This document shows positions 1 to 64,000 of a stretch of DNA of 64,000 nucleotides, in pieces. Made by a program: the position numbers and the translations under genes. The stretch is from assembly GCA_023229725.1 (NCBI GenBank), contig JALNYR010000001.1:9292-73291 (forward strand). Direction: 5' to 3'. The notes beneath the pieces are model-generated. The model made no database searches. It had not been told where the DNA came from and was given only the letters and a program-made list of their open reading frames with translations. The stretch comes from Dehalococcoidia bacterium (GTDB lineage Bacteria; Chloroflexota; Dehalococcoidia; GIF9; AB-539-J10). Position 1 is the first letter of the stretch. Each line of letters starts with the position of its first letter.

Positions 1-166
1 TCATCGCCTCGTGGCCTCGCTCGAGGAGATGTCGCACAAGGCGCTCGGCCGAACCGGGCGCGATCTTGTCCTCGGACTTGTAACAGGTTCGCGCGGCCTG
101 CTCGATTGCCTCGAGCGGCTTCTCCGGAAACTGCAAGATCTCGAAACTGGCCTTGATGATCTTCAT
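1..166 (-). CDS. thyX: FAD-dependent thymidylate synthase ThyX, N-terminal fragment (gene runs off the left edge)
   Basis: Not in ORF track (truncated). Reverse-strand translation from ATG 166..164 reads MKIIKASFEILQFPEKPLEAIEQAARTCYKSEDKIAPGSAERLVRHLLERGHEAM, matching the remembered ThyX N-terminus (AAR.CY.S ... GH). ATGA overlap with stop of upstream exonuclease gene. Confidence 0.6.
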   Translation of the reverse strand, partial: MKIIKASFEILQFPEKPLEAIEQAARTCYKSEDKIAPGSAERLVRHLLERGHEAM

Positions 167-699
167 CTCGAAACCCCTCTCAATTGCATGTACACGCCGA
201 GTGTGGCGTAGCAGTCGACACGCGCTGAGTGCGTGTCCGCGAGCGTGATGCCACACTTCTGACAGAGCGCCTCGAGGCTGTACGGCCTCTTGCCCGCGCC
301 GCAAACGTGCGCGGCCTTCGCGACGTCCTTGATGTCGATCATCTTCTTCGCCCGCGGCGGCTCGAACCCAACGCTGCGGCACGCCGCCGCGACGAAGCGC
401 ACGTCGAACGACGGGAAAGAACCCAGCCACCAGTCGGCTAGCTCGATGAGCGCGAGGACTGGCGGCAGGACCGCGATGAGCGGGCGCTCGGTCTTCGCCC
501 ACTCGGCGCGGCTCCAGCCGTTCACTTGGAGCGCCTGGGCACTTGCTCGCTCGGGATGGAGCAGTGGAGAGCGACCTCCTGCCTCGAAGAGCACCTTGAG
601 CGACTGGTCGACCAACACGGCGTGCGTGTCGATCACCTCGTGCTGCACCGGGTCAAATCCGGTCGTCTCGGTGTCGACGATGACGATGAGGTCGTGCAT
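163..699 (-). CDS. DEDDh 3'-5' exonuclease (DnaQ/epsilon-like)
   Basis: 178 aa. Exo I IVIVDTETTG, Exo II SFDVRF, Exo III HSARVDCY (H-x4-D) all visible. Confidence 0.8.
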   Translation of the reverse strand: MHDLIVIVDTETTGFDPVQHEVIDTHAVLVDQSLKVLFEAGGRSPLLHPERASAQALQVNGWSRAEWAKTERPLIAVLPPVLALIELADWWLGSFPSFDVRFVAAACRSVGFEPPRAKKMIDIKDVAKAAHVCGAGKRPYSLEALCQKCGITLADTHSARVDCYATLGVYMQLRGVSR

Positions 700-708
700 C
701 GAAATCTC

Positions 709-3540
709 CTACAGCCCCTTCACGAGCGTGCCGAAGTGCTCCCAGATGGCCGAGCCCACGGCCTTCGCCGTCGTCTCGACCGCGACTGGGGCTCCAGTGT
801 CGAAGCCTACGAACGTGAAGGCCTTGAGCTTCGCTGTCTCGGGCTTCTTGCCGCAGAGCGCGAGCCCGAAGGCGTCACCGTCCTTCGAGATGCTCTGGAG
901 CACCACGGCCGCCTTCTTCGACATCGTGTGCCGCCCGAGCCAGTAGACCTTCACGACGCCCGTGGGCTTCGCGGCCTCGCCAACGCGAAGGGGAAGCCCA
1001 GCCTCGGGGGCAGAGCCACCAACCGCGTCCACTGTGGCAGGGTCAGCCGCAGGAGGCGTCGCGCCTGCCGCCGCGTCGACCACGTCGCAGAGGACGCAGA
1101 GAAGCGGCTCGGTCGTGTCAGCCTTCGTGTAGCCGACGCCCAGCTCGGTCCCCGAGTCGAGGATGAACGTGCGCTGCGTCTCGTCGCGCTTCGGAGATGC
1201 CATCGCCACCAGCCCACGGACAAGGTACCAGTTGCCCGTGACAGCTTCGGTCACGGAGCACTTCTTCGCGGCGTGGAACTTGATCGGCTTCCAGACCTTG
1301 CCCCGAACGCGAGCGACGAGGGCCTCGAACGTCAGCTCGGGCACCGGCTCGATGGGCTGTCCGAACCCGATCTTCGCCTGCACGTCCTCGAGAGTGACCA
1401 TCGCGATCTCGGTGCGGAGCCGGTCGACGCTCGTGATGTTGTTGAAGCGGTCGCCCTGACCGGGGAAGCGCGCGGCGTACTCGCGGAGCGCCGGCTCTGC
1501 CGCGGTCTTGAGCCACGCGGCGATGCCGTCGGTCGCGTGCCCCGAGAGCTTCGAGACGTCCTGCATGATGTCGTCGAAGTTCGGCGGCGAGGCCTCGGGC
1601 GGCGGCAGCTTCACGATGTCGCCGGAGAGCGGCTGGCCGCGGTCGAGCACCTGCAGGATGAGCTGCTTCATCTGCGGCCGGGAGAGGTTCTCGGCCGCGC
1701 GCTCGTGGAACATCTCCTCCATGAGATCGCCCACCTGGGCCTCGGTCCAGCCGACCTTCATTTGTGCGCTCTCGAGCGCGTTGAGCTGCTCGATCGTCGC
1801 GGGGTCGCTCTCAGGAGTCTTCATGAAGATCTTCACAGGCGGCTCCGGCTCGCCGAGCACCGTGAGGAGCACGTCGGCCTCGCCGGCCGTGAGCTCCGTG
1901 AGCGGACGGCCCACCGTGGTGAAGATCCAGTCGCAGAGCTGCTGGTACGTCCAGCCGCGCTTCTCTTCGGAGAGGATCGTGAGCTTGTCGATCTGGAAGA
2001 GCGTGATCGAGCCCTCGGGGCCCGCAGCCGGCGCAGGGGTCGTGACTACGGGAGGGGAGTCCGCGGTGTCCTGCGCCGGCTGCGGAGCTACGGGGATTGA
2101 TGGCGGAACCGGCGCCGGCTCGACCACCACAGGCGGCGGAACCGCCGGCTGTGGCAGCACGGCTTGCACCTGCTGCGGCAAATGGCCCTGGTCTAACACC
2201 GACACGTTCGCAGGTGTAGGAACATCCGCCGCAAGAGACGCGACCGTAGGTTCGGCCGGCGTCGGTTCCACAGGGGTTGCGACGGCAGCAGCCGCCGCCA
2301 TCTGGCTCGCGAGCATCTCGGTCGCGCCCTTCGCGACGAGGATGCACTTCGCCGCCTCGGCTTCGGTGAGCTGCATCCACGGCTTTCCGAACAAGTGCCG
2401 CGGCTCCGAGTCCGGCGGGAAGCCGTTGAAGGACGCGCAGAAGGATAGCCACCACGTCGTCTGCTCGATGGTGACTGCCTGCGGCGGCTCGACCGAGACG
2501 GGCTCGGGCTGCTGGTAGACCGTCATGTCCCTGAGTGAGAGGCAGTGCGGCAAGGAGTCGCAGATCGAGTACTTCATGCCGAAGCACGAGGCCCAGTTCT
2601 GCGGCACGTGGCGCCAGTCAAGCCCGTACTGTTGGAACGCGGCCTCGGCCTCCGCGAAGCGCGCGTGGGCGTAGCGCATCTGCGCTTTCCAGACCTCGAG
2701 CCGATCGGGCCGCAGCCGGAGGATGTGCCGCTGGAAGCCGGGGTCGTCGTTTCTGCCGCGAGGCTTCTCGATGGTGTTGATCATGACGGCGCGGGCCGCG
2801 GGCCACCCGAGCGGCACCATGACAGTCTCCCAGATGGAGAAGAGCATCATCATCTGATCGTCCTGCCACCAGGCCTCGAGCCACTCGGGGGACGCGTTGC
2901 GAGTCGTCTTGTGGTCGGGGAGCACGACGCAGACTTGCCCGTCCGTTTCGTCGATGACGCGGAAGACAGCGTCGTAGCGGCACGAGGTCGGGAACTCGCT
3001 CTGCGGCGGCAGCGCGTAGACGTCCCGCTCGACGAAGAGCACGTCCTCTTGCGGCGGGTCCATCGTCTCGAGCCTCCGCATCGTGATCGAGGCGCCGCCG
3101 GGCGCCTGCACGTAGTTCGCGATGTAGACCGTGACGAGGCGCTGGGCGTTCATGGCGAAGCCCCACAGCTCGCTCGGCCAGGAGCGGGTCGCGCCCAAGC
3201 GCGTGCCCTCATCGAGCGCGACGCGGCACCACTCGAGGACCACCTGACAGACCGCGAGGGCCTGCGAGCGGTCGCGAGTCCGATACCAGAACGCCATCGC
3301 GGCGTGGAAGAGGATGCCCGTGACAAGTGCCTGCGTCTTCGCCGGCTCGAAGCCGTAGAGCCGCGTCAAGAGCGCCAGGTAGAGGCACTTCTTCGCGCGA
3401 GCCCAGAACGAGCTGCCCCAGAAGGTCGGCCCGCCGCCTGCGTCGAGGTGAGCTTCCTTCAGGATCTCCTCGATCGGCTTGAAATGCTCCTCGAACCGGA
3501 TGACGTCATGCGCCCCTGAGTCGACCATCGTATTCCTCAC
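709..3540 (-). CDS. PD-(D/E)XK (Cas4/RecB-like) nuclease fused to Pro-rich linker, three helical repeats and a C-terminal beta-rich domain
   Basis: 943 aa. RYD190AVF ... VVLPD209HK211TT nuclease-like motifs. Cys52 plus C319-x7-C327-x5-C333 cluster resembling Cas4 Fe-S ligands. P/A/V-rich linker aa ~420-510. Repeats aa ~356-405, 511-563, 581-634 share (I/L)xQ..L...GWT..Q...L(T/S).....L..VL. Confidence 0.55.
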   Translation of the reverse strand: MRNTMVDSGAHDVIRFEEHFKPIEEILKEAHLDAGGGPTFWGSSFWARAKKCLYLALLTRLYGFEPAKTQALVTGILFHAAMAFWYRTRDRSQALAVCQVVLEWCRVALDEGTRLGATRSWPSELWGFAMNAQRLVTVYIANYVQAPGGASITMRRLETMDPPQEDVLFVERDVYALPPQSEFPTSCRYDAVFRVIDETDGQVCVVLPDHKTTRNASPEWLEAWWQDDQMMMLFSIWETVMVPLGWPAARAVMINTIEKPRGRNDDPGFQRHILRLRPDRLEVWKAQMRYAHARFAEAEAAFQQYGLDWRHVPQNWASCFGMKYSICDSLPHCLSLRDMTVYQQPEPVSVEPPQAVTIEQTTWWLSFCASFNGFPPDSEPRHLFGKPWMQLTEAEAAKCILVAKGATEMLASQMAAAAAVATPVEPTPAEPTVASLAADVPTPANVSVLDQGHLPQQVQAVLPQPAVPPPVVVEPAPVPPSIPVAPQPAQDTADSPPVVTTPAPAAGPEGSITLFQIDKLTILSEEKRGWTYQQLCDWIFTTVGRPLTELTAGEADVLLTVLGEPEPPVKIFMKTPESDPATIEQLNALESAQMKVGWTEAQVGDLMEEMFHERAAENLSRPQMKQLILQVLDRGQPLSGDIVKLPPPEASPPNFDDIMQDVSKLSGHATDGIAAWLKTAAEPALREYAARFPGQGDRFNNITSVDRLRTEIAMVTLEDVQAKIGFGQPIEPVPELTFEALVARVRGKVWKPIKFHAAKKCSVTEAVTGNWYLVRGLVAMASPKRDETQRTFILDSGTELGVGYTKADTTEPLLCVLCDVVDAAAGATPPAADPATVDAVGGSAPEAGLPLRVGEAAKPTGVVKVYWLGRHTMSKKAAVVLQSISKDGDAFGLALCGKKPETAKLKAFTFVGFDTGAPVAVETTAKAVGSAIWEHFGTLVKGL

Positions 3541-3850
3541 CTTCTCGTGGCTCTGTCGTGAGAGCCGTGTCGATCATCGCCACCATGCCATCGGTCATCC
3601 GCGTGAAGCGCGGATCGCCCAGTCTCGTCGCGGTCGCGCCGAGGTCGAGCAAGAACTTCTTGAGCGTGCGGCAGAGCCGATACGCCTCCCACTCCCGCTC
3701 GGTCGGGAAGAGGATCATCGCGAACCACGGCGCCATCGTCTCGCGGTCCGTGAACAGCTCGTAGTGCGGCTTCGGCTTCCGCAGCATGTTGAAAAGCTGC
3801 GCACTGAGCCGCTTGAACCGCTCGGCGCCAATCGGTTCACTCGCCATCAC
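3506..3850 (-). CDS. hypothetical protein
   Basis: 114 aa. Same strand as neighbours and overlaps both. No motif recognised. Confidence 0.55.
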   Translation of the reverse strand: MMASEPIGAERFKRLSAQLFNMLRKPKPHYELFTDRETMAPWFAMILFPTEREWEAYRLCRTLKKFLLDLGATATRLGDPRFTRMTDGMVAMIDTALTTEPREGEEYDGRLRGA

Positions 3851-4248
3851 TCGTACTCTTTCTCGTCGTAGTCGCGGTCGCAGTCACAGTCTTCGCACGG
3901 CTCGTCGCAGTCGCAGTCGCCGTCGCACTCTTCCTCGTCGTCGATCTCGTTCTCGTCGGTCCAGTTCTCGGCTTGCAGCTCCTCGACGTCGATACCGAAC
4001 TCGCCGAGCGCGTTGAAGATGGCGGTGTCGAGATCGTCCATGTCGACGATCGAGTCGTCGAAGTCCTTGGGAGCGAGCACCTTGTAGACCGGCGAAACCG
4101 AGACGACGCGGCTCACCGTCTCGTCCATGAGCTCCTTGCCCGTCCGCAACTCCTCGAGGTCCACGTTGACCCTGACCTTGACGGGCACGGAGATCGTGAC
4201 GTCGATCTCTACCTCTACTTGCTTCACGTCGGACATCTCACCCTCCAA
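3847..4248 (-). CDS. highly acidic protein with C-terminal Cys/Asp repeat (CDGDCDCDEPCEDCDCD)
   Basis: 133 aa. Roughly one third Asp/Glu by my count against about 10 Lys/Arg. Six Cys in alternating C-D pattern at the C-terminus. ATGA-type packing in operon. Confidence 0.7.
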   Translation of the reverse strand: MEGEMSDVKQVEVEIDVTISVPVKVRVNVDLEELRTGKELMDETVSRVVSVSPVYKVLAPKDFDDSIVDMDDLDTAIFNALGEFGIDVEELQAENWTDENEIDDEEECDGDCDCDEPCEDCDCDRDYDEKEYE

Positions 4249-5179
4249 ACAGCTCGTTCAATTTCAGGCCCACGCCCGCGTCGAGGCCCAGCGCCTGCGC
4301 GATGAGCGAGCCTCGGTTGTCACCAAAGAGCCCGTCCGTGGCCTTCGCCTCGACCATGAGGCGATCGAACATCGACCGCTCGAACGGCACGTCGGCAACG
4401 GCGACGTAGGTCATGACCGGCCGAGTCTGGCTCATGCGGACGAGGCGGCCTCGAGCCTGGACCCAGCGGTCGACGCGCCACGGCATCTCAAGGAAGACTT
4501 GCATCCGGCAGACGCGCGCGAGCACGTCCACGCCGGTCCCGAGCAGCTCGGTCGTCGCGGCCAGCACGCCACCGTGCGAGCTCCACTGCGCGATGGCGTT
4601 CTCAACCCACGAGCGGGGACAGCCGCCGTGCGCTGTGTAGCAGACGACGCGTGGCGGCTTGCCCAACAGCTCGGAGATGCGCTCGACCGCACTGTGGTGC
4701 CAGCACCACACGAGCACATGCTCATCGGCCGCAACGAGGTCGCGGCACAGGTTCGCGACGTCGTGCAACTTCGTCTCGGCGAGCAACTCGCGAAGCGCCT
4801 GCACCTCGCCCATCGCGAACTTCGACTCGGCGCGCGACTCACCGTGGCCGCGCAGCGTCTTCTGGAGCTGGAAGACCGCGTCGCCGATGCTGCGCTCCTC
4901 GCTCGGCTCGACGCGGACGCTGAGACGCTGGATCGTCTCCTTCGGCAGCTCGTGCGCGAAGTCCTGAGCGTCGTAGTGGAGGACGAGGTTCTCGAGCCGG
5001 TAGCGCAGCTCGGCCTGCATCTGCGGCGTCGGCATGCCGGGCACGAGCGCGTTGTGCTCGTCCCGCGTGGCGCCCGTGTACCGCTCGATGAAGCTGTTGT
5101 AGCTGCCCCAGCCAGTCGAGACGGCCGTGAGCGGGCCCCAGAGCCGATGCGCGCCGCCGGAGAGGAGCGTCGCGCTCAT
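4238..5179 (-). CDS. SNF2-family helicase, C-terminal lobe (separate ORF)
   Basis: Begins MSATLLSGG (motif III-like L(S/T)GTP position). Has LLGTGVD (motif V-like) and WVQARGRLVRMSQ (motif VI Q..GR..R). ATG 5179 overlaps stop of 5176..5838 (ATGA). The in-frame upstream extension in ORF-track ORF 4238..5380 is Arg/Gly-rich junk. Confidence 0.8.
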   Translation of the reverse strand: MSATLLSGGAHRLWGPLTAVSTGWGSYNSFIERYTGATRDEHNALVPGMPTPQMQAELRYRLENLVLHYDAQDFAHELPKETIQRLSVRVEPSEERSIGDAVFQLQKTLRGHGESRAESKFAMGEVQALRELLAETKLHDVANLCRDLVAADEHVLVWCWHHSAVERISELLGKPPRVVCYTAHGGCPRSWVENAIAQWSSHGGVLAATTELLGTGVDVLARVCRMQVFLEMPWRVDRWVQARGRLVRMSQTRPVMTYVAVADVPFERSMFDRLMVEAKATDGLFGDNRGSLIAQALGLDAGVGLKLNELFGG

Positions 5180-5838
5180 GCAAGGACGCGCTTGGCGCCG
5201 CGGCAGAGCGCGTGGAGCCCACCGGTCCGCGCGGCTGACGAGTTCCCCATGTTGTGGACCTCGTCGATCACGACCAGCTCCGGCTGACGCGCGATGGCTC
5301 GCGCAGCCGTCGCGGCCTCGACGCTCGCCTCGGTCGCGAGCAAGCCCCCATCCCGCGCTGCCGCGACGATGCGGCCCCACTCGGCGACCGTCTCATGAGC
5401 GACGAGCAGCCAGCAGTGGTCTGGCAGCGACTTCACCGGCTCGCGGTGGAGCACTTCACCTGTGGTCCCGAGGTAGACCCGCTCGACTCGGAGGCGGCGG
5501 TTCCCAAGGAGCTCATAGACAACGTTCACGCCAGCCCAACGCACGATCTCCTCGAGCCAGGTGTTGAAGAGGTGTGCTGGGATGACGAACGCGACGACGT
5601 TGTAGTTGAGCGCGACCGCGGTCACGATCGACGTCGAAGTTTTCCCCAAACCGACTGAGAAGGAGTTGAGGTAACTCCCCTCGAGTCCCCAGGAGACGCC
5701 CTCGATCTGATAGCCGCGCAACCTACGACCGCAGCGCGCACCACACGCGTCTGCCGCCGACAGCGCGGCATTCAGGCTGTCAAGCCTTGAAGCCAACCCT
5801 TTGCCCTCACCGAAGACGACCCTAGCTGGCATGGTCAC
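5176..5838 (-). CDS. SNF2-family helicase, N-terminal ATPase lobe (separate ORF)
   Basis: 220 aa. LRGYQIEGVSW, GLGKTSTS (Walker A/motif I), VVIDEVHNMGN (DExH motif II). Ends RVLA-stop exactly where motif III should follow. Confidence 0.8.
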   Translation of the reverse strand: MTMPARVVFGEGKGLASRLDSLNAALSAADACGARCGRRLRGYQIEGVSWGLEGSYLNSFSVGLGKTSTSIVTAVALNYNVVAFVIPAHLFNTWLEEIVRWAGVNVVYELLGNRRLRVERVYLGTTGEVLHREPVKSLPDHCWLLVAHETVAEWGRIVAAARDGGLLATEASVEAATAARAIARQPELVVIDEVHNMGNSSAARTGGLHALCRGAKRVLA

Positions 5839-5846
5839 ATCGTGTC

Positions 5847-5886
5847 AATAAAAAAGCGACGCCCCACGCGGGCAACGTGGGGCGTC
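5847..5886 (-). terminator. intrinsic terminator on minus strand, inside the leader of the leftward operon
   Basis: 11-bp perfect stem gacgccccacg / cgtggggcgtc (5858-5868 / 5876-5886), 7-nt loop. On the minus strand it is followed by gcTTTTTTATT (5847-5855). Lies 8-9 nt upstream of the GTG/ATG start of 5176..5838. Confidence 0.6.
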
Positions 5887-5913
5887 ATTGGTGAGGGGAT
5901 CGGGACTGAAGAG

Positions 5914-5942
5914 AAGATCACACATGGCGCATTACTTGTCAA
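5914..5942 (-). promoter_or_regulatory. sigma70-like leftward promoter (-35 TTGACA, 17-nt spacer, extended -10 TGtGATCTT)
   Basis: Minus strand reads TTGACA (5942-5937), agtaatgcgccatgtgt, GATCTT (5919-5914). Perfect -35 and TG extension. Transcript would run into the terminator at 5886-5847. Confidence 0.4.
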
Positions 5943-5987
5943 TACCATAACGCCTGGTGGCGATCACCTCGTCGTAGAAATCGCAGG

Positions 5988-6017
5988 TTGACGTGGCCAG
6001 TGGAACGCCTGTACCCT
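5988..6017 (+). promoter_or_regulatory. sigma70-like rightward promoter (-35 TTGACG, 18-nt spacer, -10 TACCCT)
   Basis: TTGACG 5988-5993 and TACCCT 6012-6017, about 24 nt upstream of ATG 6042. Back-to-back with the leftward promoter. Confidence 0.4.
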
Positions 6018-6041
6018 GACTCTCGGCGAGGGCACGCCAGT

Positions 6042-7421
6042 ATGAGCATTGGTCGGGACGAAAACATCGTCAGGCTACCGCGCGCCTGGACGATGGAGGC
6101 ACGCCGAGCGCGACGCGAAATCCAACTCGAAGCCATATGGGAGGCGCACGCGAAGCCTTACGGCGAGGCACTCGCGGCCGGGAGTCCCCCATTCGGAGGC
6201 CACGTAAGATCTGGAGGCTGGACGATGGAAAACTGGGTAGTCGAAAACCTCTTCTTGGAGGGACACATCGGGTTACTCGTCGGTGACGCTGGCACCGGCA
6301 AGTCGCTCGCTGCTCTCGACTTGATGCTCGCAGCCGCGAGCGGTGGAAAGTGGCTGGGCCACTTCGAGGTGATGACGACTCCGGTCATGTACTTGGCCGG
6401 AGAGGGCAAGATCGACGAGAACACGTCACACGCGATGGGCCTGCTCTTGGGCCGCGGTGACGACCACGCCGAGTTCATGCGGCGCTATCAGCATCGCGTG
6501 CAGCTCATCGCGCCAGAAAACCTCGGACTCACGCCCGACGCGCCGCTCTCTTCCGACACGTGGTGGCGCAATATCGAAGCGCTCGTGAAGTCGACCTACC
6601 CGAAGGAAGCGCGGCCTCGGCTGTGGATTCTCGACCCGCTCCTCGCGCTCATCAACTCGACTGACAAGTCCGACGATGTGCGGCCGTTCATCGCACGAGT
6701 GCGGTGGCTCGCAGAGCAGACGAGTGGCTACGTTTTGATGATCCACCATACCAACAAGGCACGAGGACAGCAAGTATCTCGTCGGGATCGGGTTCGTGGG
6801 GAGTCGATGCTCGTGAACCTCTGCGACGACGTGCTGATCATGGAGAATGACAGCGAGGACAACAAGCTCGTTCACCTCTACGCGAACAAGCTGAAGCGTG
6901 GGGCCTCGAGCGACGCGCAGCCGTTCTGCCACATCGCGCGGAACTTCACCGAGGTCTCCGAGCACACCTTCGATCGCGTGCTCGACGCGGTCGGCGTCTC
7001 CCGCACTGGCAACGAGTCACCTCGCGCGCTCAAGCAGATCACGATGCGCTACATCGCCTACAGCCCGGAGCTGCACCGGAAGGAAGACGACTCCGGCGAG
7101 GTCGAGGCGCCCAGGCAGCAGGAGCGACAGGTCACCGTGACCGACGAGCCCGTCGAGCCCCGGATCGACATGAGCGCTTGGGACGTCGATCAGCAAAAAA
7201 TCTGGAACGTGCTGACCATGGTCGAGGAGCCGCTCACTGTCACCGCAATGCAACGCGTCCTCCTCGAGAAGCTCGGCTACGACATCACGACGACCCGCAT
7301 TCAGACTCGCTTCGACACGCTCGAGGGGCTTGGTTTGGTAGGACACACTCCTGTGAAACCTCTGATCGGACGTCCTGGTGTTGGCTACGCGCTCAAGTCT
7401 CGTCTCCTCGTCAAACCGTGA
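6042..7421 (+). CDS. RepA/AAA_25-like RecA-fold ATPase (replicative helicase-type) with C-terminal winged-helix-like tail
   Basis: GLLVGDAGTGKSLAALDL (Walker A), LWILDPLLAL (Walker B-like), VLMIHHTNK (HH.nK signature of RepA/AAA_25 family from memory). ATG 6042 chosen because the ORF-track TTG start at 5988 coincides with the -35 hexamer. Confidence 0.7.
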   Translation: MSIGRDENIVRLPRAWTMEARRARREIQLEAIWEAHAKPYGEALAAGSPPFGGHVRSGGWTMENWVVENLFLEGHIGLLVGDAGTGKSLAALDLMLAAASGGKWLGHFEVMTTPVMYLAGEGKIDENTSHAMGLLLGRGDDHAEFMRRYQHRVQLIAPENLGLTPDAPLSSDTWWRNIEALVKSTYPKEARPRLWILDPLLALINSTDKSDDVRPFIARVRWLAEQTSGYVLMIHHTNKARGQQVSRRDRVRGESMLVNLCDDVLIMENDSEDNKLVHLYANKLKRGASSDAQPFCHIARNFTEVSEHTFDRVLDAVGVSRTGNESPRALKQITMRYIAYSPELHRKEDDSGEVEAPRQQERQVTVTDEPVEPRIDMSAWDVDQQKIWNVLTMVEEPLTVTAMQRVLLEKLGYDITTTRIQTRFDTLEGLGLVGHTPVKPLIGRPGVGYALKSRLLVKP

Positions 7422-7558
7422 ACTTTCACAGTTTCCCGGCTAAAAAATCCATGCTGTTTTTCAGAAGATTCTTTTTTACGCAATGATTCCAGACTTCTAG
7501 ATGGGCTTTTTGTGGTGAACTATTTTGTCACCTTCTATTGACATTCGCCAAACACTGC

Positions 7559-7703
7559 GGATTCTTTGCGATTCCCCGAATAGCGTGGCGCTACGAGCCG
7601 CAGGCGAGTAGGTATACGGTACGCTAGGGCTTGCCCATGACTGGGCAAGCCCTAGCGTACCGTAACAACCGACACGCGTCAAGAGGGGAATCGCTTAGAA
7701 TCC
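7559..7703. repeat. nested inverted repeats: 23-bp perfect hairpin inside a 19-bp (17/19) outer inverted repeat
   Basis: Inner arms 7615-7637 / 7642-7664 (tacggtacgctagggcttgccca ... tgggcaagccctagcgtaccgta), 4-nt loop tgac. Outer arms ggattctttgcgattcccc 7559-7577 and ggggaatcgcttagaatcc 7685-7703. Small hairpin tagcg-tgg-cgcta between. No U-tract on either side. Confidence 0.8.
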
Positions 7704-7867
7704 TCCGTGGCCCGAAAGTCGATGCACACGCGTTTTTTGAGCAAAAAGGTCGAGTCTCATACGGTGCGACTGTGTAGCGAAAACGCTACCCTGCCATTTC
7801 AACCCAAGACCCTCTGTTATTCGGAATGCAACCCTCCTGATAAAACTAGGCGTCGTGGGGATCACGG

Positions 7868-7896
7868 TTGCATTTCTGAATGGCAGGCGATATCGT
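7868..7896 (+). promoter_or_regulatory. promoter for a leaderless mRNA (-35 TTGCAT, 17 nt, -10 TATCGT, 6 nt, GTG)
   Basis: TTGCAT 7868-7873, TATCGT 7891-7896, GTG 7903. Same geometry recurs at other genes. Confidence 0.5.
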
Positions 7897-7902
7897 CGGT
7901 GC

Positions 7903-8235
7903 GTGTCCGAAGCTGTACACGAGCTGAAGAAGATAGACGTCGCGATCGAGAAGGAACTCCTCGAGAGCCGCGACGTGGTCACGACGCTTCTCAAGCAGCG
8001 CGAGTCTGTCATTCGAGGAGCGTGTGAGCCGCACGAAGAGGGTCAGGCCGAGCTCATCCTCGAGCTCGCCACACGCCGTGCTCCGGCGAGCTTCAAGATG
8101 AACGAGGCCTATCGTCACGTCCGAGACTCGATGGGCCCAAGCGTGAAGCCGAACCAAGTCACGGCGTGGCTCGCGAAGCTCGTGAAGCAAGAGAAGCTGA
8201 TCAAGAGAGGACGAGGCGAATATGCGCTGGCGTAA
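7903..8235 (+). CDS. small winged-helix-like DNA-binding protein (first gene of long rightward operon)
   Basis: 110 aa from GTG 7903 (ORF track starts at 7855). Coiled N-terminus. C-terminal TAWLAKLVKQEKLIKRGRGEYALA resembles the wing motif seen in 9446, 15624 and 45187 products. Confidence 0.5.
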   Translation: MSEAVHELKKIDVAIEKELLESRDVVTTLLKQRESVIRGACEPHEEGQAELILELATRRAPASFKMNEAYRHVRDSMGPSVKPNQVTAWLAKLVKQEKLIKRGRGEYALA

Positions 8236-8902
8236 CGGCAAGCCGACGTGCGCGTCGTGTACGTTCTTCGACACCTCCGAGCCGACGCAGCTCACGCAGA
8301 CGCTGGCCCAGCGGTTCTACACGCCGGCCGAAGAGACGGGCGGCGTGTGCCAGCGGGCCGCGACTCCGTTCCGTTCTCCTCGCAACGCGGTCTGCGCGTG
8401 CTACGAAGGACCGGCGCTGCCGTGGTGGACGAAGATCTCGTCCAGCTTCGAGCTGCGTGTCCGTCGTGCGCTCGCGCAGGAAGCGCTTGACAGCCTCTCG
8501 TCGATCAGAGACGATGCTGCTGTTCTTCGCTGCGCGCTCTCCGGTGCGTGGCGCCGCGCCGTCGATGCGCGAGCTCGATCGCACGAGCTGTGGGCCGTCT
8601 TGACGCCCGCACTCAATGGTGACCTCTTGCCCGATGCGCCCGTGTGGCGCGACCGCTTCACCAACGTAACGATCTCCATCAGCCGCTGGCTCCAAGGCAT
8701 GGGCGACATGGCCGCGCTGCACGCGATCCAGGAAGCCGGCGTCGAGAGCCTCGGCATCATCATGCCCGAGCGCGACACGGGCCGGCTCTGTGAGCGCTGC
8801 GGTGAGTCGCTGAACTCGATCGAGCACGTCGACCCCGTGACGAAGGAGACGATCTGCCGCGGCTGCGCGCTCAAGATCGGGCTCGTGGAGAAGTCCTCGT
8901 GA
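8222..8902 (+). CDS. Cys-rich protein (CxxC...GxC...CxCYE module plus C-terminal zinc ribbon)
   Basis: 226 aa. CASCTFF ... GGVCQRA ... VCACYEG at the N-terminus. CERCG ... CRGC at the C-terminus. Confidence 0.6.
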   Translation: MRWRNGKPTCASCTFFDTSEPTQLTQTLAQRFYTPAEETGGVCQRAATPFRSPRNAVCACYEGPALPWWTKISSSFELRVRRALAQEALDSLSSIRDDAAVLRCALSGAWRRAVDARARSHELWAVLTPALNGDLLPDAPVWRDRFTNVTISISRWLQGMGDMAALHAIQEAGVESLGIIMPERDTGRLCERCGESLNSIEHVDPVTKETICRGCALKIGLVEKSS

Positions 8903-9438
8903 GCCGCGACCTCCCAGAGCAGAAGCAACAGCCGCTCGTGAGCCTGCGCATCGTCGACCAAGACAAGGACCCCGACTTGCCGGTCGCGGAGCGCATCGAC
9001 ATCGAGAAGACGCGCTGGGCACACGAGGTCGTGACGAAGGGCGGCAAGGAGCTGCCGCTGATCGTGACCGCGGCGCAGCAGCAGATGGCGCTCGTCGTGC
9101 CCACGCCGCTCGAGATCGCCGCGGTCGAGGAGATCATGCGCTCAGGCCTCGGCCTCTGTGGCGCCTGCACGCACTGCGACTACGCGGGCGGGCAGGAGCG
9201 CCTCATCCGTGGCGCCGCGTGGGAGGCCTACGAGCGCATGCGAGGCCGCGTCGAGAACCTGCCGCCCTGGCGGAACCTCGGCTTCTGCGACGCGAAGGGC
9301 TGCTACGTCGCGGTGAACAGCCTCGCCACGTTCGATGATGGTAAGGGCTCGGCGCCGTGCGCCGACTTCCGAGAGCGACTCGCGAAGAGGTTCTTGCGAG
9401 CCGTGGGTGGCCTGATCAAGCGGGTCGGAGACATCTGA
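8899..9438 (+). CDS. Cys-rich protein, same loose family
   Basis: 179 aa. CGACTHC ... GFCDAKGCYV ... APCADFRER. ATGA-type overlap with upstream gene. Confidence 0.6.
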   Translation: MSRDLPEQKQQPLVSLRIVDQDKDPDLPVAERIDIEKTRWAHEVVTKGGKELPLIVTAAQQQMALVVPTPLEIAAVEEIMRSGLGLCGACTHCDYAGGQERLIRGAAWEAYERMRGRVENLPPWRNLGFCDAKGCYVAVNSLATFDDGKGSAPCADFRERLAKRFLRAVGGLIKRVGDI

Positions 9439-9445
9439 AAGGAAT

Positions 9446-9838
9446 ATGAAGATGACCGAGAAGAACGAGAAGAAGACTTCCATGGACAAGCTGTTCGCAG
9501 ACCTGACGAAGCTGCAGGAAGAGGCGAAGACGGCACAGGAGACTGTCGAGACGAAGCGCGCGGAGATCGCCGCGTTCCTCGGTGGCTACGGGTTCGCGCC
9601 GCTCGTCGCGAAGAAGCGCACCTCCGGGCCGCGGGCGCCCAAGGGCGTCGCGGCCAAGACCGTGCTGGCTTTCCTGGCCCCGCGCAACAGCGCCACCACG
9701 CTCGAGATCCGCGCGGCCTGCGACATGACGTCGGGTCAAGCGCAGCCCGTGCTGACGAGCCTCGTGAAGAAGGGCCTCGTGAAGCGGTCCGACCGGGGTA
9801 GCTACGAGATCACCGAGCTCGGCAAGAAGGAGCAGTAG
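9446..9838 (+). CDS. winged-helix DNA-binding protein
   Basis: 130 aa. Coiled-coil N-terminus. LAFLAPRNSATTLEIRAACDMTSGQAQPVLTSLVKKGLVKRSDRGSYEIT is MarR/wHTH-like. Confidence 0.55.
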   Translation: MKMTEKNEKKTSMDKLFADLTKLQEEAKTAQETVETKRAEIAAFLGGYGFAPLVAKKRTSGPRAPKGVAAKTVLAFLAPRNSATTLEIRAACDMTSGQAQPVLTSLVKKGLVKRSDRGSYEITELGKKEQ

Positions 9839-9845
9839 CACTTCG

Positions 9846-10118
9846 ATGCGCGAAGAGATGCTCCAGAAGCTCGATCGCATCCTGGCCAGGGCCGTGTACT
9901 GCGCGACCCACCCTGGCGCCAAGACCACTCTGGAGAAGTTCACGGACGAGTGGCAGGAGTTCCGCGCCGAGCTTCATGCCGAGCGGTGCGAGAACTGCGC
10001 GCACAGTCGTAGGGTGCTCACGGCCGGAACTCTACTTTTCCGCTGCAACGATACTTGTGATCGTTGTGTGAAGCCCGACTTCTGCTGCTCCCACTTCGAG
10101 AAGAGGACGACGCCGTGA
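9846..10118 (+). CDS. Cys-rich small protein, same loose family
   Basis: 90 aa. CENC ... FRCNDTCDRCV ... FCCSHFEKR. Confidence 0.55.
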   Translation: MREEMLQKLDRILARAVYCATHPGAKTTLEKFTDEWQEFRAELHAERCENCAHSRRVLTAGTLLFRCNDTCDRCVKPDFCCSHFEKRTTP

Positions 10119-10267
10119 AACCGCAGCCGCTCCGCTCAGTGATTCGCGACTGGTCGCCGGTCATTGGGTACTTTTGGCGGTACCTATCACAGACTCGCGA
10201 GCAGAAGAAGCTCGAACGCGCGTTGCAACGTGAGCGTGCCGCGCAGCAGAGAAGGAGTCAGAGATGA
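10115..10267 (+). CDS. small hypothetical protein
   Basis: About 50 aa from GTG 10115 (GTGA overlap with preceding stop). ORF-track ORF starts further upstream at 10064. Confidence 0.4.
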   Translation: MKPQPLRSVIRDWSPVIGYFWRYLSQTREQKKLERALQRERAAQQRRSQR

Positions 10268-10659
10268 ACGAAACACAGGCACTCGAGGGGTTGTGGGCTT
10301 CCATCGGCCACGCGCCGTGGCCGGTCGTGATCGGCTACGTGCTGGTCGCACTCTGCATCGGTTGGAAGGGGCTCACCGAGGGCAAACTCCACGGCCAGGC
10401 GAAGGCCTGGGCCGGCGCAGTCGTCGGGATGCTCGTCGGCGTCGGCTCGTCCATGGCGCTCGACGCCGACTGGATTCACGCGGTGGTGTTCGGTGTGCTC
10501 ATCGGCGGGACCTCGACTGGGTTCTGGAGCATGGTCAAGCAGACCATCCCCGACATCGGCAAGCCGAGCGAGCCGCCGGGCCCCATGACGACGACCAACG
10601 GGATGGTCAACGTCGGGCCGCAGACGCCCTATGACCCGCCGCAGGAGCCGCCGACATGA
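10264..10659 (+). CDS. membrane protein (three hydrophobic helices, Pro-rich tail)
   Basis: 131 aa. WPVVIGYVLVALCIGW, AWAGAVVGMLVGVGSSMAL, AVVFGVLIGGTSTGFW. Confidence 0.65.
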   Translation: MNETQALEGLWASIGHAPWPVVIGYVLVALCIGWKGLTEGKLHGQAKAWAGAVVGMLVGVGSSMALDADWIHAVVFGVLIGGTSTGFWSMVKQTIPDIGKPSEPPGPMTTTNGMVNVGPQTPYDPPQEPPT

Positions 10660-10859
10660 AGCGGTTTAGCTGTCGAGAGTGCCGCTTCTCATCACAGCAA
10701 GTCATCGTGAAAGAGCCGTTTGAGCGTGATGGAATGATGCAGAATGCGCAAACACCGAGAGATGTCATCGTATGTCGGCGGATGCCGTTTTCTTTGTTGA
10801 AGCTCGCGAGCGAGTGGTGCGGTGAGTTCAAAGAGAAAGATCCAGAGCCCAAGCCGTGA
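10656..10859 (+). CDS. Cys-rich small protein with WCGEF motif
   Basis: 67 aa. CREC ... VCRR ... EWCGEFKEK. Confidence 0.55.
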   Translation: MKRFSCRECRFSSQQVIVKEPFERDGMMQNAQTPRDVIVCRRMPFSLLKLASEWCGEFKEKDPEPKP

Positions 10860-11047
10860 AGACGATCAGCGTTTCGCACTGCGGCGAGTGCCCGTTCGTG
10901 AACCACGACTTCGAGAGCCGCGTCATCGCGGAGCAGCAGTGCAACGCGTACCCGTCGGCTGTGCAGCACTGGGACTGCTCGGATAAAGCGGTTCCGGCTG
11001 AGTGTCCACTCCGCGTCGAGGTGATCGTGGTACAGGTGAAGCCATGA
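10856..11047 (+). CDS. Cys-rich small protein
   Basis: 63 aa. HCGECPF ... QQCNAY ... WDCSD ... AECP. Confidence 0.5.
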   Translation: MKTISVSHCGECPFVNHDFESRVIAEQQCNAYPSAVQHWDCSDKAVPAECPLRVEVIVVQVKP

Positions 11048-11337
11048 CGTCACACTACATTCTACCGGGCAACGTGATCTTACGGTCTAGAGGGGAGCTT
11101 GAGAAGTGGTTGCCCCTGGAGGTGGCGACCGCGATCGACGGCACGACTCGCCGTGCGAAAGAAGCGTCTGACGCTCGAGACTGGGAGCTTGTTGGTGCGG
11201 CAGCAAAGTTCATCGAGGCGGCATTGCAGTATGGCGCTGTCGTGAAGAGTCGGGCGCAACGGCAATGTTCGTGGTGTAGCCTCCCTTTACTCGAGGGCGC
11301 TACGAAGTGTCGGAACGGGCATGAGGTAGACCCATGA
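11044..11337 (+). CDS. small protein with C-terminal zinc-ribbon-like CSWC...CRNGH
   Basis: ATG 11044 (ATGA overlap). ORF track starts at 11002. Confidence 0.5.
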   Translation: MTSHYILPGNVILRSRGELEKWLPLEVATAIDGTTRRAKEASDARDWELVGAAAKFIEAALQYGAVVKSRAQRQCSWCSLPLLEGATKCRNGHEVDP

Positions 11338-11672
11338 AGCGCGCGTGCAAGGACTGCGAGTGGTACGCACCGCTGTTGAGTGGTGTCGGCGTTTACTCCG
11401 AGACGAGCGGACGTTGTCATCGACACGTTCCTGATGCGGAGAACGGCTGGCCCTACGTTTCGGTGGAAGACTGGTGCGGTGAGTTCCAGCCGCGCGAAGA
11501 AGAGAAGCCGGTGAGGCTGGCATCCGTGCCGTGCGTTGACATGTTCGGGCACCCGCACGACCGCATGAGCTGCATAGAATTTGAGCCCTACGAAGATTCA
11601 GCGTTGTGCAGTAAGTCTGGTTGGTGCGCGATGCGCCGCCGACCTACTGATGAGAAGAAGGAGCAGGAGTGA
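11334..11672 (+). CDS. Cys-rich small protein with WCGEF motif
   Basis: 112 aa. CKDCEW ... GRCHRH ... DWCGEFQPR. Confidence 0.6.
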   Translation: MKRACKDCEWYAPLLSGVGVYSETSGRCHRHVPDAENGWPYVSVEDWCGEFQPREEEKPVRLASVPCVDMFGHPHDRMSCIEFEPYEDSALCSKSGWCAMRRRPTDEKKEQE

Positions 11673-12247
11673 TGAAGTTGGACATATGGGGATTCAAGAT
11701 CGAGACGGATGAGAAGATTTGGGGGTTGGTAATCATTGCTGCGGCATTTATGGCAATGATTGTGCTCGGCACCGTCTTTGGCGGCTGCGCCGAGCGGGAC
11801 GCGCAGCGCGCCGTGCAGGCGTCGCTGACCACGCTCGCGGATGGGACGGTCATCGCTGACAAAGCCATCGCCGACGAGACGCCGCGGCTCTCGAAGGAGG
11901 CCGCGGTCCGTGCTGAGGCGAAGTGCCCAGCGCCGTGCAGCGACGAGGCGTTCGGTGCCGTCTACGATCTCGAGATGACGAAGCGAGAGAAGGCGGTCCA
12001 GGGTGTGAAGCTCGCCCAGGATTCGCTGCTCGTCGCGCAGGGTTCGGTGAAGCTCTGGATCGGCTCGGGCATGTTGCCCGATACGAAGCTGCTCTGCGAG
12101 GGCGTCGCCGACACGATCACGCCGATTCCGCTGCTGATGCAGGATGCAGGAGTCAAGAACATCCCGCCGGAGGTCGAAGCGTTCACCGGGCCGATCGTGA
12201 AGATCGGCTGCGACACCATCAGCAGGTGGATCAAGGAGCGGAGGTAG
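11669..12247 (+). CDS. N-terminally anchored membrane or exported protein
   Basis: 192 aa. IWGLVIIAAAFMAMIVLGTVFGGC hydrophobic segment, then a soluble domain. Confidence 0.6.
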   Translation: MMKLDIWGFKIETDEKIWGLVIIAAAFMAMIVLGTVFGGCAERDAQRAVQASLTTLADGTVIADKAIADETPRLSKEAAVRAEAKCPAPCSDEAFGAVYDLEMTKREKAVQGVKLAQDSLLVAQGSVKLWIGSGMLPDTKLLCEGVADTITPIPLLMQDAGVKNIPPEVEAFTGPIVKIGCDTISRWIKERR

Positions 12248-12250
12248 GTC

Positions 12251-12445
12251 ATGGGCGAGCAGATCGCGATGTGGGTGCTCAAGTTCTTGGGCGTGGCGAT
12301 CGAGGCCGGGCTCGACGCCATCGCGAACAAAGACCCGTCGAAGATGCGGAAGGTGACCGACGTCTTCAAGGCGGGCCACACTCTCGAGAGCGAGCTCGTA
12401 GGCCTCGAGGAGCGCGCCAAGCGGATCGCGGAGCACAAGCCGTAG
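12251..12445 (+). CDS. small hypothetical protein
   Basis: 64 aa. GGAGG-type RBS (ggaggtaggtcATG). Confidence 0.5.
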   Translation: MGEQIAMWVLKFLGVAIEAGLDAIANKDPSKMRKVTDVFKAGHTLESELVGLEERAKRIAEHKP

Positions 12446-12446
12446 C

Positions 12447-12701
12447 ATGAGCCCATTCCTGCAGAGCCTCGCGGCAGCGATCCGACACGTTCGGCGAGAG
12501 CGGAACGTGTCGGTGGACCAGCTCGCGGCGGTGTCGGGCGTCGAGCGGCGTGTGCTCGAGGGCTTCGAGCTGCACGTCAACGACAGCCTCAAGCTCGGCG
12601 ACCTGGCGGCGATCTGCCGCGGGCTCTCGCAGTTCGGGCCGCGGTTCGAGATGACCGACGCACTTGACGTCGCCGCAACGCTGGAGAAGAAGGCATCATG
12701 A
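12447..12701 (+). CDS. XRE-family helix-turn-helix regulator
   Basis: 84 aa. IRHVRRERNVSVDQLAAVSGVERRVLEGFE is a typical HTH_3 pattern. Confidence 0.65.
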   Translation: MSPFLQSLAAAIRHVRRERNVSVDQLAAVSGVERRVLEGFELHVNDSLKLGDLAAICRGLSQFGPRFEMTDALDVAATLEKKAS

Positions 12702-13054
12702 AGGGTCACAGGAACAGAGGCAGGGCCGCGGCGGTCGTGGTGCCGCGGCACGGGCGCGCGGTACGGCTTTCGGGCGGTGAGAAGCGCCGGCTGAAGCATC
12801 GACAGCGCACTTTGACAGGGCCAAACTGGCTGCACTCGGAGCATTGTGAGCGCGTGGATCTGGGAATGGGGAAACACGACGCGCGCGTGCGCAACTACGG
12901 CGACGGCTCGGCGGCGCCGCTGCCGACCACGAAGGAGCGGCAGGCGCAGCGAGCGCAGCGAGCGGTCGCGAAGCACACGTCGCTCGGGCTCCTGGGCAAG
13001 GCGGCTCGTGCGCTGCGCGAGAAGATGGCCGCGCTGCGAGGGGCGCAGTCATGA
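12698..13054 (+). CDS. very basic hypothetical protein
   Basis: 118 aa. G/C-rich third codon positions in this frame. ATGA overlaps at both ends. Confidence 0.55.
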   Translation: MKGHRNRGRAAAVVVPRHGRAVRLSGGEKRRLKHRQRTLTGPNWLHSEHCERVDLGMGKHDARVRNYGDGSAAPLPTTKERQAQRAQRAVAKHTSLGLLGKAARALREKMAALRGAQS

Positions 13055-13299
13055 GCCACCGCTCCAGGCACAAGCAGCAGCGCGCCATTCCCATGAAGGA
13101 GCTCGCACGGCTGCGGCGGGACAAGGTGCCCGACGAAGCCATCGAGCTTGCCTACGCCGCGCCGCTCGAGCCGTTCTCGCGTGAGCCGCTCCCGCTGGCG
13201 CCGATGGCGCGCGTCCACCGGCCCTCGTGGTTCGTCGACTTCTGGGCACGAGTTTGGGCCTTCCTCGTGGGTTGGCTCTATTCTGGAGGAGGAAGATGA
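13051..13299 (+). CDS. small hypothetical protein with hydrophobic C-terminus
   Basis: 82 aa. Ends WFVDFWARVWAFLVGWLYSGGGR. Confidence 0.5.
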   Translation: MSHRSRHKQQRAIPMKELARLRRDKVPDEAIELAYAAPLEPFSREPLPLAPMARVHRPSWFVDFWARVWAFLVGWLYSGGGR

Positions 13300-13784
13300 T
13301 CTGGCTTCTGTGGTTCCTCGTCGGCTTCGCGCTCGTCACGCTCATCGTGCGCGAGAGCATCTTCGCCTGGCCGCGGCGCTTCCTCTTCAACGTGCTCGGC
13401 TCGAAAGCGGGCGGCTGGCTCGCGTGCGGGCCCTGCGCGGCCTTCTGGGTCGGCGTCGCCGTCGGTGTCCCCGACGTGGGAATCCTCGCGCAGTGGCTTC
13501 CGGTGTGGACCATCAGCTCGTCCATCGCCGTCGCTGTCACAGGCCACGTCCTCGGAGGTCTGCTGCTCCTCGCCGCCGTGCGTCTCGTCCAGACGTTCAG
13601 CCACTCGACGCTCGCGGTCATCGCGGAAGAGGAAGCAGCGAAATCGCAGATGCTCAGAGGTACTCCCGTGGAACGAACTATGGCGATGTGGCAATCAACC
13701 ATGAACAACGCCATCGCGGCACAATTTCCTCTGAGTGGAGAGGTCGACGATCCCGACGATGACGATCCTGGAGGCCACGCATGA
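13296..13784 (+). CDS. polytopic membrane protein, DUF1360-like
   Basis: ATG 13296 after ggaggagg RBS (ORF track starts at 13227). ESIFAWPRRFLFNVLGSKAGGWLACGPCAAFWVG resembles the remembered DUF1360 C.xC..W signature. Confidence 0.5.
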   Translation: MIWLLWFLVGFALVTLIVRESIFAWPRRFLFNVLGSKAGGWLACGPCAAFWVGVAVGVPDVGILAQWLPVWTISSSIAVAVTGHVLGGLLLLAAVRLVQTFSHSTLAVIAEEEAAKSQMLRGTPVERTMAMWQSTMNNAIAAQFPLSGEVDDPDDDDPGGHA

Positions 13785-15610
13785 CCAAAGCAACAGAGAA
13801 GGAGCGAGTCGATAACGTCGTCGGCTCTGTCATGGAGAAGATGGGCGTGCCGCTCTCCGACGCGTCCGGCGTCGCGCCCGACTGGACGAAGCTGCAGGAC
13901 ATCGCTCGCGAGCTGCAGACCGTCACGGTCCACCTCATTCGTTTCGAGCGGAGCTCGTTCTTCACCAAATCCACGACGCCTATCGATGCGGGCACCTACT
14001 ACAACGTGCCCGTCGAGCGACTCCAGGTTGGCACTGCCGAGTGGATCTACGAGCAGGCCGGCGGGGGCGAGTACCGCGTCGAGGTCATCCATCCGACGAG
14101 CCCGAGGATGGGCCTGCTGACGACCTTCAAGGTGAACGTGCCCGGCGAGCCGCGAAAGCCGGCCCCGCTCGCCGCGAAGGAAGCCCTGCGGATGTCGACG
14201 TCGCAGGACCAAGTCCAGGGCCTCGCTCGCCAGTTCGCGTCGATGAACCCCGGCCTCTCCGAGATGCAGGCGCTCGAGATGGCTCAGAAGACGGCCGCGG
14301 AGAACCCCGCGCTCGCGTCGATGATGGTAGGTCAGGAGGATGAAATGGCTTTCGGTCAGCAGGGCGGCTTCAACGTGAACGGCATGATCCAGATGATGAT
14401 GGCCGAGCGCATGATGGAGCGGCAGGCCGCCCGCGAGCAGCAGTACAAGCCGCCCGCGGCGCCGCAGGAAGACCCAACGGTCCGGCTGCTCACCGAGCAG
14501 ATGCGCGAGATGAAGGCGCAGCTCGAGCGCGAGCGGGACGAGAACCGGCGGCGCGAAGAGCAGCGCGAGGCGCAGGCGAAGTTCGACCGCCTCGAGTCGA
14601 AGTTCGAGCTGCTGCTCCAGCGCCTCGACAAGCCGCAGGAGCCAAAGACCGACCCGACGGCGCTCGTGCTCTCGACGGTGCTCCCGGCGCTCACCGGCTC
14701 GCAGGAGCGCACCGCCGCCGAGCACGCGAGGGGCGCTGCGCAGCAGCTCGAGTTCATGAAGGCCATGGCCGAGAGCTCGAACCGCCGCGACCCAGCGCTC
14801 GAGAGCCTGCTCGCCCACATGCTCGACACGACGCGGCTCTCGATGGAGGCCCAGCAGCTTCGGCTGCAGGAGCCGGTGAAGAACGCCGAGGCGATGAACT
14901 CCATGATCGGCATGATGGCCGGCGTCATGCAGACCACGCACAGCATCGTCATGGCGCAGATGCAGGCCCAGCAGGGGAATCCTTTCTGGGACAAGCTCGC
15001 CGGCATCACCGACGCGCTCCCCGGTATCATCATGGCGCTCGCCTCGCCCGAGGTGGAGCACGGCACCATCGAGGCCTCCGGGCCGGCCGCGCCCGACGTG
15101 AGCGAGCAGGCCGCCGCGGCTCGGGTGCAGCAGATGCGCGCCGCCGACGCCGCCGCGCAGGCCGCGGCCCAGGTTCCGGCCGGCGCGCCGCCGCCGGCGC
15201 AGGTCGCGCCAGCCCCCGTCGAGCCGCCGCTACCCGCCACGGCCGGGCCCGAGCAGGCCGAGGACGAAGACGAGGACGAGGGCGACGACGAGCTGCCCGA
15301 GGACCCGATCGAGCGGGCGAAGATCGTGCTCGACATCTTCGGCCTCGAGGGCGCGGCCGACGTGCTCCTCAAGTTCGAGGACGCCGTCACGACGCTCAAC
15401 CTGTTCTTCTTCGAGGGCGCCGCGCCGAGCGTGCTGGGCGAGAAGTTCGCCGCGCTGCTCATCGGGGCCCCCGACATCACCTTCGACGTCTCGGGCGACC
15501 AGCTCGTCCGCACCGTGCGCGAGCAGTTCGGCTGGAACCCGCAGCGCTCCGGAAAGTTCGTGAAGGCTTTCGAGGAGGCACTCGCCAAGGCCGCCGCTCC
15601 GGCGGCGTGA
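13781..15610 (+). CDS. large hypothetical protein (beta-rich N-domain, Met/Gln-rich and coiled-coil middle, acidic stretch)
   Basis: 609 aa. MIQMMMAERMMERQAAREQQ, KAQLERERDENRRREEQREAQAKF, EDEDEDEGDDE. No portal or terminase motifs seen. Confidence 0.7.
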   Translation: MTKATEKERVDNVVGSVMEKMGVPLSDASGVAPDWTKLQDIARELQTVTVHLIRFERSSFFTKSTTPIDAGTYYNVPVERLQVGTAEWIYEQAGGGEYRVEVIHPTSPRMGLLTTFKVNVPGEPRKPAPLAAKEALRMSTSQDQVQGLARQFASMNPGLSEMQALEMAQKTAAENPALASMMVGQEDEMAFGQQGGFNVNGMIQMMMAERMMERQAAREQQYKPPAAPQEDPTVRLLTEQMREMKAQLERERDENRRREEQREAQAKFDRLESKFELLLQRLDKPQEPKTDPTALVLSTVLPALTGSQERTAAEHARGAAQQLEFMKAMAESSNRRDPALESLLAHMLDTTRLSMEAQQLRLQEPVKNAEAMNSMIGMMAGVMQTTHSIVMAQMQAQQGNPFWDKLAGITDALPGIIMALASPEVEHGTIEASGPAAPDVSEQAAAARVQQMRAADAAAQAAAQVPAGAPPPAQVAPAPVEPPLPATAGPEQAEDEDEDEGDDELPEDPIERAKIVLDIFGLEGAADVLLKFEDAVTTLNLFFFEGAAPSVLGEKFAALLIGAPDITFDVSGDQLVRTVREQFGWNPQRSGKFVKAFEEALAKAAAPAA

Positions 15611-15623
15611 GGAAGGAAAGATC

Positions 15624-15848
15624 ATGAAGAAGGAATTGAAGAAGGCGCCCACGATCAAGGACCGCATCGTTCGAGTGCTCCGGGGCCGCAAGCGGGGGCT
15701 CACACCCACCGAGCTCGGCCTCAAGCTCGGCTTTGAGAAGAAGCAGGCGAGCGCGCTGGTCGGCCCGGCCTTGAAGAAGCTCGTCGCCGAGGGCCTCGTC
15801 GACCGCCACAAGATCGGTCGCCGCGTCGAGTACGCCTGGGTCGGCTAG
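15624..15848 (+). CDS. small winged-helix DNA-binding protein
   Basis: 74 aa. LTPTELGLKLGFEKKQASALVGPALKKLVAEGLVDRHKIGRRVEYAWVG. Confidence 0.55.
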   Translation: MKKELKKAPTIKDRIVRVLRGRKRGLTPTELGLKLGFEKKQASALVGPALKKLVAEGLVDRHKIGRRVEYAWVG

Positions 15849-15885
15849 TTCCTCTACATAGAGATCTTCCCCTACTCTCTACCTC

Positions 15886-16410
15886 GTGAAGCTGCACCGC
15901 ATTCGCATCAGAAACCAGCGGGATCGCATCCGGTTGATCGAGGAGCAGGTCAGGGAATCGCTCTACGGCGACGATTTCACCGAGCTCCGCTACGAGGTCT
16001 CCCCGAACCGAGCCCTCGCTGGCGTGCCGGCGCGAGACGACGAAGCGCAGGCGCGAGCCGTCTGGTCCTGGGTAAGAGAGAAGGTCCTGTACGTTCCCGA
16101 CCCGTGGCCCTTCGACCTCTTTCCCACGGCCGGCGCGGTGCTCGACTACGGCATGGGCGACTGCGACTGCCACACCATCGTGAACTGCACGCTCCTCGCG
16201 ATCCTGGGCTTCCCGGTCGGCGTTCGGATGATCCAGGCCGACGACGGCTTCTGGCACGTCTACTCGACCGTCTGGCTCCCGCGGGACGTTCCCACGCACG
16301 CCGTGGCGTTCGACACCGCCTGGGACGGCGCCGAGGACATGGGCGAGGAGTTCCCCCACGACCGCGTGAAGAACTTCGACGAGTACGTGCTCGAGCTGCG
16401 ACAGGGATAG
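15886..16410 (+). CDS. transglutaminase-like cysteine protease superfamily protein
   Basis: 174 aa. DYGMGDCDCHTIV (Cys), FWHVYS (His), FDTAWD (Asp) in the order and spacing expected for the C-H-D triad. Confidence 0.55.
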   Translation: MKLHRIRIRNQRDRIRLIEEQVRESLYGDDFTELRYEVSPNRALAGVPARDDEAQARAVWSWVREKVLYVPDPWPFDLFPTAGAVLDYGMGDCDCHTIVNCTLLAILGFPVGVRMIQADDGFWHVYSTVWLPRDVPTHAVAFDTAWDGAEDMGEEFPHDRVKNFDEYVLELRQG

Positions 16411-16422
16411 TAGGAGGATTTC

Positions 16423-18621
16423 ATGAGTCTCAACAGGTCAGACAACGACGGCGGAACCTGGGGCATCGCGATGACGTCGCACGGACCGCTCGACATGACG
16501 CAGTCGAAGTCGGACGGAACCCCGGCGATCTTCTCGAAGCACCAGGGGCTCAAGCCGTTGGGCGATGTGAGTCGCATCCGCGCGTTCATCAACGAGTGCA
16601 TCGAGAACGCGAAGCGGGCACAGGGTGGTGTGCTGCCGCAGGTCATTGAGATGGAGGTTTCGGACGGCCACGGGGGAGTCGTCTCGGAGCATCTGCTCGT
16701 TCCGGTGGCGCTCGGTTCGACCACGATCCTGACGCTGCAGCAGGCCGCGGCGACAGGAATCGGCGCCTTCACCGGGGTCGTCTCGCGTCTGGAGGACGTG
16801 AGCTATCTGCGGCAGGCCTCGGTGTATGAGGGGATGTTCCGTGCAGAGCATCCGGACGCGGACGAGGCCGCGGTTCGCACGGCGCTCGCGAAGTTCCGGC
16901 AGGACAGCGGCACGACAGAGCCGAACCCCGCCGGGATGGAGGAGGAGCTCCGGGGCATGCTGGTCGCGGATGGCGCGACGCCAGATGCCGCGCGAGCCAC
17001 CGTCGCCCAGGCAACCTCCGCGCTCCGCGGCAACTCCGACGACGTGAGCGCGCTCACGACCACGCAGAACTATGCCGCCCTCGCGACGGTGCTCTCCTCG
17101 GTGGCGTCCGTGTCCCTCACCGCCGCGATGGAGGAGCCGGACTATCTCCAGGCGAACGATAAGCTCGACACGGCAGTGCGAGTGCTCAACACGATCACCA
17201 CGGTTTTCGACGCGGTCTCTGCCATCTCGTCGCTCGTGTCGGCCACCGGAGCTGGTGCCATCGTCGCCGTCGTCTTCGAGATCCTCGCGCTCGTCTGCCG
17301 GTTTATCACCTGGCTGCTCGACGTGATCCGGGACTACACGATCTCGCCGCTCGAGGGCTGGGACAAGGAGTGGGACGGCACCGACTGCACGCTCATCTTG
17401 AAGGAGCGGCTCCGCATCCTCGTCCAGATCGACGAGACCATCATCGACAGCTCGGCCACGGGCTGGCAGAAGCACTGGGCTGACGCGATGGAGCGGTTGG
17501 GCCACAACGCGGACGCTCAGTTCAACCTGCTCACGAACATGATCTACGACACGGCCTGGGCTCGCGGTGAGGAGCGGATCGCGGCGGCGAAGGCAATCGC
17601 GCAGACCCTGGGTGGCCGGGCCGCGACGAAGTCGTTCAACGAGTGCGATGACATCGCGAACTGGCTCGGGTACATCGGCGTGCCGGCCGACGACGTGTAC
17701 ACCATCCGGACGTGGCTCTACGAGGCCCGGAAGGTCACGGTCGTGCAGGCTCGGCGGAACCGGCTGCGCAGCATGGTGGGCGACGCGCCGCATGGCGGCG
17801 TGAGCGGGTACGGCGTCGAGTACACCGGCAACATGGTCAACTACCTTCACAGCGAGGGGAAGGACTGCCCGAACGATCGTGAGTCTCGTTGCCACGTCCT
17901 GGGAGGCGATGGGTACTACTGCCAGACGAACTTCCGGGCCGGCGCAGACCCCTGGTATCGGGACTGCCGGAACATCGACATTTCCAGCAGCTCGCAGTTC
18001 GTGCCGTTCTCGATCCAGCAGCTCGACGCGCTCTGGGATGAGCTCCGAAACAAGCTCCGCGTGTCTCGCTCGTGGCCGGCGCCGGTCAGCCCGCCGCTCA
18101 CCTTCAAGGACTTCATCCTGTCGGCGCCGCGGCAGCTCTCGCTCTTCAAGATGCTCGCCCCGGGCGCGAGCTCGGCGCAGATCGACCAGTTCGCCATCCT
18201 CGACGTCGGCACTCCGCAGTATCGCCGCGCCGCGGTGGTCCTCCGCGGCGTGCCCGACTCGGTGCTCGCGCCCGAGGTCATCTCAGCGAGCCGACGCATC
18301 ACGGCCGGCGGCGAGACCATGCGGCTGTGGTGGGCCGACACGTGGTTCATCTCGAACGGCACGGTCTTCCTCTACGTCCATTACCTTCCTGTGGACGCCG
18401 GCAGGCGCGGCTACGTCGCCGAGGGCATCCCCGCTTCGGACTCGTTCCTGCGATCGGCCTCGGACGCGGACCTGCAGCGGAAGCTCTACGACCAGCTCGG
18501 CATCGGAACGATGTCTGGTCTGAGCGGTACGAGCGGCTCCGGGGGAGGCGGCGGGACCGCGCTCGTCGTGGGCGGCGCCGTCGTGGCCGGTATCGCCGCT
18601 GCGCTCCTCCTCAAGAAGTAG
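16423..18621 (+). CDS. large protein with internal hydrophobic segment and C-terminal membrane anchor
   Basis: 732 aa. GAGAIVAVVFEILALVCRFITWLL internal segment. Ends GSGGGGGTALVVGGAVVAGIAAALLLKK. Confidence 0.7.
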   Translation: MSLNRSDNDGGTWGIAMTSHGPLDMTQSKSDGTPAIFSKHQGLKPLGDVSRIRAFINECIENAKRAQGGVLPQVIEMEVSDGHGGVVSEHLLVPVALGSTTILTLQQAAATGIGAFTGVVSRLEDVSYLRQASVYEGMFRAEHPDADEAAVRTALAKFRQDSGTTEPNPAGMEEELRGMLVADGATPDAARATVAQATSALRGNSDDVSALTTTQNYAALATVLSSVASVSLTAAMEEPDYLQANDKLDTAVRVLNTITTVFDAVSAISSLVSATGAGAIVAVVFEILALVCRFITWLLDVIRDYTISPLEGWDKEWDGTDCTLILKERLRILVQIDETIIDSSATGWQKHWADAMERLGHNADAQFNLLTNMIYDTAWARGEERIAAAKAIAQTLGGRAATKSFNECDDIANWLGYIGVPADDVYTIRTWLYEARKVTVVQARRNRLRSMVGDAPHGGVSGYGVEYTGNMVNYLHSEGKDCPNDRESRCHVLGGDGYYCQTNFRAGADPWYRDCRNIDISSSSQFVPFSIQQLDALWDELRNKLRVSRSWPAPVSPPLTFKDFILSAPRQLSLFKMLAPGASSAQIDQFAILDVGTPQYRRAAVVLRGVPDSVLAPEVISASRRITAGGETMRLWWADTWFISNGTVFLYVHYLPVDAGRRGYVAEGIPASDSFLRSASDADLQRKLYDQLGIGTMSGLSGTSGSGGGGGTALVVGGAVVAGIAAALLLKK

Positions 18622-18714
18622 CGCACACGCCCTCACCAAGTTCCCTACCTTTTCAGTCTCGTGATTCACTTCACCTTGCTCAACGTGCTGGAAGGTCCAG
18701 CGAAGGAGGAAGAG

Positions 18715-18864
18715 ATGGCGAAGTCGAGGAAGCGCAGCACCCGGTGCAAGAGCATCGGCGTCCGCAAGATCTGCATGCGGCCGGCGAAGGGCGGACGGAA
18801 AGTGTTCTGCAAGTGCCCCGGCAGCAGCAAGCCGCGTCGGCGTGGCAGGGGCAAGCGGCGCTAG
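18715..18864 (+). CDS. tiny basic Cys protein (STRCK...CM...FCKCP type)
   Basis: 49 aa: MAKSRKRSTRCKSIGVRKICMRPAKGGRKVFCKCPGSSKPRRRGRGKRR. RBS gaaggaggaagag. Paralog of 23109..23282. Confidence 0.6.
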   Translation: MAKSRKRSTRCKSIGVRKICMRPAKGGRKVFCKCPGSSKPRRRGRGKRR

Positions 18865-18920
18865 CGCGTCGCGATCACAGGCGAACTCGAGAAGAACGAA
18901 GGACAGCGAGGTAAGGACAC

Positions 18921-19364
18921 ATGAAGGGTCAGCGAAAGTTCTCGACCTCCGGCACCTCGTACCTGAGCCTCGCGGACGCGGGGCTGGGTGCGGCGGCCGG
19001 ATTCCTGGTTCCGGTGGTGGCGAACAAGTTCATGGAGTCGTGGACGACGAAGCCCACGTTCGTCGCCGACAACCAGTCCATGGTGGCGGCAGCCATCGGC
19101 GTCGCGGTCGCGATCCCGGTGTACTACTGGCGTGGTCTCGCCCCCGCGATCATCGCGGCGGCGATGGCGCTGGTGTACGGCATCGGGCCGCAGATCACGA
19201 CCTGGGTCAACGAGCTCGGCCAGAGCGGGTTCGGCGGCGCCCAGATGGGCTCCGGGCGCGCGGTGGGCCTGCTCCAGCAGGCGTCGCGCCAGCGAAACGC
19301 GGTGGGTGCGTTGCAGTCCGTGCCGCGCCGTCGTTCGAGGGAGTTCGCCGGGCACTCGGACTGA
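18921..19364 (+). CDS. membrane protein (three hydrophobic helices)
   Basis: 147 aa. GLGAAAGFLVPVVANKF, MVAAAIGVAVAIPVYYW, LAPAIIAAAMALVYGIG. Confidence 0.65.
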   Translation: MKGQRKFSTSGTSYLSLADAGLGAAAGFLVPVVANKFMESWTTKPTFVADNQSMVAAAIGVAVAIPVYYWRGLAPAIIAAAMALVYGIGPQITTWVNELGQSGFGGAQMGSGRAVGLLQQASRQRNAVGALQSVPRRRSREFAGHSD

Positions 19365-19419
19365 GCGCACGGTGACGTGAGAGTCTGAAGAAGGAAAAGA
19401 AGGAGAAGAGGAGAAGATC

Positions 19420-20025
19420 ATGGCTTACACACCGTTCACCGTGAAGGACGCCGGCGGGCGACCCATTCCCGTCGAGGACTATGTCGATAGGCAGGTCTGG
19501 TCCGGCGCCAATATCGCGAGCTCGGCCTCGGCCGACGTGACCATGTTCAAGTTCAGCAAGGGCGAGTCCGTCGCCGCTTCCGGCACCGCGAGCGCGGTCA
19601 CCGGCGACTTCCGCCACACCAACGTGCAGTACAAGGGCACGATGCCGCAGACCGATGGCCTCGAGGTCAGGACCGTCGCCTACGAGTTCCCGCCCGATGT
19701 GACGCTCACCGCGCTGCAGCAGCTCTCCGAGCGCATCTGGACCGAGTTCTATTTCGGTTCCGAGCGCCCGAGCTACGCGTTCCTCGCGCGCCACGCGCCG
19801 CCTGGCACCGGCCTCTGGGGCGTCACGACGGTCACGGCCGTGTCGATGTACAACGTCGGCGAGCCCAACCCGTCGCACCGCCTGAAGTTCAACATCCCGC
19901 TCATCCTGCGCCCCGGTGACCAGTTCCGCGCCGACATCCGCATCCAAGGCGGCGCCCTCACGACGGCCGCGGCCGACGTGTTCATGCGCCTCGTCCTCCG
20001 TGGCTCCGGCCCGACCGCCGTCTGA
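19420..20025 (+). CDS. beta-rich structural-type protein P1 (single module)
   Basis: 201 aa. Preceded by an unusually long purine-rich leader gaagaaggaaaagaaggagaagaggagaagatc. C-terminal LKFNIPLILRPGDQFRADIRI...FMRLVLRG motif is shared with P2 and P3. Confidence 0.7.
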   Translation: MAYTPFTVKDAGGRPIPVEDYVDRQVWSGANIASSASADVTMFKFSKGESVAASGTASAVTGDFRHTNVQYKGTMPQTDGLEVRTVAYEFPPDVTLTALQQLSERIWTEFYFGSERPSYAFLARHAPPGTGLWGVTTVTAVSMYNVGEPNPSHRLKFNIPLILRPGDQFRADIRIQGGALTTAAADVFMRLVLRGSGPTAV

Positions 20026-20066
20026 GCAGCCCGCTCGGTCGTCGAAACCCCACCAGCCACTTCAAG

Positions 20067-20096
20067 TTCCCCCGCGCGAAGACATCGCTCTACACT
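20067..20096 (+). promoter_or_regulatory. candidate leaderless-type promoter (-10 TACACT, 6 nt, ATG 20103; weak -35 TTCCCC)
   Basis: TACACT 20091-20096, then tctcgc and ATG. Confidence 0.35.
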
Positions 20097-20102
20097 TCTC
20101 GC

Positions 20103-20897
20103 ATGACAGAGCAGCGTTACTTCGTCCCGTGGGCCCAGGCGGAACAGATCGACGTCGCAGCGAGCACCTACTTCAAGAACAGCTCGCCGTCGCTCTGGAA
20201 GAACAACCTCGACCAGCCGATCCACGTGACGCATCTGCTCGTCGACTCGAACAGCGTCACGACCGCGTCGATCAAGGTGGGCAAGCAGGGGCGCAGCCGC
20301 ATCGTCGATTCCTACGTCTCGACGCTCGCGCTCCACAACATCGAGCGGCTCTCGAACCAAGCGACCGACAGCGCGGCGCCGCTCTGGAAGTTCGACAAGC
20401 GCTACCCCGTGATCGTCTCGCCGCAGCAGATCTTCCAGGTCGAGATGACCGATCTGGCGGGCGCCATCCGCTACGTGAACGTCCAGTTCCACGGCTACCG
20501 GCTCTGCGACCCCTCCGAGCCCGTGGTTCTCGCGGAGCGGGTGACCCTCGCGTCCCTCGGGAACATCACCGCGCTCGTCAAGACCGACCCGAAGAGCCCC
20601 ATCATCATCACCGACTTCGGGTTCTACTGCGAGGAGACCGGCACCGCGGCGCTGCTCCGCGGCTTGAAGACGCGCGTGACTGAGGGCGGCCTGCCGCCTT
20701 GGATGAACATGTTCATTCGCGGCACGGTGCTCTTCCCGAACCGGCAGGGCGGCGCGGCCATTCTCGAACTGGCGCCCGACGATCTCTTGATCCAGCCCGG
20801 TGAGGTGCTCGAGTTCGAGGTGATCGACACCTCGGCCGCGGCCGTGACGGTCTACGTCGGCGCGGTGGGCTACACGGAGGATCGGAGGAGTCGATGA
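20103..20897 (+). CDS. beta-rich structural-type protein P2 (two modules)
   Basis: 264 aa. Mid LWKFDKRYPVIVSPQQIFQVEM...VNVQFHGY and C-terminal ILELAPDDLLIQPGEVLEFEVI...VTVYVGAVGY repeat the P1 motif. Confidence 0.7.
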   Translation: MTEQRYFVPWAQAEQIDVAASTYFKNSSPSLWKNNLDQPIHVTHLLVDSNSVTTASIKVGKQGRSRIVDSYVSTLALHNIERLSNQATDSAAPLWKFDKRYPVIVSPQQIFQVEMTDLAGAIRYVNVQFHGYRLCDPSEPVVLAERVTLASLGNITALVKTDPKSPIIITDFGFYCEETGTAALLRGLKTRVTEGGLPPWMNMFIRGTVLFPNRQGGAAILELAPDDLLIQPGEVLEFEVIDTSAAAVTVYVGAVGYTEDRRSR

Positions 20898-21757
20898 CGA
20901 CGCCTCGGCTAGACCAGGGGCGGTGGCTCCCGAACCTGCAGATGTACGCCGGCAGCACTGTCGCGGTGAACGCCGCGGCGAAGACGTTCCCTGGTGAGGT
21001 CGGCGTCTCGAAGGACCCGCTCAAGAACGACACGCAGTCGCCACTGATCGTGCGGGCGTTCTCCTGCACCGTCGGCTGGACGATCGCGCGGGCCAGCGTC
21101 GCAACGCCGCTGATCTTCGACGTGACGGTCAACACCATGCGCCGCGGGAGCTACAAGATCCAGCAGCAGAGCGTGCAGTACGCGCCGCACGTGAACTTCG
21201 TCACCGGGCTCTACGGCTCGCTCAACACGGCCGTGCGGCCCTACGTGTGGAAGTTCGCCGTGCCGGCGCTCCTCCAGCGCGGAGAGACGATCCTCTTCGA
21301 GTACGGCAACGTTTCGAGCGAGTCGGTCTTCGTGTGGTCGAGCTCGCAGGCGAAGGCCTCGAAGTACAGCATCCGCTGCCGCGGCAAGGTCACAGGCGAC
21401 CTCGTGCTCTTCGGCGGCGGCGGGACGCCCACGGCAGGTGACCGCCTCGTCGGCGTCCACCAGAACCTTACCGACGAGGACCTCGAGATCCTCTCGGTGA
21501 CGATGGTGGTCGGAACCGCGACCTCCGACCGGCCGATCTTCAACATGGAGATCGCGGGCCGCCGCATCTCCCGCGGCGAGCGCCCCTTCTGGCTCTTCGC
21601 CGAGCCGTTCACCTACGGGCGGTTCCTCTTCGACCGGCTCCCGGAAGGCGGGCTCGTGCTCATGCCGGGCGACAACTTCGAGGTCTCCGTGCAGAACCCG
21701 CAGTACACGAGCCTCACCGTGACGTTGGGCCTCGAGGCCTACCAGCAGGTGACGTGA
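20894..21757 (+). CDS. beta-rich structural-type protein P3 (two modules)
   Basis: 287 aa. VWKFAVPALLQRGETILFEY...SIRCRGKV and FLFDRLPEGGLVLMPGDNFEVSV...LTVTLGLEAY. ATGA overlap with P2. Confidence 0.7.
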   Translation: MTTPRLDQGRWLPNLQMYAGSTVAVNAAAKTFPGEVGVSKDPLKNDTQSPLIVRAFSCTVGWTIARASVATPLIFDVTVNTMRRGSYKIQQQSVQYAPHVNFVTGLYGSLNTAVRPYVWKFAVPALLQRGETILFEYGNVSSESVFVWSSSQAKASKYSIRCRGKVTGDLVLFGGGGTPTAGDRLVGVHQNLTDEDLEILSVTMVVGTATSDRPIFNMEIAGRRISRGERPFWLFAEPFTYGRFLFDRLPEGGLVLMPGDNFEVSVQNPQYTSLTVTLGLEAYQQVT

Positions 21758-22026
21758 TGCAGACGAGGACCTTCAACATCGCGCCCGGCGCCGCGGAAGA
21801 GATCGTGCTCGACCGCCCGGTCGCCATGACGCTGCTCATGACGAGCGACGACGACGTGGCCTGGCTCATGACCACCGAGGGTCCGCTCGACGTCGAGCGG
21901 GCCGTGCGCCTCGACAAGTCGCAGTGCCCCTTCACCAGCATTTGGGATGGGCTCCTCGTCATTCACTCGCCGTCGCAGGGCAGCCGCACCATTCAGGTAT
22001 CGCTCGCCATCGGAGGTGCCGCGTGA
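21754..22026 (+). CDS. small beta-rich protein
   Basis: 90 aa. FNIAPGAAEEIVLDRPVAMTLLM resembles the P1-P3 motif. Overlaps both neighbours. Confidence 0.6.
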   Translation: MMQTRTFNIAPGAAEEIVLDRPVAMTLLMTSDDDVAWLMTTEGPLDVERAVRLDKSQCPFTSIWDGLLVIHSPSQGSRTIQVSLAIGGAA

Positions 22027-22853
22027 GCTGGCGAACGTGGCTGCGGCAGACCGCCATCCGGCTCGGAATCGCCGAGCAGGGCTCGATCGCCGTCGAGGAC
22101 GGGCTCGACTACCTCGCGATGCTCGAGGAGCGGGCGAACGCGCTCCGCGTCGGCCTCCTCGAGACGGCCACGACGAGGCACCTCTACGTCGAGGAGGCGA
22201 CCGCCTACGACGTCGCCCGCGGCAACCTGCTCGCGACGACCAAGGCGATGCACTCGGAGCTCCTCGCGATGGGCGTGCCCGGCCAGCAGCTCCCGCGCGT
22301 CGTCATGCTCGGCCCGCTGCCCGCCGCCGTCCTCCAGGGCGTCACGCTCGCCCCGTCAGGCGCGATCTCGCCGGCCGCAGGCGGCGCGCTCGGCGCCATT
22401 CGAGTCGGGCCGCGCGGCGTGCCCGCGCACGTCTTCGACGCGGGCCCAGACACGGTCGGCGTGCTCAAGGGCCTCACCATCGGCGTCGCGGTCCAGTACG
22501 GGCTCGTGGTCATCGGCATCCTCGCCGCCGGCGCTGTGCTCACCTACTACCTGACGCGGCTCTTCAGCCCGGAGATTGCGCTCCAGCAGGCGGTCACGGA
22601 CCACGACCTGGGCGTCGCGGAGAACCTCCGCGACGTGCTCACCGAGTACGAACGAACGCGGCAGGCCGCGCTCGAGTCGGGCGTCGACCCGAACACGCTG
22701 CCGCCTCCGGACGTGAGCGGCTTCGCGACGCTCGCCACAGGAAATCCGCTCGCGGCAGGGCTCTCGAGCGTGAAGGGCCTCGCCATAGTGGCCTTCGCGA
22801 TCGGCGCGCTTTTCGTAGGGTACAAGATCTACAAGGACAGAAGGGAAGGTTGA
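22023..22853 (+). CDS. membrane protein with C-terminal anchor
   Basis: GTG 22023 (GTGA overlap; ORF track starts at 21924). YGLVVIGILAAGAVLTYYL, and ends GLAIVAFAIGALFVGYKIYKDRREG. Confidence 0.6.
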   Translation: MSWRTWLRQTAIRLGIAEQGSIAVEDGLDYLAMLEERANALRVGLLETATTRHLYVEEATAYDVARGNLLATTKAMHSELLAMGVPGQQLPRVVMLGPLPAAVLQGVTLAPSGAISPAAGGALGAIRVGPRGVPAHVFDAGPDTVGVLKGLTIGVAVQYGLVVIGILAAGAVLTYYLTRLFSPEIALQQAVTDHDLGVAENLRDVLTEYERTRQAALESGVDPNTLPPPDVSGFATLATGNPLAAGLSSVKGLAIVAFAIGALFVGYKIYKDRREG

Positions 22854-22855
22854 TC

Positions 22856-23083
22856 ATGGCACGGAGAAAAGGTGGCAAGTGGGCAGGCAAGCGGCGGTAC
22901 TGCGTGAGCGCGGGAGCGCCGGGCTTCGGGCAGCGGATCATGGCGTGCTTCTACAAGAAGTCGAACGCCACGAAGAAGTGCAAGGCGCTCCGCGCCTCCG
23001 GCAACCGCTGCAAGGTCATCGGCAAGGCGAAGGGCTCGCACGCCGGCCTGAAGTGCTGCTCGTGGCGGAAGAAGTGCCGGTAG
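22856..23083 (+). CDS. tiny basic protein, C-x6-A-x3-C-x6-G-x2-C-x-V family
   Basis: 75 aa from ATG 22856 inside ORF-track ORF 21947..23083. RBS gaagggaagg. Core ACFYKKSNATKKCKALRASGNRCKV. Confidence 0.6.
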   Translation: MARRKGGKWAGKRRYCVSAGAPGFGQRIMACFYKKSNATKKCKALRASGNRCKVIGKAKGSHAGLKCCSWRKKCR

Positions 23084-23108
23084 CCGTCTGCGGCTGAAGG
23101 AGAACATC

Positions 23109-23282
23109 ATGTCCAAGCGAAAAAGCACGCGCTGCAAGTACGCTGGTGTGACCGCGGCCGGAAAACCCTACTGCATGAAGCTCGGCCCGCGTGGCAGTGG
23201 CAAGACTGGGATGCGCTTCTGTAAGTGCCCCAAGTCGGTAGGCAGGCTCATGTCGCGCGACCCCTACGCCGGCTGGAAGTAG
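23109..23282 (+). CDS. tiny basic Cys protein (STRCK...CM...FCKCP type)
   Basis: 57 aa, below the ORF-track size cutoff: MSKRKSTRCKYAGVTAAGKPYCMKLGPRGSGKTGMRFCKCPKSVGRLMSRDPYAGWK. RBS gaaggagaac. Confidence 0.55.
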   Translation: MSKRKSTRCKYAGVTAAGKPYCMKLGPRGSGKTGMRFCKCPKSVGRLMSRDPYAGWK

Positions 23283-23308
23283 ACACTTCCACCTCGCTGC
23301 GCTACGAT
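23280..23308 (+). promoter_or_regulatory. promoter for leaderless mRNA (-35 TAGACA, 17 nt, -10 TACGAT, 6 nt, ATG 23315)
   Basis: TAGACA 23280-23285 (overlaps stop of upstream gene), TACGAT 23303-23308. Confidence 0.5.
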
Positions 23309-23314
23309 CCTCCC

Positions 23315-23521
23315 ATGGCAGTCCGCTACACGAAGCGCACGGCGCCGCGGAAGGGTGGCATCCTCGGGAACCTCCTCGGGCTCGTAGGAGACCTCGCTCT
23401 CTCCGCAGGCCAGAACGTCAAGCAAGCCGCATCGGCAGCCTCGGCCGGCCAGGTCACGCACAAGCCCTGCAACGCCTGCACGGCGCCCGCGGCGCCCCCG
23501 TCGAACGGCGGCGCCGCGTGA
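23315..23521 (+). CDS. small hypothetical protein
   Basis: 68 aa: MAVRYTKRTAPRKGGILGNLLGLVGDLALSAG... The ATG sits 6 nt after the -10-like hexamer. Confidence 0.5.
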   Translation: MAVRYTKRTAPRKGGILGNLLGLVGDLALSAGQNVKQAASAASAGQVTHKPCNACTAPAAPPSNGGAA

Positions 23522-23763
23522 GCCAGAACCCAGGGCCGGCGCAGCCGAACGAGCGGCGTGTCGAGGGCCGGTGCATGGCCTGTGGCTTCGAGGGCGATGT
23601 CATCGAGCGCACCATCGGCGCTGGGTTGAAGATCACGATGTGCGACCGCTGCTCGTTCGCCGGCCAGCAGGCGCTCGCGCTCGCGCAGACAGTGCGCCCG
23701 TTCGTCCCCATCGCGCAGAAGTTCCTCGGTGGTCTGCTGAACGCCATCGTGCCGCGCCGGTAA
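23518..23763 (+). CDS. small zinc-ribbon protein
   Basis: 81 aa. CMACG ... CDRC. Confidence 0.55.
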   Translation: MSQNPGPAQPNERRVEGRCMACGFEGDVIERTIGAGLKITMCDRCSFAGQQALALAQTVRPFVPIAQKFLGGLLNAIVPRR

Positions 23764-23798
23764 TCGAGCGCCAGCACTGGCGGTTATACGTTTGCATG

Positions 23799-23807
23799 TG
23801 GTAGCCT
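23799..23807 (+). promoter_or_regulatory. extended -10 element (TGgTAGCCT), 6 nt before ATG 23814
   Basis: TG 23799-23800, TAGCCT 23802-23807. No good -35; that position is occupied by GGTTATACG (23782-23790). Confidence 0.35.
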
Positions 23808-23813
23808 CACCAC

Positions 23814-26243
23814 ATGAAGCACATCCCGACCATCTCGCTCGTCATGATCCACAGGCGCGCTGGAGACCGCCTTCTCGAAGCGGTGGGCTCCGCGCTCGAC
23901 CACGTGGACGAGGTCGTGCTCGTCGACACTGGGCCGAACGATGACGACGACGCCGCGAAGGCAGCGCGAAAGTACATCGCGCAGTCCATCGAGCCCGAGT
24001 GCGCAGCGCGCGGCATTAACTTCAAGCAGGTAAATTACCGCGGCCCCGAGTTCCTGCACGACGGCCGGCGCTACACGGCCGACTTCTCCGCAGCGCGGAA
24101 CTTCGCGCACGGCCTCGCGACGAAGGAGTGGGAGTTCTTCCTCGACGCTGACGACATCCTGCAGTGGGACGGCGATTGGAACCTCCGCAAGCTCATCTCC
24201 GAGGTCCACGCGAAGCACCTGGGCGTCGGCGAGATTTCGATGCCCTACGCCTACCAGCCGGGGCTCGAGCAGGATCGAGTGCGCCTGTGGAAAAGGTCGC
24301 TCGGCTGGGAGTGGCGCGGCGCGCTCCACGAGGAGCGGCACCCGCTCGCGCCGGGCCGGTTCACCCGGTGCCAGCTCACGTCGGACGAGGGCTTCTTCGT
24401 CGAGCACCGCGGTGATGGCAAGGCGAGCCACGCGCGGAACGCCGCGCTCCTCAAGCACCTGTGGGACACGGGCCGTTACGACGAGTTCACGCCGCAGATG
24501 GTCTGCGCGTTCTTTGCGCAGATGCTCGACTACAAATACCTGTATATCCTCGACCTGGAAATGCCCGAGGATGCGAGCCGTGACGCGCTCGCGCTCTTCC
24601 ACGCGCTTCGCGCCGAGGCCTGCCGCCGGCTCGGACGCGAGAACGACATGCTCGCCGAGCTGGGCGCCGCGGTCGCGCTCGCGCCGGACGACCGCGCCCA
24701 CTGGGCCGAGCTGGGGCTCGAGTGGGCCAGCTCCGGTCGGGACAACGCCAAGCCCTCGGCCGCGCTCGCGCTCAAGCATGCCTTTCTCGTTCTCCCCGAG
24801 ACGTGGCGCTACCTCGCGCCGACTGGTTGGTTCGAGGGCGAGGCGCGGGAGAAGGCCGCGCGGTTCCTCGCCGACGTCGAGGAGTACGGCGTTGCCAGCC
24901 ACATTGCCGCTGGCAACGACGCCGTCTGGCGAAAGGTGAGCGACGAGATCAAGGCACAGGAGCATCGCGTCCTGCGACGAGGGCGCAAAATGGTTGGGAC
25001 GCCGGTGCGCCGCTTCGACCGCATCGACTTCCTCGTTTCGAGCCCAGTAGAGGGCTGGGGCCCACTCTCCGACAAGGTCGTCGGCGGCTCCGAGCTCGCG
25101 GTTCTCGAGGTTGCGCCACGGCTCGCGCGGCTTGGCATCGAGACGCACGTCTGGGCGCTAGGCCTGGGCACCGACGACGTGGGCGCGAAGGAACACGCGA
25201 TGGGTGGGGGCGTTGTTCTCGGTGCTGCGACGTGGCATGACCTCGCCGACTTCGACCCCTCGACGCCAACGGGCGCCGTCGTCGTGTGGCGAGACGCGCG
25301 CCGCATCCCCGGCTGCCGGGGCTTCGGGCATCCCGTCTGGCTCTGGGCGCACGACATCCCCGAGGTCTTCGGCGCCGAGGGCCTCCACGCCGCCGACAAG
25401 GTCTTCGCGCTCTCGAAGCATCATCTGCGCCGCTTCGCCGAGCTCGGCGTGGACGAGGAGAAGCTCGTTCTCTCGCAGAACGGGCTCGACCCAGGTGACG
25501 TGCAGGAGGCGTGGGACGCCGTGGTCAAGAACGGCGTTCGCGACCCGCACCGAGCCGTTTACTGCTCCTCGGCGAACCGTGGGCTCATGTTGCTTCTCGA
25601 CGCCTGGCCGGCCATTCGACAGCAAGTGCCCGACGCGACGCTCGACGTCTGTTACGGGCTTGAGATGTTCCGGCGCCGCGACACGCCTCCGCGGCTCCGT
25701 GGCTTTGCAGACTGGGTCGAGCAGCGCTGTGCCACGCTCGAGCCCCAGGGCGTCATCTTCCGCGGCGCGACGCCACACGCAGACCTGTTGCGCATCCTCG
25801 GCTCCTCTGGCGTCTGGGCCTACCCTTGCGTCTTCGAGGAGATCTTCTGCATCGCCGCCATCGAGGCGCAGGCGATGGGCTGCTGGCCGGTCACGATCAC
25901 GTCGGCCGCGCTCGCGGAAACGGTACACGGGGGATCCCTCTTGCCGCTGCGACAGCTTCAGGACGAGTGCGACCTTTCCCCTGAGGAACGCGCACTCGGT
26001 GAGGTCTGGACGACCGTGCATCCCGCGAGCCGTGCCTACGTCGAAGCCGTCGCGAACGCGATGTTGAAACCTCCCTTCGTCGCAGACCGAGCCAACTTAT
26101 CTGCTTCCATGCTCTCCATCTACGATTGGGCTCACGTGGCCGCGCATTTCGCGCGAGCCCTTGAGATGGAGAAAAACAATGACGGCTCAAGCCAAGACCT
26201 CGCTCGGACCGCTCGTCTGCGTCGTGACCAACTGCTGCCTTGA
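23814..26243 (+). CDS. bifunctional glycosyltransferase (N-terminal GT-A/GT2-like, central helical region, C-terminal GT-B/GT4-like)
   Basis: 809 aa. ISLVMIHRRAGDRLLEAV...VVLVDTGPNDD...FFLDADDIL (DxD). GGSELAVLEVAPRLARLGIETHVWA ... EEIFCIAAIEAQAMGCWPVT (E-x7-E). Confidence 0.75.
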   Translation: MKHIPTISLVMIHRRAGDRLLEAVGSALDHVDEVVLVDTGPNDDDDAAKAARKYIAQSIEPECAARGINFKQVNYRGPEFLHDGRRYTADFSAARNFAHGLATKEWEFFLDADDILQWDGDWNLRKLISEVHAKHLGVGEISMPYAYQPGLEQDRVRLWKRSLGWEWRGALHEERHPLAPGRFTRCQLTSDEGFFVEHRGDGKASHARNAALLKHLWDTGRYDEFTPQMVCAFFAQMLDYKYLYILDLEMPEDASRDALALFHALRAEACRRLGRENDMLAELGAAVALAPDDRAHWAELGLEWASSGRDNAKPSAALALKHAFLVLPETWRYLAPTGWFEGEAREKAARFLADVEEYGVASHIAAGNDAVWRKVSDEIKAQEHRVLRRGRKMVGTPVRRFDRIDFLVSSPVEGWGPLSDKVVGGSELAVLEVAPRLARLGIETHVWALGLGTDDVGAKEHAMGGGVVLGAATWHDLADFDPSTPTGAVVVWRDARRIPGCRGFGHPVWLWAHDIPEVFGAEGLHAADKVFALSKHHLRRFAELGVDEEKLVLSQNGLDPGDVQEAWDAVVKNGVRDPHRAVYCSSANRGLMLLLDAWPAIRQQVPDATLDVCYGLEMFRRRDTPPRLRGFADWVEQRCATLEPQGVIFRGATPHADLLRILGSSGVWAYPCVFEEIFCIAAIEAQAMGCWPVTITSAALAETVHGGSLLPLRQLQDECDLSPEERALGEVWTTVHPASRAYVEAVANAMLKPPFVADRANLSASMLSIYDWAHVAAHFARALEMEKNNDGSSQDLARTARLRRDQLLP

Positions 26244-26454
26244 GGCGACCAGCATCGTCGGTGTCGCCCATGGCCTCTCGACCACTCCCGACATCATGGC
26301 CGTCCACAAGTACGTGTGGGCCGCGAACGTGACGCTCGGCACGCCCGTGTCGGTGTACGCGGACTCGACCACGCTCTACTTCAGCAACGCGAAGGGCGAC
26401 AAGGCCGTGCTCGTGGACGGCTGGGCCCAGGTGGTCCACACCCTCGTCCGGTAA
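26179..26454 (+). CDS. small hypothetical protein (start uncertain)
   Basis: ATG 26179 would overlap the glycosyltransferase gene by 65 nt. Alternative starts are GTG 26224 and ATG 26299. Beta-rich sequence VHKYVWAANVTLGTPVSVYADSTTLYFSNAKGDKAVLVDGW. Confidence 0.4.
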   Translation: MTAQAKTSLGPLVCVVTNCCLEATSIVGVAHGLSTTPDIMAVHKYVWAANVTLGTPVSVYADSTTLYFSNAKGDKAVLVDGWAQVVHTLVR

Positions 26455-26477
26455 CCGACTGCTCGCGGTCGGTTCAG

Positions 26478-26528
26478 ACGGCCCGTTTCAGGCATAGAAC
26501 CTCCTGCCTGGAGCGGGCCGTTTCATAT
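26478..26528 (+). terminator. intrinsic terminator candidate
   Basis: acggcccg-ttt-caggca / loop tagaacctcc / tgcctg-gag-cgggccgt, followed by ttcatat. Lies between 26454 and the promoter at 26539. Confidence 0.45.
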
Positions 26529-26538
26529 GCAACTCCAG

Positions 26539-26567
26539 TTGCATTCCGCGCATGACCCGACTACGCT
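26539..26567 (+). promoter_or_regulatory. promoter for leaderless mRNA (-35 TTGCAT, 17 nt, -10 TACGCT, 6 nt, ATG 26574)
   Basis: TTGCAT 26539-26544, TACGCT 26562-26567. Confidence 0.5.
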
Positions 26568-26573
26568 CGGGCC

Positions 26574-27338
26574 ATGTCGAACCTCTTGTCGATCTACTGC
26601 TTCTACAAGAACGAGCTGGAGTCGTTCGGCGTCACGGTGCCGACCTGGCTCCCCTTCTTAGAGGGCGGCGGTGAGCTGGTCCTCGTCGACACGGGCTCGA
26701 GCGACCGCTCGCGGGAGTGGGCCGGCGCGCTCGCCGCATCGCCGCAGGTAGCTGCTGCGGGCATCTCGGTGAAGTCGATGGGAGCGCCCTGGCCCGACCC
26801 GATGAACTGGGCCGCCATCACGCAGCAGACGATGGACCTCTGCTCGAGGCCCTGGCGGCTGCGGCTCGACGCCGACGAGAAGCTCGAGGGCGATCCCAAG
26901 GCGCTCGCGAGCGTCTTGCGGAACCTCGAGCAGCTCGCGGTCGACCAGGGCCACAGCGCGCGAGACGGGCTCCTCATGCCCGGCACGTGTCCCGTCGCGC
27001 TCTCGGGGCTCTGTGTCTTCCTCCACGAGCCTGAGACTGGGGTCGAGCAGTACCGCTCGAGGCTCCATCGCGCCGGCTGGACGTGGAAGTACCGCATCGA
27101 CCCGGTGCCAGTGCCGCCGCCCGGAGAGGAAGGCGGCGTCTTCATGCTGCTCCAGAACTGGATCTGCCGCGTCATCCACACGCGGGCCTCCATCCGGCCT
27201 GACGCGCTCGCCCGGGCCGAGGGCGTGCTCGAGCTGGCCGAGCAGCTCGACGGGCCCCTCGACGGGCCGGCGCAGGTCCACTACCAGAACGCCATCGATC
27301 GCGCTCGAATCTACGGGAAGAAGGAAGGTGAGATATGA
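26574..27338 (+). CDS. GT-A/GT2-like glycosyltransferase
   Basis: 254 aa. LSIYCFYKNELESF ... LVLVDTGSSDRS ... RLRLDADEKL. Confidence 0.55.
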   Translation: MSNLLSIYCFYKNELESFGVTVPTWLPFLEGGGELVLVDTGSSDRSREWAGALAASPQVAAAGISVKSMGAPWPDPMNWAAITQQTMDLCSRPWRLRLDADEKLEGDPKALASVLRNLEQLAVDQGHSARDGLLMPGTCPVALSGLCVFLHEPETGVEQYRSRLHRAGWTWKYRIDPVPVPPPGEEGGVFMLLQNWICRVIHTRASIRPDALARAEGVLELAEQLDGPLDGPAQVHYQNAIDRARIYGKKEGEI

Positions 27339-30300
27339 GGTTCGTCACGTTGGTCGAGTGCGACCAGGATATTGCCGCGCTGCTCGAGACGGCGAAGTCG
27401 TCGTGGGACAGGTTCGGCGAGGTGCTCAACGTCTTCCGCGACGACGAGGGAAAGCTCGCCGAACGGCTGAACGCGAGGGTCGCGCACATCGAGGGCCCGG
27501 CCTGGGTCGCGCTCGCCGAGCTGAACGAGGAGTTCGCGGGCGACGGCGAGAACGTGAAGGAGGAGCTCGGCTTCTACGTCGAGCGGCTCTACCGGGAGAA
27601 CGTGCAGCTCACCGCGGCGGCGTCGTGGGTCGGGCAGGACTACGCGACCGCGAAGGCGTACCGGCCCAAGATCTGGTTCGTGCCCGAGGGCTCGACCTTC
27701 GGCGCCGAGTGGGAGTTCCGCTTCGAGGTCGACGTGGTCGTCACCTCGCGCCGGCCCACGGCCGACAACGCGATGTTCTCGGTGACGAAAGAGAACTTCG
27801 CCATCTCTCGAAGGACTTCGATTCGGAGCATCGGTGAAGTCGACCGGCGGCAGGCGATCGTGGCCGCGCTCGGACACGAGCTCACCTGCGCCGAAGAGCA
27901 GCACTACCAGGCCGCGCTCGTGCCGCCGTGGAGCCCGCTCCTCTCCCTCTGCGTCATCGCCCGCGGGGTCGACGAGGCCCTGCTGCGGATGCTCGAGAGC
28001 GTCCGTGGCCACGTCTCCGAGGTCTGCATCCTCTTCACGACCTTCGAGGACCCCGGTGTTGATCTCAGCACGGCAGATGGTTGCTTGCACGACACCGTGG
28101 ACGTGCCGTTGCGGATCGACTGCTGGCACGACCCGCACTCCTTCCAGCAATCCGACGGCACGTGGTGCATCGCGAACTTCGACTGGGCTCGACAGCAGTG
28201 CTTCGGGCTCGCCTCTGGGATGTTCCGCATGTTCCTCGACGCCGACGACACGCTCGAATGGACTGGAGCACCGCCCGCGCCGCCGCTTTGGGACATCGTC
28301 GCGAAGAACTTCCTCGCAGGAGCCAAGCGCGCGTACAGCTCGCGCTCGGTCGCGCTGCCCTACTTCTACGTGGGCAGCGAGCTGAAGGACGCGGCGGTGC
28401 CCGGCATCGCCCAGCCGCGGAGCTGCATCTTCCTGTGGGGGGAGGACGGTCACCCGCTCTGGCGTTGGCACAGGCCGCTTCACGAGCGCGCGGTGCCGAC
28501 CGAGTGGAACGTCGTCTCACGGCACGACAGCGTCGAGCTCCCCGGCGAGATCTTCATCATCCGCCACCACGGCGACGCCGACGTCGGCTCGCACCAGGAG
28601 CGGAACCGCTACATCGCTGAGTGGGCGCTCGAGTATCGCCCCGACCTCTCCGACATGGACCGCGCCGCGCTCGAGTTCGTCCTCGCGACCATCGCGCTCC
28701 GGGAGGATGGGATCGCGGCCGCGGCGCCGCGCTTCGAGCGCGCGATGGAGCTCGGGCAGGGTGACAGCTACGGCCTCGTCGCCGCCATCGACTACGCGAC
28801 CGCGCTCATCGCGGCGCACCGCCCGAAGGACGCGCTCGAGATCGTCATGCCGCGGCTCGACCTCTTCCCGACCGATCAGGGGCTCATGCTCGTCGCGGCG
28901 CGAGCGTACCGCAAGATGCAGCAGCCAGGCCTCGCGCTCAAGTGGTATTGGAAGGCGCTCGCCGAGAAGCCCGAGACGCCGGCCGGCCAGTCGTATCGCT
29001 GCCTCGTCGCTGACGTCGAGTACGCGGCCAGGCTCGAGGCGGTGGACGCCGCGGTGGAGGTGCGGCAGCTCGACGCCGCCGTCACCATCTTGGAGAAGGC
29101 GCCGGCGTCGATCAAGAAGCGCCCGGAGGTCGAGCGGGCCGTGACGAACGTGCGTCGGCTCGCGGGCGACAACATCGCGGCCACCTCCGTGCTCGCGCTC
29201 GTCCACTATCTCCTCTCGCTCGACTGCGTCGACCTCGCCGCGCAGGTGGTCGATTCGCTCACGCCGCAGCTCCTCGAGCTCGAGCCGGTAGTTCGGGCCC
29301 GTCGCGCCGTCGAGCGCCGCTCGCGCCACCTGCGCGACGACGGCGCATACCTCGCGACCTATGACATCCTCAACGAAGCCGACCTCGTCGTGAAGGCGAA
29401 GCGACATCAGGGCTTCCTCCTCGAGCGCATCATCGCCGCGGGGCCCGTCGAGTTCTGGGATGTCGGCTGCAACACCGCTTGGCTCACGATCGCCGTCGCC
29501 CAGGCGCTCCCGAAGTGCCACTGCGTCGGCATTGACATCTCGACAGCGCGGGTCGAGGAGGCGCAGCGTCGCGCCAAGCTCGCGGGCGTCGAGAACGTCG
29601 AGTTCTTCGTGGACGGCGCGGTACCGGAGCGCCCTGATACGTGCAGCAAGATCTTCGTCGACACGTTCGGACCTCGGCTCGTCCTCATCTCCGAGGTGCT
29701 CGAGCACCTGATCTCCCCAATCGACGTGCTCAACTTCTGGCAGTACGAAGGCGGCGCGGACCGCATCATGATCACGGTCCCCGACGTCGAGGCCTACTAC
29801 AACCTCTGGTGGTGGGCGCGGCAGTTGAACGAGCCGCTCTCGCACTCGCAGCGACTGGGCTCCGAGGGCGCCGAGCACGTCCGCTGCTACGACGCGCACC
29901 GCATCGTCGCCGAGTTGCGGGAAGCCGGCTTCGAGCCCGAGCGCGTCGAGCGTGTGGACATCTCGCAGAACCTCGTGGGCGAGGGCGAGCCGGACCAGAG
30001 CCTGCTCTTCGTGGACGCGGTTCGCGGCGCGAGCATGGAGGCCATGGCCGCGCTGCATCCATTCGGCCGCATCGACATCTTCTGCGAGGGCTACGTGCCT
30101 TGGGGCCCGCGCGCCCATCTTGAGGGCTCGGGCGCCACCTCGCGCATGGTCGGCGGCTCGGAGCAGGCCGTCATTCACCTCGCTCCGGAGCTGGCGGCGC
30201 GCGGCTACGAGGTCCACGTCTACGCCGCGCCGATGGAGCGCCGCGGCTTCGAGCGCGGCGTCTGGTGGCATCACCTCGGAGAGTTCGTGCCGTCCGAGCC

Positions 30301-31258
30301 GCGCGACCTCGTCATCGTCTGGCGCCGGGCCGAGCACCTCCATCGCTGCGTCACGGAGGCCGAGGGGCGCTGGCCGGTTTGGCTCTGGTGCCACGACGTG
30401 CCGGACCCGAAGCGCGCCGCGAACTACCGCGTCGCGGACCGCGTCCTCGTGCTCTCGCAGTACCAGCGCGAGCTCTACGCGGCGGTCGGCGTCGCGCAGG
30501 GGAAGCTGGTCGTCCTGCAGAACGGGGTCGACGCCGCCGCGATCGAGGTGGCTCGGACGACTCGCGATCCTGCAGTCGTTACGGCGCGAGAGTTCGACTC
30601 TCGTGCCGTCTTCTACGGCTCCTCGGGCGACCGGGGCCTCCTTCACCTTCTCCGGATGTGGCCGAGCGTGCGAGAGGCCGTGCCCGACGCGCAGCTCATC
30701 TGCACCTACCGCACTGACCTCATGCGCTGGCCGACGAACCCGCCGATCTGGTTCAAGATCGCCGACGAGATTGAACGGCTCGGCCGCGAGCTCCCCGGCG
30801 TCACCTTCTACCCTGGCCTGCCGCACGACGAGTACCTCGCCGCGGCCTCGCGCTGTGGCGTCTGGGCCTACCCGTCGAACTTCGAGGAGATCTCGTGCAT
30901 CGTCGCGATGGAGATGCAGGCCCTCGGCCTCGAGCCCGTCGCAACGGACCTCGCCGCGCTCTCGGAGACCGTCCTCGAGGGCCCGCTCGTCCGGTGGAAC
31001 ATCGTCTCGGACGAGCTCATCGCCGGAGGCGCTCGGAGCGAGGGGGGCACGCTCTGGGTGCCAGACGGCTGTTTCTCCAAGACTTTCCGCGATGTTCTCG
31101 TCGGTGCGCTGCTCGACCCGATGTCAGGGAATGACCGCCTCAAGTTATCCGAGGACGCGCTCGCCCGCTACTCTTGGACCGTGACCGCCCGGCTCTTCGC
31201 CGAGGCGATCGAGGAGTCCAGGCATGGCGACCACCCCCACGAAGAGCCGCGAGAGTGA
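27335..31258 (+). CDS. 1307-aa multidomain enzyme: unknown N-domain, GT-A, TPR-like repeats, class I SAM methyltransferase, GT-B/GT4
   Basis: LSLCVIARGVDEALLRMLESV ... FLDADDTL. Helical repeats aa ~400-700. FWDVGCNTAWLTIAVA ... VGIDIS ... LVLISEVLEHL (MTase motif I and post-I). MVGGSEQAVIHLAPELAARGYEVHVYA ... EEISCIVAMEMQALGLEPV. Confidence 0.75.
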   Translation: MRFVTLVECDQDIAALLETAKSSWDRFGEVLNVFRDDEGKLAERLNARVAHIEGPAWVALAELNEEFAGDGENVKEELGFYVERLYRENVQLTAAASWVGQDYATAKAYRPKIWFVPEGSTFGAEWEFRFEVDVVVTSRRPTADNAMFSVTKENFAISRRTSIRSIGEVDRRQAIVAALGHELTCAEEQHYQAALVPPWSPLLSLCVIARGVDEALLRMLESVRGHVSEVCILFTTFEDPGVDLSTADGCLHDTVDVPLRIDCWHDPHSFQQSDGTWCIANFDWARQQCFGLASGMFRMFLDADDTLEWTGAPPAPPLWDIVAKNFLAGAKRAYSSRSVALPYFYVGSELKDAAVPGIAQPRSCIFLWGEDGHPLWRWHRPLHERAVPTEWNVVSRHDSVELPGEIFIIRHHGDADVGSHQERNRYIAEWALEYRPDLSDMDRAALEFVLATIALREDGIAAAAPRFERAMELGQGDSYGLVAAIDYATALIAAHRPKDALEIVMPRLDLFPTDQGLMLVAARAYRKMQQPGLALKWYWKALAEKPETPAGQSYRCLVADVEYAARLEAVDAAVEVRQLDAAVTILEKAPASIKKRPEVERAVTNVRRLAGDNIAATSVLALVHYLLSLDCVDLAAQVVDSLTPQLLELEPVVRARRAVERRSRHLRDDGAYLATYDILNEADLVVKAKRHQGFLLERIIAAGPVEFWDVGCNTAWLTIAVAQALPKCHCVGIDISTARVEEAQRRAKLAGVENVEFFVDGAVPERPDTCSKIFVDTFGPRLVLISEVLEHLISPIDVLNFWQYEGGADRIMITVPDVEAYYNLWWWARQLNEPLSHSQRLGSEGAEHVRCYDAHRIVAELREAGFEPERVERVDISQNLVGEGEPDQSLLFVDAVRGASMEAMAALHPFGRIDIFCEGYVPWGPRAHLEGSGATSRMVGGSEQAVIHLAPELAARGYEVHVYAAPMERRGFERGVWWHHLGEFVPSEPRDLVIVWRRAEHLHRCVTEAEGRWPVWLWCHDVPDPKRAANYRVADRVLVLSQYQRELYAAVGVAQGKLVVLQNGVDAAAIEVARTTRDPAVVTAREFDSRAVFYGSSGDRGLLHLLRMWPSVREAVPDAQLICTYRTDLMRWPTNPPIWFKIADEIERLGRELPGVTFYPGLPHDEYLAAASRCGVWAYPSNFEEISCIVAMEMQALGLEPVATDLAALSETVLEGPLVRWNIVSDELIAGGARSEGGTLWVPDGCFSKTFRDVLVGALLDPMSGNDRLKLSEDALARYSWTVTARLFAEAIEESRHGDHPHEEPRE

Positions 31259-33167
31259 GCTTCGTTCCCTCGGCCGACGTTCCGTCACCGCAGTAGACGC
31301 TGCAGCTCCTGTAATCGACTCCGGGTTCGACGTTACCGCGTGGGATCAGGTCCTCGTCGCGGTCTCCGGAGACGTGGTGGGCGTCGCGGAGGTGCTGGTC
31401 TACGCCCAGTACGCCGGCTTCATCACGACCGCGCAAGCGCCGACGATGGTGCCGATGACGTACTTGCGCGCCGTGCCGCTCAAGGACCACACGAGCACCT
31501 ACCGCGGCAACGCGGCCTTTGTGCTCAACACGATGAAGGCCGACGCCATCTTCCCGTCCATCATCACCTTCTCCGGCGCGGCGACGGTGTACGTCAACGT
31601 CTTCGGGATCACGCCGAAGGGCGCCGAGCTCATCTCTGGGGCCGGCATTCAGGGGGAGGACGACGCTGACGTTTTTGACACCGTCGATCTCATCAAGGTG
31701 GGAGGCCAGACGCTCGCGGCACACGGCCTGGCCTCGACGACGATCCCGGTGCCGGTCGGGGCTCGGGCGACGGTGGCAGACCCGACCGACGTCGATGCGA
31801 ACGCCGTCGTGCTGCTGTCGACCACGCTCGGCTCGCGGCTGCGAGTTCAGGCGGGTGGAGTTGCAGCCCACGGGGATGCTGTCGCCGGCAATCCGGTCCT
31901 CACAGGCATGAAGGCCACGGATGCCGAGCCTGCCGACGTGACCGAAGGCGACGTCGAGGACCTCTCGGGAACGCTGGGCGGCCGGCTCCGGGTGAACGCC
32001 GTCGGCAACGTCGCGGACGATGCTGCTGCGGCGCTCGCCCCGGTGCGGGTCGCCGGCACGGCCGACGCGGTGCTCTCCACAGTCCACGACGGCGACGTCG
32101 CGCAGCTCGTGACCGACCTCTACAGACGCCTCGTGACGCTCCCGCACGGCGCGACCGCCGACGACGCCGCCGATACCGCGGCTCTGAACCCTGTCAAGGT
32201 CGGCGGCATCGCCATCTCGCACCTCACGCCAGACGCCGCCGATGCGGGCGACGTGGTTCACCTCTCGACCGACCTCTACCGGCGCGTGCGCGTGCTCCCC
32301 GAGGGCCCCATCGCCGACGACGCGGTAGCCGACGCCACGAACCCGCTGAAGGTGGGCGCCGTGGTCGACGTGGCCGTCGCGGATGCGGCCGACGGCGACA
32401 TGGTTCACCTCGTCACGGACCTCCAGCGACGGCTGCGCGTCGCGGCCGAGGGCGCCGGGGCCCACGACGCCGCGGTGGCCGGCTTCCCGGTCATCGTGGG
32501 CGCGAAGGCGACAGCGGCCGAGCCTGCGACGGTGACCGAGGGCGACGCCTCCTACCTCTCCACGAACCTCGTGGGCCGGCTGCGCGTGAACGCGGTCGGG
32601 AACGTCGCCGACGACGCCGTGGCCGACGCGCTCGGGCCCGTGAAGGTGGGCGCGGTCGCCGACCAGGTGCTCTCGACGGTCGCCGACGCTGACATGGTCC
32701 ACCTGATCACGGACCTCTCGCGCAGGCTCCAGATCCGAGACGGGCTCGCGGGCGACGACGTCTCCGGCGCGAACCGCGTGGCCGCGAACACGACTGCCGA
32801 CGAACGCGACGAGAGCGCCCAGCCTTGGGCGAACGAGACGCTCGCCGCGGCGACGGCGGTCTACTACCCGTCGAGCTCGGGCGCCGAGATCGGGAACCGG
32901 CCGTGGCTCACGTTCCAGGTGGGCATCCGCCACGGCACGCTGACCTTCGAGAGCTCGAACGACGGCACCTCGTGGACCGACGTCACGAAGACTGTCATCG
33001 ACCGCGGCCAGGGTGGCGGCGGGTACGCCTCGTGGGTCGAGCCCGACGCCGCGACGGTCTACTACCAGCTCGAGCTCGTGGCCGGCGCGCGGTACGTGCG
33101 GGCGCTCTGGACCCCGACCGACGCCACCTCGATCATCATCATCTACGTCATGGCGCGAGCCGCGTAG
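31224..33167 (+). CDS. repeat-containing spike/fibre-like protein (N beta-domain, 7 x ~50-aa repeats, C-terminal beta-sandwich)
   Basis: 647 aa. Repeats end in ...GD.VHL(V/I/S)TDL.RRLRV. C-terminal NDGTSWTDV...ARYVRALWTP domain. Start overlaps upstream gene by 35 nt. Confidence 0.75.
   Translation: MATTPTKSRESELRSLGRRSVTAVDAAAPVIDSGFDVTAWDQVLVAVSGDVVGVAEVLVYAQYAGFITTAQAPTMVPMTYLRAVPLKDHTSTYRGNAAFVLNTMKADAIFPSIITFSGAATVYVNVFGITPKGAELISGAGIQGEDDADVFDTVDLIKVGGQTLAAHGLASTTIPVPVGARATVADPTDVDANAVVLLSTTLGSRLRVQAGGVAAHGDAVAGNPVLTGMKATDAEPADVTEGDVEDLSGTLGGRLRVNAVGNVADDAAAALAPVRVAGTADAVLSTVHDGDVAQLVTDLYRRLVTLPHGATADDAADTAALNPVKVGGIAISHLTPDAADAGDVVHLSTDLYRRVRVLPEGPIADDAVADATNPLKVGAVVDVAVADAADGDMVHLVTDLQRRLRVAAEGAGAHDAAVAGFPVIVGAKATAAEPATVTEGDASYLSTNLVGRLRVNAVGNVADDAVADALGPVKVGAVADQVLSTVADADMVHLITDLSRRLQIRDGLAGDDVSGANRVAANTTADERDESAQPWANETLAAATAVYYPSSSGAEIGNRPWLTFQVGIRHGTLTFESSNDGTSWTDVTKTVIDRGQGGGGYASWVEPDAATVYYQLELVAGARYVRALWTPTDATSIIIIYVMARAA
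31653..32741 (+). repeat. in-frame tandem coding repeats (~147 nt unit, 7 copies, with a higher-order 4-unit period)
   Basis: Units R2/R6 (AHGDAVAGNPVLTGMKATDAEPADVTEGD vs AHDAAVAGFPVIVGAKATAAEPATVTEGD) and R3/R7 (VGNVADDAAAALAPVRVAG vs VGNVADDAVADALGPVKVGA) are closer to each other than to their neighbours. Confidence 0.8.
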
Positions 33168-33176
33168 GAGGCACCT

Positions 33177-33569
33177 GTGGACGAAAAGACGCTCTACCCC
33201 GAGAACTACGAAGAGCCCGAGGCCGAGGCGAAGGCGCCGGTCGGCCGCGACACGACCGCCGTGCTCGCGCTCATTCGGGCCGCGGTGCCCGTGGGCGGGA
33301 AGCCCCTCCCGGTCGAGGCGGTCCGCAAGCTCGTCTGCGGTGACCAGCCGCAGTACACGACCGTGGCCCAGGGTCCCGACCCCTCTGAGGACATGCCCGC
33401 GGCGCTCGCGGCGCTCGCCGCCGGCCAGCCCGTCGTCGGCCCGGCCGCGACCTCGAGCTTCCTTCCGGAAGAGGTCGACGCGCTCGTCCTCCAGGTCATC
33501 GAGGAGCGCAAGCCCTCGTGGAAGCCGGCCGCCGTCGCCGAGGCGAGGGTCGAGGAGCTGGTGAAGTGA
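33177..33569 (+). CDS. hypothetical protein
   Basis: 130 aa. GTG start after taggagg RBS. Confidence 0.6.
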   Translation: MDEKTLYPENYEEPEAEAKAPVGRDTTAVLALIRAAVPVGGKPLPVEAVRKLVCGDQPQYTTVAQGPDPSEDMPAALAALAAGQPVVGPAATSSFLPEEVDALVLQVIEERKPSWKPAAVAEARVEELVK

Positions 33570-34951
33570 CCGTCGGCGAAGTCATCCGCACGCCCGAGGA
33601 GCGTGCCATGGACCTGCTCTTCAAGCTCGGCCACAGCCTCACATCCCGTGATGCCGTCGAGCGCGGCGGCGCGACCATCGTCGGCACCGGCACGACGTTC
33701 GGGCTGGATGGGATGACGCTGAACGGTTCGGGGAACCTGAGCTACTCGACGGCGGGTCCGTCTGTCCTTCGCGCATCTCGTACAACGGTTGTGGAATTCA
33801 CGCTTGGATTCTCAGGTGACGATGGAGCCATTCATTACTTTTTCGATTATACGACACTATCGGGTACTGGCCGTTTCGCTATTACTAAGAATGCGGCGAA
33901 TGCGATTGTAGTGACGATTGGCGGAACTACAGTTCTTACCGTAGCATATGCGACGTGGAACGCCGCGCTAGTTGTTGGTCGAAACGTGTTGGTTCTATCG
34001 TCAATTACAGGGTCAACTACCCTATGGCTCAACGGCACTAGCATAGGAACGTCGGCGACAGCTTGGGCCGCAGTCGCGGGAATGCATACGTTTGCGGTAG
34101 GTGCTGCTTACGATAACGGGAGCCGCTTCACCGGCACCATTCACCGCTTCGAGATCTACGGCAACGTCGCCACCGCCGTTGACGAGCCCTACCTACGCGC
34201 CGGCACGCTGATCTCCGCGCTCAACGACCCGCTGGCCGTTTTGCCTGGCACGAGCTACTACAAGAACGACGCTGGTCTGTACGTGACCGACGTTGGCGGC
34301 CGAATCGGCGGCACGGCTCTGATGGGATCGGACGGCGCGACGGCGGCGCAGTTCCCGACGGTGGCTCGCTCGGCTGGCCTCGTACGCGGGTTTGGCTTTG
34401 ATGGTGGTGATCAAGTCAACCTTGGCGATTCAGACTTATTCAGCTTTACCGATGGTGCCGTAGATAAGCCGTTCACCCTGGCCTGCCTCGCTTCACAGAC
34501 GCTCGCGTCTACGCAGGCTCTTATCGCCAAGTCCAACGGGGTGACTGCTGGTGAATATCAGCTCGGACTGAACGTCAATGCTGGGATCATCGAAGCGGTG
34601 TTCCTTCTCATTGATGAGACGGGTGTTGCATACATCGGAAGAACAGGATCTTTGAATGTGAAGTTGTTGGGCGCATTGACCCCGATCATCGCAACGTGTT
34701 CCGGAAGTGGAACTGTAGCAGGATTACGGATCTACGCTGGTGGCATTCGCGCTGATACTACGAACACGACGTTTGGTGTGTACGCTCGAATGCGGAATAC
34801 AGCGCGGACGCTTCGTGTCGGAAACGACGATTCGGGAGTGATGCCGATGCGCGGTAGTGTTGTGCTTCCTTGTGCGTTTGACTACGAGGCTTCTCCCCTT
34901 CAGGCAAAGGCTATTGGCGCGCGCCTACTACAGCAATCGAGGAGGGGATAA
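33566..34951 (+). CDS. LamG/concanavalin-A-like lectin domain protein (probably two domains)
   Basis: 461 aa from GTG 33566 (GTGA overlap). ...AVGAAYDNGSRFTGTIHRFEIYGN is typical of Laminin_G_3-type domains. Parts of the gene have visibly lower G+C. Confidence 0.5.
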   Translation: MTVGEVIRTPEERAMDLLFKLGHSLTSRDAVERGGATIVGTGTTFGLDGMTLNGSGNLSYSTAGPSVLRASRTTVVEFTLGFSGDDGAIHYFFDYTTLSGTGRFAITKNAANAIVVTIGGTTVLTVAYATWNAALVVGRNVLVLSSITGSTTLWLNGTSIGTSATAWAAVAGMHTFAVGAAYDNGSRFTGTIHRFEIYGNVATAVDEPYLRAGTLISALNDPLAVLPGTSYYKNDAGLYVTDVGGRIGGTALMGSDGATAAQFPTVARSAGLVRGFGFDGGDQVNLGDSDLFSFTDGAVDKPFTLACLASQTLASTQALIAKSNGVTAGEYQLGLNVNAGIIEAVFLLIDETGVAYIGRTGSLNVKLLGALTPIIATCSGSGTVAGLRIYAGGIRADTTNTTFGVYARMRNTARTLRVGNDDSGVMPMRGSVVLPCAFDYEASPLQAKAIGARLLQQSRRG

Positions 34952-35751
34952 TGCCTAAGTGGACAGAAAAAGAACTGCCGCAGCAGCATCCTGGTGGTAA
35001 TCATTTCATCGACGATATTCGCGGTCGTCGGTTTGGGCGGCTCGTGGTGTTGTACCCGACGAACTTGCACAGGTCCAGCGGCGACACACTGTGGCTCTGC
35101 AAGTGCGACTGTGGAGCTTACTTCGTGGATTCACGCAACAAGCTGTTGCCTCCTACCCGGCGAGAGCGGAGTTGCGGTAGCTCATGCACGCTTGGAGCAA
35201 ACTCCTACGAGGTTGTTGGTGATGTTGCGTACATGAAGCTATACGATAAGAGCGGCGCGCATAAGGAGACTGCTCTAATCGACGCAGAAGACCTGGAGTT
35301 GGTGAGAGGGGATAGGTGGTCTGTGGTTCTGGGTCGTAACGGTATCAGCTACGTATATTGCGGCGCGAAGGGGAAACCACTGCATAGGATCATCCTGGAG
35401 GCGCACGGCGTGGACCTCGACGGCCTTGACGTAGACCACATCAAACACAACGGGCTCGACAATAGAAAGTGCAAGCTCCGGCCAGCGACTCGCGCGCAGA
35501 ATGTCATGAACTCAAAGCCGAAAAAGTCGATCACTGGCTATCGTGGAGTAACGTATCGGGCCAGAGCGAAGGACAAGCATTACTTCGCGAAGATCCGCGT
35601 TGACGGCGAGTGCTACAGCCTTGGGGGACACGCTACTCCCGAAGCAGCAGCTCTCGCTTACAACCGTGCTGCTCGTGAACATCATGGCGAGTTCGCCTGT
35701 TTGAACCGAGTGACGCTTGTCTTGAACAGATCTGTGCAGGTGACCCCATGA
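34951..35751 (+). CDS. HNH-AP2 homing endonuclease (free-standing)
   Basis: 266 aa. FGRLVVL...WLCKCDCG...SCGSSC N-domain. HNH_3 core VDHIKHNGLDNRKCKLRPATRAQN. AP2 domain YRGVTYRA...FAKIRVDGECYSLGGHATPEAAALAYNRAAREHHGEFACLN. Low G+C. TAATG and ATGA overlaps with flanking genes. Confidence 0.8.
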   Translation: MPKWTEKELPQQHPGGNHFIDDIRGRRFGRLVVLYPTNLHRSSGDTLWLCKCDCGAYFVDSRNKLLPPTRRERSCGSSCTLGANSYEVVGDVAYMKLYDKSGAHKETALIDAEDLELVRGDRWSVVLGRNGISYVYCGAKGKPLHRIILEAHGVDLDGLDVDHIKHNGLDNRKCKLRPATRAQNVMNSKPKKSITGYRGVTYRARAKDKHYFAKIRVDGECYSLGGHATPEAAALAYNRAAREHHGEFACLNRVTLVLNRSVQVTP

Positions 35752-37739
35752 GTGGCCTTAATAGCTTTTACGACTACCTCACCTCGCTCTCGCCCGCAAT
35801 GGCTACACTTTTACTTCGGGGCGCCGTGGAGACTCTCGACTCCTACGCTCGGCCACGCGTCATCACTCCCGGCACGGCTGGCGTCGGCCTGACCTGGCGG
35901 CGCGGCGATAAGGGTTACTACCTCGGCCAAGAGAAGAGTTGCACTGCCGGTGGTGGTGGATCTATTTCGATTGTAGACTCCGGCGCTGCTCCGGAGCTGC
36001 GCGCAGTGAGTGGCACCCTTTTCTGGACAGCTAAAGACTTCCGTGCGACGACTGTTGATATCGTCGGCGCAACCCGAGCGCGTGTATATGCGAAGGCTGA
36101 CGCTGGGGGAAGCGACCTGATAGTATTCATCTGGGGCACAAACCAGATTGCAATTTACGATGGAACTTCGGTACGCACAATTACCTCAACGGGGTTGGCC
36201 GACGCTCGAACGGTAGCGATCAAGTGGGTAACCGGGGGCGTGCCTGGGTTGTTCACCGACGGTATCTATCGGGCAGCCTTTTCGGGGACAATCGTTCCGC
36301 CTGGGAACGACGCGAACCTCTATTTATGCAACGAGAGTTCCGGCGGTTATGGCTCCCGCATCAACGATTACGGCTTGCAAGCGATCTTCAACGACGTCGT
36401 CCTCGGACGTGCGATCACGGACGAGGAGATTGCGAACCTCCACGACGCTTGGGAGTCGATCGTCAGCGTCTTCGAGCCCAAGCGGACGATCTGGCTGCCG
36501 CGCAAGTCGAGCGAGATCATCACGCCTGCTGCGCTCGTGCAGCTCGCAGGCGCGAAGAACGCAAGCTCGCTCGTCCTCGACCTCACAGGGAACGGTCGCA
36601 ACGGCACCGTCAGCGGGCGCGTGACGCAGTCGAAGAGCCCGTGCTGCACGCGCCACCAAGCCCACGGCGCCGGGAACCCACTCATCGCCGCGGCGGCCGA
36701 CACCTCGCTCTACCCGAACAGCTTCTCCCTCGAGCTCCAGTACAACGCCCGCTCCCGCGGCCAGTTGGACCAGGGCTGCCTCTGGTCCATCTCGGACGGC
36801 GGGACGACGCGGAGCCGGCTCTACCTGGGCGCGGCGAACACATGGTACTACGAGGTCGCCTACGCCTCCTCGACCGCCCGCTGGACGTTCTCCGCGGGCG
36901 CCTACAACATCGACCACGAGCTGGTGCTGCGGCACGCGCGCTCCACGGGCGCCGCGCCGACCGCCACGCTCGACGGCGTCGCCCTCACGGTGACCGAGGC
37001 GGTCGCCGCGAGCGGCGCGCTCACGGCCGCGGCGGCGCCCATCGTGAACCGGTTCAACACCGCCGCGCTCGACAGCGACTTCGACGGCGCGCTCATCGAG
37101 GAGAAGGAGTTCGCCTCGGTCCTCTCGGACGCCGACGTGCAGCTCCTCTACCTCGCCTTCGCAGGCTTGGGCATCGTCATCGCGCACCGGACCGATCACC
37201 CCGTCAGCGTCGCAGCAGTAGCGGCTGGCGGAAACGTCGGCCCCTATCGGGTCGTCTCCGGCACGCACAAGTGGCACGACGACGGCACGCGCCGCGGGCT
37301 CCTGGGCGTCACCGCCGGCACGTTCGTCCTCCGCGAGTCGTCGGAGCAGGCCTATGGCGGCTGGGCCTACGCCGCGGTCGTGAAGGGCTCCGATGCGGGG
37401 GTCGTGGAGATCCCGATCCTCGCCTCGTACTCCGGAGCTCTCACAGCCACGGCGCAGAACGCCTACACGATCCGGTTCACTGACACCGAGGCCGTCGCGA
37501 TCATCAAGTACACGGCCGGCGTCGCCTCCACGGTCGCGACCTCCGCGGACTCGGCGATCGTGGTAGCCACCAACTACGAGGTCATGATCACGCGGCGCGA
37601 GTCGGACGGCTACTTCTCAGTGTCACTCAAGGGCGGCGCGTACACGGACTGGACTGAGGTTGTGGCCGGCACCGACACGACCTTCACGAGCTCGAAGACG
37701 CTCGTCGGCGCTCTCGACGCGGGAGGCTGGCTTGCTTAG
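35748..37739 (+). CDS. large beta-rich fibre/receptor-binding-like protein with LamG-like segments
   Basis: 663 aa. FSLELQYNARSRGQLDQGCLWSISDGGTTRSRLYLGAANTWYYEV... 5' third has lower G+C. Confidence 0.45.
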   Translation: MSGLNSFYDYLTSLSPAMATLLLRGAVETLDSYARPRVITPGTAGVGLTWRRGDKGYYLGQEKSCTAGGGGSISIVDSGAAPELRAVSGTLFWTAKDFRATTVDIVGATRARVYAKADAGGSDLIVFIWGTNQIAIYDGTSVRTITSTGLADARTVAIKWVTGGVPGLFTDGIYRAAFSGTIVPPGNDANLYLCNESSGGYGSRINDYGLQAIFNDVVLGRAITDEEIANLHDAWESIVSVFEPKRTIWLPRKSSEIITPAALVQLAGAKNASSLVLDLTGNGRNGTVSGRVTQSKSPCCTRHQAHGAGNPLIAAAADTSLYPNSFSLELQYNARSRGQLDQGCLWSISDGGTTRSRLYLGAANTWYYEVAYASSTARWTFSAGAYNIDHELVLRHARSTGAAPTATLDGVALTVTEAVAASGALTAAAAPIVNRFNTAALDSDFDGALIEEKEFASVLSDADVQLLYLAFAGLGIVIAHRTDHPVSVAAVAAGGNVGPYRVVSGTHKWHDDGTRRGLLGVTAGTFVLRESSEQAYGGWAYAAVVKGSDAGVVEIPILASYSGALTATAQNAYTIRFTDTEAVAIIKYTAGVASTVATSADSAIVVATNYEVMITRRESDGYFSVSLKGGAYTDWTEVVAGTDTTFTSSKTLVGALDAGGWLA

Positions 37740-38835
37740 GACCGCGACACGGTATCCGCGAGGCGGGAGCCTGCGGCCTACGAACGTCGACCCCGACCCG
37801 ATCTCGTCGGACGCGGTCTGGGTGCCGACGAACACCGTGGTATTCCCCGCAGGCTCCGCGCCGCTCTCGTACACCGACCTCGACCTCTCTGCGGTGGTCG
37901 GGGCCCGGTCGGCCTGGGTGCTCATCGGCATCAAGGCGACGAGCTCGACCGCGCGAGTCGTGCGCTTCCGGACGAACGGCGAGACGCAGACCTGGGGCAG
38001 CTTCAACGTCAGCGTCGAGACGAGCGGTGGCGCTCCCTACACCCTCGTCCGGACCTCTCCGCTCGGGATCATCGAGTGGCTCTCCTCCGGCACGCAGACC
38101 GTCGAGCTCACGGTGCTCGGCTACGTCTCGAACATCCTGCTCGGCGCGGCGCAGCTCTACAACGGCACGCTGCCCACCGGGTGGCAGACCTTCGACGCCT
38201 CCGGGAACGTCTCGAACATCGCGCTGGTCATGCTGAAGAGCCTGCGATTGAACGCGGTGACGAACCGCTTCCACATCTACCGGCCTCGCGGGGATGTTGA
38301 TGACTGGGTGCTCGACGTCGACTGCGAGAACATCAACAACTTCATGATCTGCTCGCCGACCGACATGGCGGTCCGGATGCTGACCTTGACCGACAGCTCC
38401 GGAAACGTCGACTTCTACGCGGACATCAACACGACCCAGTCGCGCATCACCATGGACTCCTTCGCCCAGCTCGGTCAGGGATTCTTGCTGCCCAACGCCG
38501 GGCAGGAGATCGTGTTCCCCTCGGGGCTCTCGCCCACGGTGCTCACCGACCTCGATCTCTCACCAGCCATCGGCGCGCAGGCCGCGCTGGTCTTCCTCAA
38601 GGCGAAGTCGGTCGTGGTCGATACCTCGGTCATGTTCCGGCGTAACGGCGAGGTCATCTCGGCAGTCGCGCCCAACGCTGGCGTGCAGTTCTTCCGAAAC
38701 GAACACAGTGCGAACGTCTGCGGGCTCGTCATCGTCGCGTGCGACGAGGCGGGGCTCGTCGAGTGGTGCGCGAGCACGACCGGCTCGCCCGCGCAGCACG
38801 AGATCACGGTCCTCGGGTACATCCCGGCGGCGTAG
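37732..38835 (+). CDS. two-domain beta protein (internal duplication)
   Basis: TTG 37732 after gggagg RBS is my preferred start (ORF track starts at 37660). Duplicated VFPAGSAPLSYTDLDLSAVVGARSAWVLIGIKA...VRFRTNGE...ELTVLGYV and VFPSGLSPTVLTDLDLSPAIGAQAALVFLKAK...VMFRRNGE...EITVLGYI. Confidence 0.55.
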   Translation: MLRTATRYPRGGSLRPTNVDPDPISSDAVWVPTNTVVFPAGSAPLSYTDLDLSAVVGARSAWVLIGIKATSSTARVVRFRTNGETQTWGSFNVSVETSGGAPYTLVRTSPLGIIEWLSSGTQTVELTVLGYVSNILLGAAQLYNGTLPTGWQTFDASGNVSNIALVMLKSLRLNAVTNRFHIYRPRGDVDDWVLDVDCENINNFMICSPTDMAVRMLTLTDSSGNVDFYADINTTQSRITMDSFAQLGQGFLLPNAGQEIVFPSGLSPTVLTDLDLSPAIGAQAALVFLKAKSVVVDTSVMFRRNGEVISAVAPNAGVQFFRNEHSANVCGLVIVACDEAGLVEWCASTTGSPAQHEITVLGYIPAA

Positions 38836-38850
38836 TAGGAGAGGAAGACA

Positions 38851-39510
38851 ATGACGCAACCCACGATGATCCGCGTAATCGGTCAGGTAGCCGATGATGC
38901 GGCGAACGTCGCGACCGAGATCCCGCTCAAGATCGGCGCCGTAGCCGAGGACGTGCCGACCGCGGTCACCGACGTGACCGACGCGGACAAGGTCCACCTC
39001 GTCGCGGACTTGAAGCGCCGACTCTGGGCGCACGCCGTGGGCGGCGTCGCTGACGCCGCAGCGAACGTCACGACCGAGCATCCGCTCAAGATGGGAGCTG
39101 TCGCCGAGGCAGCCCCGGCAGGAACGGGCATCGCCGACGGGGACATCGCACATCTCATCACGGATCTCTATCGGCGGCTTCGCGTGCTCGCCGAGGGGGC
39201 AACTGCAGACGACGCGCAAGACTCTGCGAACCTGAACCCGGTGAAGATTGGGGCTCGCGCCGTGAGCAACGCCGCACCGGAGAACCTTGACGTGATCGAC
39301 GCCGGCGACGTCGGGCACCTGATCACCGACACCATGCGCCGACTCCTCGTGAACGTCTGCGGCAACCAGGCCGACGGCGCCGTTGCCGACTCAGCGAACC
39401 CGATCAAGATCGGCGCGGTCGCGGAGACCACGGTGGCCGGCACGGGCGTCGCGAACGCGGACATCGTCCACCTCGTGACCGACCTCTACCGCCGGCTCCG
39501 AGTCGTGCAG
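38851..39510 (+). repeat. in-frame tandem coding repeats (4 copies, ~150-185 nt)
   Basis: Units end ...HLVADLKRRLWAHA, ...HLITDLYRRLRVLA, ...HLITDTMRRLLVNV, ...HLVTDLYRRLRVVQ. Confidence 0.75.
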
Positions 39511-39909
39511 GTCCCGCAGGTCTTGACCGTGAGCTGGGCCGACCTCTCGAACGTCTCCGCCGATGCCTACTACCCGTCCGAGGGTGGGCTCGACACCGAC
39601 GTCTACGGCACGATCACGCTCACCGGCAAGGTCATCTGCGGAGCCGACAACACCTCGGTCCTCACGATCGAGGTCACGAACGATGAGGACGCGACGCCGG
39701 GGAACCGCGACTGGCAGGCGATCTACGTCTACAGCAACCTCACCGACGACGTGCTCAATCAGGTCGCGACGCTGGCCGGCGCGACCTCGCAGATCGCCAT
39801 CTCGCTCAACGATCTGGGCTTCAAGTACGTGCGGGCGAAGTACGATATCACCCGGCCCGCGGCGAACAACGACACCGTCATCCTCAAGGCGCAGTACCGA
39901 GCGAGGTAG
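38851..39909 (+). CDS. second repeat-containing spike/fibre-like protein (4 x ~50-aa repeats plus C-terminal beta-sandwich)
   Basis: 352 aa. Same repeat signature (ADDA...NP(L/I)K(I/M)GAVAE...D.VHL(V/I)TDLYRRLRV). C-terminal ...FKYVRAKYDITRP... parallels ...ARYVRALWTPTD... of 31224..33167. Confidence 0.75.
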   Translation: MTQPTMIRVIGQVADDAANVATEIPLKIGAVAEDVPTAVTDVTDADKVHLVADLKRRLWAHAVGGVADAAANVTTEHPLKMGAVAEAAPAGTGIADGDIAHLITDLYRRLRVLAEGATADDAQDSANLNPVKIGARAVSNAAPENLDVIDAGDVGHLITDTMRRLLVNVCGNQADGAVADSANPIKIGAVAETTVAGTGVANADIVHLVTDLYRRLRVVQVPQVLTVSWADLSNVSADAYYPSEGGLDTDVYGTITLTGKVICGADNTSVLTIEVTNDEDATPGNRDWQAIYVYSNLTDDVLNQVATLAGATSQIAISLNDLGFKYVRAKYDITRPAANNDTVILKAQYRAR

Positions 39910-39912
39910 CAG

Positions 39913-40356
39913 ATGATCCTCAACGGCAAGAAGAAGCTCGTCACGTACTTGACGAACAAGACCGGCACGACGTCGGTCAAGGGGCAGGTCGTCGTCCAGT
40001 ACGCCGACCTCGATGACGCGTACATCGCGGCTCCGGCCGGAACGATACTCGCGATGGGCGCCGTGCTTCAGGGCGGCATTGCTGGCGATGCGAAGGTCCC
40101 GATCTGCACCTTCGGCCGGTGTCAGGTGCTTTTCCCGATCGGGGCTGATGCGACCCGGGGCAACTGGGCTTCCGTCCACACGACCGACGCAGGAATGGCG
40201 TCCTCCGAGTACGTCGCACTCGGTGATATCTTCGCGCAAGGGCTCGGCATGGTGCACGAAACCGTTGCGAGTTCTCCGTCTAGCCCGATTCTCGTGTGGA
40301 TCGACTTCGTGCCGTCGAAGGCGAAGGATATCCCCGTCGCGAATGGAGGAGGCTGA
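39913..40356 (+). CDS. hypothetical beta-rich protein
   Basis: 147 aa. RBS gaggtagcag. Confidence 0.6.
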   Translation: MILNGKKKLVTYLTNKTGTTSVKGQVVVQYADLDDAYIAAPAGTILAMGAVLQGGIAGDAKVPICTFGRCQVLFPIGADATRGNWASVHTTDAGMASSEYVALGDIFAQGLGMVHETVASSPSSPILVWIDFVPSKAKDIPVANGGG

Positions 40357-40586
40357 TGACGATCGCGATGAAAGCAGACCTCGACGCGTTCGAGGCGCGG
40401 CAGGAAGAGCGGCTTGGGCGCATCGAGGCGCAGCTCGAGTCGCTCGTTCTTCTCCTCCAGCACCACGGGAAAGCACTGGGCGAGCTCGAGACGCTCATCC
40501 CGCGCCTCGCCGCCGCTGGGCGCCCGTCGCATCCGGCCGGGCCGCGGGGGACGCCGTGCCCCGAGGCCTGTGAAGGTGCCCCGTGA
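40356..40586 (+). CDS. small coiled-coil protein
   Basis: 76 aa from ATG 40356 (TGATG overlap). MTIAMKADLDAFEARQEERLGRIEAQLESLVLLLQ. Confidence 0.5.
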   Translation: MTIAMKADLDAFEARQEERLGRIEAQLESLVLLLQHHGKALGELETLIPRLAAAGRPSHPAGPRGTPCPEACEGAP

Positions 40587-41089
40587 GCCAGTCGCGGCAC
40601 CACGACTACTCGCAGGAGCCCCTGCCGCGGCCGGAGCCCGACTCCCCGAACCCGCGTCCGCTCATTCCGACCGGGCCGCCGCACAGCGGCTCCTGTCGCT
40701 ACCCCTTCGAGATCGGCTGGGTTCAACGGAACATGGAGACGTTTCAAAAGTCGGTCCTGCCTGCGGTCGGCTGGACCGAGAGCACCCGGAAGTGGCTTTC
40801 CCTCATCGGCGGCATCGTCCTGTCGGGCCTGCTCGCCCTCGGGCTCGCGCTGGGGTCGACGTGTCGCACGGCCGGGGCCCAGGAAGAGCGGCTCGAGCAG
40901 GTCCGGACCGCGCAGAGCGCCGAGCGAGTCGAGCGCGTGGCCGAGGACAAGCAGATCACGGACGCGCAGACCGCACGGTACGACAAGCTCTTCGACTTGG
41001 TGGTGAAGATCCATTCGGACGTGCAGGTCCTGAAGTCGCGCGCCGACGACGATCGCGTGGCCGGCGACCACGGCGGCCAGCGGCAGTAA
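40583..41089 (+). CDS. single-pass membrane protein with coiled-coil C-domain
   Basis: 168 aa. WLSLIGGIVLSGLLALGLALG. GTGA overlap. Confidence 0.6.
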   Translation: MSQSRHHDYSQEPLPRPEPDSPNPRPLIPTGPPHSGSCRYPFEIGWVQRNMETFQKSVLPAVGWTESTRKWLSLIGGIVLSGLLALGLALGSTCRTAGAQEERLEQVRTAQSAERVERVAEDKQITDAQTARYDKLFDLVVKIHSDVQVLKSRADDDRVAGDHGGQRQ

Positions 41090-41152
41090 GCCGCGGTCTA
41101 CTTCGCCCCCGCGCGACGCTCCTGTTACCTTGAAGGTGTTGGAGGTTCTCCC

Positions 41153-41647
41153 ATGTACGAACCGTGTCCAGGCTGCGTGAATCAGAACAAGGTGGAGACG
41201 TCCGTCGCTGACCCCGCGGCGCAGCGCCTGCTCGAGCAGTACGAAGCCCAGCCCAGCGACATCGTCACCAACTCCGCGGGCGAGATCGTGGGGGAAGCAC
41301 CGCCCGACTCCCCTGACTACACCGTCACGTGGGACATGCCCGACACGAGCCGCGAGCGGATGGGCCTCCTCATCGCGGGCGGGCTCGCGTTCCTCGCCCC
41401 CTTCGTCGGCTTCGCCGTCGCGGCGCACACCGCCCGGAAGCACGCCGGCCTCATCAAGCCCGTCGGCGCCGGCGCGCTCACGTTCTTCGCGCTCCGGGCG
41501 GCCTCGGTGGGCGTGCTCCACTACTCGGGGAACCTGCCGAACGTCTCTGCGGCGACCGCGCTGGGCGCGACCTTGCCACAGGTGCCCCGGCGGAACTACC
41601 AGCTCGGAGCCACGCGCGGCCGCGCGCCCTGCACGACCTGTCACTGA
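41153..41647 (+). CDS. membrane protein (two hydrophobic helices)
   Basis: 164 aa. MGLLIAGGLAFLAPFVGFAVAA and VGAGALTFFALRAASVGVL. Confidence 0.6.
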   Translation: MYEPCPGCVNQNKVETSVADPAAQRLLEQYEAQPSDIVTNSAGEIVGEAPPDSPDYTVTWDMPDTSRERMGLLIAGGLAFLAPFVGFAVAAHTARKHAGLIKPVGAGALTFFALRAASVGVLHYSGNLPNVSAATALGATLPQVPRRNYQLGATRGRAPCTTCH

Positions 41648-41720
41648 CCTCCGGTTGCATTTCACGCTACTCGCTCCACCGCCTTTCCGCCAGCAAATTC
41701 CCACGCTATGAGTAATCCTA

Positions 41721-41750
41721 TTGACAGCCGGGAAACTCCCGTGCTACGGC
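41721..41750 (+). promoter_or_regulatory. promoter for leaderless mRNA (-35 TTGACA, 18 nt, -10 TACGGC, 6 nt, ATG 41757)
   Basis: TTGACA 41721-41726, TACGGC 41745-41750. The ORF-track TTG start at 41721 is the -35 hexamer itself. Confidence 0.5.
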
Positions 41751-41756
41751 TTTCTC

Positions 41757-42239
41757 ATGCAACTGGACTTCGAGCCCGAGACGGGCGAGGTGGTCGTGGC
41801 GGTCATGGTACGGACGACCGAGGGCAAGCTCGAGGTGCGCGAGGTGCCCATATCGGTTCGCGCCGGCATCGCGCCGCTATCGGGTGAGCTGGGGCCCGGG
41901 CCGCGCATGTTCATCCTCGAGTGGGTGCGCGTCCTCCTCTCCGGATACGTCGAGATCCATCGGGGCGAGCTGGAGGAGTCGCTCGCGCCTGAGAGCTGCG
42001 TCGTGCCGCTGAACTGGCCGCGAGACGTCCCGACGGCGGCGCTCGTCTACATCGGGCCCGCCGGCTCGCTCGTCCTCGAGGAGCCGCGCTGCATCGCCTG
42101 CAAGGGCAAGGGCACGAGCCCCTTCGCGCCCCCCGGCTTCACCGGGGGCACCTGCGCCATCTGCGACGGCAGCGGCGAGTACACGGTCGCCGTCAAGCCC
42201 AGCGCCGACGACGCGCCGCTGCCGGAGGAGGGGCGATGA
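41757..42239 (+). CDS. protein with C-terminal DnaJ-type CxxCxGxG zinc finger
   Basis: 160 aa from ATG 41757. CIACKGKG ... CAICDGSG. Confidence 0.6.
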   Translation: MQLDFEPETGEVVVAVMVRTTEGKLEVREVPISVRAGIAPLSGELGPGPRMFILEWVRVLLSGYVEIHRGELEESLAPESCVVPLNWPRDVPTAALVYIGPAGSLVLEEPRCIACKGKGTSPFAPPGFTGGTCAICDGSGEYTVAVKPSADDAPLPEEGR

Positions 42240-42472
42240 AGACGCGACCGATCTTTATCCTGTGGGCGAGCGGGCCGCACGTGTGTGTCAGCGGCGAGGG
42301 TAACGCGATCTGCAAGGAGGCGCTGGGAAGCCGCGAGGCCGCGGAGCAGCACATCCCGACGTTTCGCGCGCGGTTCGGTCGGAAGCCAGGAGACCCGCCT
42401 GGGATATTCGAGTTCACGGTCGAGAAGATCAAGGTGCTAGAGCTGACGCTCGTGGAGCCTGACGATGCGTGA
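42236..42472 (+). CDS. small hypothetical protein
   Basis: 78 aa. ATGA overlap. Confidence 0.55.
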   Translation: MKTRPIFILWASGPHVCVSGEGNAICKEALGSREAAEQHIPTFRARFGRKPGDPPGIFEFTVEKIKVLELTLVEPDDA

Positions 42473-42569
42473 CTTCGTGCTCGACACGATCTGCCCAGTC
42501 GTCGGGATGGGCTTCGCGGTCCTCGTGTGGGCCTGGGCTATCGGGCTCGCTGCAGGCGTGACGTGGTGA
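42465..42569 (+). CDS. 34-aa single-pass membrane peptide
   Basis: Not in ORF track (too short): MRDFVLDTICPVVGMGFAVLVWAWAIGLAAGVTW. The ATG overlaps the upstream gene end and the stop overlaps the GTG of the next gene (GTGA). Confidence 0.4.
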   Translation: MRDFVLDTICPVVGMGFAVLVWAWAIGLAAGVTW

Positions 42570-42769
42570 AGTCGAAGGGCTTCAAGTGCGGCGCATGCGG
42601 CGCCTCGACGCACGAGCCGCGGACCTGCAACGTCTGCGGTGAGCTCGTGTGCCCCGACTGCGCGCACCACTGGGTCGAGGGCCACGCGGTCGTGTGCCCC
42701 GACTGCGCGAACACGCTGCGAGCTGCCGTTGGCAAGGACACGAGCGGCGGGCTGGAGGAACCAACATGA
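42566..42769 (+). CDS. zinc-ribbon protein
   Basis: 67 aa from GTG 42566 (ORF track starts at 42527). CGAC...CNVC...CPDC...CPDC. Confidence 0.55.
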   Translation: MKSKGFKCGACGASTHEPRTCNVCGELVCPDCAHHWVEGHAVVCPDCANTLRAAVGKDTSGGLEEPT

Positions 42770-43173
42770 GCGACAAGAACCATGGGGCGGCGCTGCTGGA
42801 GGAGCTTCCCCATTTGCACTGCGCAACCATGATCGGGCCGGGAAAGGAGGGACACTACCAGGAGGCTCTTCGTCACGCCGAGGCGCTCATCGCCGAGCGC
42901 GACGCCGCAGTCGCCCGCGCCGATCAGGCGGAGGCCGACCTTCGCGCGCTGCGCGCCGTGGAGTGCGACGTCATCCTCGACCTCGCGGCGTGGAAGGAGC
43001 GGGCTGAGAGGGCGAGGGGCGAGATCTCGTACTACTGCAAGTACGAGTGCAGGCCTCACGCTGGACAGTGCAAGACGTGCAGAGTACCGACCGCCCTCGC
43101 TGACGAGCCGTCCGACGACCCGCAGGGTATCCCCTCGGGAGCCCCGACGGGCGGGAGCGGTACAGGCGTATAA
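42766..43173 (+). CDS. coiled-coil protein with C-terminal Cys cluster
   Basis: ATG 42766 (ATGA overlap; ORF track starts at 42649). YYCKYECRPHAGQCKTC. Confidence 0.55.
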   Translation: MSDKNHGAALLEELPHLHCATMIGPGKEGHYQEALRHAEALIAERDAAVARADQAEADLRALRAVECDVILDLAAWKERAERARGEISYYCKYECRPHAGQCKTCRVPTALADEPSDDPQGIPSGAPTGGSGTGV

Positions 43174-43188
43174 CCCATGGGTTATACG
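43167..43188. promoter_or_regulatory. 22-bp perfect palindrome cgtataaccca/tgggttatacg (operator-like)
   Basis: Overlaps the TAA stop at 43171-43173. Followed by hairpin gggaaac-cgagccc-gtttccc (43188-43208). Half-site GGTTATACG recurs at 23782-23790 and, as GTTATACG, at 63965-63972. Confidence 0.45.
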
Positions 43189-43258
43189 GGAAACCGAGCC
43201 CGTTTCCCGTGAGCCCACGGGGGTACCGATAGGGGCGCCCAGCCGGCGCCCAGAAGGG

Positions 43259-43540
43259 ATGAAGGGAAGGGACATGTCGAAGATTTTGACGTTGACGCAC
43301 GCAGAGCTTCTCGCGCTATGGGAGGTTCTGGACTTCGCGGGAGAGCAGTTCTCCATCGCGGGCTGCGAAGACACGCAGCTTCCGATGGTACCTGGGATGG
43401 AAGAATTCCTGACAGCGGTGGCTGCCAACGACTCTTGGGGAAAACTTCCGAGTTTTCACGTCGCGCATCGTACCGTGCAGGGCAGCACCGTCGTTTGGTA
43501 CTTGCGAAATCGTATCGCGAAAGCACTTGAGGAAAAGTGA
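43259..43540 (+). CDS. small hypothetical protein
   Basis: 93 aa. The second ATG at 43274 is an equally plausible start. Confidence 0.55.
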   Translation: MKGRDMSKILTLTHAELLALWEVLDFAGEQFSIAGCEDTQLPMVPGMEEFLTAVAANDSWGKLPSFHVAHRTVQGSTVVWYLRNRIAKALEEK

Positions 43541-43546
43541 GGGGAC

Positions 43547-45187
43547 ATGACAGGCAAGAAGAAGATCACGACCACGACCAGCAGCACGGCGCAGGCCTCG
43601 GGGCACGTCTTCGACGAGCTCAGTGCCGCGGTGCAGCAGCGCTTCCGCGGGGCCCGCGCCCTGCCGCTCTTCACGACCGACGCGAGTGGGCTCTTCGACG
43701 CGTTCATCGCAGGCCTCCCCCTTGGGCATCGGCAGCACCACGCCTGCAACAACTGCCGCCACTTCGTCGAGCGGTACGGTGGCCTCGTCACGATCGACGC
43801 CGCCGGCAAGCCGCGGTCCGCGCTGTGGGACTCGGAGAACGCCCCTGAGTTCTACAAGGCCGCGGTCGCCGCCATGGAGAAGCGCGTCGCTCGCGCGGCC
43901 GTGACCGGCATCTTCTATAGCGAAGAGCCCACGTGGGGCGTGCCGCAGAACGTGAGCAGCAAGACGGGCATCACCTGGACGCACTTTCACGCTCTCTCGG
44001 TCCAGGTCTTCAAGAAGACCGTGCTCAAGAACGCCGCGCAGGCCATGGCCGAGCGCCGCGAGGAGTGCGGCATGCTCAAGCGCGGGCTCGCCGAGTTCTC
44101 GAAGGACACGGCGCTGCAGGCGCTGACGCTGCTCAAGAGCGGCAACCTGCCGCGGTCCGAGAAGGCCCTCGGAGTCGCCGAGTGGTTCTTCGGGCTGCAC
44201 GAGCGCACGAAGGGCGTGCGCGGCAAGGCTCGCGACAACATCGTCTGGGCTGCAGTCGCGACGGCGCCCGTGGGCTTCGCGCACGTGAGAGCGTCCATGA
44301 TCGGGACGCTGCTCGAGGACGTGCAGACTGGCCTGCCGTTCGAGGACATCAAAGCGAAGTGGTCCGAGAAGATGGACCCGCTCCAGTACATGAGGCCGCA
44401 GTCCGACCCGAGCGCGGGCAATATCGCCCAGGCCGAGAAGGTCGTCGAGGCGCTCCGGAGCGCGGGCGCGCTCGAGCGCCGCTTCGCTCGGCTCGACGAG
44501 GTGCAGGCGCTCTGGCGTCCACAGGCCCCGCCCGTCGATGCCACGCGAGCTGGCGGCGTGTTCGCGAACGTGAAGCCGAAGGGCAGCGAGCGCTCGGCGG
44601 GAGGAGTCGCGCAGCCCGACGTGGTCATGACCTGGGAGAAGTTCAGCCGAGAGGTGCTGCCGCACGCTCGCGAGATGTTCGCCGACGTGCCCCGAGTCGG
44701 CAAGTTCATGGCGCTCCTGACCGCGGTGAACCCAGACGCGCCGCCCATCATCCAGTGGGACTGGGAGGCTCACCGCAACCCCGTTAACTGGTACGTTTAC
44801 CCAGGCGGCTCGCCCGCGGCGAACTGGGGACTCGTCGGAGGAGGCTGCGTCAAGGTCACCGCGGTCTGCCTGCTCCCGTGCATGTGGAACCCCGACGTCT
44901 ATCACGTCGGCCAGGGCAAGGGCGCGGTCCTCTTGCTCGAGGGCTGCAGGGAGTCCACCTTCACAGGCGGCATCGCGCTCTTCCCCGAGGTGCTGAAGTC
45001 TGCGTACCACGCGGTGCGCAAGACGATCGAGGCTTTCTCGCGAGGCGCGCAGCTCCAGGGCCGCGAGGAGATGTCGGCATGCGGCCTCGATCTCCGCGCT
45101 GGTGAGCCGCACCCGTGGAACCAGCGTGTGCATGTCATCGACGAGCATGGGACGCGCACAGCGTACAGCCTCGACAGGTGGGACTGA
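43547..45187 (+). CDS. large hypothetical protein with HHACNNCRHF Cys/His motif
   Basis: 546 aa. No family recognised by eye. Confidence 0.7.
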   Translation: MTGKKKITTTTSSTAQASGHVFDELSAAVQQRFRGARALPLFTTDASGLFDAFIAGLPLGHRQHHACNNCRHFVERYGGLVTIDAAGKPRSALWDSENAPEFYKAAVAAMEKRVARAAVTGIFYSEEPTWGVPQNVSSKTGITWTHFHALSVQVFKKTVLKNAAQAMAERREECGMLKRGLAEFSKDTALQALTLLKSGNLPRSEKALGVAEWFFGLHERTKGVRGKARDNIVWAAVATAPVGFAHVRASMIGTLLEDVQTGLPFEDIKAKWSEKMDPLQYMRPQSDPSAGNIAQAEKVVEALRSAGALERRFARLDEVQALWRPQAPPVDATRAGGVFANVKPKGSERSAGGVAQPDVVMTWEKFSREVLPHAREMFADVPRVGKFMALLTAVNPDAPPIIQWDWEAHRNPVNWYVYPGGSPAANWGLVGGGCVKVTAVCLLPCMWNPDVYHVGQGKGAVLLLEGCRESTFTGGIALFPEVLKSAYHAVRKTIEAFSRGAQLQGREEMSACGLDLRAGEPHPWNQRVHVIDEHGTRTAYSLDRWD

Positions 45188-45837
45188 TGGACAAGATGAT
45201 CGAAGCCCTCGGCAGCGCCGAGGTTGTGGCGTCGCTCCTGACCGCGGCCTTGACCTACCAGGAGACGGTGCGCGAGATCCTCGCTCGCGTCGTGGAACAG
45301 GAACAGGAGCAGCTCTTGTTGTCCTCTCCGTACAAGATCCTGACCCAGCCGACGCCGACGCCGCTGCCGACGCCGACGCCAGAGCAAGAGAAGGCTCGCA
45401 CCGAGACGGCCGCGCGCGAGCTCGAGGAAATGAAGGTGCGCGTCCTCGAGTGCCTGCGGGTGCCGGGCAACAAGTACTTCGACGCTGAAGCTCTGGCACA
45501 GGCCGCGACGCATGGGTTCTTCCCGATCGCCGTGGCGAGCGACGCAGTCGCTGCTCTCTTGTGCGAGAAGAAGATCGATCTGTGGCGCGTTGCTGGCTTC
45601 GCGGAAGTCACGCCGGCCACGCCGCCAGTTTCCCCGATAGATCTGCGGAAGCAAGCCATCTGCAATCTTCTTCACCGTTGCGCCATGCGTGCGAACCGGC
45701 TTTATCACATATCGGGTGTCAGCGTGTTATGCGCTGACTTCCACGACGTGGACGAAGCGCTCGACGCGCTCGTCGCAGACGGCACGGTCGTGAAGAACCA
45801 GGGCGGCTGGTACCGGCTCGCGAAGAAGAAGGCCTGA
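45187..45837 (+). CDS. hypothetical protein with C-terminal winged-helix-like motif
   Basis: ATG 45187 (TGATG overlap; ORF track starts at 45115). TPTPLPTPTP linker. Ends EALDALVADGTVVKNQGGWYRLAKKKA. Confidence 0.55.
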   Translation: MDKMIEALGSAEVVASLLTAALTYQETVREILARVVEQEQEQLLLSSPYKILTQPTPTPLPTPTPEQEKARTETAARELEEMKVRVLECLRVPGNKYFDAEALAQAATHGFFPIAVASDAVAALLCEKKIDLWRVAGFAEVTPATPPVSPIDLRKQAICNLLHRCAMRANRLYHISGVSVLCADFHDVDEALDALVADGTVVKNQGGWYRLAKKKA

Positions 45838-45838
45838 C

Positions 45839-46270
45839 GTGGAGACGAAGGAGTTGATCGAGAAGCTGCGCTCCATCATCGGGGATATAGCCATTAGCAC
45901 CGAGCGTTGGCGAATCGTGAGCGTGGCGGCCGACACGCTCGAGAAGCTCCAAGCCCACGTCGCCAAGGTCGAGGCGTGCGCGAACGAGCAGACCGCCCTG
46001 ATCGCGTACTGGTCGAACGCAACAGTCACCGCGACGATGCGCGCCGAGAAGGCCCAGACTCGCGTCATCGAGCTCGAGGCAGCCTTCGAGCGCGAAGTCG
46101 ACCAGCGCAAGAAGGCCGAGGACGCTGTCGAGCTGCTCGAGAAGAAGCTCGCGCAGGGCGGCACCATCGTACCGGGCGGCGTCACCGTCGTCTGGGAGCC
46201 CGACAGCAACCGCGTCGTCGTGACCTACAACAACGTGCCCCGCTTGGACGTCGTCACTAGGAGGAGCTGA
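45839..46270 (+). CDS. coiled-coil protein
   Basis: 143 aa. GTG start 2 nt after the preceding stop. Confidence 0.55.
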   Translation: METKELIEKLRSIIGDIAISTERWRIVSVAADTLEKLQAHVAKVEACANEQTALIAYWSNATVTATMRAEKAQTRVIELEAAFEREVDQRKKAEDAVELLEKKLAQGGTIVPGGVTVVWEPDSNRVVVTYNNVPRLDVVTRRS

Positions 46271-46488
46271 TGACGCCGGCCGACCTCATCTCGCGGTTGA
46301 AGAGTAGGGCATACACGCTCGAGCAGGAAAAGCCCGACACCGCGCTCGTGATGGAGGCGATGGCGCACATTCTCGCGCAGGACGCGACGGTGAACCGGCT
46401 AGCCGCAGCGTTCATGGAGCGGTCGATCGAGCGTGCGCTCGGGCACAAGAAGATGACCGCGAAGCCGGCGCGGCCCGTGAAAGGTTGA
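46270..46488 (+). CDS. small hypothetical protein
   Basis: 72 aa. TGATG overlap. Confidence 0.5.
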   Translation: MTPADLISRLKSRAYTLEQEKPDTALVMEAMAHILAQDATVNRLAAAFMERSIERALGHKKMTAKPARPVKG

Positions 46489-46495
46489 GGGGAAC

Positions 46496-47014
46496 ATGGA
46501 ACGAACCGAATTGGTCGGATGGCTCCGCTGGCACGCAGAGGAGCACACAGGATACGTCGTCGGCACCGAGACGGCAGACGCCTACCGCGCCGCCGCCGAC
46601 ATGCTCGAAGTCGACAAGCACATCGACGCGCTTCGCACCGCCGCCGCCAAGCGCATCAAAGATCTCGAAGCCCGCCTCCTGGAGCTCGAGCAGGCGTTTG
46701 CCGAGGAGAGTGCGACAGCGGCGTCAGCGCTCGCGCAAGCGACCGAGCTCCGCGCGCTGCTCCACTTCGAGGTAGAGCGGTTTCAACAGCTCTACATGGA
46801 GGCGATCGACCGGGAGAAGTCGACATCCGATCGGCTCGGCGAGTCCGCAGGACGGCGCATCAAGGCCGAGGCCCGCGTTCGCGAGCTCGAAGCCCGCCTC
46901 GACCGGATGGCGCAGGACCAGCGCGCGGTCCGCGTCACCCGAGAGCCTGGGCGCGTCCGTGTCGCCGTGGCGCTCGGGCCCGTCGAGGTCACCATCGAAA
47001 GGAAAAGCCGATGA
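46496..47014 (+). CDS. coiled-coil protein
   Basis: 172 aa. RBS gagggga. Confidence 0.55.
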   Translation: MERTELVGWLRWHAEEHTGYVVGTETADAYRAAADMLEVDKHIDALRTAAAKRIKDLEARLLELEQAFAEESATAASALAQATELRALLHFEVERFQQLYMEAIDREKSTSDRLGESAGRRIKAEARVRELEARLDRMAQDQRAVRVTREPGRVRVAVALGPVEVTIERKSR

Positions 47015-47994
47015 ACACGGACATCCAAGCCATTCAGGAAGCGATTATCGCGGAGTTCAAGACACAGGACAAAAGTCCCCGCCGACGAGACGATGTTATC
47101 GCGAGCGTAATGAATTCCGGCAAATTCTTTGTGAGCGAAGTACGCGATACGTTCAACGCGCTCACCAGCGCACAGCATATCCTCCGTCGGCAGAGCTGGT
47201 ACGTGTTGGCCGAGCGCCCCGCGGCCCCGCCTCCGCCGCTGATGTCGAAGCACGAGATCGAACAGCTCGTGCTCGCGACGCTGCCGAAGAACGCGAACAG
47301 CGAGGAGCACCCTGCAAGCTCGTTCCACCACGACGGCCCGCGGGACCGGCCCGACTGGACCGTCGAGAACGTCGAGGCCGCGCTGCGTCGGCTCTCGGAA
47401 CGGCCCGCCGGCTACGCGCCGGTCAGGCGGTGCTCCGACCCGGCGTGCGGCTGGTACACGGTGCTTCCCACACTGCCGCTCGAGCCGATCGACTCTCCCA
47501 CGCAAGCGATGCCGGGGGTACTCCTGCAGAACCAGCTCCTCGACCTCGCACAGAAGGGCCGGGAGTCCTTGGCGCTCTCTGAGAAGGCCTGCGAAGTTCT
47601 CGAAGCGGCGTGCTCGACGATCGCAGCGCTCATGAACGTCGAGGTGCGACTCAAGGCGCCGACGGCCGCCGAGCCCAAGCCCGTTCGCGATATGACGACC
47701 GAGGAGTCGGAGGCCGAGTTCAAGAAGAAGTACGACGCCTGGGCCGACGCGTACCAGGTCGTCGGGACCGAGGCTCACACGCTCGGCAACGCGACCAGCG
47801 AGGCGCTCTGCCGCGAGGTCGTGTGGCGGCTCGCGACCGGCAAGTTGCCCGACGCGCTCGAGGCCGCGCTCGTGAACGTGCTGCAGGCGCGCCTCGCGCA
47901 GCCCGTACCGATGTTCGTCACCAAGCACCAACAGAAGATGGCTGGCACGATGGAGGCGCTGCGGCGCGCTGGCGCGTTCAAGAAGGAGACGTGA
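47011..47994 (+). CDS. hypothetical protein
   Basis: 327 aa from ATG 47011 (ATGA overlap) within ORF-track ORF 46519..47994. Confidence 0.6.
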   Translation: MNTDIQAIQEAIIAEFKTQDKSPRRRDDVIASVMNSGKFFVSEVRDTFNALTSAQHILRRQSWYVLAERPAAPPPPLMSKHEIEQLVLATLPKNANSEEHPASSFHHDGPRDRPDWTVENVEAALRRLSERPAGYAPVRRCSDPACGWYTVLPTLPLEPIDSPTQAMPGVLLQNQLLDLAQKGRESLALSEKACEVLEAACSTIAALMNVEVRLKAPTAAEPKPVRDMTTEESEAEFKKKYDAWADAYQVVGTEAHTLGNATSEALCREVVWRLATGKLPDALEAALVNVLQARLAQPVPMFVTKHQQKMAGTMEALRRAGAFKKET

Positions 47995-47995
47995 G

Positions 47996-48163
47996 ATGCC
48001 CGAGCTGGAAATCAAAGTAGACATCACGATCAAGTGCGAGAGGTGCGACGCGGAACTGTCGACGGAGTTCGACAGTCGGCGAGCGCTTCTCAAAGTTGAG
48101 CCCTGCGAGACGTGCCTCAAGGAGGAGTACGAAGAAGGCCTTGCCGACGGCGGGGAGGACTGA
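47996..48163 (+). CDS. 55-aa zinc-ribbon protein
   Basis: Not in ORF track: MPELEIKVDITIKCERCDAELSTEFDSRRALLKVEPCETCLKEEYEEGLADGGED. Confidence 0.45.
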   Translation: MPELEIKVDITIKCERCDAELSTEFDSRRALLKVEPCETCLKEEYEEGLADGGED

Positions 48164-48164
48164 A

Positions 48165-48614
48165 ATGTTTTGCAAGCTGTTGCAGAAGCTGGTCGCTGAG
48201 TACGGCGGGCAGATGAGTTACATGGGCGGCGACGTTGACCGAGATCTCGTGGATGCTTTGGTGTACAAGTTCGCGGACCAGCGAGATGTTGAATCGAACC
48301 GGCATACGAAGCACGCGCTCGGCTACATCCGGGTGCTCTACGACCTCGGCGTGCTCGTCGCGCTCGAGTCGCCGGCCGACGGCGAGGTCAAGGTCGACGT
48401 CGCGCTGGCGCAGAAGATCCTCCGCATCGTGAACAGGCATCGCGTCGAGCATCTCCGCGTCTGCAAGCGCTGCAAAAAGGATGTCGGCCCTGACGTCGTG
48501 AAGCTCGTGGAGCCCGTGTGGCGCACATGCGCCGGAGGGAATCCCTATCGAAACGTCTATGCCTTCTGCCCCGACTGCGCCGCCGCGGCCGGGCCCGAGT
48601 GGGTGAAACGATGA
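48165..48614 (+). CDS. hypothetical protein with C-terminal zinc ribbon
   Basis: 149 aa from ATG 48165. CKRC ... CPDC. Confidence 0.55.
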   Translation: MFCKLLQKLVAEYGGQMSYMGGDVDRDLVDALVYKFADQRDVESNRHTKHALGYIRVLYDLGVLVALESPADGEVKVDVALAQKILRIVNRHRVEHLRVCKRCKKDVGPDVVKLVEPVWRTCAGGNPYRNVYAFCPDCAAAAGPEWVKR

Positions 48615-48826
48615 CGCCCGAAGTGACCATCACGTTGACTCGCGCGGACCTCGAGATCATGGAGTCATACTCACCGGTCTACTACACGCCTCGACTCGGC
48701 GATGCCGTCATCGGCGTGCGGATCAAGCTCTCGCCGGCCGCGCGCCGGCTCGTTCGCGAGGGGTCCGCGCCCCGTGCAGAGCGCCGCGCCCGGCGCGGTC
48801 GCAAGGTAAAGGAGCAGAAGCCATGA
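48611..48826 (+). CDS. small hypothetical protein with basic tail
   Basis: 71 aa from ATG 48611 (ATGA overlap). Confidence 0.5.
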   Translation: MTPEVTITLTRADLEIMESYSPVYYTPRLGDAVIGVRIKLSPAARRLVREGSAPRAERRARRGRKVKEQKP

Positions 48827-49416
48827 TGAAGTTCACGCATTGGGCCAATGACCCAGGCTGTCCCAGTATTGGGCTGGAGAGCAGCGACGGTGAGGTCAAG
48901 GTGGCGCTCTTTGATCTCGTCCCCGTCAGCGACTGTATCGGCGGCGGATACCAGGTCACGTGGCGAGGCACTATCGGAAGTGTGGGCGCGGGGGCAGTCG
49001 GTGCAGATCGCCGAGCCCACGGGGCGTCGCTTCTCCACGCCTATGGGGCGTCGCTCCTCCACGCCCTTGAGCTGGGCGTCGCCGCCGCGGCGCGGTGGAT
49101 CGCTGTCGAGCTGCTCAGGGACTCAACCCCACCGGGCGAGGGCGAGAGGACCGAGAACGTCTCCCTCTATACAGTGTTTCCTACTGCGACCCCGTTCAGT
49201 GCGACGTTGTGGCTCACAGGACTCGGACACGCTGGAACAATCGGACAGGTCAGCATGGACGAACCGCTCGCGGGTGTGAACGTGTTTCGCGCAAGCTGGC
49301 TCGCAGACAACGACGGACCCGTCGACTGCGCCTCGTCTGAGCAGGCCCTCGCCGCGCTCATCGAGCACGCCGCGCCGTGGATCGCGACGGCACTCGCGAA
49401 GGAGATAGAGTCATGA
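48823..49416 (+). CDS. hypothetical protein
   Basis: 197 aa. ATGA overlaps at both ends. Confidence 0.6.
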   Translation: MMKFTHWANDPGCPSIGLESSDGEVKVALFDLVPVSDCIGGGYQVTWRGTIGSVGAGAVGADRRAHGASLLHAYGASLLHALELGVAAAARWIAVELLRDSTPPGEGERTENVSLYTVFPTATPFSATLWLTGLGHAGTIGQVSMDEPLAGVNVFRASWLADNDGPVDCASSEQALAALIEHAAPWIATALAKEIES

Positions 49417-50264
49417 TCGAACAACTCGACCAGTTCATGACCTACCTCTTCCAGCAGAAGCTGCGCCCGGCGACCGTGTCGCTCTACTGCGGCGCGGTGC
49501 GCCGGGCCCTCGAGGCCGGCGACATGCTCTCGGTCCTCTCGGACGAGAAGCTCGGCGCTTCGACGCTCGAGACGTACCGAAAGGCGCTCGCGCACTGGGC
49601 GGCGTTCTCCGGGAACAAGGGCCTCGTTGCGAAGCTCCGAGCCTGGACGCCGGGCAAGCGGCCCCGCCGCGTCAACCCGGCTCGCGCCCTCGACATTGAG
49701 AAGGAGTGGCCCCGGCTGCGGCGCGCGGTGCTCGGCCACGAGCATCCCGCTCTCGCCGCGGTCATGTACCTGCTCTTGACCTCCGGGCTTCGCATCGCAG
49801 AGGTGCTCGACCTCACGCGAGAGGACTTGTTCAAGGCTGGGGCTGGGCAAGAGGTCTTCATCGTGCAGAAGGGCGACTCCCAGCGGCTCTTCGTTCTCCC
49901 CACCGCGATGATGCGGCAGCAGGGCTTGGCGCTCGCCGAGTCCGTGCGGCTCGCCGACGTCGAGCTGGTGTGGCAGACACTCACAACGTCGCGGCGTGGA
50001 ACGCGTCGGGCCGTCGAGGACTACATCCGCCGCGAGATGAAGGCGGTCGGCAAGTCGGTGGGGATCCCCGGCGTCCACCCCCACATCGCGCGGCACACCA
50101 TCGCCGACGCGGTCTACGAGCAGAAGGGCGACGCCCGCGCCGTCGCCGAGGCCCTGGGCCACAAGGGCACGCGCACGGCAGACCGCTGGTACATGGACCA
50201 CACCCGCAAGGGCAAGGCCGCCGCGGTCCTGGGCGCCGCGGTCGGGGAAGACGATGAGGCATGA
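49413..50264 (+). CDS. tyrosine recombinase (short XerC/D-like integrase)
   Basis: 283 aa from ATG 49413. SAM-like N-domain (FMTYLFQQKLRPATVSLYCGAVRR). LLLTSGLRIAEVLDL (Arg I), HIARHT (H-x-x-R), LGHKGTRTADRWY (His, Tyr). Confidence 0.85.
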   Translation: MIEQLDQFMTYLFQQKLRPATVSLYCGAVRRALEAGDMLSVLSDEKLGASTLETYRKALAHWAAFSGNKGLVAKLRAWTPGKRPRRVNPARALDIEKEWPRLRRAVLGHEHPALAAVMYLLLTSGLRIAEVLDLTREDLFKAGAGQEVFIVQKGDSQRLFVLPTAMMRQQGLALAESVRLADVELVWQTLTTSRRGTRRAVEDYIRREMKAVGKSVGIPGVHPHIARHTIADAVYEQKGDARAVAEALGHKGTRTADRWYMDHTRKGKAAAVLGAAVGEDDEA

Positions 50265-50457
50265 GCCACCGGTCCAGTGCGGCCCATGCAAGGGCCGCGG
50301 CTGGACGTGGCGGCGGTGCTCTGCCGGCGTGCGTGGTGGGCAGGGCGACTGGAAGTGGACGCGCTGCACGTCGTGCCGCGGCTTCGGAATTGACCTGCGA
50401 GACCTCGCAGAGCAGCATGGACTCGTGCTCAAGCCCATGCCGATAGGGAAACTGTGA
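50254..50457 (+). CDS. small DnaJ-type CxxCxGxG zinc-finger protein
   Basis: 67 aa. CGPCKGRG ... CTSCRGFG. Confidence 0.55.
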   Translation: MRHEPPVQCGPCKGRGWTWRRCSAGVRGGQGDWKWTRCTSCRGFGIDLRDLAEQHGLVLKPMPIGKL

Positions 50458-50999
50458 TGCCTTGGAAAATGTTTCGCCGGCCTCGCCCGGCTGTGAAGGT
50501 CGAGATGCCCGATGGGCGCACGATCGACGGCACGGCCGTCGAGTGGCTCATGAACGGGCAGTCGTCGGTCGTGGCGGTCCACACCGGCAAGGGCACGATG
50601 CAGTTCGGGCTCGTGACCGGCCGCATCGCTGGGCTCGAGGAGCACCCGATGAAGCCGTGCATCCGAGCCGACTCGCTCGTGGCGCTCCGCGCGAACATCG
50701 CGTCCCGTGAGAACGCGCCGGAAGAGGCGCTGGTGCGACGCTCTGCCTTCGTGCTCGTCTCCTCGGACGACCACGCCGGCGCCATCGCGGTCTCCGGCGA
50801 CGAGCAGGTCCTCCACCTGCTCGTCCCCGCCGGCTACGCGGCGAGCACGATCGCGGCGCAGCTCGAGGGGGTCTTCGCCTGGGCAGAGCACCTCGCCCGA
50901 CAGGGCGCGGAGCGCAAAGCGACCGCGAGCGCCGCGAGGAAGACGAGCGCGGCCCGGCGCAAGACGACCCGCACCCACAGGCGCGGCCGTGACGACTGA
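50454..50999 (+). CDS. hypothetical protein with basic C-terminal tail
   Basis: 181 aa. Confidence 0.6.
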   Translation: MMPWKMFRRPRPAVKVEMPDGRTIDGTAVEWLMNGQSSVVAVHTGKGTMQFGLVTGRIAGLEEHPMKPCIRADSLVALRANIASRENAPEEALVRRSAFVLVSSDDHAGAIAVSGDEQVLHLLVPAGYAASTIAAQLEGVFAWAEHLARQGAERKATASAARKTSAARRKTTRTHRRGRDD

Positions 51000-51540
51000 A
51001 GGCGCGGCCCAGGTGGCGCTCGAGGCGCTCGCGCGGTTCGAGGCCCGGCTCCTCGAGGTCGAGAGGAGCGTCGCCGAGTTGGCCGCGCTGGTGCTCCACC
51101 GACCGCACATCCCCGCATCGAAGTCGACGCGGTGGGGCACGCCACGCGACCTCTTCGCGGCGCTCGATGCGGAGTTCGGGCCTTTCGACCTCGACCCTGC
51201 AGCCGACGACGAGCTCCACGTCGTCGAGTGCTACTTCACCGAGGCGATGAACGGGCTGCTCCTGCCGTGGTTCGGCCGCGTCTTCTGCAACCCGCCCTAC
51301 GGCGACGAGGGCGTCTGGGTCTACAAGGCACTCCTCGAGCTCGCGCTCGGCCACTGCAGCCGCGTCGTCTTCCTCGTGCCGTCCAAGACGAGCGTTTCGT
51401 GGTGGCACGAGCTGGTGGAGCCGGCGAAGGCGCGCGGCGAGTGCGAGGTGCGGTTCTTGGAAGGCCGGTTGACCTTCCGCGGTGCGAAGAGCTGCGCGCC
51501 CTTCGCGTCCACTGTTCTCGTGTTCGAGAGGAAAGCCTGA
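50989..51540 (+). CDS. phage Dam-type DNA N6-adenine methyltransferase
   Basis: STRWGTPRDLFAALDAEFGPFDLDPAA ... WFGRVFCNPPYG (NPPY catalytic motif). Start GTG 50989, or GTG 51013. ORF track starts at 50707 in an Arg/Ser-rich extension. Confidence 0.8.
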   Translation: MTTEGAAQVALEALARFEARLLEVERSVAELAALVLHRPHIPASKSTRWGTPRDLFAALDAEFGPFDLDPAADDELHVVECYFTEAMNGLLLPWFGRVFCNPPYGDEGVWVYKALLELALGHCSRVVFLVPSKTSVSWWHELVEPAKARGECEVRFLEGRLTFRGAKSCAPFASTVLVFERKA

Positions 51541-51881
51541 TGCCGCGAGTCGTTCCAAAGCTCGTCGGTGAAGAGCTGCTGCGACGGCTTCGTGAGACGG
51601 GCGTCCTGTGGGCCACGTTCGACACGCGCTACGGCTCGCAGCGCTGCAAGCTCGAGCTGCCGTCGGGCCCCGATGAGCGGAAGCCACATCCCGAGATCGA
51701 AGTCGCGCTCGGCTGGAAGGCGCGGGTCTTCCTCGTCTTGGGAGGCCGCAAGCCACATCGAGGGCTGCGACTCGTTGTTGAAGAGGCGGCTGGCTCCCGC
51801 GTCGTCGACTTGACGACTGGAGCAAAGTTCCGACCGACGAAGGTCGTTGCGATCGTCACCGAGATGCACGAAAGGAAGTAG
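51540..51881 (+). CDS. hypothetical protein
   Basis: 113 aa from ATG 51540 (TGATG overlap) within ORF-track ORF 51132..51881. Confidence 0.55.
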   Translation: MPRVVPKLVGEELLRRLRETGVLWATFDTRYGSQRCKLELPSGPDERKPHPEIEVALGWKARVFLVLGGRKPHRGLRLVVEEAAGSRVVDLTTGAKFRPTKVVAIVTEMHERK

Positions 51882-51883
51882 CA

Positions 51884-52372
51884 ATGTCGTTGACTCAGCT
51901 CATGGAAAGCTGGATCGTGACCGTACACGAGCTCGTGAAGGGGGCGCCGAGAGTCCATCACAACGCGATACGGGCTAGCGCGGTCGCGAGCGTGCTTCGC
52001 AGTGCTGCCGCGACCGACTTGCTCGACTACGACACGCGCCGTAACGCGCTCTACGAAGCGCAGCGGCTCCGGCCGGTCGAGGAGGACGTGCTCATCGGGG
52101 CGCGGTTCGAGGACACTGAGATCGTGCAGTGGACGCAGCTCCGGCCGCGCGGCCCGTTCGAGGGACTGAGCATCGGCTCGGGTTGGGACGAGTACCATCA
52201 GGTCCGAACAGGCGCCCCGCTCGCCGACTTCCCGCAGAAAGTGCAGGATCTCATCAAGCAGCAGCTCGCACTCGACGCGCAGGGCCCGCTCGCGAAGCGT
52301 GAGGTCGTGGGTTATCGAGCGAGCACGCTCGACGAAACCGAGCAGGACGAGGACGACGACGACGACGACTAG
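51884..52372 (+). CDS. hypothetical protein with poly-Asp C-terminus
   Basis: 162 aa. Ends ETEQDEDDDDDD. Its stop overlaps the stop of the convergent M23 gene (CTAG). Confidence 0.6.
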   Translation: MSLTQLMESWIVTVHELVKGAPRVHHNAIRASAVASVLRSAAATDLLDYDTRRNALYEAQRLRPVEEDVLIGARFEDTEIVQWTQLRPRGPFEGLSIGSGWDEYHQVRTGAPLADFPQKVQDLIKQQLALDAQGPLAKREVVGYRASTLDETEQDEDDDDDD

Positions 52373-53133
52373 ACCATCTCGCCGACGACCGCGATGCCTT
52401 CCTCGCGCAGCCACACGACCGGCTCGGTGACTTCGCGGCGGCCGAGCGCGACGTTGTCGCGGAGCGAGCCCATCTGCGGGATGCGCGAGTTGTGGACCTC
52501 GAAGTGGCAGTGGGCGCCCATCGTGCGGCTCGTGTTCTCACCAGCCGCGTTCCGACAGCGCGCCGCGTCGGTGCGGCGGCACCAGCAGGGCACGACCGCC
52601 CCCTCGGGCGCGCAGGTGTTCCCGACGTAGCCGATGACGTCGTCGCCCTGGACGAGCTGGCCCAAGCCGACGTTGAAACCGTCGAGGTGCGCGTAGACGG
52701 TCGAGCGGTTCCCCGCGTCGAGGTGCGAGAGCCAGATCATGCGGCCGAAGCCGGCGATGCGGTTCTCCGCGTAGGTGACGATGCTTGTCTTCGCGGCTCG
52801 CACTGGCGTCTCAGGCGCCGCAGTGATGTCCTTCCCCCAGTGCGGGTCGACGCGGCCCTGGTAGGCATCGTCCATGTCCATGTCGCGTCCAGGACGGCCG
52901 CGGTCGACGATCCAGCGCGCGGTCTGGAAGAACGAGCCCGAGGGCAGCTCGACGATCGCACCGGGCATGACCGAGCGGTAGGCCTCGGCGACGGCCTCTT
53001 CGGGCCCGAGCCCGAGGCCGACGTTCCGCCAATAGGCGGCGACGATGCGCTCGGCGGCGTTGCCCTTGCGCATCGCCATGGTGACGCCCACGCCAGCCGC
53101 TGCGACGAGCCCGATGACGGCGAAGGGGTTCAC
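52369..53133 (-). CDS. M23/LytM metallopeptidase with N-terminal Gly/Ala-rich signal anchor
   Basis: 254 aa. MNPFAVIGLVAAAGVGVTMAM anchor. HWGKD (H-x3-D), YAHLDGFNVGLGQLVQGDDVIGYVG, HCHFEVH (H-x-H) all present. Confidence 0.75.
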   Translation of the reverse strand: MNPFAVIGLVAAAGVGVTMAMRKGNAAERIVAAYWRNVGLGLGPEEAVAEAYRSVMPGAIVELPSGSFFQTARWIVDRGRPGRDMDMDDAYQGRVDPHWGKDITAAPETPVRAAKTSIVTYAENRIAGFGRMIWLSHLDAGNRSTVYAHLDGFNVGLGQLVQGDDVIGYVGNTCAPEGAVVPCWCRRTDAARCRNAAGENTSRTMGAHCHFEVHNSRIPQMGSLRDNVALGRREVTEPVVWLREEGIAVVGEMV

Positions 53134-53717
53134 GCGAACACCAGCAACTCGATGTTGCGGTTAGAGGTCCAAGTCACAGGGTCGAGTGTCGTTTCCTCGA
53201 CCTCGGATAGTTCCTGCGGTACGGCGACTGAGCTGTACACGCTAAAGGCCACTTCTGCAACGTAGGTATTGCCGATCACTTCGCCCGCGTGAACAAACTG
53301 CCCGATGCCGACCAACCAACCACCCCGCGGTCCTGACCCGCCTTGGAGGATGGTGAAGCTCGAGCTTCCACGCTCGTCGAGATGCGAGAGGTAAATGCCG
53401 GTGCTCGCATCGTTCGGCTCGTTTCCTGCGTTCCAGATCCGAGTCACGAGGGCGTCTGACGGAGCGTGTATTTCCGCAGATATTGGAATGTCAAAGAAAA
53501 TCTCTCCATCCTGCACATCGTAGTCTGGGTCACGCTCTCCTCCAGCGGTGACAAGAATGTGAGCGTGCCAACCTGAAAGCCGGAACCCAGTCGGGAGCTG
53601 CACGAAGTGGTTCCAATAACGCCGGACCCAATCTGCCGCGGCGTTCGACTTGCGGGCAAGCATAGTCAGCCCGACGACACCAGCACCGATGAGGAGAACG
53701 ACTGCAAATGGATTCAT
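53130..53717 (-). CDS. degenerate M23/LytM-like paralog (catalytic His residues missing)
   Basis: ATG 53717 (ATGA overlap). MNPFAVVLLIGAGVVGLTML anchor. YLSHLDERG...VGIGQFVHAGEVIGNT is retained, but FFDIP replaces H-x3-D and AFSVYSS replaces H-x-H. Confidence 0.6.
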   Translation of the reverse strand: MNPFAVVLLIGAGVVGLTMLARKSNAAADWVRRYWNHFVQLPTGFRLSGWHAHILVTAGGERDPDYDVQDGEIFFDIPISAEIHAPSDALVTRIWNAGNEPNDASTGIYLSHLDERGSSSFTILQGGSGPRGGWLVGIGQFVHAGEVIGNTYVAEVAFSVYSSVAVPQELSEVEETTLDPVTWTSNRNIELLVFA

Positions 53718-54283
53718 ACCCAACCTCGGACGAAGGCCGTGGCCTGCGTGCCGTTCTCGCGCAGCCATGCCCTCGCGTTGATGGGGCGAGCCCCGCTGTT
53801 GGGGTCCGCTGCCATCGTGTTCTGGACGGCGAAGGTGAAGAGCGTCTCGTTCGAGCCGTAGGTGCCCTGCCGCGCTTGCCCAATGACCTGATCTCCCGCG
53901 ACGAACCCACCCAGGCCGACCATGTAGTCGATGCCGACGTAGAGGAAGCTCTCGTCGGACTGGTGGAGCGAGGAGAGCCCGAGCGCCGGGCCGCGACCAG
54001 GGATCGTCCCGACCCAGGAGACCACGCAGTCGGTCACGGCGCGGATGTCAGAGCCAGGGTTCGGGTGGACGTCGAGCCCGTCGCCGTTCACTGGGGCGAG
54101 CTCGCCCCCCTCGACGAGCCACGTGCAGCCGTCGGTCATGCGGCGCACGAACTCGGCCGGCGGCTGGACGCGGCCAGCCCAGAAGTCCGTGAGCCACTGG
54201 ACGACCGGGTTCCGCTTCCGGGCGAGCGCGCCCACGGCGACCGCGCTCCCGACGACCAGCACGAAGACGGCGAGCGGGTTCAC
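53714..54283 (-). CDS. degenerate M23/LytM-like paralog
   Basis: 189 aa. MNPLAVFVLVVGSAVAVGAL anchor. GLGGFVAGDQVIGQA is retained. TLFTFAVQN replaces H-x-H. Confidence 0.6.
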   Translation of the reverse strand: MNPLAVFVLVVGSAVAVGALARKRNPVVQWLTDFWAGRVQPPAEFVRRMTDGCTWLVEGGELAPVNGDGLDVHPNPGSDIRAVTDCVVSWVGTIPGRGPALGLSSLHQSDESFLYVGIDYMVGLGGFVAGDQVIGQARQGTYGSNETLFTFAVQNTMAADPNSGARPINARAWLRENGTQATAFVRGWV

Positions 54284-54384
54284 GGCACGGCCCTGCCGCG
54301 CACCCAGGAGTGGACGACGGCGACCGCGAGGAGCACTGCGAGCGCGCCGCCGGCGAGCTGGGCGACCGTGTTGAGCTTCGACAT
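54280..54384 (-). CDS. 34-aa single-pass membrane peptide (holin/antiholin-like position)
   Basis: Not in ORF track: MSKLNTVAQLAGGALAVLLAVAVVHSWVRGRAVP. Strong RBS (gcaggaggtcatcATG). Its TGA overlaps the GTG of the next gene. Confidence 0.5.
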   Translation of the reverse strand: MSKLNTVAQLAGGALAVLLAVAVVHSWVRGRAVP

Positions 54385-54417
54385 GATGACCTCCTGCTGC
54401 ACGCCCCGAGGGGCGTG

Positions 54418-55008
54418 CTATCCAAGCACGGCGCGAGCCGCGCGTTCATAGCCGGCGGCGTTCGGGTGAAGCCCGCCGGGCGTTCCATACTGCTCCGCGA
54501 AGTAGCCGGGCTCCGTGGGGTCGCCCAGGAGCCGCCAGAGCGAGATGCGGCCGGCCATCCGCCCATGGAGCCGCTCGAGCGCGGCCAGCTCCATCCGCCA
54601 CGCGTTCGTCGATTCCGACATCCCGAAGGCCGGCGGCGGGCCCACGAGGACGACGCGGCAGCCGAGCGCCCGCATCTGGTCCACGATCGCGACCGTCTCG
54701 TCCATGACCTGGGCCGCGGTCTTGTCGCCCAGGCTGTTCACGCCCGTCGAGAGGATGACGGTCCTCGCCTCGGGGTGGAGCCGCAGCCGCGCCGAGGCGA
54801 AGCGGCCCGAGACGGCCGAGCCCTCGCCGCTCCGGGCCTCGGTGAAGGCCTGGCCGGGCACGAGTCGCTCGAGCGCGCGGCCGAGCCCCTCGGCGATGGA
54901 GTCGCCCATCGTGAGGTACGGCGGCTTCGGCCGGCTCCTACCCAAGAGCAGGCAGAAGCCGGCCACGCCAGCCGCACCGAGCCCGAGCTTGAGGAGCATC
55001 GAGGTCAT
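54418..55008 (-). CDS. SGNH/GDSL hydrolase with N-terminal signal anchor
   Basis: 196 aa from ATG 55008 (TGATG overlap; ORF track extends to 55389). LLKLGLGAAGVAGFCLLLG anchor. MGDSIAEGLG (block I), ILSTGVNSLG (block III), GGLHPNAAGY (block V-like). Confidence 0.6.
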   Translation of the reverse strand: MTSMLLKLGLGAAGVAGFCLLLGRSRPKPPYLTMGDSIAEGLGRALERLVPGQAFTEARSGEGSAVSGRFASARLRLHPEARTVILSTGVNSLGDKTAAQVMDETVAIVDQMRALGCRVVLVGPPPAFGMSESTNAWRMELAALERLHGRMAGRISLWRLLGDPTEPGYFAEQYGTPGGLHPNAAGYERAARAVLG

Positions 55009-55202
55009 CAGCCTAGCCGCATGACTTGTCGCCGCCGCGTGTGCGTTTGCTTGCGGACGCTGCAGCGCTTGCCCTTCGCACGCATCCGCCGGCAGATCGA
55101 TTTCGCTGCCGACTTGGTGAGCGCGCAGCCCTGATGCCGCCCGTTCACGATGATCTTGTAGAGCGTTCTCGTACTCGAGCAAGGACCGCCACCGTTCTTC
55201 AT
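55008..55202 (-). CDS. tiny basic protein, C-x6-A-x3-C-x6-G-x2-C-x-V family
   Basis: 64 aa. Core GCALTKSAAKSICRRMRAKGKRCSV. Confidence 0.6.
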   Translation of the reverse strand: MKNGGGPCSSTRTLYKIIVNGRHQGCALTKSAAKSICRRMRAKGKRCSVRKQTHTRRRQVMRLG

Positions 55203-55229
55203 GATCTTCTCCTCCAGCAGCTCCCGCTG

Positions 55230-55418
55230 CTACCGCGGCCTGCGCGCCTTCCGGCACACGACCTTGCAGTTCTTGCCCGCGGCGCGGCGCCGCTTGCAGA
55301 CGGCCTTCGCCCGCGTCTTCGTCGTCGTGCAGACGTTGGCGCGGTACCGCTTCGCCCTCGGCGTCTTCACGTAGACCGTGCAGCGACACCGACTCGATCG
55401 CTTCGCTCTCTTCGCCAT
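55230..55418 (-). CDS. tiny basic protein, C-x6-A-x3-C-x6-G-x2-C-x-V family
   Basis: 62 aa. Core VCTTTKTRAKAVCKRRRAAGKNCKV. Confidence 0.6.
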   Translation of the reverse strand: MAKRAKRSSRCRCTVYVKTPRAKRYRANVCTTTKTRAKAVCKRRRAAGKNCKVVCRKARRPR

Positions 55419-55421
55419 GAC

Positions 55422-55604
55422 CTACTCCTCCGGCGGCAGCGTGCCGCCGCGCTTCGACCGCTTCTTGCTTTGCGACGTAAAACAGCGGAGTTCCATCCCC
55501 GGCTCTTCCACGCCGCGCTTGTACGTGCAGCAGCGCGAGCTGCCGTCAGGCTGCTTCTCGCACACGATCTTCGTCGGGCTCGGGCCCGTGCGCTTGCGTC
55601 GCAT
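55422..55604 (-). CDS. tiny basic Cys protein
   Basis: 60 aa: MRRKRTGPSPTKIVCEKQPDGSSRCCTYKRGVEEPGMELRCFTSQSKKRSKRGG... Confidence 0.5.
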   Translation of the reverse strand: MRRKRTGPSPTKIVCEKQPDGSSRCCTYKRGVEEPGMELRCFTSQSKKRSKRGGTLPPEE

Positions 55605-55607
55605 CGT

Positions 55608-55958
55608 CTACCTCTTCGCCGGCAGTGCCGGCACTCCGCGCAGCCGCGGGCTGACCTCGACGTACTCGGCGTCGATAACGTCGGCCTTCTGACCGCAGCG
55701 GGTGTTGAACCTCTCGATGCTCTTGAGGACCGCGCGCCGGGCCGTCTCGCAGCGCGCTCGACGCTTCTGGTCGGCCTTGACCTCGTCCGAGCGGCGCATC
55801 TTCCCCGAGCGCTCGAAGGCAGGGACGACCTCACAGCGGACGCGCTTGTTCTCCGCTTGGTAGCCCAGCGCCTGACGCTCCGCGATGGCGAGGGGCAGCG
55901 GCTCGGTCGTGAGCGTGGTGCCGCCCCCATCTACGCAGCGGATGAGGAACTTCTTCAT
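55608..55958 (-). CDS. small basic protein
   Basis: 116 aa from ATG 55958 (ATGA overlap; ORF track extends to 56168). ...ERQALGYQAENKRVRCEVV... resembles the family core. Confidence 0.5.
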   Translation of the reverse strand: MKKFLIRCVDGGGTTLTTEPLPLAIAERQALGYQAENKRVRCEVVPAFERSGKMRRSDEVKADQKRRARCETARRAVLKSIERFNTRCGQKADVIDAEYVEVSPRLRGVPALPAKR

Positions 55959-56182
55959 CGGCCACGCCGCCCGAGCCAGTCGAGGTGGTCCATCACCACG
56001 GCGGCGTCCATGCACTTCTGCTGGTGGAGCAGCTTGTGCGCTTCCTTCAAGTCGGCGTGGATGTGGCGGTGCTCGGCGCGGCACATGGCCGAGGTGCAGC
56101 CGCGGCCGTAGACACGCTCGAGCTTCCGCTGCACCGCGACGAGGCGCATGAAGTCGGCCTTCGGACAACGAACCTTCGCCAT
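55955..56182 (-). CDS. small Cys/His-rich protein
   Basis: 75 aa from ATG 56182 (TGATG overlap): MAKVRCPKADFMRLVAVQRKLERVYGRGCTSAMCRAEHRHIH... Confidence 0.5.
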   Translation of the reverse strand: MAKVRCPKADFMRLVAVQRKLERVYGRGCTSAMCRAEHRHIHADLKEAHKLLHQQKCMDAAVVMDHLDWLGRRGR

Positions 56183-56370
56183 CAGCGACCTCGCCTGCCG
56201 CCGACCTTGCGGCTGTAGACCTCGCAGCAGCGCCCCCGCAGCGAGGCGGCCGAGCAGAAGCCGATGGCTTCGTCGTTCGTCTTGAAGCATCGGTCCTTCG
56301 CCCAGGACGACTTCGTCACGGGGCCCTTGCCGCGGAGGTGCGTGCAGTAGCGGTTGCGCTTCGTACCCAT
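56182..56370 (-). CDS. tiny basic protein, C-x6-A-x3-C-x6-G-x2-C-x-V family
   Basis: 62 aa. Core RCFKTNDEAIGFCSAASLRGRCCEV. Confidence 0.6.
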   Translation of the reverse strand: MGTKRNRYCTHLRGKGPVTKSSWAKDRCFKTNDEAIGFCSAASLRGRCCEVYSRKVGGRRGR

Positions 56371-56376
56371 GGACCG

Positions 56377-56382
56377 AGTCTA
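56377..56382 (-). promoter_or_regulatory. -10-like TAGACT, 6 nt before ATG 56370 (leaderless geometry)
   Basis: Minus strand reads ctgTAGACTcggtccATG. No convincing -35. Confidence 0.3.
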
Positions 56383-56419
56383 CAGGGGCTCGCGTGCGGG
56401 GGCGAAGTAGAGGTTGGCT

Positions 56420-56504
56420 TGGTTGCGGGGGGAGGACTTGAACCTCCGAAGGCTTTCACCAGCAGCCTTACGAGCTGCTCCCTTTGTCTCTTGGATACCC
56501 CGCA
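56420..56504 (-). tRNA. tRNA-Tyr(GUA)-like, type II (long variable arm), CCA encoded
   Basis: 85 nt: TGCGGGG-TA-TCCAAGAGACAAAGGGA-GCAGC-TCGTAAG-GCTGC-TGGTGAAAGCCTTC-GGAGG-TTCAAGT-CCTCC-CCCCGCA-A-CCA. Closely parallels E. coli tRNA-Tyr from memory, but the anticodon loop has C at position 33. Confidence 0.75.
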
Positions 56505-56567
56505 AGCTGCCTCGCAGTGCCAGATGCGGGCAACGGCTACCGTTTCCTCTCGGAAACGCCTGGCGCC

Positions 56568-56642
56568 GGTAGCGCGGGACGGGATCGAACCGTCGGCCTC
56601 CGGGTTATGGGCCCGGCGAGCTACCTACTGCTCCACCGCGCT
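56568..56642 (-). tRNA. tRNA-Met(CAU), initiator-like
   Basis: AGCGCGG-TG-GAGC-AGTAGGTA-GCTC-G-CCGGG-CCCATAA-CCCGG-AGGCC-GACGG-TTCGATC-CCGTC-CCGCGCT-A-CC. Three G:C pairs closing the anticodon stem and A11:U24, as in bacterial initiators, but A1:U72 is paired and position 33 is C. The 3' CCA is not fully encoded (CCg). Confidence 0.75.
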
Positions 56643-56782
56643 GTGACTGTTGGCGCGGACCGTGCGCCTGCGCCATCGTCCTCGATGCTACGAGTTGTCG
56701 CGGGCTCGGAAGCCTGTGCTCGCGCACCTCATCGAAATCTCCGCACCTCGGGTTCTCAGAGGCGAACGTCTTAGCAGGTCTG

Positions 56783-56812
56783 AGCGTACCGCGACGGGGC
56801 GGCGGCCGTCAA
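56783..56812 (-). promoter_or_regulatory. sigma70-like promoter upstream of the tRNA pair (-35 TTGACG, 18 nt, -10 TACGCT)
   Basis: Minus strand has TTGACG (56812-56807) and TACGCT (56788-56783). The -35 overlaps the stop of 56809..57399. Confidence 0.35.
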
Positions 56813-57399
56813 GGGCAGACGCCAGCGGCGAGAAGGGCGGCACGGTCGGCTTCGAGGAGGTCACCCAGTGGATCGTTCGGGCTCGCCATCGTTGAGCGAA
56901 GGTCGACGGTCATGGGCGGGCCCGGATCGTCCGCGAGCGCCAGCGGAACGTGGCCGATGGCGTGCCGCAGCGCGAGCCGTGCCGTCGACTCGTTGTACGC
57001 GATGTCCGAAGAGATCGTGATCGTGCCGCTCACGACGAAGCCGTCGACGTCGAACTCGACGTGAGCTCGCTCGGCCGTCTCACCGTCGTCGGCGAGGTCG
57101 AGGAGGTCGCCGTCAGCGTAGGGAGACACGTAGCCGACGTCGACCAGGACCTCGCCGTACTCGTCGATGCAGAGCGCCTCGCAGCCGAGGCGATCGTTCC
57201 ACCACGCGACCTCGCCCTCGAGCCAGCCCGCGGGCACCGTCTCGTCGGCCCAGAGCGCCGGCGGCGGCACCTGCGGCTGCGCGTCCTGACCGGTCGGCGT
57301 GATGAGCCAGAACTCGTTCAGCTCCTCGGTCGTCGGGCAGTCGGCGCCGAGCGTGAAAAGCACGAACGAGGTGAATAAGGCTATTCGTGTGAACGTCAT
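56809..57399 (-). CDS. exported protein with degenerate metzincin-like motif (HAIGH instead of HEIGH)
   Basis: 196 aa. Signal-like MTFTRIALFTSFVLFTLGADC. ALRHAIGHVPLALADD resembles HExxHxxGxxH with Glu replaced by Ala. Confidence 0.4.
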   Translation of the reverse strand: MTFTRIALFTSFVLFTLGADCPTTEELNEFWLITPTGQDAQPQVPPPALWADETVPAGWLEGEVAWWNDRLGCEALCIDEYGEVLVDVGYVSPYADGDLLDLADDGETAERAHVEFDVDGFVVSGTITISSDIAYNESTARLALRHAIGHVPLALADDPGPPMTVDLRSTMASPNDPLGDLLEADRAALLAAGVCP

Positions 57400-57405
57400 G
57401 CAGCC

Positions 57406-57411
57406 AGTGTA
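57406..57411 (-). promoter_or_regulatory. -10-like TACACT, 6 nt before ATG 57399 (leaderless geometry)
   Basis: Minus strand reads gaTACACTggctgcATG. Same hexamer as upstream of 20103. Confidence 0.3.
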
Positions 57412-57417
57412 TCATCG

Positions 57418-57738
57418 ATGAGGGAGGAGAAGACGATGCGAGAACTCTTGACGGCCGATCATCCCGCGCTGTGGTTCCTGCGGTTCATGTGGGTCGTGAT
57501 CCTCGCGGCCTGGCTGGGCTGGCTGTCGGGCTGCGGCGATCCCTACGCTGACGCCGACGTGGACGAGTACGTCTGCAACGAGATGTGCCTCGACCCCGAT
57601 GAGACGGCGCCGAATCACTGCACCTGCGGGCGGCTCATCGAGGAGTTCCCCTTCACCCAGCCGGGTGTGACGACGTGCCTGTGTTCCTGCAATCCAGACC
57701 TCGAGCGCGCCGAGACGTGGTGCGCGGACCCGTTCTGA
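57418..57738 (+). CDS. Cys-rich lipoprotein
   Basis: 106 aa (ATG 57436 after gagggaggag is the likelier start). Lipobox LGWLSGC, then a mature domain with 9 further Cys. Confidence 0.6.
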   Translation: MREEKTMRELLTADHPALWFLRFMWVVILAAWLGWLSGCGDPYADADVDEYVCNEMCLDPDETAPNHCTCGRLIEEFPFTQPGVTTCLCSCNPDLERAETWCADPF

Positions 57739-58677
57739 TCAGGCTCGCGTCGCCCCCCAGGTCTTCTTGAGCCACGCGAGCACGCGCCGCTGCGTGGGCG
57801 TGTCGCTCCTGATGCCGAAGAGCCACTTCGAGGACCACATGCGAATGGCCATGACGCGGACGCCCGCGTCATTCAGCGGGCTGCAGAGCGGCGCGACCGC
57901 CAGTTCGAGCGCCTCTTCGACTTCGTGGCCCGGCCACTTCTGGTCGTAGCCGGCGAGGCCCGCGCCGAGCTGGACGATGCCCTTTGCGAGCTCGGGGATG
58001 TCCTCGAGCACGTCCTCAAGGAACTCCTCCTGCAGCCGACCGGGGCCCCGCGGCCCGGAGAAGGCCACCTTCTTCCCCTCCCAGTCGCTCTCGGTCGAGT
58101 AGAGCTGGTAGTACATGCGGTCGAGGAGCCGGGCGAGGAAGGCGTGCTTGCTCGCCTCCTTGTGGCCCGTGTGCGTCGTCCCCTGGAGCGCGATGTCGTG
58201 CTTCGCGGCCAGCTCTCGCCGCCGGCCCACGAGGTAGGCCGCGGCGCCGTCGAGCGAGGCGAAGCCGCGGCAGTGCTGCTCCTTCCACATCCCCTCGGCG
58301 TCGCCCTCGAGCGCCGTGAAGCCGAAGGGCAGGATCTCGTGGTCGAGGATCTCGCAAGCCCGGTCGATCTTGTCCATGTCGGGCTCGGGCCAGTCGGTCG
58401 CGACGAGGCTGATGTCCGCGTCCAAGGCGAGCGGCAGGATGATGGCGAGGTCCCGCGGCTTGTAGACCGAGTCGAGACCTGGCTTCGTCGTGTCGACCAT
58501 GAGCGCGGCGGTCATGACGCCGTGCTCACGCATGAGAGCCCAGTAGGCCGGGTCCTTCACGACCGACGGGGGATCGTCGATCCAGACCTCGAGGCACGGC
58601 AGCTTCGATGCCGCCGCTGCGGCGCGCGGGATAGGAGTTTCGGGCGAGGTGGGCACGCGAGAGATTTCGTCTGGCAT
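57739..58677 (-). CDS. hypothetical protein, possibly a TIM-barrel glycoside-hydrolase-like enzyme
   Basis: 312 aa. Alternating beta/alpha-looking segments and its location among cell-wall hydrolases. No catalytic motif recognised, so function is a guess. Confidence 0.3.
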   Translation of the reverse strand: MPDEISRVPTSPETPIPRAAAAASKLPCLEVWIDDPPSVVKDPAYWALMREHGVMTAALMVDTTKPGLDSVYKPRDLAIILPLALDADISLVATDWPEPDMDKIDRACEILDHEILPFGFTALEGDAEGMWKEQHCRGFASLDGAAAYLVGRRRELAAKHDIALQGTTHTGHKEASKHAFLARLLDRMYYQLYSTESDWEGKKVAFSGPRGPGRLQEEFLEDVLEDIPELAKGIVQLGAGLAGYDQKWPGHEVEEALELAVAPLCSPLNDAGVRVMAIRMWSSKWLFGIRSDTPTQRRVLAWLKKTWGATRA

Positions 58678-58683
58678 GGGTCC

Positions 58684-58689
58684 ATGCTA
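58684..58689 (-). promoter_or_regulatory. -10-like TAGCAT, 6 nt before ATG 58677 (leaderless geometry)
   Basis: Minus strand reads gggTAGCATggacccATG. Confidence 0.3.
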
Positions 58690-58718
58690 CCCTTGGCGTC
58701 CGAATTGGAGGTGTTGCG

Positions 58719-59324
58719 ATGTACGTGAGCAGGAAGACGAGGGACTGGTTGGGGCGCGTGCTCGTATGGGTGATCGTGGGCGCCGCGGCCTTTGCTGCCT
58801 TCGGGGTCATGCAGGACTGCCTCTGCGCGCCGAGCGCCGAGGCCGAGGAGGGCGAGTCCTACGAGGTCATCGCGGCCATCCTTGCGCTCCAGCCGGCGAC
58901 GACACCTGAACGCGCAGCGCGGCTCGCGGGCATCTTCGCGGGCGCCGGCCACGAGACACGCATTGACCCGTTGCTTCTCGTTGCCATCGCGATGCGGGAG
59001 AGCTCGCTCCGAGAGGACGTCGAGCAGCTCAAGCGACTCGGGCGACGAGGTGAGCGTGGTCTTCTTCAACTCATGCCCCGCGGCGTCGCCCTTTCGCACC
59101 GGCCCGAGGCCTGTGGTCCCGAGCTCGAGGGCGCGCACTGTCAGGTCTACGCAGGAGCGATGTGGCTTGCACACCTTCGTGACGAGCAGTGTCCTGGCTC
59201 GACATGGCGTTGGGTTGCCGCGTTTGGCTGGAGTCGATGCCCGAACGAGCACGAGGCTCGAGCCGACCGGAACGCGAACATCGCAGCGAGTTACTACGCA
59301 CAGGTGGGCGGCACGCGCTGGTAG
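58719..59324 (+). CDS. lytic transglycosylase (SLT domain) with N-terminal membrane anchor
   Basis: 201 aa. VLVWVIVGAAAFAAFGV anchor. LLLVAIAMRESSLRE (catalytic E-S), RGLLQLMP, YAGAMWLAHL. Confidence 0.7.
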   Translation: MYVSRKTRDWLGRVLVWVIVGAAAFAAFGVMQDCLCAPSAEAEEGESYEVIAAILALQPATTPERAARLAGIFAGAGHETRIDPLLLVAIAMRESSLREDVEQLKRLGRRGERGLLQLMPRGVALSHRPEACGPELEGAHCQVYAGAMWLAHLRDEQCPGSTWRWVAAFGWSRCPNEHEARADRNANIAASYYAQVGGTRW

Positions 59325-59383
59325 CTACTGCCTCGGGACGATGTCGACTCGACCGCGCAGCGGCGGCTCTCCGCAGAACGAGT

Positions 59384-60058
59384 TCACCTTGTCGGAAAGT
59401 TCTGGAAAGCGAACTCTCTAAAGTATTCGACAGCGGCAACATCATAAGCGCGTGCTGCACCTTCTATATTTGAGTACACGCCAAGGTGCTTGTACTTTCC
59501 ATCTACCTTGATAAAAGCTGCGTAATGTTGAACTCCGCGTTTTCCCTCGCCAGACTTTCTCACACCTTTATATCGTGTAATGCGAACTTTGTTTGCGCCG
59601 CGATTCTTGCAATTATCACCGCGCGTACAAACTCGAAGATTCTCTCGCCGATTATCTAATGTGTCACGATTGCGATGATCTACTTCTACTGCATCTTCCG
59701 GACGCAATCCCAAAATAACTCGATGCAGCCATACGTTCTGTTTCTTCTCATGACGAACCGCGTACCCAAATTTTGACTTGCACCATCTGAATCCGGATAC
59801 TAATGGAACGTCCGCAATACTGATTTTCGTAGTAGCGCCTCGCGATAGCACCACTTCTGCAAATTCTTCGTGAATGATAATGTCGCTCGTAGCTTTGAAG
59901 TTACCCTTTCTGCATCCACAACTTTTTGAATGACCAGATATCAAGTTCCTAAGTTCAGGATTGCTGACTCTACCGCATTCACAAACGCATGTAGCGGTAC
60001 GTTCATGAACTTCACAAACTGTGAGTCGTTGGAACTTGTCCCCGATCTTCACGTTCAT
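59384..60058 (-). CDS. HNH-AP2 homing endonuclease (second copy)
   Basis: 224 aa. FQRLTVCE...CVCECG...SCGC N-domain. VDHRNRDTLDNRRENLRVCTRGDN HNH core. YKGVRKS...AAFIKVDGKYKHLGVYSNIEGAARAYDVAAVEYFREFA AP2 domain. Markedly low G+C. Confidence 0.8.
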   Translation of the reverse strand: MNVKIGDKFQRLTVCEVHERTATCVCECGRVSNPELRNLISGHSKSCGCRKGNFKATSDIIIHEEFAEVVLSRGATTKISIADVPLVSGFRWCKSKFGYAVRHEKKQNVWLHRVILGLRPEDAVEVDHRNRDTLDNRRENLRVCTRGDNCKNRGANKVRITRYKGVRKSGEGKRGVQHYAAFIKVDGKYKHLGVYSNIEGAARAYDVAAVEYFREFAFQNFPTR

Positions 60059-60089
60059 ATTGGCTTAGACGAGTATCGTGGCGAGTTAT

Positions 60090-60722
60090 TCAACGCGCGG
60101 CAGGAACTACAGAAACCACACCGGAAAGTTGCATATTTCCAGGAACAAAACAGTTCGAGTCTACTGCTATTCCTCTATTACCGATTTCGTTACATGCAGC
60201 GAAATCCAGAAGTCCTACTACAGAATTTCGAGGTGGAACTCCAGCAGCAAACGACATGATCATGAAGTACAATTCAGGTTCCTTCTCTTGAAACCAAGCC
60301 CAGCTTCGCGATTGAACGAACGCGCGCCTAGCGAGTTTTTCGTCGGTGCAAGCACCGTCCGTTCTCCCACAGCATCCGCGCCCCTCTTTACACGCGCTTC
60401 TTGTAGACCACAACAGAGAAACGGGCTGTGAGTACGCGCGTACCAGACTCAGCAGCGAAGATGGTTGCCACCGTTGTGGACTTTGTCTGAACGCAGCGAA
60501 ACGTTGAACAAGACACCATGCGACTGCGGTTTGACCAGCGATCGTATTGCTCTCCCCGTAGCACGCCCGGGCGAGCCAGAGCCACTCGTCCATCGAGGGC
60601 GTGTAGCTGACGCCGTCGCCCAGGATCGTGCCGTGGCCGCGCGCTGGCTTCGCGGCGATGAGGAGGAGACCTCCGAGCGCGAGGGCTCCGAGGCCGAGCT
60701 TCTGCCAGGTCGAGGTCTTCAC
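60090..60722 (-). CDS. SleB/CwlJ-like cell-wall hydrolase with N-terminal anchor
   Basis: 210 aa from GTG 60722 (GTGA overlap; ORF track extends to 60836). LGLGALALGGLLLIAA anchor. EWLWLARACYGESNTIAGQTAVAWCLVQRF resembles the Hydrolase_2 signature. The 3' end is low G+C. Confidence 0.5.
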   Translation of the reverse strand: MKTSTWQKLGLGALALGGLLLIAAKPARGHGTILGDGVSYTPSMDEWLWLARACYGESNTIAGQTAVAWCLVQRFAAFRQSPQRWQPSSLLSLVRAYSQPVSLLWSTRSACKEGRGCCGRTDGACTDEKLARRAFVQSRSWAWFQEKEPELYFMIMSFAAGVPPRNSVVGLLDFAACNEIGNRGIAVDSNCFVPGNMQLSGVVSVVPAAR

Positions 60723-61141
60723 CGACGGCGGCCCTTCTTGCCCCAGAGCGTCCAGGCCGCGAGCCCAAGGCCCACGAGCCCGACGCCGAGGCTCGCGAAC
60801 TGGAACCACGAGCTGCCGCTGCCCCCGAACGCCCACCGGGCCGCCTCCTCGAGCTGGCGCTGCTCGAGCGCCGACAAGTTATCGCAGTGGCCCGAGACGA
60901 AGACCGTCACGGCCTGCGCGAAGAGCACGTCGAGGGCGGGCGGGAAGAAGACCTCGTCGAAGTCGCCGTCCGAGGTCGGGTCGGCGACCGACACGCCCGA
61001 GCGGATGCACCACTGCGTGTAGGCGTTCCCGACCAGCGTGGCGTGGCGGCAGGCGACCGACGTCGAGGCGTTCGTCGCGACCGCGCGCATGACGCGCTGG
61101 AAGTCGTCGATCTCGTGAGCTGACAGGCGAACGATGCCCAT
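60719..61141 (-). CDS. C-terminally anchored membrane protein
   Basis: 140 aa from ATG 61141. Ends WFQFASLGVGLVGLGLAAWTLWGKKGRRR. Confidence 0.6.
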   Translation of the reverse strand: MGIVRLSAHEIDDFQRVMRAVATNASTSVACRHATLVGNAYTQWCIRSGVSVADPTSDGDFDEVFFPPALDVLFAQAVTVFVSGHCDNLSALEQRQLEEAARWAFGGSGSSWFQFASLGVGLVGLGLAAWTLWGKKGRRR

Positions 61142-61143
61142 GA

Positions 61144-61467
61144 CTACTTCCTCGCTACCAAGTAGACGATGAGGCCTACGACTCCGACCCCAGCGCCGAC
61201 CTTGAGCCACGTCGGGATACCACCTTGCCGGTCCCAGCACTCATCGAACTGTCGCGCGAGGGCCTCCTGCCGTGCGCGATTCGCGTCCCACTCTGCGCCA
61301 GTGAGCCCCGCAGCCGGATTCCGACGCGCGCTCTCTACCAGAGCTGCGGTTTGCGCGATGACGGCATCTCGAAGTGCGACGCACGAAGCTGGAACTGTGG
61401 CGTTTTGCCAGTCGAGAATGAGCGCCTCGCCGTTCGTGATGAAGTTGATCCGCTCCTGCTCTGTCAT
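61144..61467 (-). CDS. C-terminally anchored membrane protein
   Basis: 107 aa from ATG 61467 (ORF track extends to 61953 in a junk-like frame). Ends TWLKVGAGVGVVGLIVYLVARK. Confidence 0.6.
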   Translation of the reverse strand: MTEQERINFITNGEALILDWQNATVPASCVALRDAVIAQTAALVESARRNPAAGLTGAEWDANRARQEALARQFDECWDRQGGIPTWLKVGAGVGVVGLIVYLVARK

Positions 61468-61472
61468 GTGTC

Positions 61473-62039
61473 CTACCTCTTCTTCCCGAAGACCATCCAC
61501 GCCGTGACGCCGACGAGGCCCAGGCCCAAGAGCCAGGGCAGCGCGCCGGCCACCGCGCCCAGAGCCTGGCGCCGCTCGGCCAGCCGCTCGAAGTCGTCGA
61601 GGGCGTCGGCGACGCCCTGCGGCAGCGGCACCGAGCGGTAGCAGAGCCCGCGAGCGTAGCCCAGGGCGAGCGCGGCCAGCCCGACGCCCAGAGCGCTCGC
61701 GCTCCCCTCGAGGTCGGCCACGATGGCATCGTAAGACCCCTGGACGAGCACCCGGTCGGCGCCCGAGACGCGAGCCCGCGCGAGCCCGTAGAGCCGGTCG
61801 ATGCGGGGCAGGGACGTCACCGTCCGGCCCGAGGGGGCACCCGCGGGGCCCGGTCGCGAGGGATCCGTTACCTCGCGCCCCTCGGCGATGTCCGAGAGCA
61901 GCATGCCGGCGATGTCGAGGAGGAGCAGCGCGGAAGCGTCCTCCTCGGGGCACTCCTCGATGCGGCTCGTCATCTCCTGGAGCGCGAGCTCACCGTCGAC
62001 CAGCACGTCGATGGCATCCTGGCTGACGAACTGGCTCAC
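61473..62039 (-). CDS. C-terminally anchored membrane protein
   Basis: 188 aa. Ends GALPWLLGLGLVGVTAWMVFGKKR. Confidence 0.6.
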   Translation of the reverse strand: MSQFVSQDAIDVLVDGELALQEMTSRIEECPEEDASALLLLDIAGMLLSDIAEGREVTDPSRPGPAGAPSGRTVTSLPRIDRLYGLARARVSGADRVLVQGSYDAIVADLEGSASALGVGLAALALGYARGLCYRSVPLPQGVADALDDFERLAERRQALGAVAGALPWLLGLGLVGVTAWMVFGKKR

Positions 62040-62398
62040 TTCATGCCCCGAACGATGAGGAAGACGCCTCCCAAGACAACGGCACCAATGACGACTTTCG
62101 CGCCGGTTGAAAGCCCTGTCGCCTCCGCGCCCTCGAACAAGTCTTCGCCGGGGTCTTCGCCTTCCGGTGGCTCCTCCCCCTCGGCGCTGGGGAGTTCGTC
62201 CTCAACCGGATTGTCGTATTGCGTCCCTTCACCACTCATCTGCCCGAAGGGGATCTCGTCGGTGGTGTAGTCGACCTTGAGTCGAGCAGGGTCAAGGGAA
62301 TACGTCACGCGGTCGACGCTCGGCCTCGAAGTCGAGGTCGAGGTCGTTTCCTCAGAGCCGGTCGCACCGAAGTGGCTACGTCTCATCTCATCCTCCAA
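62036..62398 (-). CDS. acidic C-terminally anchored membrane protein
   Basis: 120 aa. Ends GAKVVIGAVVLGGVFLIVRGMK. Confidence 0.6.
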   Translation of the reverse strand: MEDEMRRSHFGATGSEETTSTSTSRPSVDRVTYSLDPARLKVDYTTDEIPFGQMSGEGTQYDNPVEDELPSAEGEEPPEGEDPGEDLFEGAEATGLSTGAKVVIGAVVLGGVFLIVRGMK

Positions 62399-62811
62399 AG
62401 TCCGTATGCCGCGAGCGCGACCAGACCCAGCCCGGCGGCGATGCGCCAGCCACCGCCCTCCGCTGGCGACGCAGGCGGCGTCTCTTCGTCAGCGTCAGGT
62501 TCCGAGTCGCCGTCGGTGTCGGTCGGCATCGGATCGAGGCAGGTCTGCAGCCGCGCCAAAGCGCTCCGCGCCGCGGCGACGTGGCGCTCGGGGTCGTCTT
62601 GAAAGTAGTACGCGTTCGAGACCCCGTCGAAGAGGCCCGCTCCCAGCGCGGTGTCCGCGAGAAGGATCGCGGCCTCGGCCTGGTCGAGAATCCTCGCGCA
62701 GTCGCCGAGCGCCTCTCGCGCGGCCTCGTAGCCCTGGACGGCGGTGTTGATGTCGTTGCGCCGCTCGATGAGCCGGATGGCCGAGGCTGCGGTCATGTTG
62801 CGCTCGGACAT
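62383..62811 (-). CDS. C-terminally anchored membrane protein
   Basis: 142 aa. Ends GGGWRIAAGLGLVALAAYGLWRMR. Confidence 0.6.
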   Translation of the reverse strand: MSERNMTAASAIRLIERRNDINTAVQGYEAAREALGDCARILDQAEAAILLADTALGAGLFDGVSNAYYFQDDPERHVAAARSALARLQTCLDPMPTDTDGDSEPDADEETPPASPAEGGGWRIAAGLGLVALAAYGLWRMR

Positions 62812-62812
62812 G

Positions 62813-63103
62813 CTACTCCTTCTTCCCGAGCATCTCGGTGAGCGTGAGGGGCCGCACCGGTTGGAACTCGGGTGGCGCGGCGGTGCCCTGCTGCAGCTTC
62901 TCCGCCTGCGAGGTGCAGCGGGCTCGGGCGGCTCTGATGACCTTCATGGCGCCCATGCAGAAGCCACGCGCGGCGAGCTCCTTCGCCTTGGGGACGTCGT
63001 CTTTCACGCACTGGCACCAGCAGTCGCCGTGGCTGTCGAGCTCCTCGACCTCGGAGATGAGGTCGCGGACGCCAGGGCAGCGCAGCTCCGGGGGCTTCGC
63101 CAT
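62813..63103 (-). CDS. small Cys-rich soluble protein
   Basis: 96 aa. CPG...CWCQC...FCMG...RC. No hydrophobic tail. Confidence 0.55.
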   Translation of the reverse strand: MAKPPELRCPGVRDLISEVEELDSHGDCWCQCVKDDVPKAKELAARGFCMGAMKVIRAARARCTSQAEKLQQGTAAPPEFQPVRPLTLTEMLGKKE

Positions 63104-63637
63104 CTAGCGCCTCCTCCGCGGCTTCTTCGCGCGGTCGTAGATGTAGGCCCCGCCCGCGAGCACCGCAGCGCCCAGGACGGCGACGGTGCCGACGAGGCCC
63201 CAGCGCGTGCGGATGGCGCAGCGCCCCGACTCGACGGCGAGCACGCCGGCCACGATCTGCTCGAGCGGCTGACGCCACTCGAGCGGCACGACGAGGCCCA
63301 TCGGCGCGTAGGACCGCATCGAACGGAGCGTCGCGTCGGCGTCCCAAAGCGCGAGCACCTCGTCGGTGCCGAGCCCCTCGCCACTCTCCGACGCGGCCCA
63401 GTACGGCACGGAGAAGACGTCAGCGTCGCTGGGGTCGTAGTTCGTCGAGGCGGCATTGAGCGCCGAGACGTACTGCGCCGCGAGCGCCTCGAGCTGCCCG
63501 GTGAACTCGGCGCAGCCCTCGCCGGCCGGCGCCTGCAAGCCCGCTGCGGCGCGGCCCACGTCGGCGACGACCTCGTCGGCCTCGCTCGCGCGGAAGATCC
63601 AGTAGTCGCGGCTGTTGTAGGTGAACTGACGTCCCAT
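63104..63637 (-). CDS. C-terminally anchored membrane protein
   Basis: 177 aa. Ends RWGLVGTVAVLGAAVLAGGAYIYDRAKKPRRRR. Confidence 0.6.
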   Translation of the reverse strand: MGRQFTYNSRDYWIFRASEADEVVADVGRAAAGLQAPAGEGCAEFTGQLEALAAQYVSALNAASTNYDPSDADVFSVPYWAASESGEGLGTDEVLALWDADATLRSMRSYAPMGLVVPLEWRQPLEQIVAGVLAVESGRCAIRTRWGLVGTVAVLGAAVLAGGAYIYDRAKKPRRRR

Positions 63638-63639
63638 GA

Positions 63640-63939
63640 TTACCTCTTGCCCTTGAAGAGCAGCCAGACCCCGAAGACAAGCCCCGCGGCGCCAAGGAGG
63701 CCGAGGGCGACAGCACCTCCGGTACCCTCTGCAGCAACGCCTGCAACGACCAGCGGGTCCATCTGCGCAGGCTCGGGCTCGTCAGCCTGCTGATACTGAG
63801 CATCGCACTCCGCGAACGCGGCGCGCCACGCCTGCACGGCCTGCGTGAATTGCGCGGCCTGCGTAGCAAAAAGCCACGCCCCGCCGATGCAACGCTCCGG
63901 AATCGTGGTGTTCAGCTCGGACACGAACTGCTCGGGCAT
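63640..63939 (-). CDS. C-terminally anchored membrane protein
   Basis: 99 aa. Ends GGAVALGLLGAAGLVFGVWLLFKGKR. RBS gagg upstream. Confidence 0.6.
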   Translation of the reverse strand: MPEQFVSELNTTIPERCIGGAWLFATQAAQFTQAVQAWRAAFAECDAQYQQADEPEPAQMDPLVVAGVAAEGTGGAVALGLLGAAGLVFGVWLLFKGKR

Positions 63940-64000
63940 GTAGTTGGCCTCGAGCGCTGCGCCTGTTATACGGAGGACGTCAACCGGGTCCGCGAGGGCG

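Follow-up and report, generated by a model that had tools for sequence, protein, structure and literature searches.

Initiator-type tRNA-Met and type II tRNA-Tyr genes with C33 in a variable cassette of a virus-like element

We analysed a window of 64,000 nucleotides (bases 9292-73291 of the 79,034-bp contig C95), in which ARAGORN calls exactly two tRNA genes, one for Met and one for Tyr, both on the minus strand and both with C at position 33 of the anticodon loop. The two genes are adjacent in a cassette whose cargo varies among related elements, and C33 recurs in many virus-encoded initiator-type tRNAs. The pair is a further example of virus-borne tRNAs with anticodon-loop variants, here including an initiator-type Met, and only two points about it are mildly unusual, namely C33 in the tRNA-Tyr and the series of changes at position 33 within the family. 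Our preferred reading, which we put forward tentatively, is that the genes form a working accessory-cassette pair that may provide the element with initiator and tyrosine tRNA of its own as a back-up. The two genes are as follows.

56570..56642 (positions 1-73; 56568-56642 by ARAGORN), minus strand: initiator-type tRNA-Met(CAU), from ARAGORN, Rfam RF00005, the MFE fold and orthologues
56420..56504, minus strand: type II tRNA-Tyr(GUA) with CCA encoded, from ARAGORN, RF00005, the fold and alignment with bacterial tRNA-Tyr

The 5′ half of the tRNA-Met reads AGCGCGG UG GAGC AGUAGGUA GCUC G CCGGG CCCAUAA, and after CCCAUAA the 3′ half continues CCCGG AGGCC GACGG UUCGAUC CCGUC CCGCGCU A. Its MFE fold is the cloverleaf, and RF00005 matches it at 56570-56642 with 64.3 bits, where the gathering score is 29. 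The anticodon CAU lies in the 7-nt loop CCCAUAA on a 5-bp stem, with C32, C33, A37 and A38. The anticodon stem CCGGG/CCCGG holds the three G:C pairs G29:C41, G30:C40 and G31:C39, and the D stem GAGC/GCUC holds A11:U24 as opposed to the pyrimidine11:purine24 of elongators. Position 1:72, which is unpaired by the usual criterion for a bacterial initiator, is here a Watson-Crick A1:U72. Sequence and model alignment thus agree with the earlier note on the loop CCCAUAA and hence C33, on the initiator marks at 29-31:39-41 and 11:24, and on A1:U72 in place of C1xA72. C33 is independently present in the orthologous tRNA-Met of a separate metagenome contig, L350. Because A73 is followed by CCG, the CCA of this gene is not fully encoded.

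The tRNA-Tyr reads UGCGGGG UA UCC AAGAGACAAA GGG A GCAGC UCGUAAG in its 5′ half and GCUGC U-GGU-GAAA-GCC-UUC GGAGG UUCAAGU CCUCC CCCCGCA A CCA in its 3′ half. It has the GUA anticodon, A73 and long variable arm of a bacterial type II tRNA-Tyr, the variable arm being a 3-bp stem capped by a GAAA loop, and its first pair is U1:A72. The loop UCGUAAG consists of U32, C33, G34 U35 A36, A37 and G38, so that the type II assignment, the loop and C33 stand as the earlier note gave them, by sequence and by model alignment. The gene departs from the canonical loop and elbow at U33, A38 and G18G19, one G of G18G19 being absent from the D loop AAGAGACAAA. RF00005 matches it at 56423-56504 with 40.4 bits, a match that required more permissive filters. 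In the covariance-model check proposed earlier, RF00005 therefore accepts both genes above the gathering score.

The earlier note had suggested, as an alternative, decayed or regulatory tRNA-like RNAs. It is unlikely that either gene is such a relic or regulatory RNA; the idea bears above all on the tRNA-Tyr. Its RF00005 score is the lowest of the 47 matches in the bin; it combines the lost G of the elbow with C33 and G38; and although the fold is a cloverleaf, the MFE structure additionally closes U32-G38, which would leave a loop of 5 nt. We found no exact match to its anticodon arm in viral contigs and no blastn match to the gene in a phage collection. A T-arm-like remnant in the leader of one relative (L346) indicates that tRNA decay does occur in this slot, and three relatives are without the cassette. 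Against decay, the stems of both genes are fully paired, those of the tRNA-Tyr perfectly throughout, and those of the Met family are kept by compensatory changes. The TyrRS identity elements and the encoded CCA of the tRNA-Tyr are also intact, and a conserved promoter-like element lies ahead of the genes. We therefore consider decay unlikely for the tRNA-Met, and possible though not favoured for the tRNA-Tyr.

Both genes are part of the element, as had been proposed, which is a 79-kb contig with repeated ends. Bases 1-126 of the contig recur at 78900-79025, as expected of a genome of ~78.9 kb that is circular or terminally redundant, and the contig is probably a circular, virus-like element of that size. 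Its Pfam matches include an integrase, a replication-type ATPase (AAA_25), a DEDDh exonuclease and a helicase, along with glycosyl- and methyltransferases, two M23 peptidases, an SLT transglycosylase and a GDSL lipase. Searches with PHROGs and Pfam over the neighbouring and large proteins of the element returned no tailed-phage or other virion hallmark gene, and no ligase, formylase, deformylase, Pth or aaRS. The source bin (262 contigs, 2.69 Mb, 8% estimated contamination) is mixed, with three different EF-Tu genes, and the element is tied to it by binning only. Homologues of a 312-aa marker protein of the element occur in 0 of 201 other genomes of the bin's order. The same protein leads to one relative among viral contigs (L120), which is without tRNA; the element's capsid-like 309-aa protein led to none.

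C33 is unusual against this background, in keeping with the earlier note. U33 is present in 44 of the 45 other tRNA calls in the bin, which is mixed, so that these may not be the tRNAs of the host. The single exception, on contig C253, is an 87-nt gene of irregular form in which the anticodon cannot be placed with confidence. The bin also contains an initiator of its own, on C228, in which 1:72 is a C1xU72 mismatch and position 33 is U. We found the U33 initiator arm GGGCUCAUAACCC in 39 of 61 related genomes and the C33 arm in only two besides the element; in one of these (G021) the C33 arm belongs to a second initiator copy, and in the other (G027) it lies outside any tRNA called by ARAGORN. 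These counts rule out that C33 is common in the lineage.

To place the cassette among related elements, we used contigs found through homologues of the 312-aa protein, with a metagenome profile built from the 11 closest because an alignment of all 19 was too divergent. The family shares a gene order of SLT, 312-aa gene, small gene, ~195-aa gene and then a slot, which runs from the stop codon of the ~195-aa gene to a conserved GTAGACT-N6-ATG start and is followed by small basic proteins, the GDSL lipase and M23 peptidases. The contents of the slot, with the identity of the 312-aa protein to that of the window, are as follows.

Window (query for the 312-aa identity): Met (A1:U72, C33) and Tyr(GUA)
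L350 (88%): Met (C1xA72, C33, U29:A41) and Lys(CUU)
L346 (72%): Met (C1xU72, A33) and Lys(CUU)
L341 (56%): Met (C1xU72, U33, loop CUCAUGC) alone
L340, L342 and L345 (77%, 64% and 84%): no tRNA

The cassette is thus an insertion present in four of the seven family elements that cover the slot, and its cargo is Met with Tyr once, Met with Lys(CUU) twice and Met alone once. The three relatives without tRNA at the slot indicate that it is dispensable.

The four Met genes are orthologous, with the acceptor stem GCGCGG common to all. At position 33 they read C, C, A and U, whereas three of the four retain C32, CAU, A37 and A38, and the gene in L341 shows further drift in loop and stem. Position 33 is the variable position of an otherwise conserved Met loop. 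In an alignment of the family that includes two reference initiators, paired cells make up 96% and both sides have changed in 7 pairs (0/500 shuffles); the Met genes are thus under selection for tRNA structure. Five of the six aligned initiators are unpaired at 1:72, the gene in the window being the sole pair. Since the three orthologues keep the bacterial mismatch at 1x72, A1:U72 is a single C1-to-A change from C1xU72, and so derives in one step from a bacterial initiator.

C33 and weak 1:72 pairs are both common among virus-encoded initiator-type tRNAs. The C33 15-mer CGGGCCCATAACCCG occurs in at least 119 viral contigs, where at least 102 matches fall in tRNA-Met genes, at least 79 of them distinct. 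Among the matches listed, the 79 distinct C33 viral initiator-type tRNAs have a mismatch at 1:72 in 56 cases and a weak pair in 23 (29%; 11 A:U, 9 U:A and 3 of the G-U type), and G:C in none. A scan open to both C and U at position 33 yielded 116 viral loci, of which 100 were new and all U33, and 16 (~14%) were C33 and already in the C33-only scan. The share of weak 1:72 pairs is the same in the U33 viral set (22/74). C33 and A1:U72 are accordingly unexceptional for a virus-encoded initiator-type tRNA. Our targeted search of the literature found no description of the viral excess of C33.

Two cultured phages carry the same C33 initiator-type arm. In Pseudomonas phage D3 (AF165214.2 53398-53473), the same CAU initiator body has the arm CGGGC-CCAUAA-CCCG, and Janthinobacterium phage vB_JliS-Donnerlittchen (ON529854.1 42480-42556) has the same arm in a gene with 84% identity over 74 nt to the tRNA-Met of the window. 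Position 1:72 is C1xU72 in D3, U1:A72 (as parsed) in Donnerlittchen and A1:U72 in the window, with no strong pair in any of them. Both are tailed phages, whereas PHROGs and Pfam returned no tailed-phage hallmark for the element of the window. Among the cellular matches listed, the C33 arm occurs in Planctomycetota, in DPANN and other archaea, in Leuconostocaceae and in Patescibacteria, and in many Planctomycetota MAGs the C1xU72/C33 initiator has one and the same sequence. C33 looks native in Planctomycetota. The initiators of these MAGs (Phycisphaerales, Sedimentisphaerales and Pirellulales) have the same bacterial C33 arm as the window but are chromosomal and C1xU72, whereas the gene in the window is element-borne and A1:U72.

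For the tRNA-Tyr the comparison is different, because C33 was present in 0 of 18 sampled viral tRNA-Tyr genes, which makes this gene the rarer item of the two. In non-Met tRNAs overall, C33 was found in 33 of 489 distinct viral genes and 1 of 166 cellular ones, an odds ratio of ~12 from data that are not independent. A C33 initiator and C33 in other tRNAs are not associated within the same viral contig (7.8% vs 6.2%, p = 0.57), and with no such co-occurrence the two C33s here may be coincidence.

These distributions bear directly on whether the oddities are adaptive. It is possible, though we lean against it, that the genes are functional spare tRNAs in which C33, A33 and A1:U72 reflect no more than drift that is tolerated; an initiator, which enters the P site directly, would depend less on the U-turn, and purifying selection would be weaker on virus-borne copies. 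Among orthologues, position 33 runs C, C, A, U with no other pattern, the L341 orthologue has drifted further, and the initiator and other-tRNA C33s are unassociated within viral contigs, all of which fits drift. So does the use of C33 by cells, in whole Planctomycetota lineages and, among the matches listed, in DPANN archaea and Patescibacteria; animal and plant initiators carry C33 natively as well (PMC8887486), and E. coli can use an initiator with A1-U72 (PMC5393177). Drift fits less well with the roughly 12-fold higher frequency of C33 in viral than in cellular non-Met tRNAs of our sample, which suggests a virus-specific cause, with the compensatory changes that keep the stems, which imply that selection on the genes is not weak overall, and with the tRNA-Tyr, an elongator that enters the A site, where U33 matters more. 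Neutral drift remains a serious rival to adaptive escape.

The earlier note had associated C33 and A1:U72 with eukaryotic or archaeal initiators, and this does not hold up. C33 is indeed shared with animal and plant initiators (PMC8887486) and A1:U72 with archaeal and eukaryotic ones (PMC5393177), and both groups also share the three anticodon-stem G:C pairs. Unlike those initiators, the tRNA-Met of the window has A11:U24 and, in its T loop UUCGAUC, U54, without the eukaryotic A54/A60 marks; its orthologues are C1xA72 or C1xU72; and it is linked to a type II tRNA-Tyr. C33 and weak 1:72 pairs are, moreover, both frequent in viral initiator-type tRNAs. The bacterial A11:U24 and U54, the type II Tyr partner and the bacterial-type hexamers upstream argue that the gene is not an archaeal or eukaryotic import. 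To our knowledge, type II tRNA-Tyr is confined to bacteria. The likeness to archaeal and eukaryotic initiators is convergent.

The layout of the cassette is consistent with a unit that has its own promoter-like element. The features around the two tRNA genes, in the direction of the minus strand, are as follows.

57739..58677, minus strand: conserved neighbour gene of 312 aa, the bait for related elements (homologue search)
56809..57399, minus strand: gene of 196 aa directly upstream of the cassette (synteny in relatives)
56783..56812, minus strand: promoter-like element TTGACG (56812-56807), 18-nt spacer, TACGCT (56788-56783), from reading of the sequence
56643..56782, minus strand: leader of ~135 nt from the promoter-like element to the tRNA-Met (alignment and fold)
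56505..56567, minus strand: 63-nt spacer between the tRNAs with a 7-bp hairpin, CGUUUCC GAGA GGAAACG (fold z-score -2.35)
56368..56383, minus strand: GTAGACT-N6-ATG, with a -10-like hexamer that precedes the start codon of the next gene by six bases (in all relatives)

The 196-aa gene has no Pfam match; in relatives it is conserved as the left border of the slot. The -35 hexamer of the cassette overlaps its TGA stop. A site of the form TTGAC(G/C)-N17/18-TAnnnT that overlaps the upstream stop is kept in L350, L346 and L341, that is, wherever tRNAs occur. The promoter-like site was missed by a consensus scan because its -10 matches TATAAT at 3/6 positions. The leader is not conserved among relatives, its structure is not significant (z-score -0.19), and Rfam returned no match in it. 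The downstream edge of the slot, GTAGACT-N6-ATG, is a leaderless-type start and is kept in all relatives.

Such starts bear on the idea, put forward in the earlier note, that the tRNA-Met is a specialised initiator favouring the leaderless mRNAs of the element, which we regard as improbable. 70S initiation on leaderless mRNAs profits from additional initiator tRNA, and about 10 of the 91 predicted genes have TAnnnT-N5-7-ATG starts, including both neighbours of the cassette. However, the tRNA has no feature that singles out leaderless starts, L340, L342 and L345 have the same leaderless promoters and no tRNA, and a similar tRNA occurs in phages of hosts with rare leaderless mRNAs, such as Pseudomonas phage D3.

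The alternation of the second tRNA between Tyr and Lys among relatives, together with a tyrosine integrase within a few kb of the slot in the element and its relatives, would suit tRNA-dependent lysogeny, in which an element integrates into a host tRNA gene that it does not rebuild and makes good the loss with an isotype-matched copy of its own, Tyr here and Lys in the relatives. This mode is documented in actinobacteriophages (PMC10865867). We think it very unlikely here, since the element, apart from its own tRNA genes, shares stretches of at most 13 nt with the tRNA genes of the bin, which is chance level (although cores are ~10 bp and the bin may not be the host), an integrated copy is present in 0 of 201 related genomes, the initiator gene is left unexplained, and L340 has the integrase without any tRNA. 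The classical explanation of phage tRNAs, a supply of codons or amino acids that the element uses more than the host, fares worst and is highly improbable. A GUA anticodon reads both Tyr codons, but Tyr makes up 2.22% of residues in the element vs 2.64% in the bin and Met 2.03% vs 2.38%, on crude gene calls and a mixed bin, and both TAC and TAT are lower in the element. With the element using Tyr and Met less than the bin, codon compensation was ruled out on amino-acid usage.

We return to the preferred reading, a working pair that backs up initiator and tyrosine tRNA. In this proposal the tRNA-Met would be an initiator-type tRNA whose A1:U72 arose from the C1xU72 of its relatives, and the formylase would still open the weak pair, so that the tRNA would be formylated and would start proteins. 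The overexpressed A1-U72 variant of E. coli tRNA-fMet supports growth as sole initiator (Monestier et al. 2017, PMC5393177), and formylase tolerates a weak 1:72 pair (PMC5393177); on these grounds the tRNA-Met can still be a bacterial initiator. Both tRNAs have bacterial bodies, though the E. coli variant is engineered and U33, and the one in the window is natural, element-borne and C33. The tRNA-Met may also bind EF-Tu and be more exposed to Pth than a mismatched initiator would be. The tRNA-Tyr keeps the TyrRS marks A73, G34, U35 and the long variable arm. We infer that both genes are expressed and charged and that the tRNA-Met is formylated, and the same applies to any role in counter-defence; the cassette would serve as insurance during infection against loss or cleavage of the host's own tRNA copies.

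Phage tRNAs with such a role are known. The tRNA-Tyr of T5 and SP15 rescues phages from retron-Eco7 PtuAB (PMC11555353), tRNA-Lys counters PrrC or PARIS (PMC11555353, PMC11464382), and nuclease escape has been put forward as an explanation for changes in the anticodon loop of phage tRNAs (PMC10264068). The cassette resembles these in that a virus-like element encodes its tRNA-Tyr (Lys in relatives), in a loop altered relative to the host and in what appears to be its own promoter. The resemblance has limits, in that PrrC and PARIS target Lys(UUU) whereas the slot of the relatives carries Lys(CUU), and the rescue by T5 tRNA-Tyr is credited mainly to a strong promoter.

How far the loops themselves contribute is a further question. 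Host enzymes that recognise their substrates by the anticodon loop would act poorly on tRNAs lacking U33, and loop-specific nucleases may likewise be affected. The bin encodes TGT and the C-terminal domain of formyltransferase, and a PIN domain search of the bin found no PIN/VapC gene. The minimal requirement of E. coli TGT is UGU according to Nakanishi (1994) as cited in PMC1635277; as TGT would need U33-G34-U35 and the gene has C33-G34-U35, queuosine should not be inserted into the tRNA-Tyr. EcTsaBCDE no longer forms t6A in vitro on an E. coli initiator carrying U33C (PMC8887486). Colicin E5 still cuts a C33 substrate (PMC1635277), which argues that C33 is not a general shield.

We are doubtful that position 33 is a deliberate stealth switch, one that would conceal a tRNA from loop-reading host enzymes without costing it its function on the ribosome. 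We know of no U33-dependent nuclease. If the switch were real, the tRNA-Tyr, with its C33, would remain without queuosine and be spared by any nuclease requiring Q or U33, just as initiators with C33 or A33 would be spared by one specific for initiators. On this view A1:U72 would further allow one tRNA to serve both initiation and elongation, and the C, C, A, U series would record an arms race and not drift. The contrast between viruses and cells, with C33 in about 1/7 of viral initiator-type arms and ~7% of other viral tRNAs vs <1% of cellular ones in the sample, concerns the same position. The orthologous initiators of this family form a clean natural series, in which positions 33 and 1:72 vary (the latter as A:U, CxA and CxU) and the remainder is constant. 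If position 33 is a site of escape, such a series is ready test material, and if it is not, the series indicates that an initiator hardly needs U33.

Both ends of C95, the 79,034-bp contig that contains the window, carry the same direct repeat, and the second copy is followed by nine unmatched bases.

C95, 1-126 and 78900-79025 (about -9290 and 69609 in window coordinates): 126-bp direct repeat

The presence of this repeat at the contig ends indicates that the element has a genome of about 78.9 kb that is circular or terminally redundant. The bin from which C95 comes is a mixture, because three of its other contigs (C49, C72, and C6) carry differing EF-Tu genes with 82%, 72%, and 67% identity to E. 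coli EF-Tu, and the gene order on C49, Thr-Tyr-Gly-Thr-tufB, is proteobacterial. Thus, it is unsafe to assign the element to a host by binning.

Among the matches listed, five loci (L223, L233, L242, L258, and L293), in MAGs of the Planctomycetota orders Phycisphaerales, Sedimentisphaerales, and Pirellulales, share one initiator-type tRNA of identical sequence, which has C33 and a C1xU72 mismatch. From these sequences, C33 appears to be the native initiator state in Planctomycetota. C33 is also present in G021, whose genome belongs to the same family as the bin. The gene concerned, given below, lies in a low-G+C stretch of a 331-kb chromosomal contig, and G021 has a U33 copy as well.

L358:7864-7938: second tRNA-Met of the initiator type (C33; mismatch C1xC72)

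Two further tRNAs of the source bin lie outside the window.

C87:10769-10853, minus strand: 85-nt type II tRNA with a CAU anticodon
C253:5489-5575: irregular 87-nt tRNA, called Thr(UGU) by ARAGORN, with loop ACUGUAG

The tRNA on C87 scores 41.8 bits with the Rfam tRNA model and has a tRNA-Tyr-like body, with a long variable arm and A73, yet its anticodon is CAU. Its D arm is similar to that of the window's Tyr gene. The tRNA on C253 scores 55.7 bits with Rfam and may contain an insertion or intron, and the position of its Thr(UGU) anticodon is doubtful.

In the related element L346 (positions 2360-2400), a remnant resembling a T arm (GCGGG UUCAACU CCCGC) lies in the leader 5′ of the tRNA-Met, which suggests that this cassette formerly held an additional tRNA that has since decayed. 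In a second related element, ARAGORN calls a candidate tRNA within a called protein gene.

L342:53-133, minus strand: candidate tRNA-Leu(AAG)
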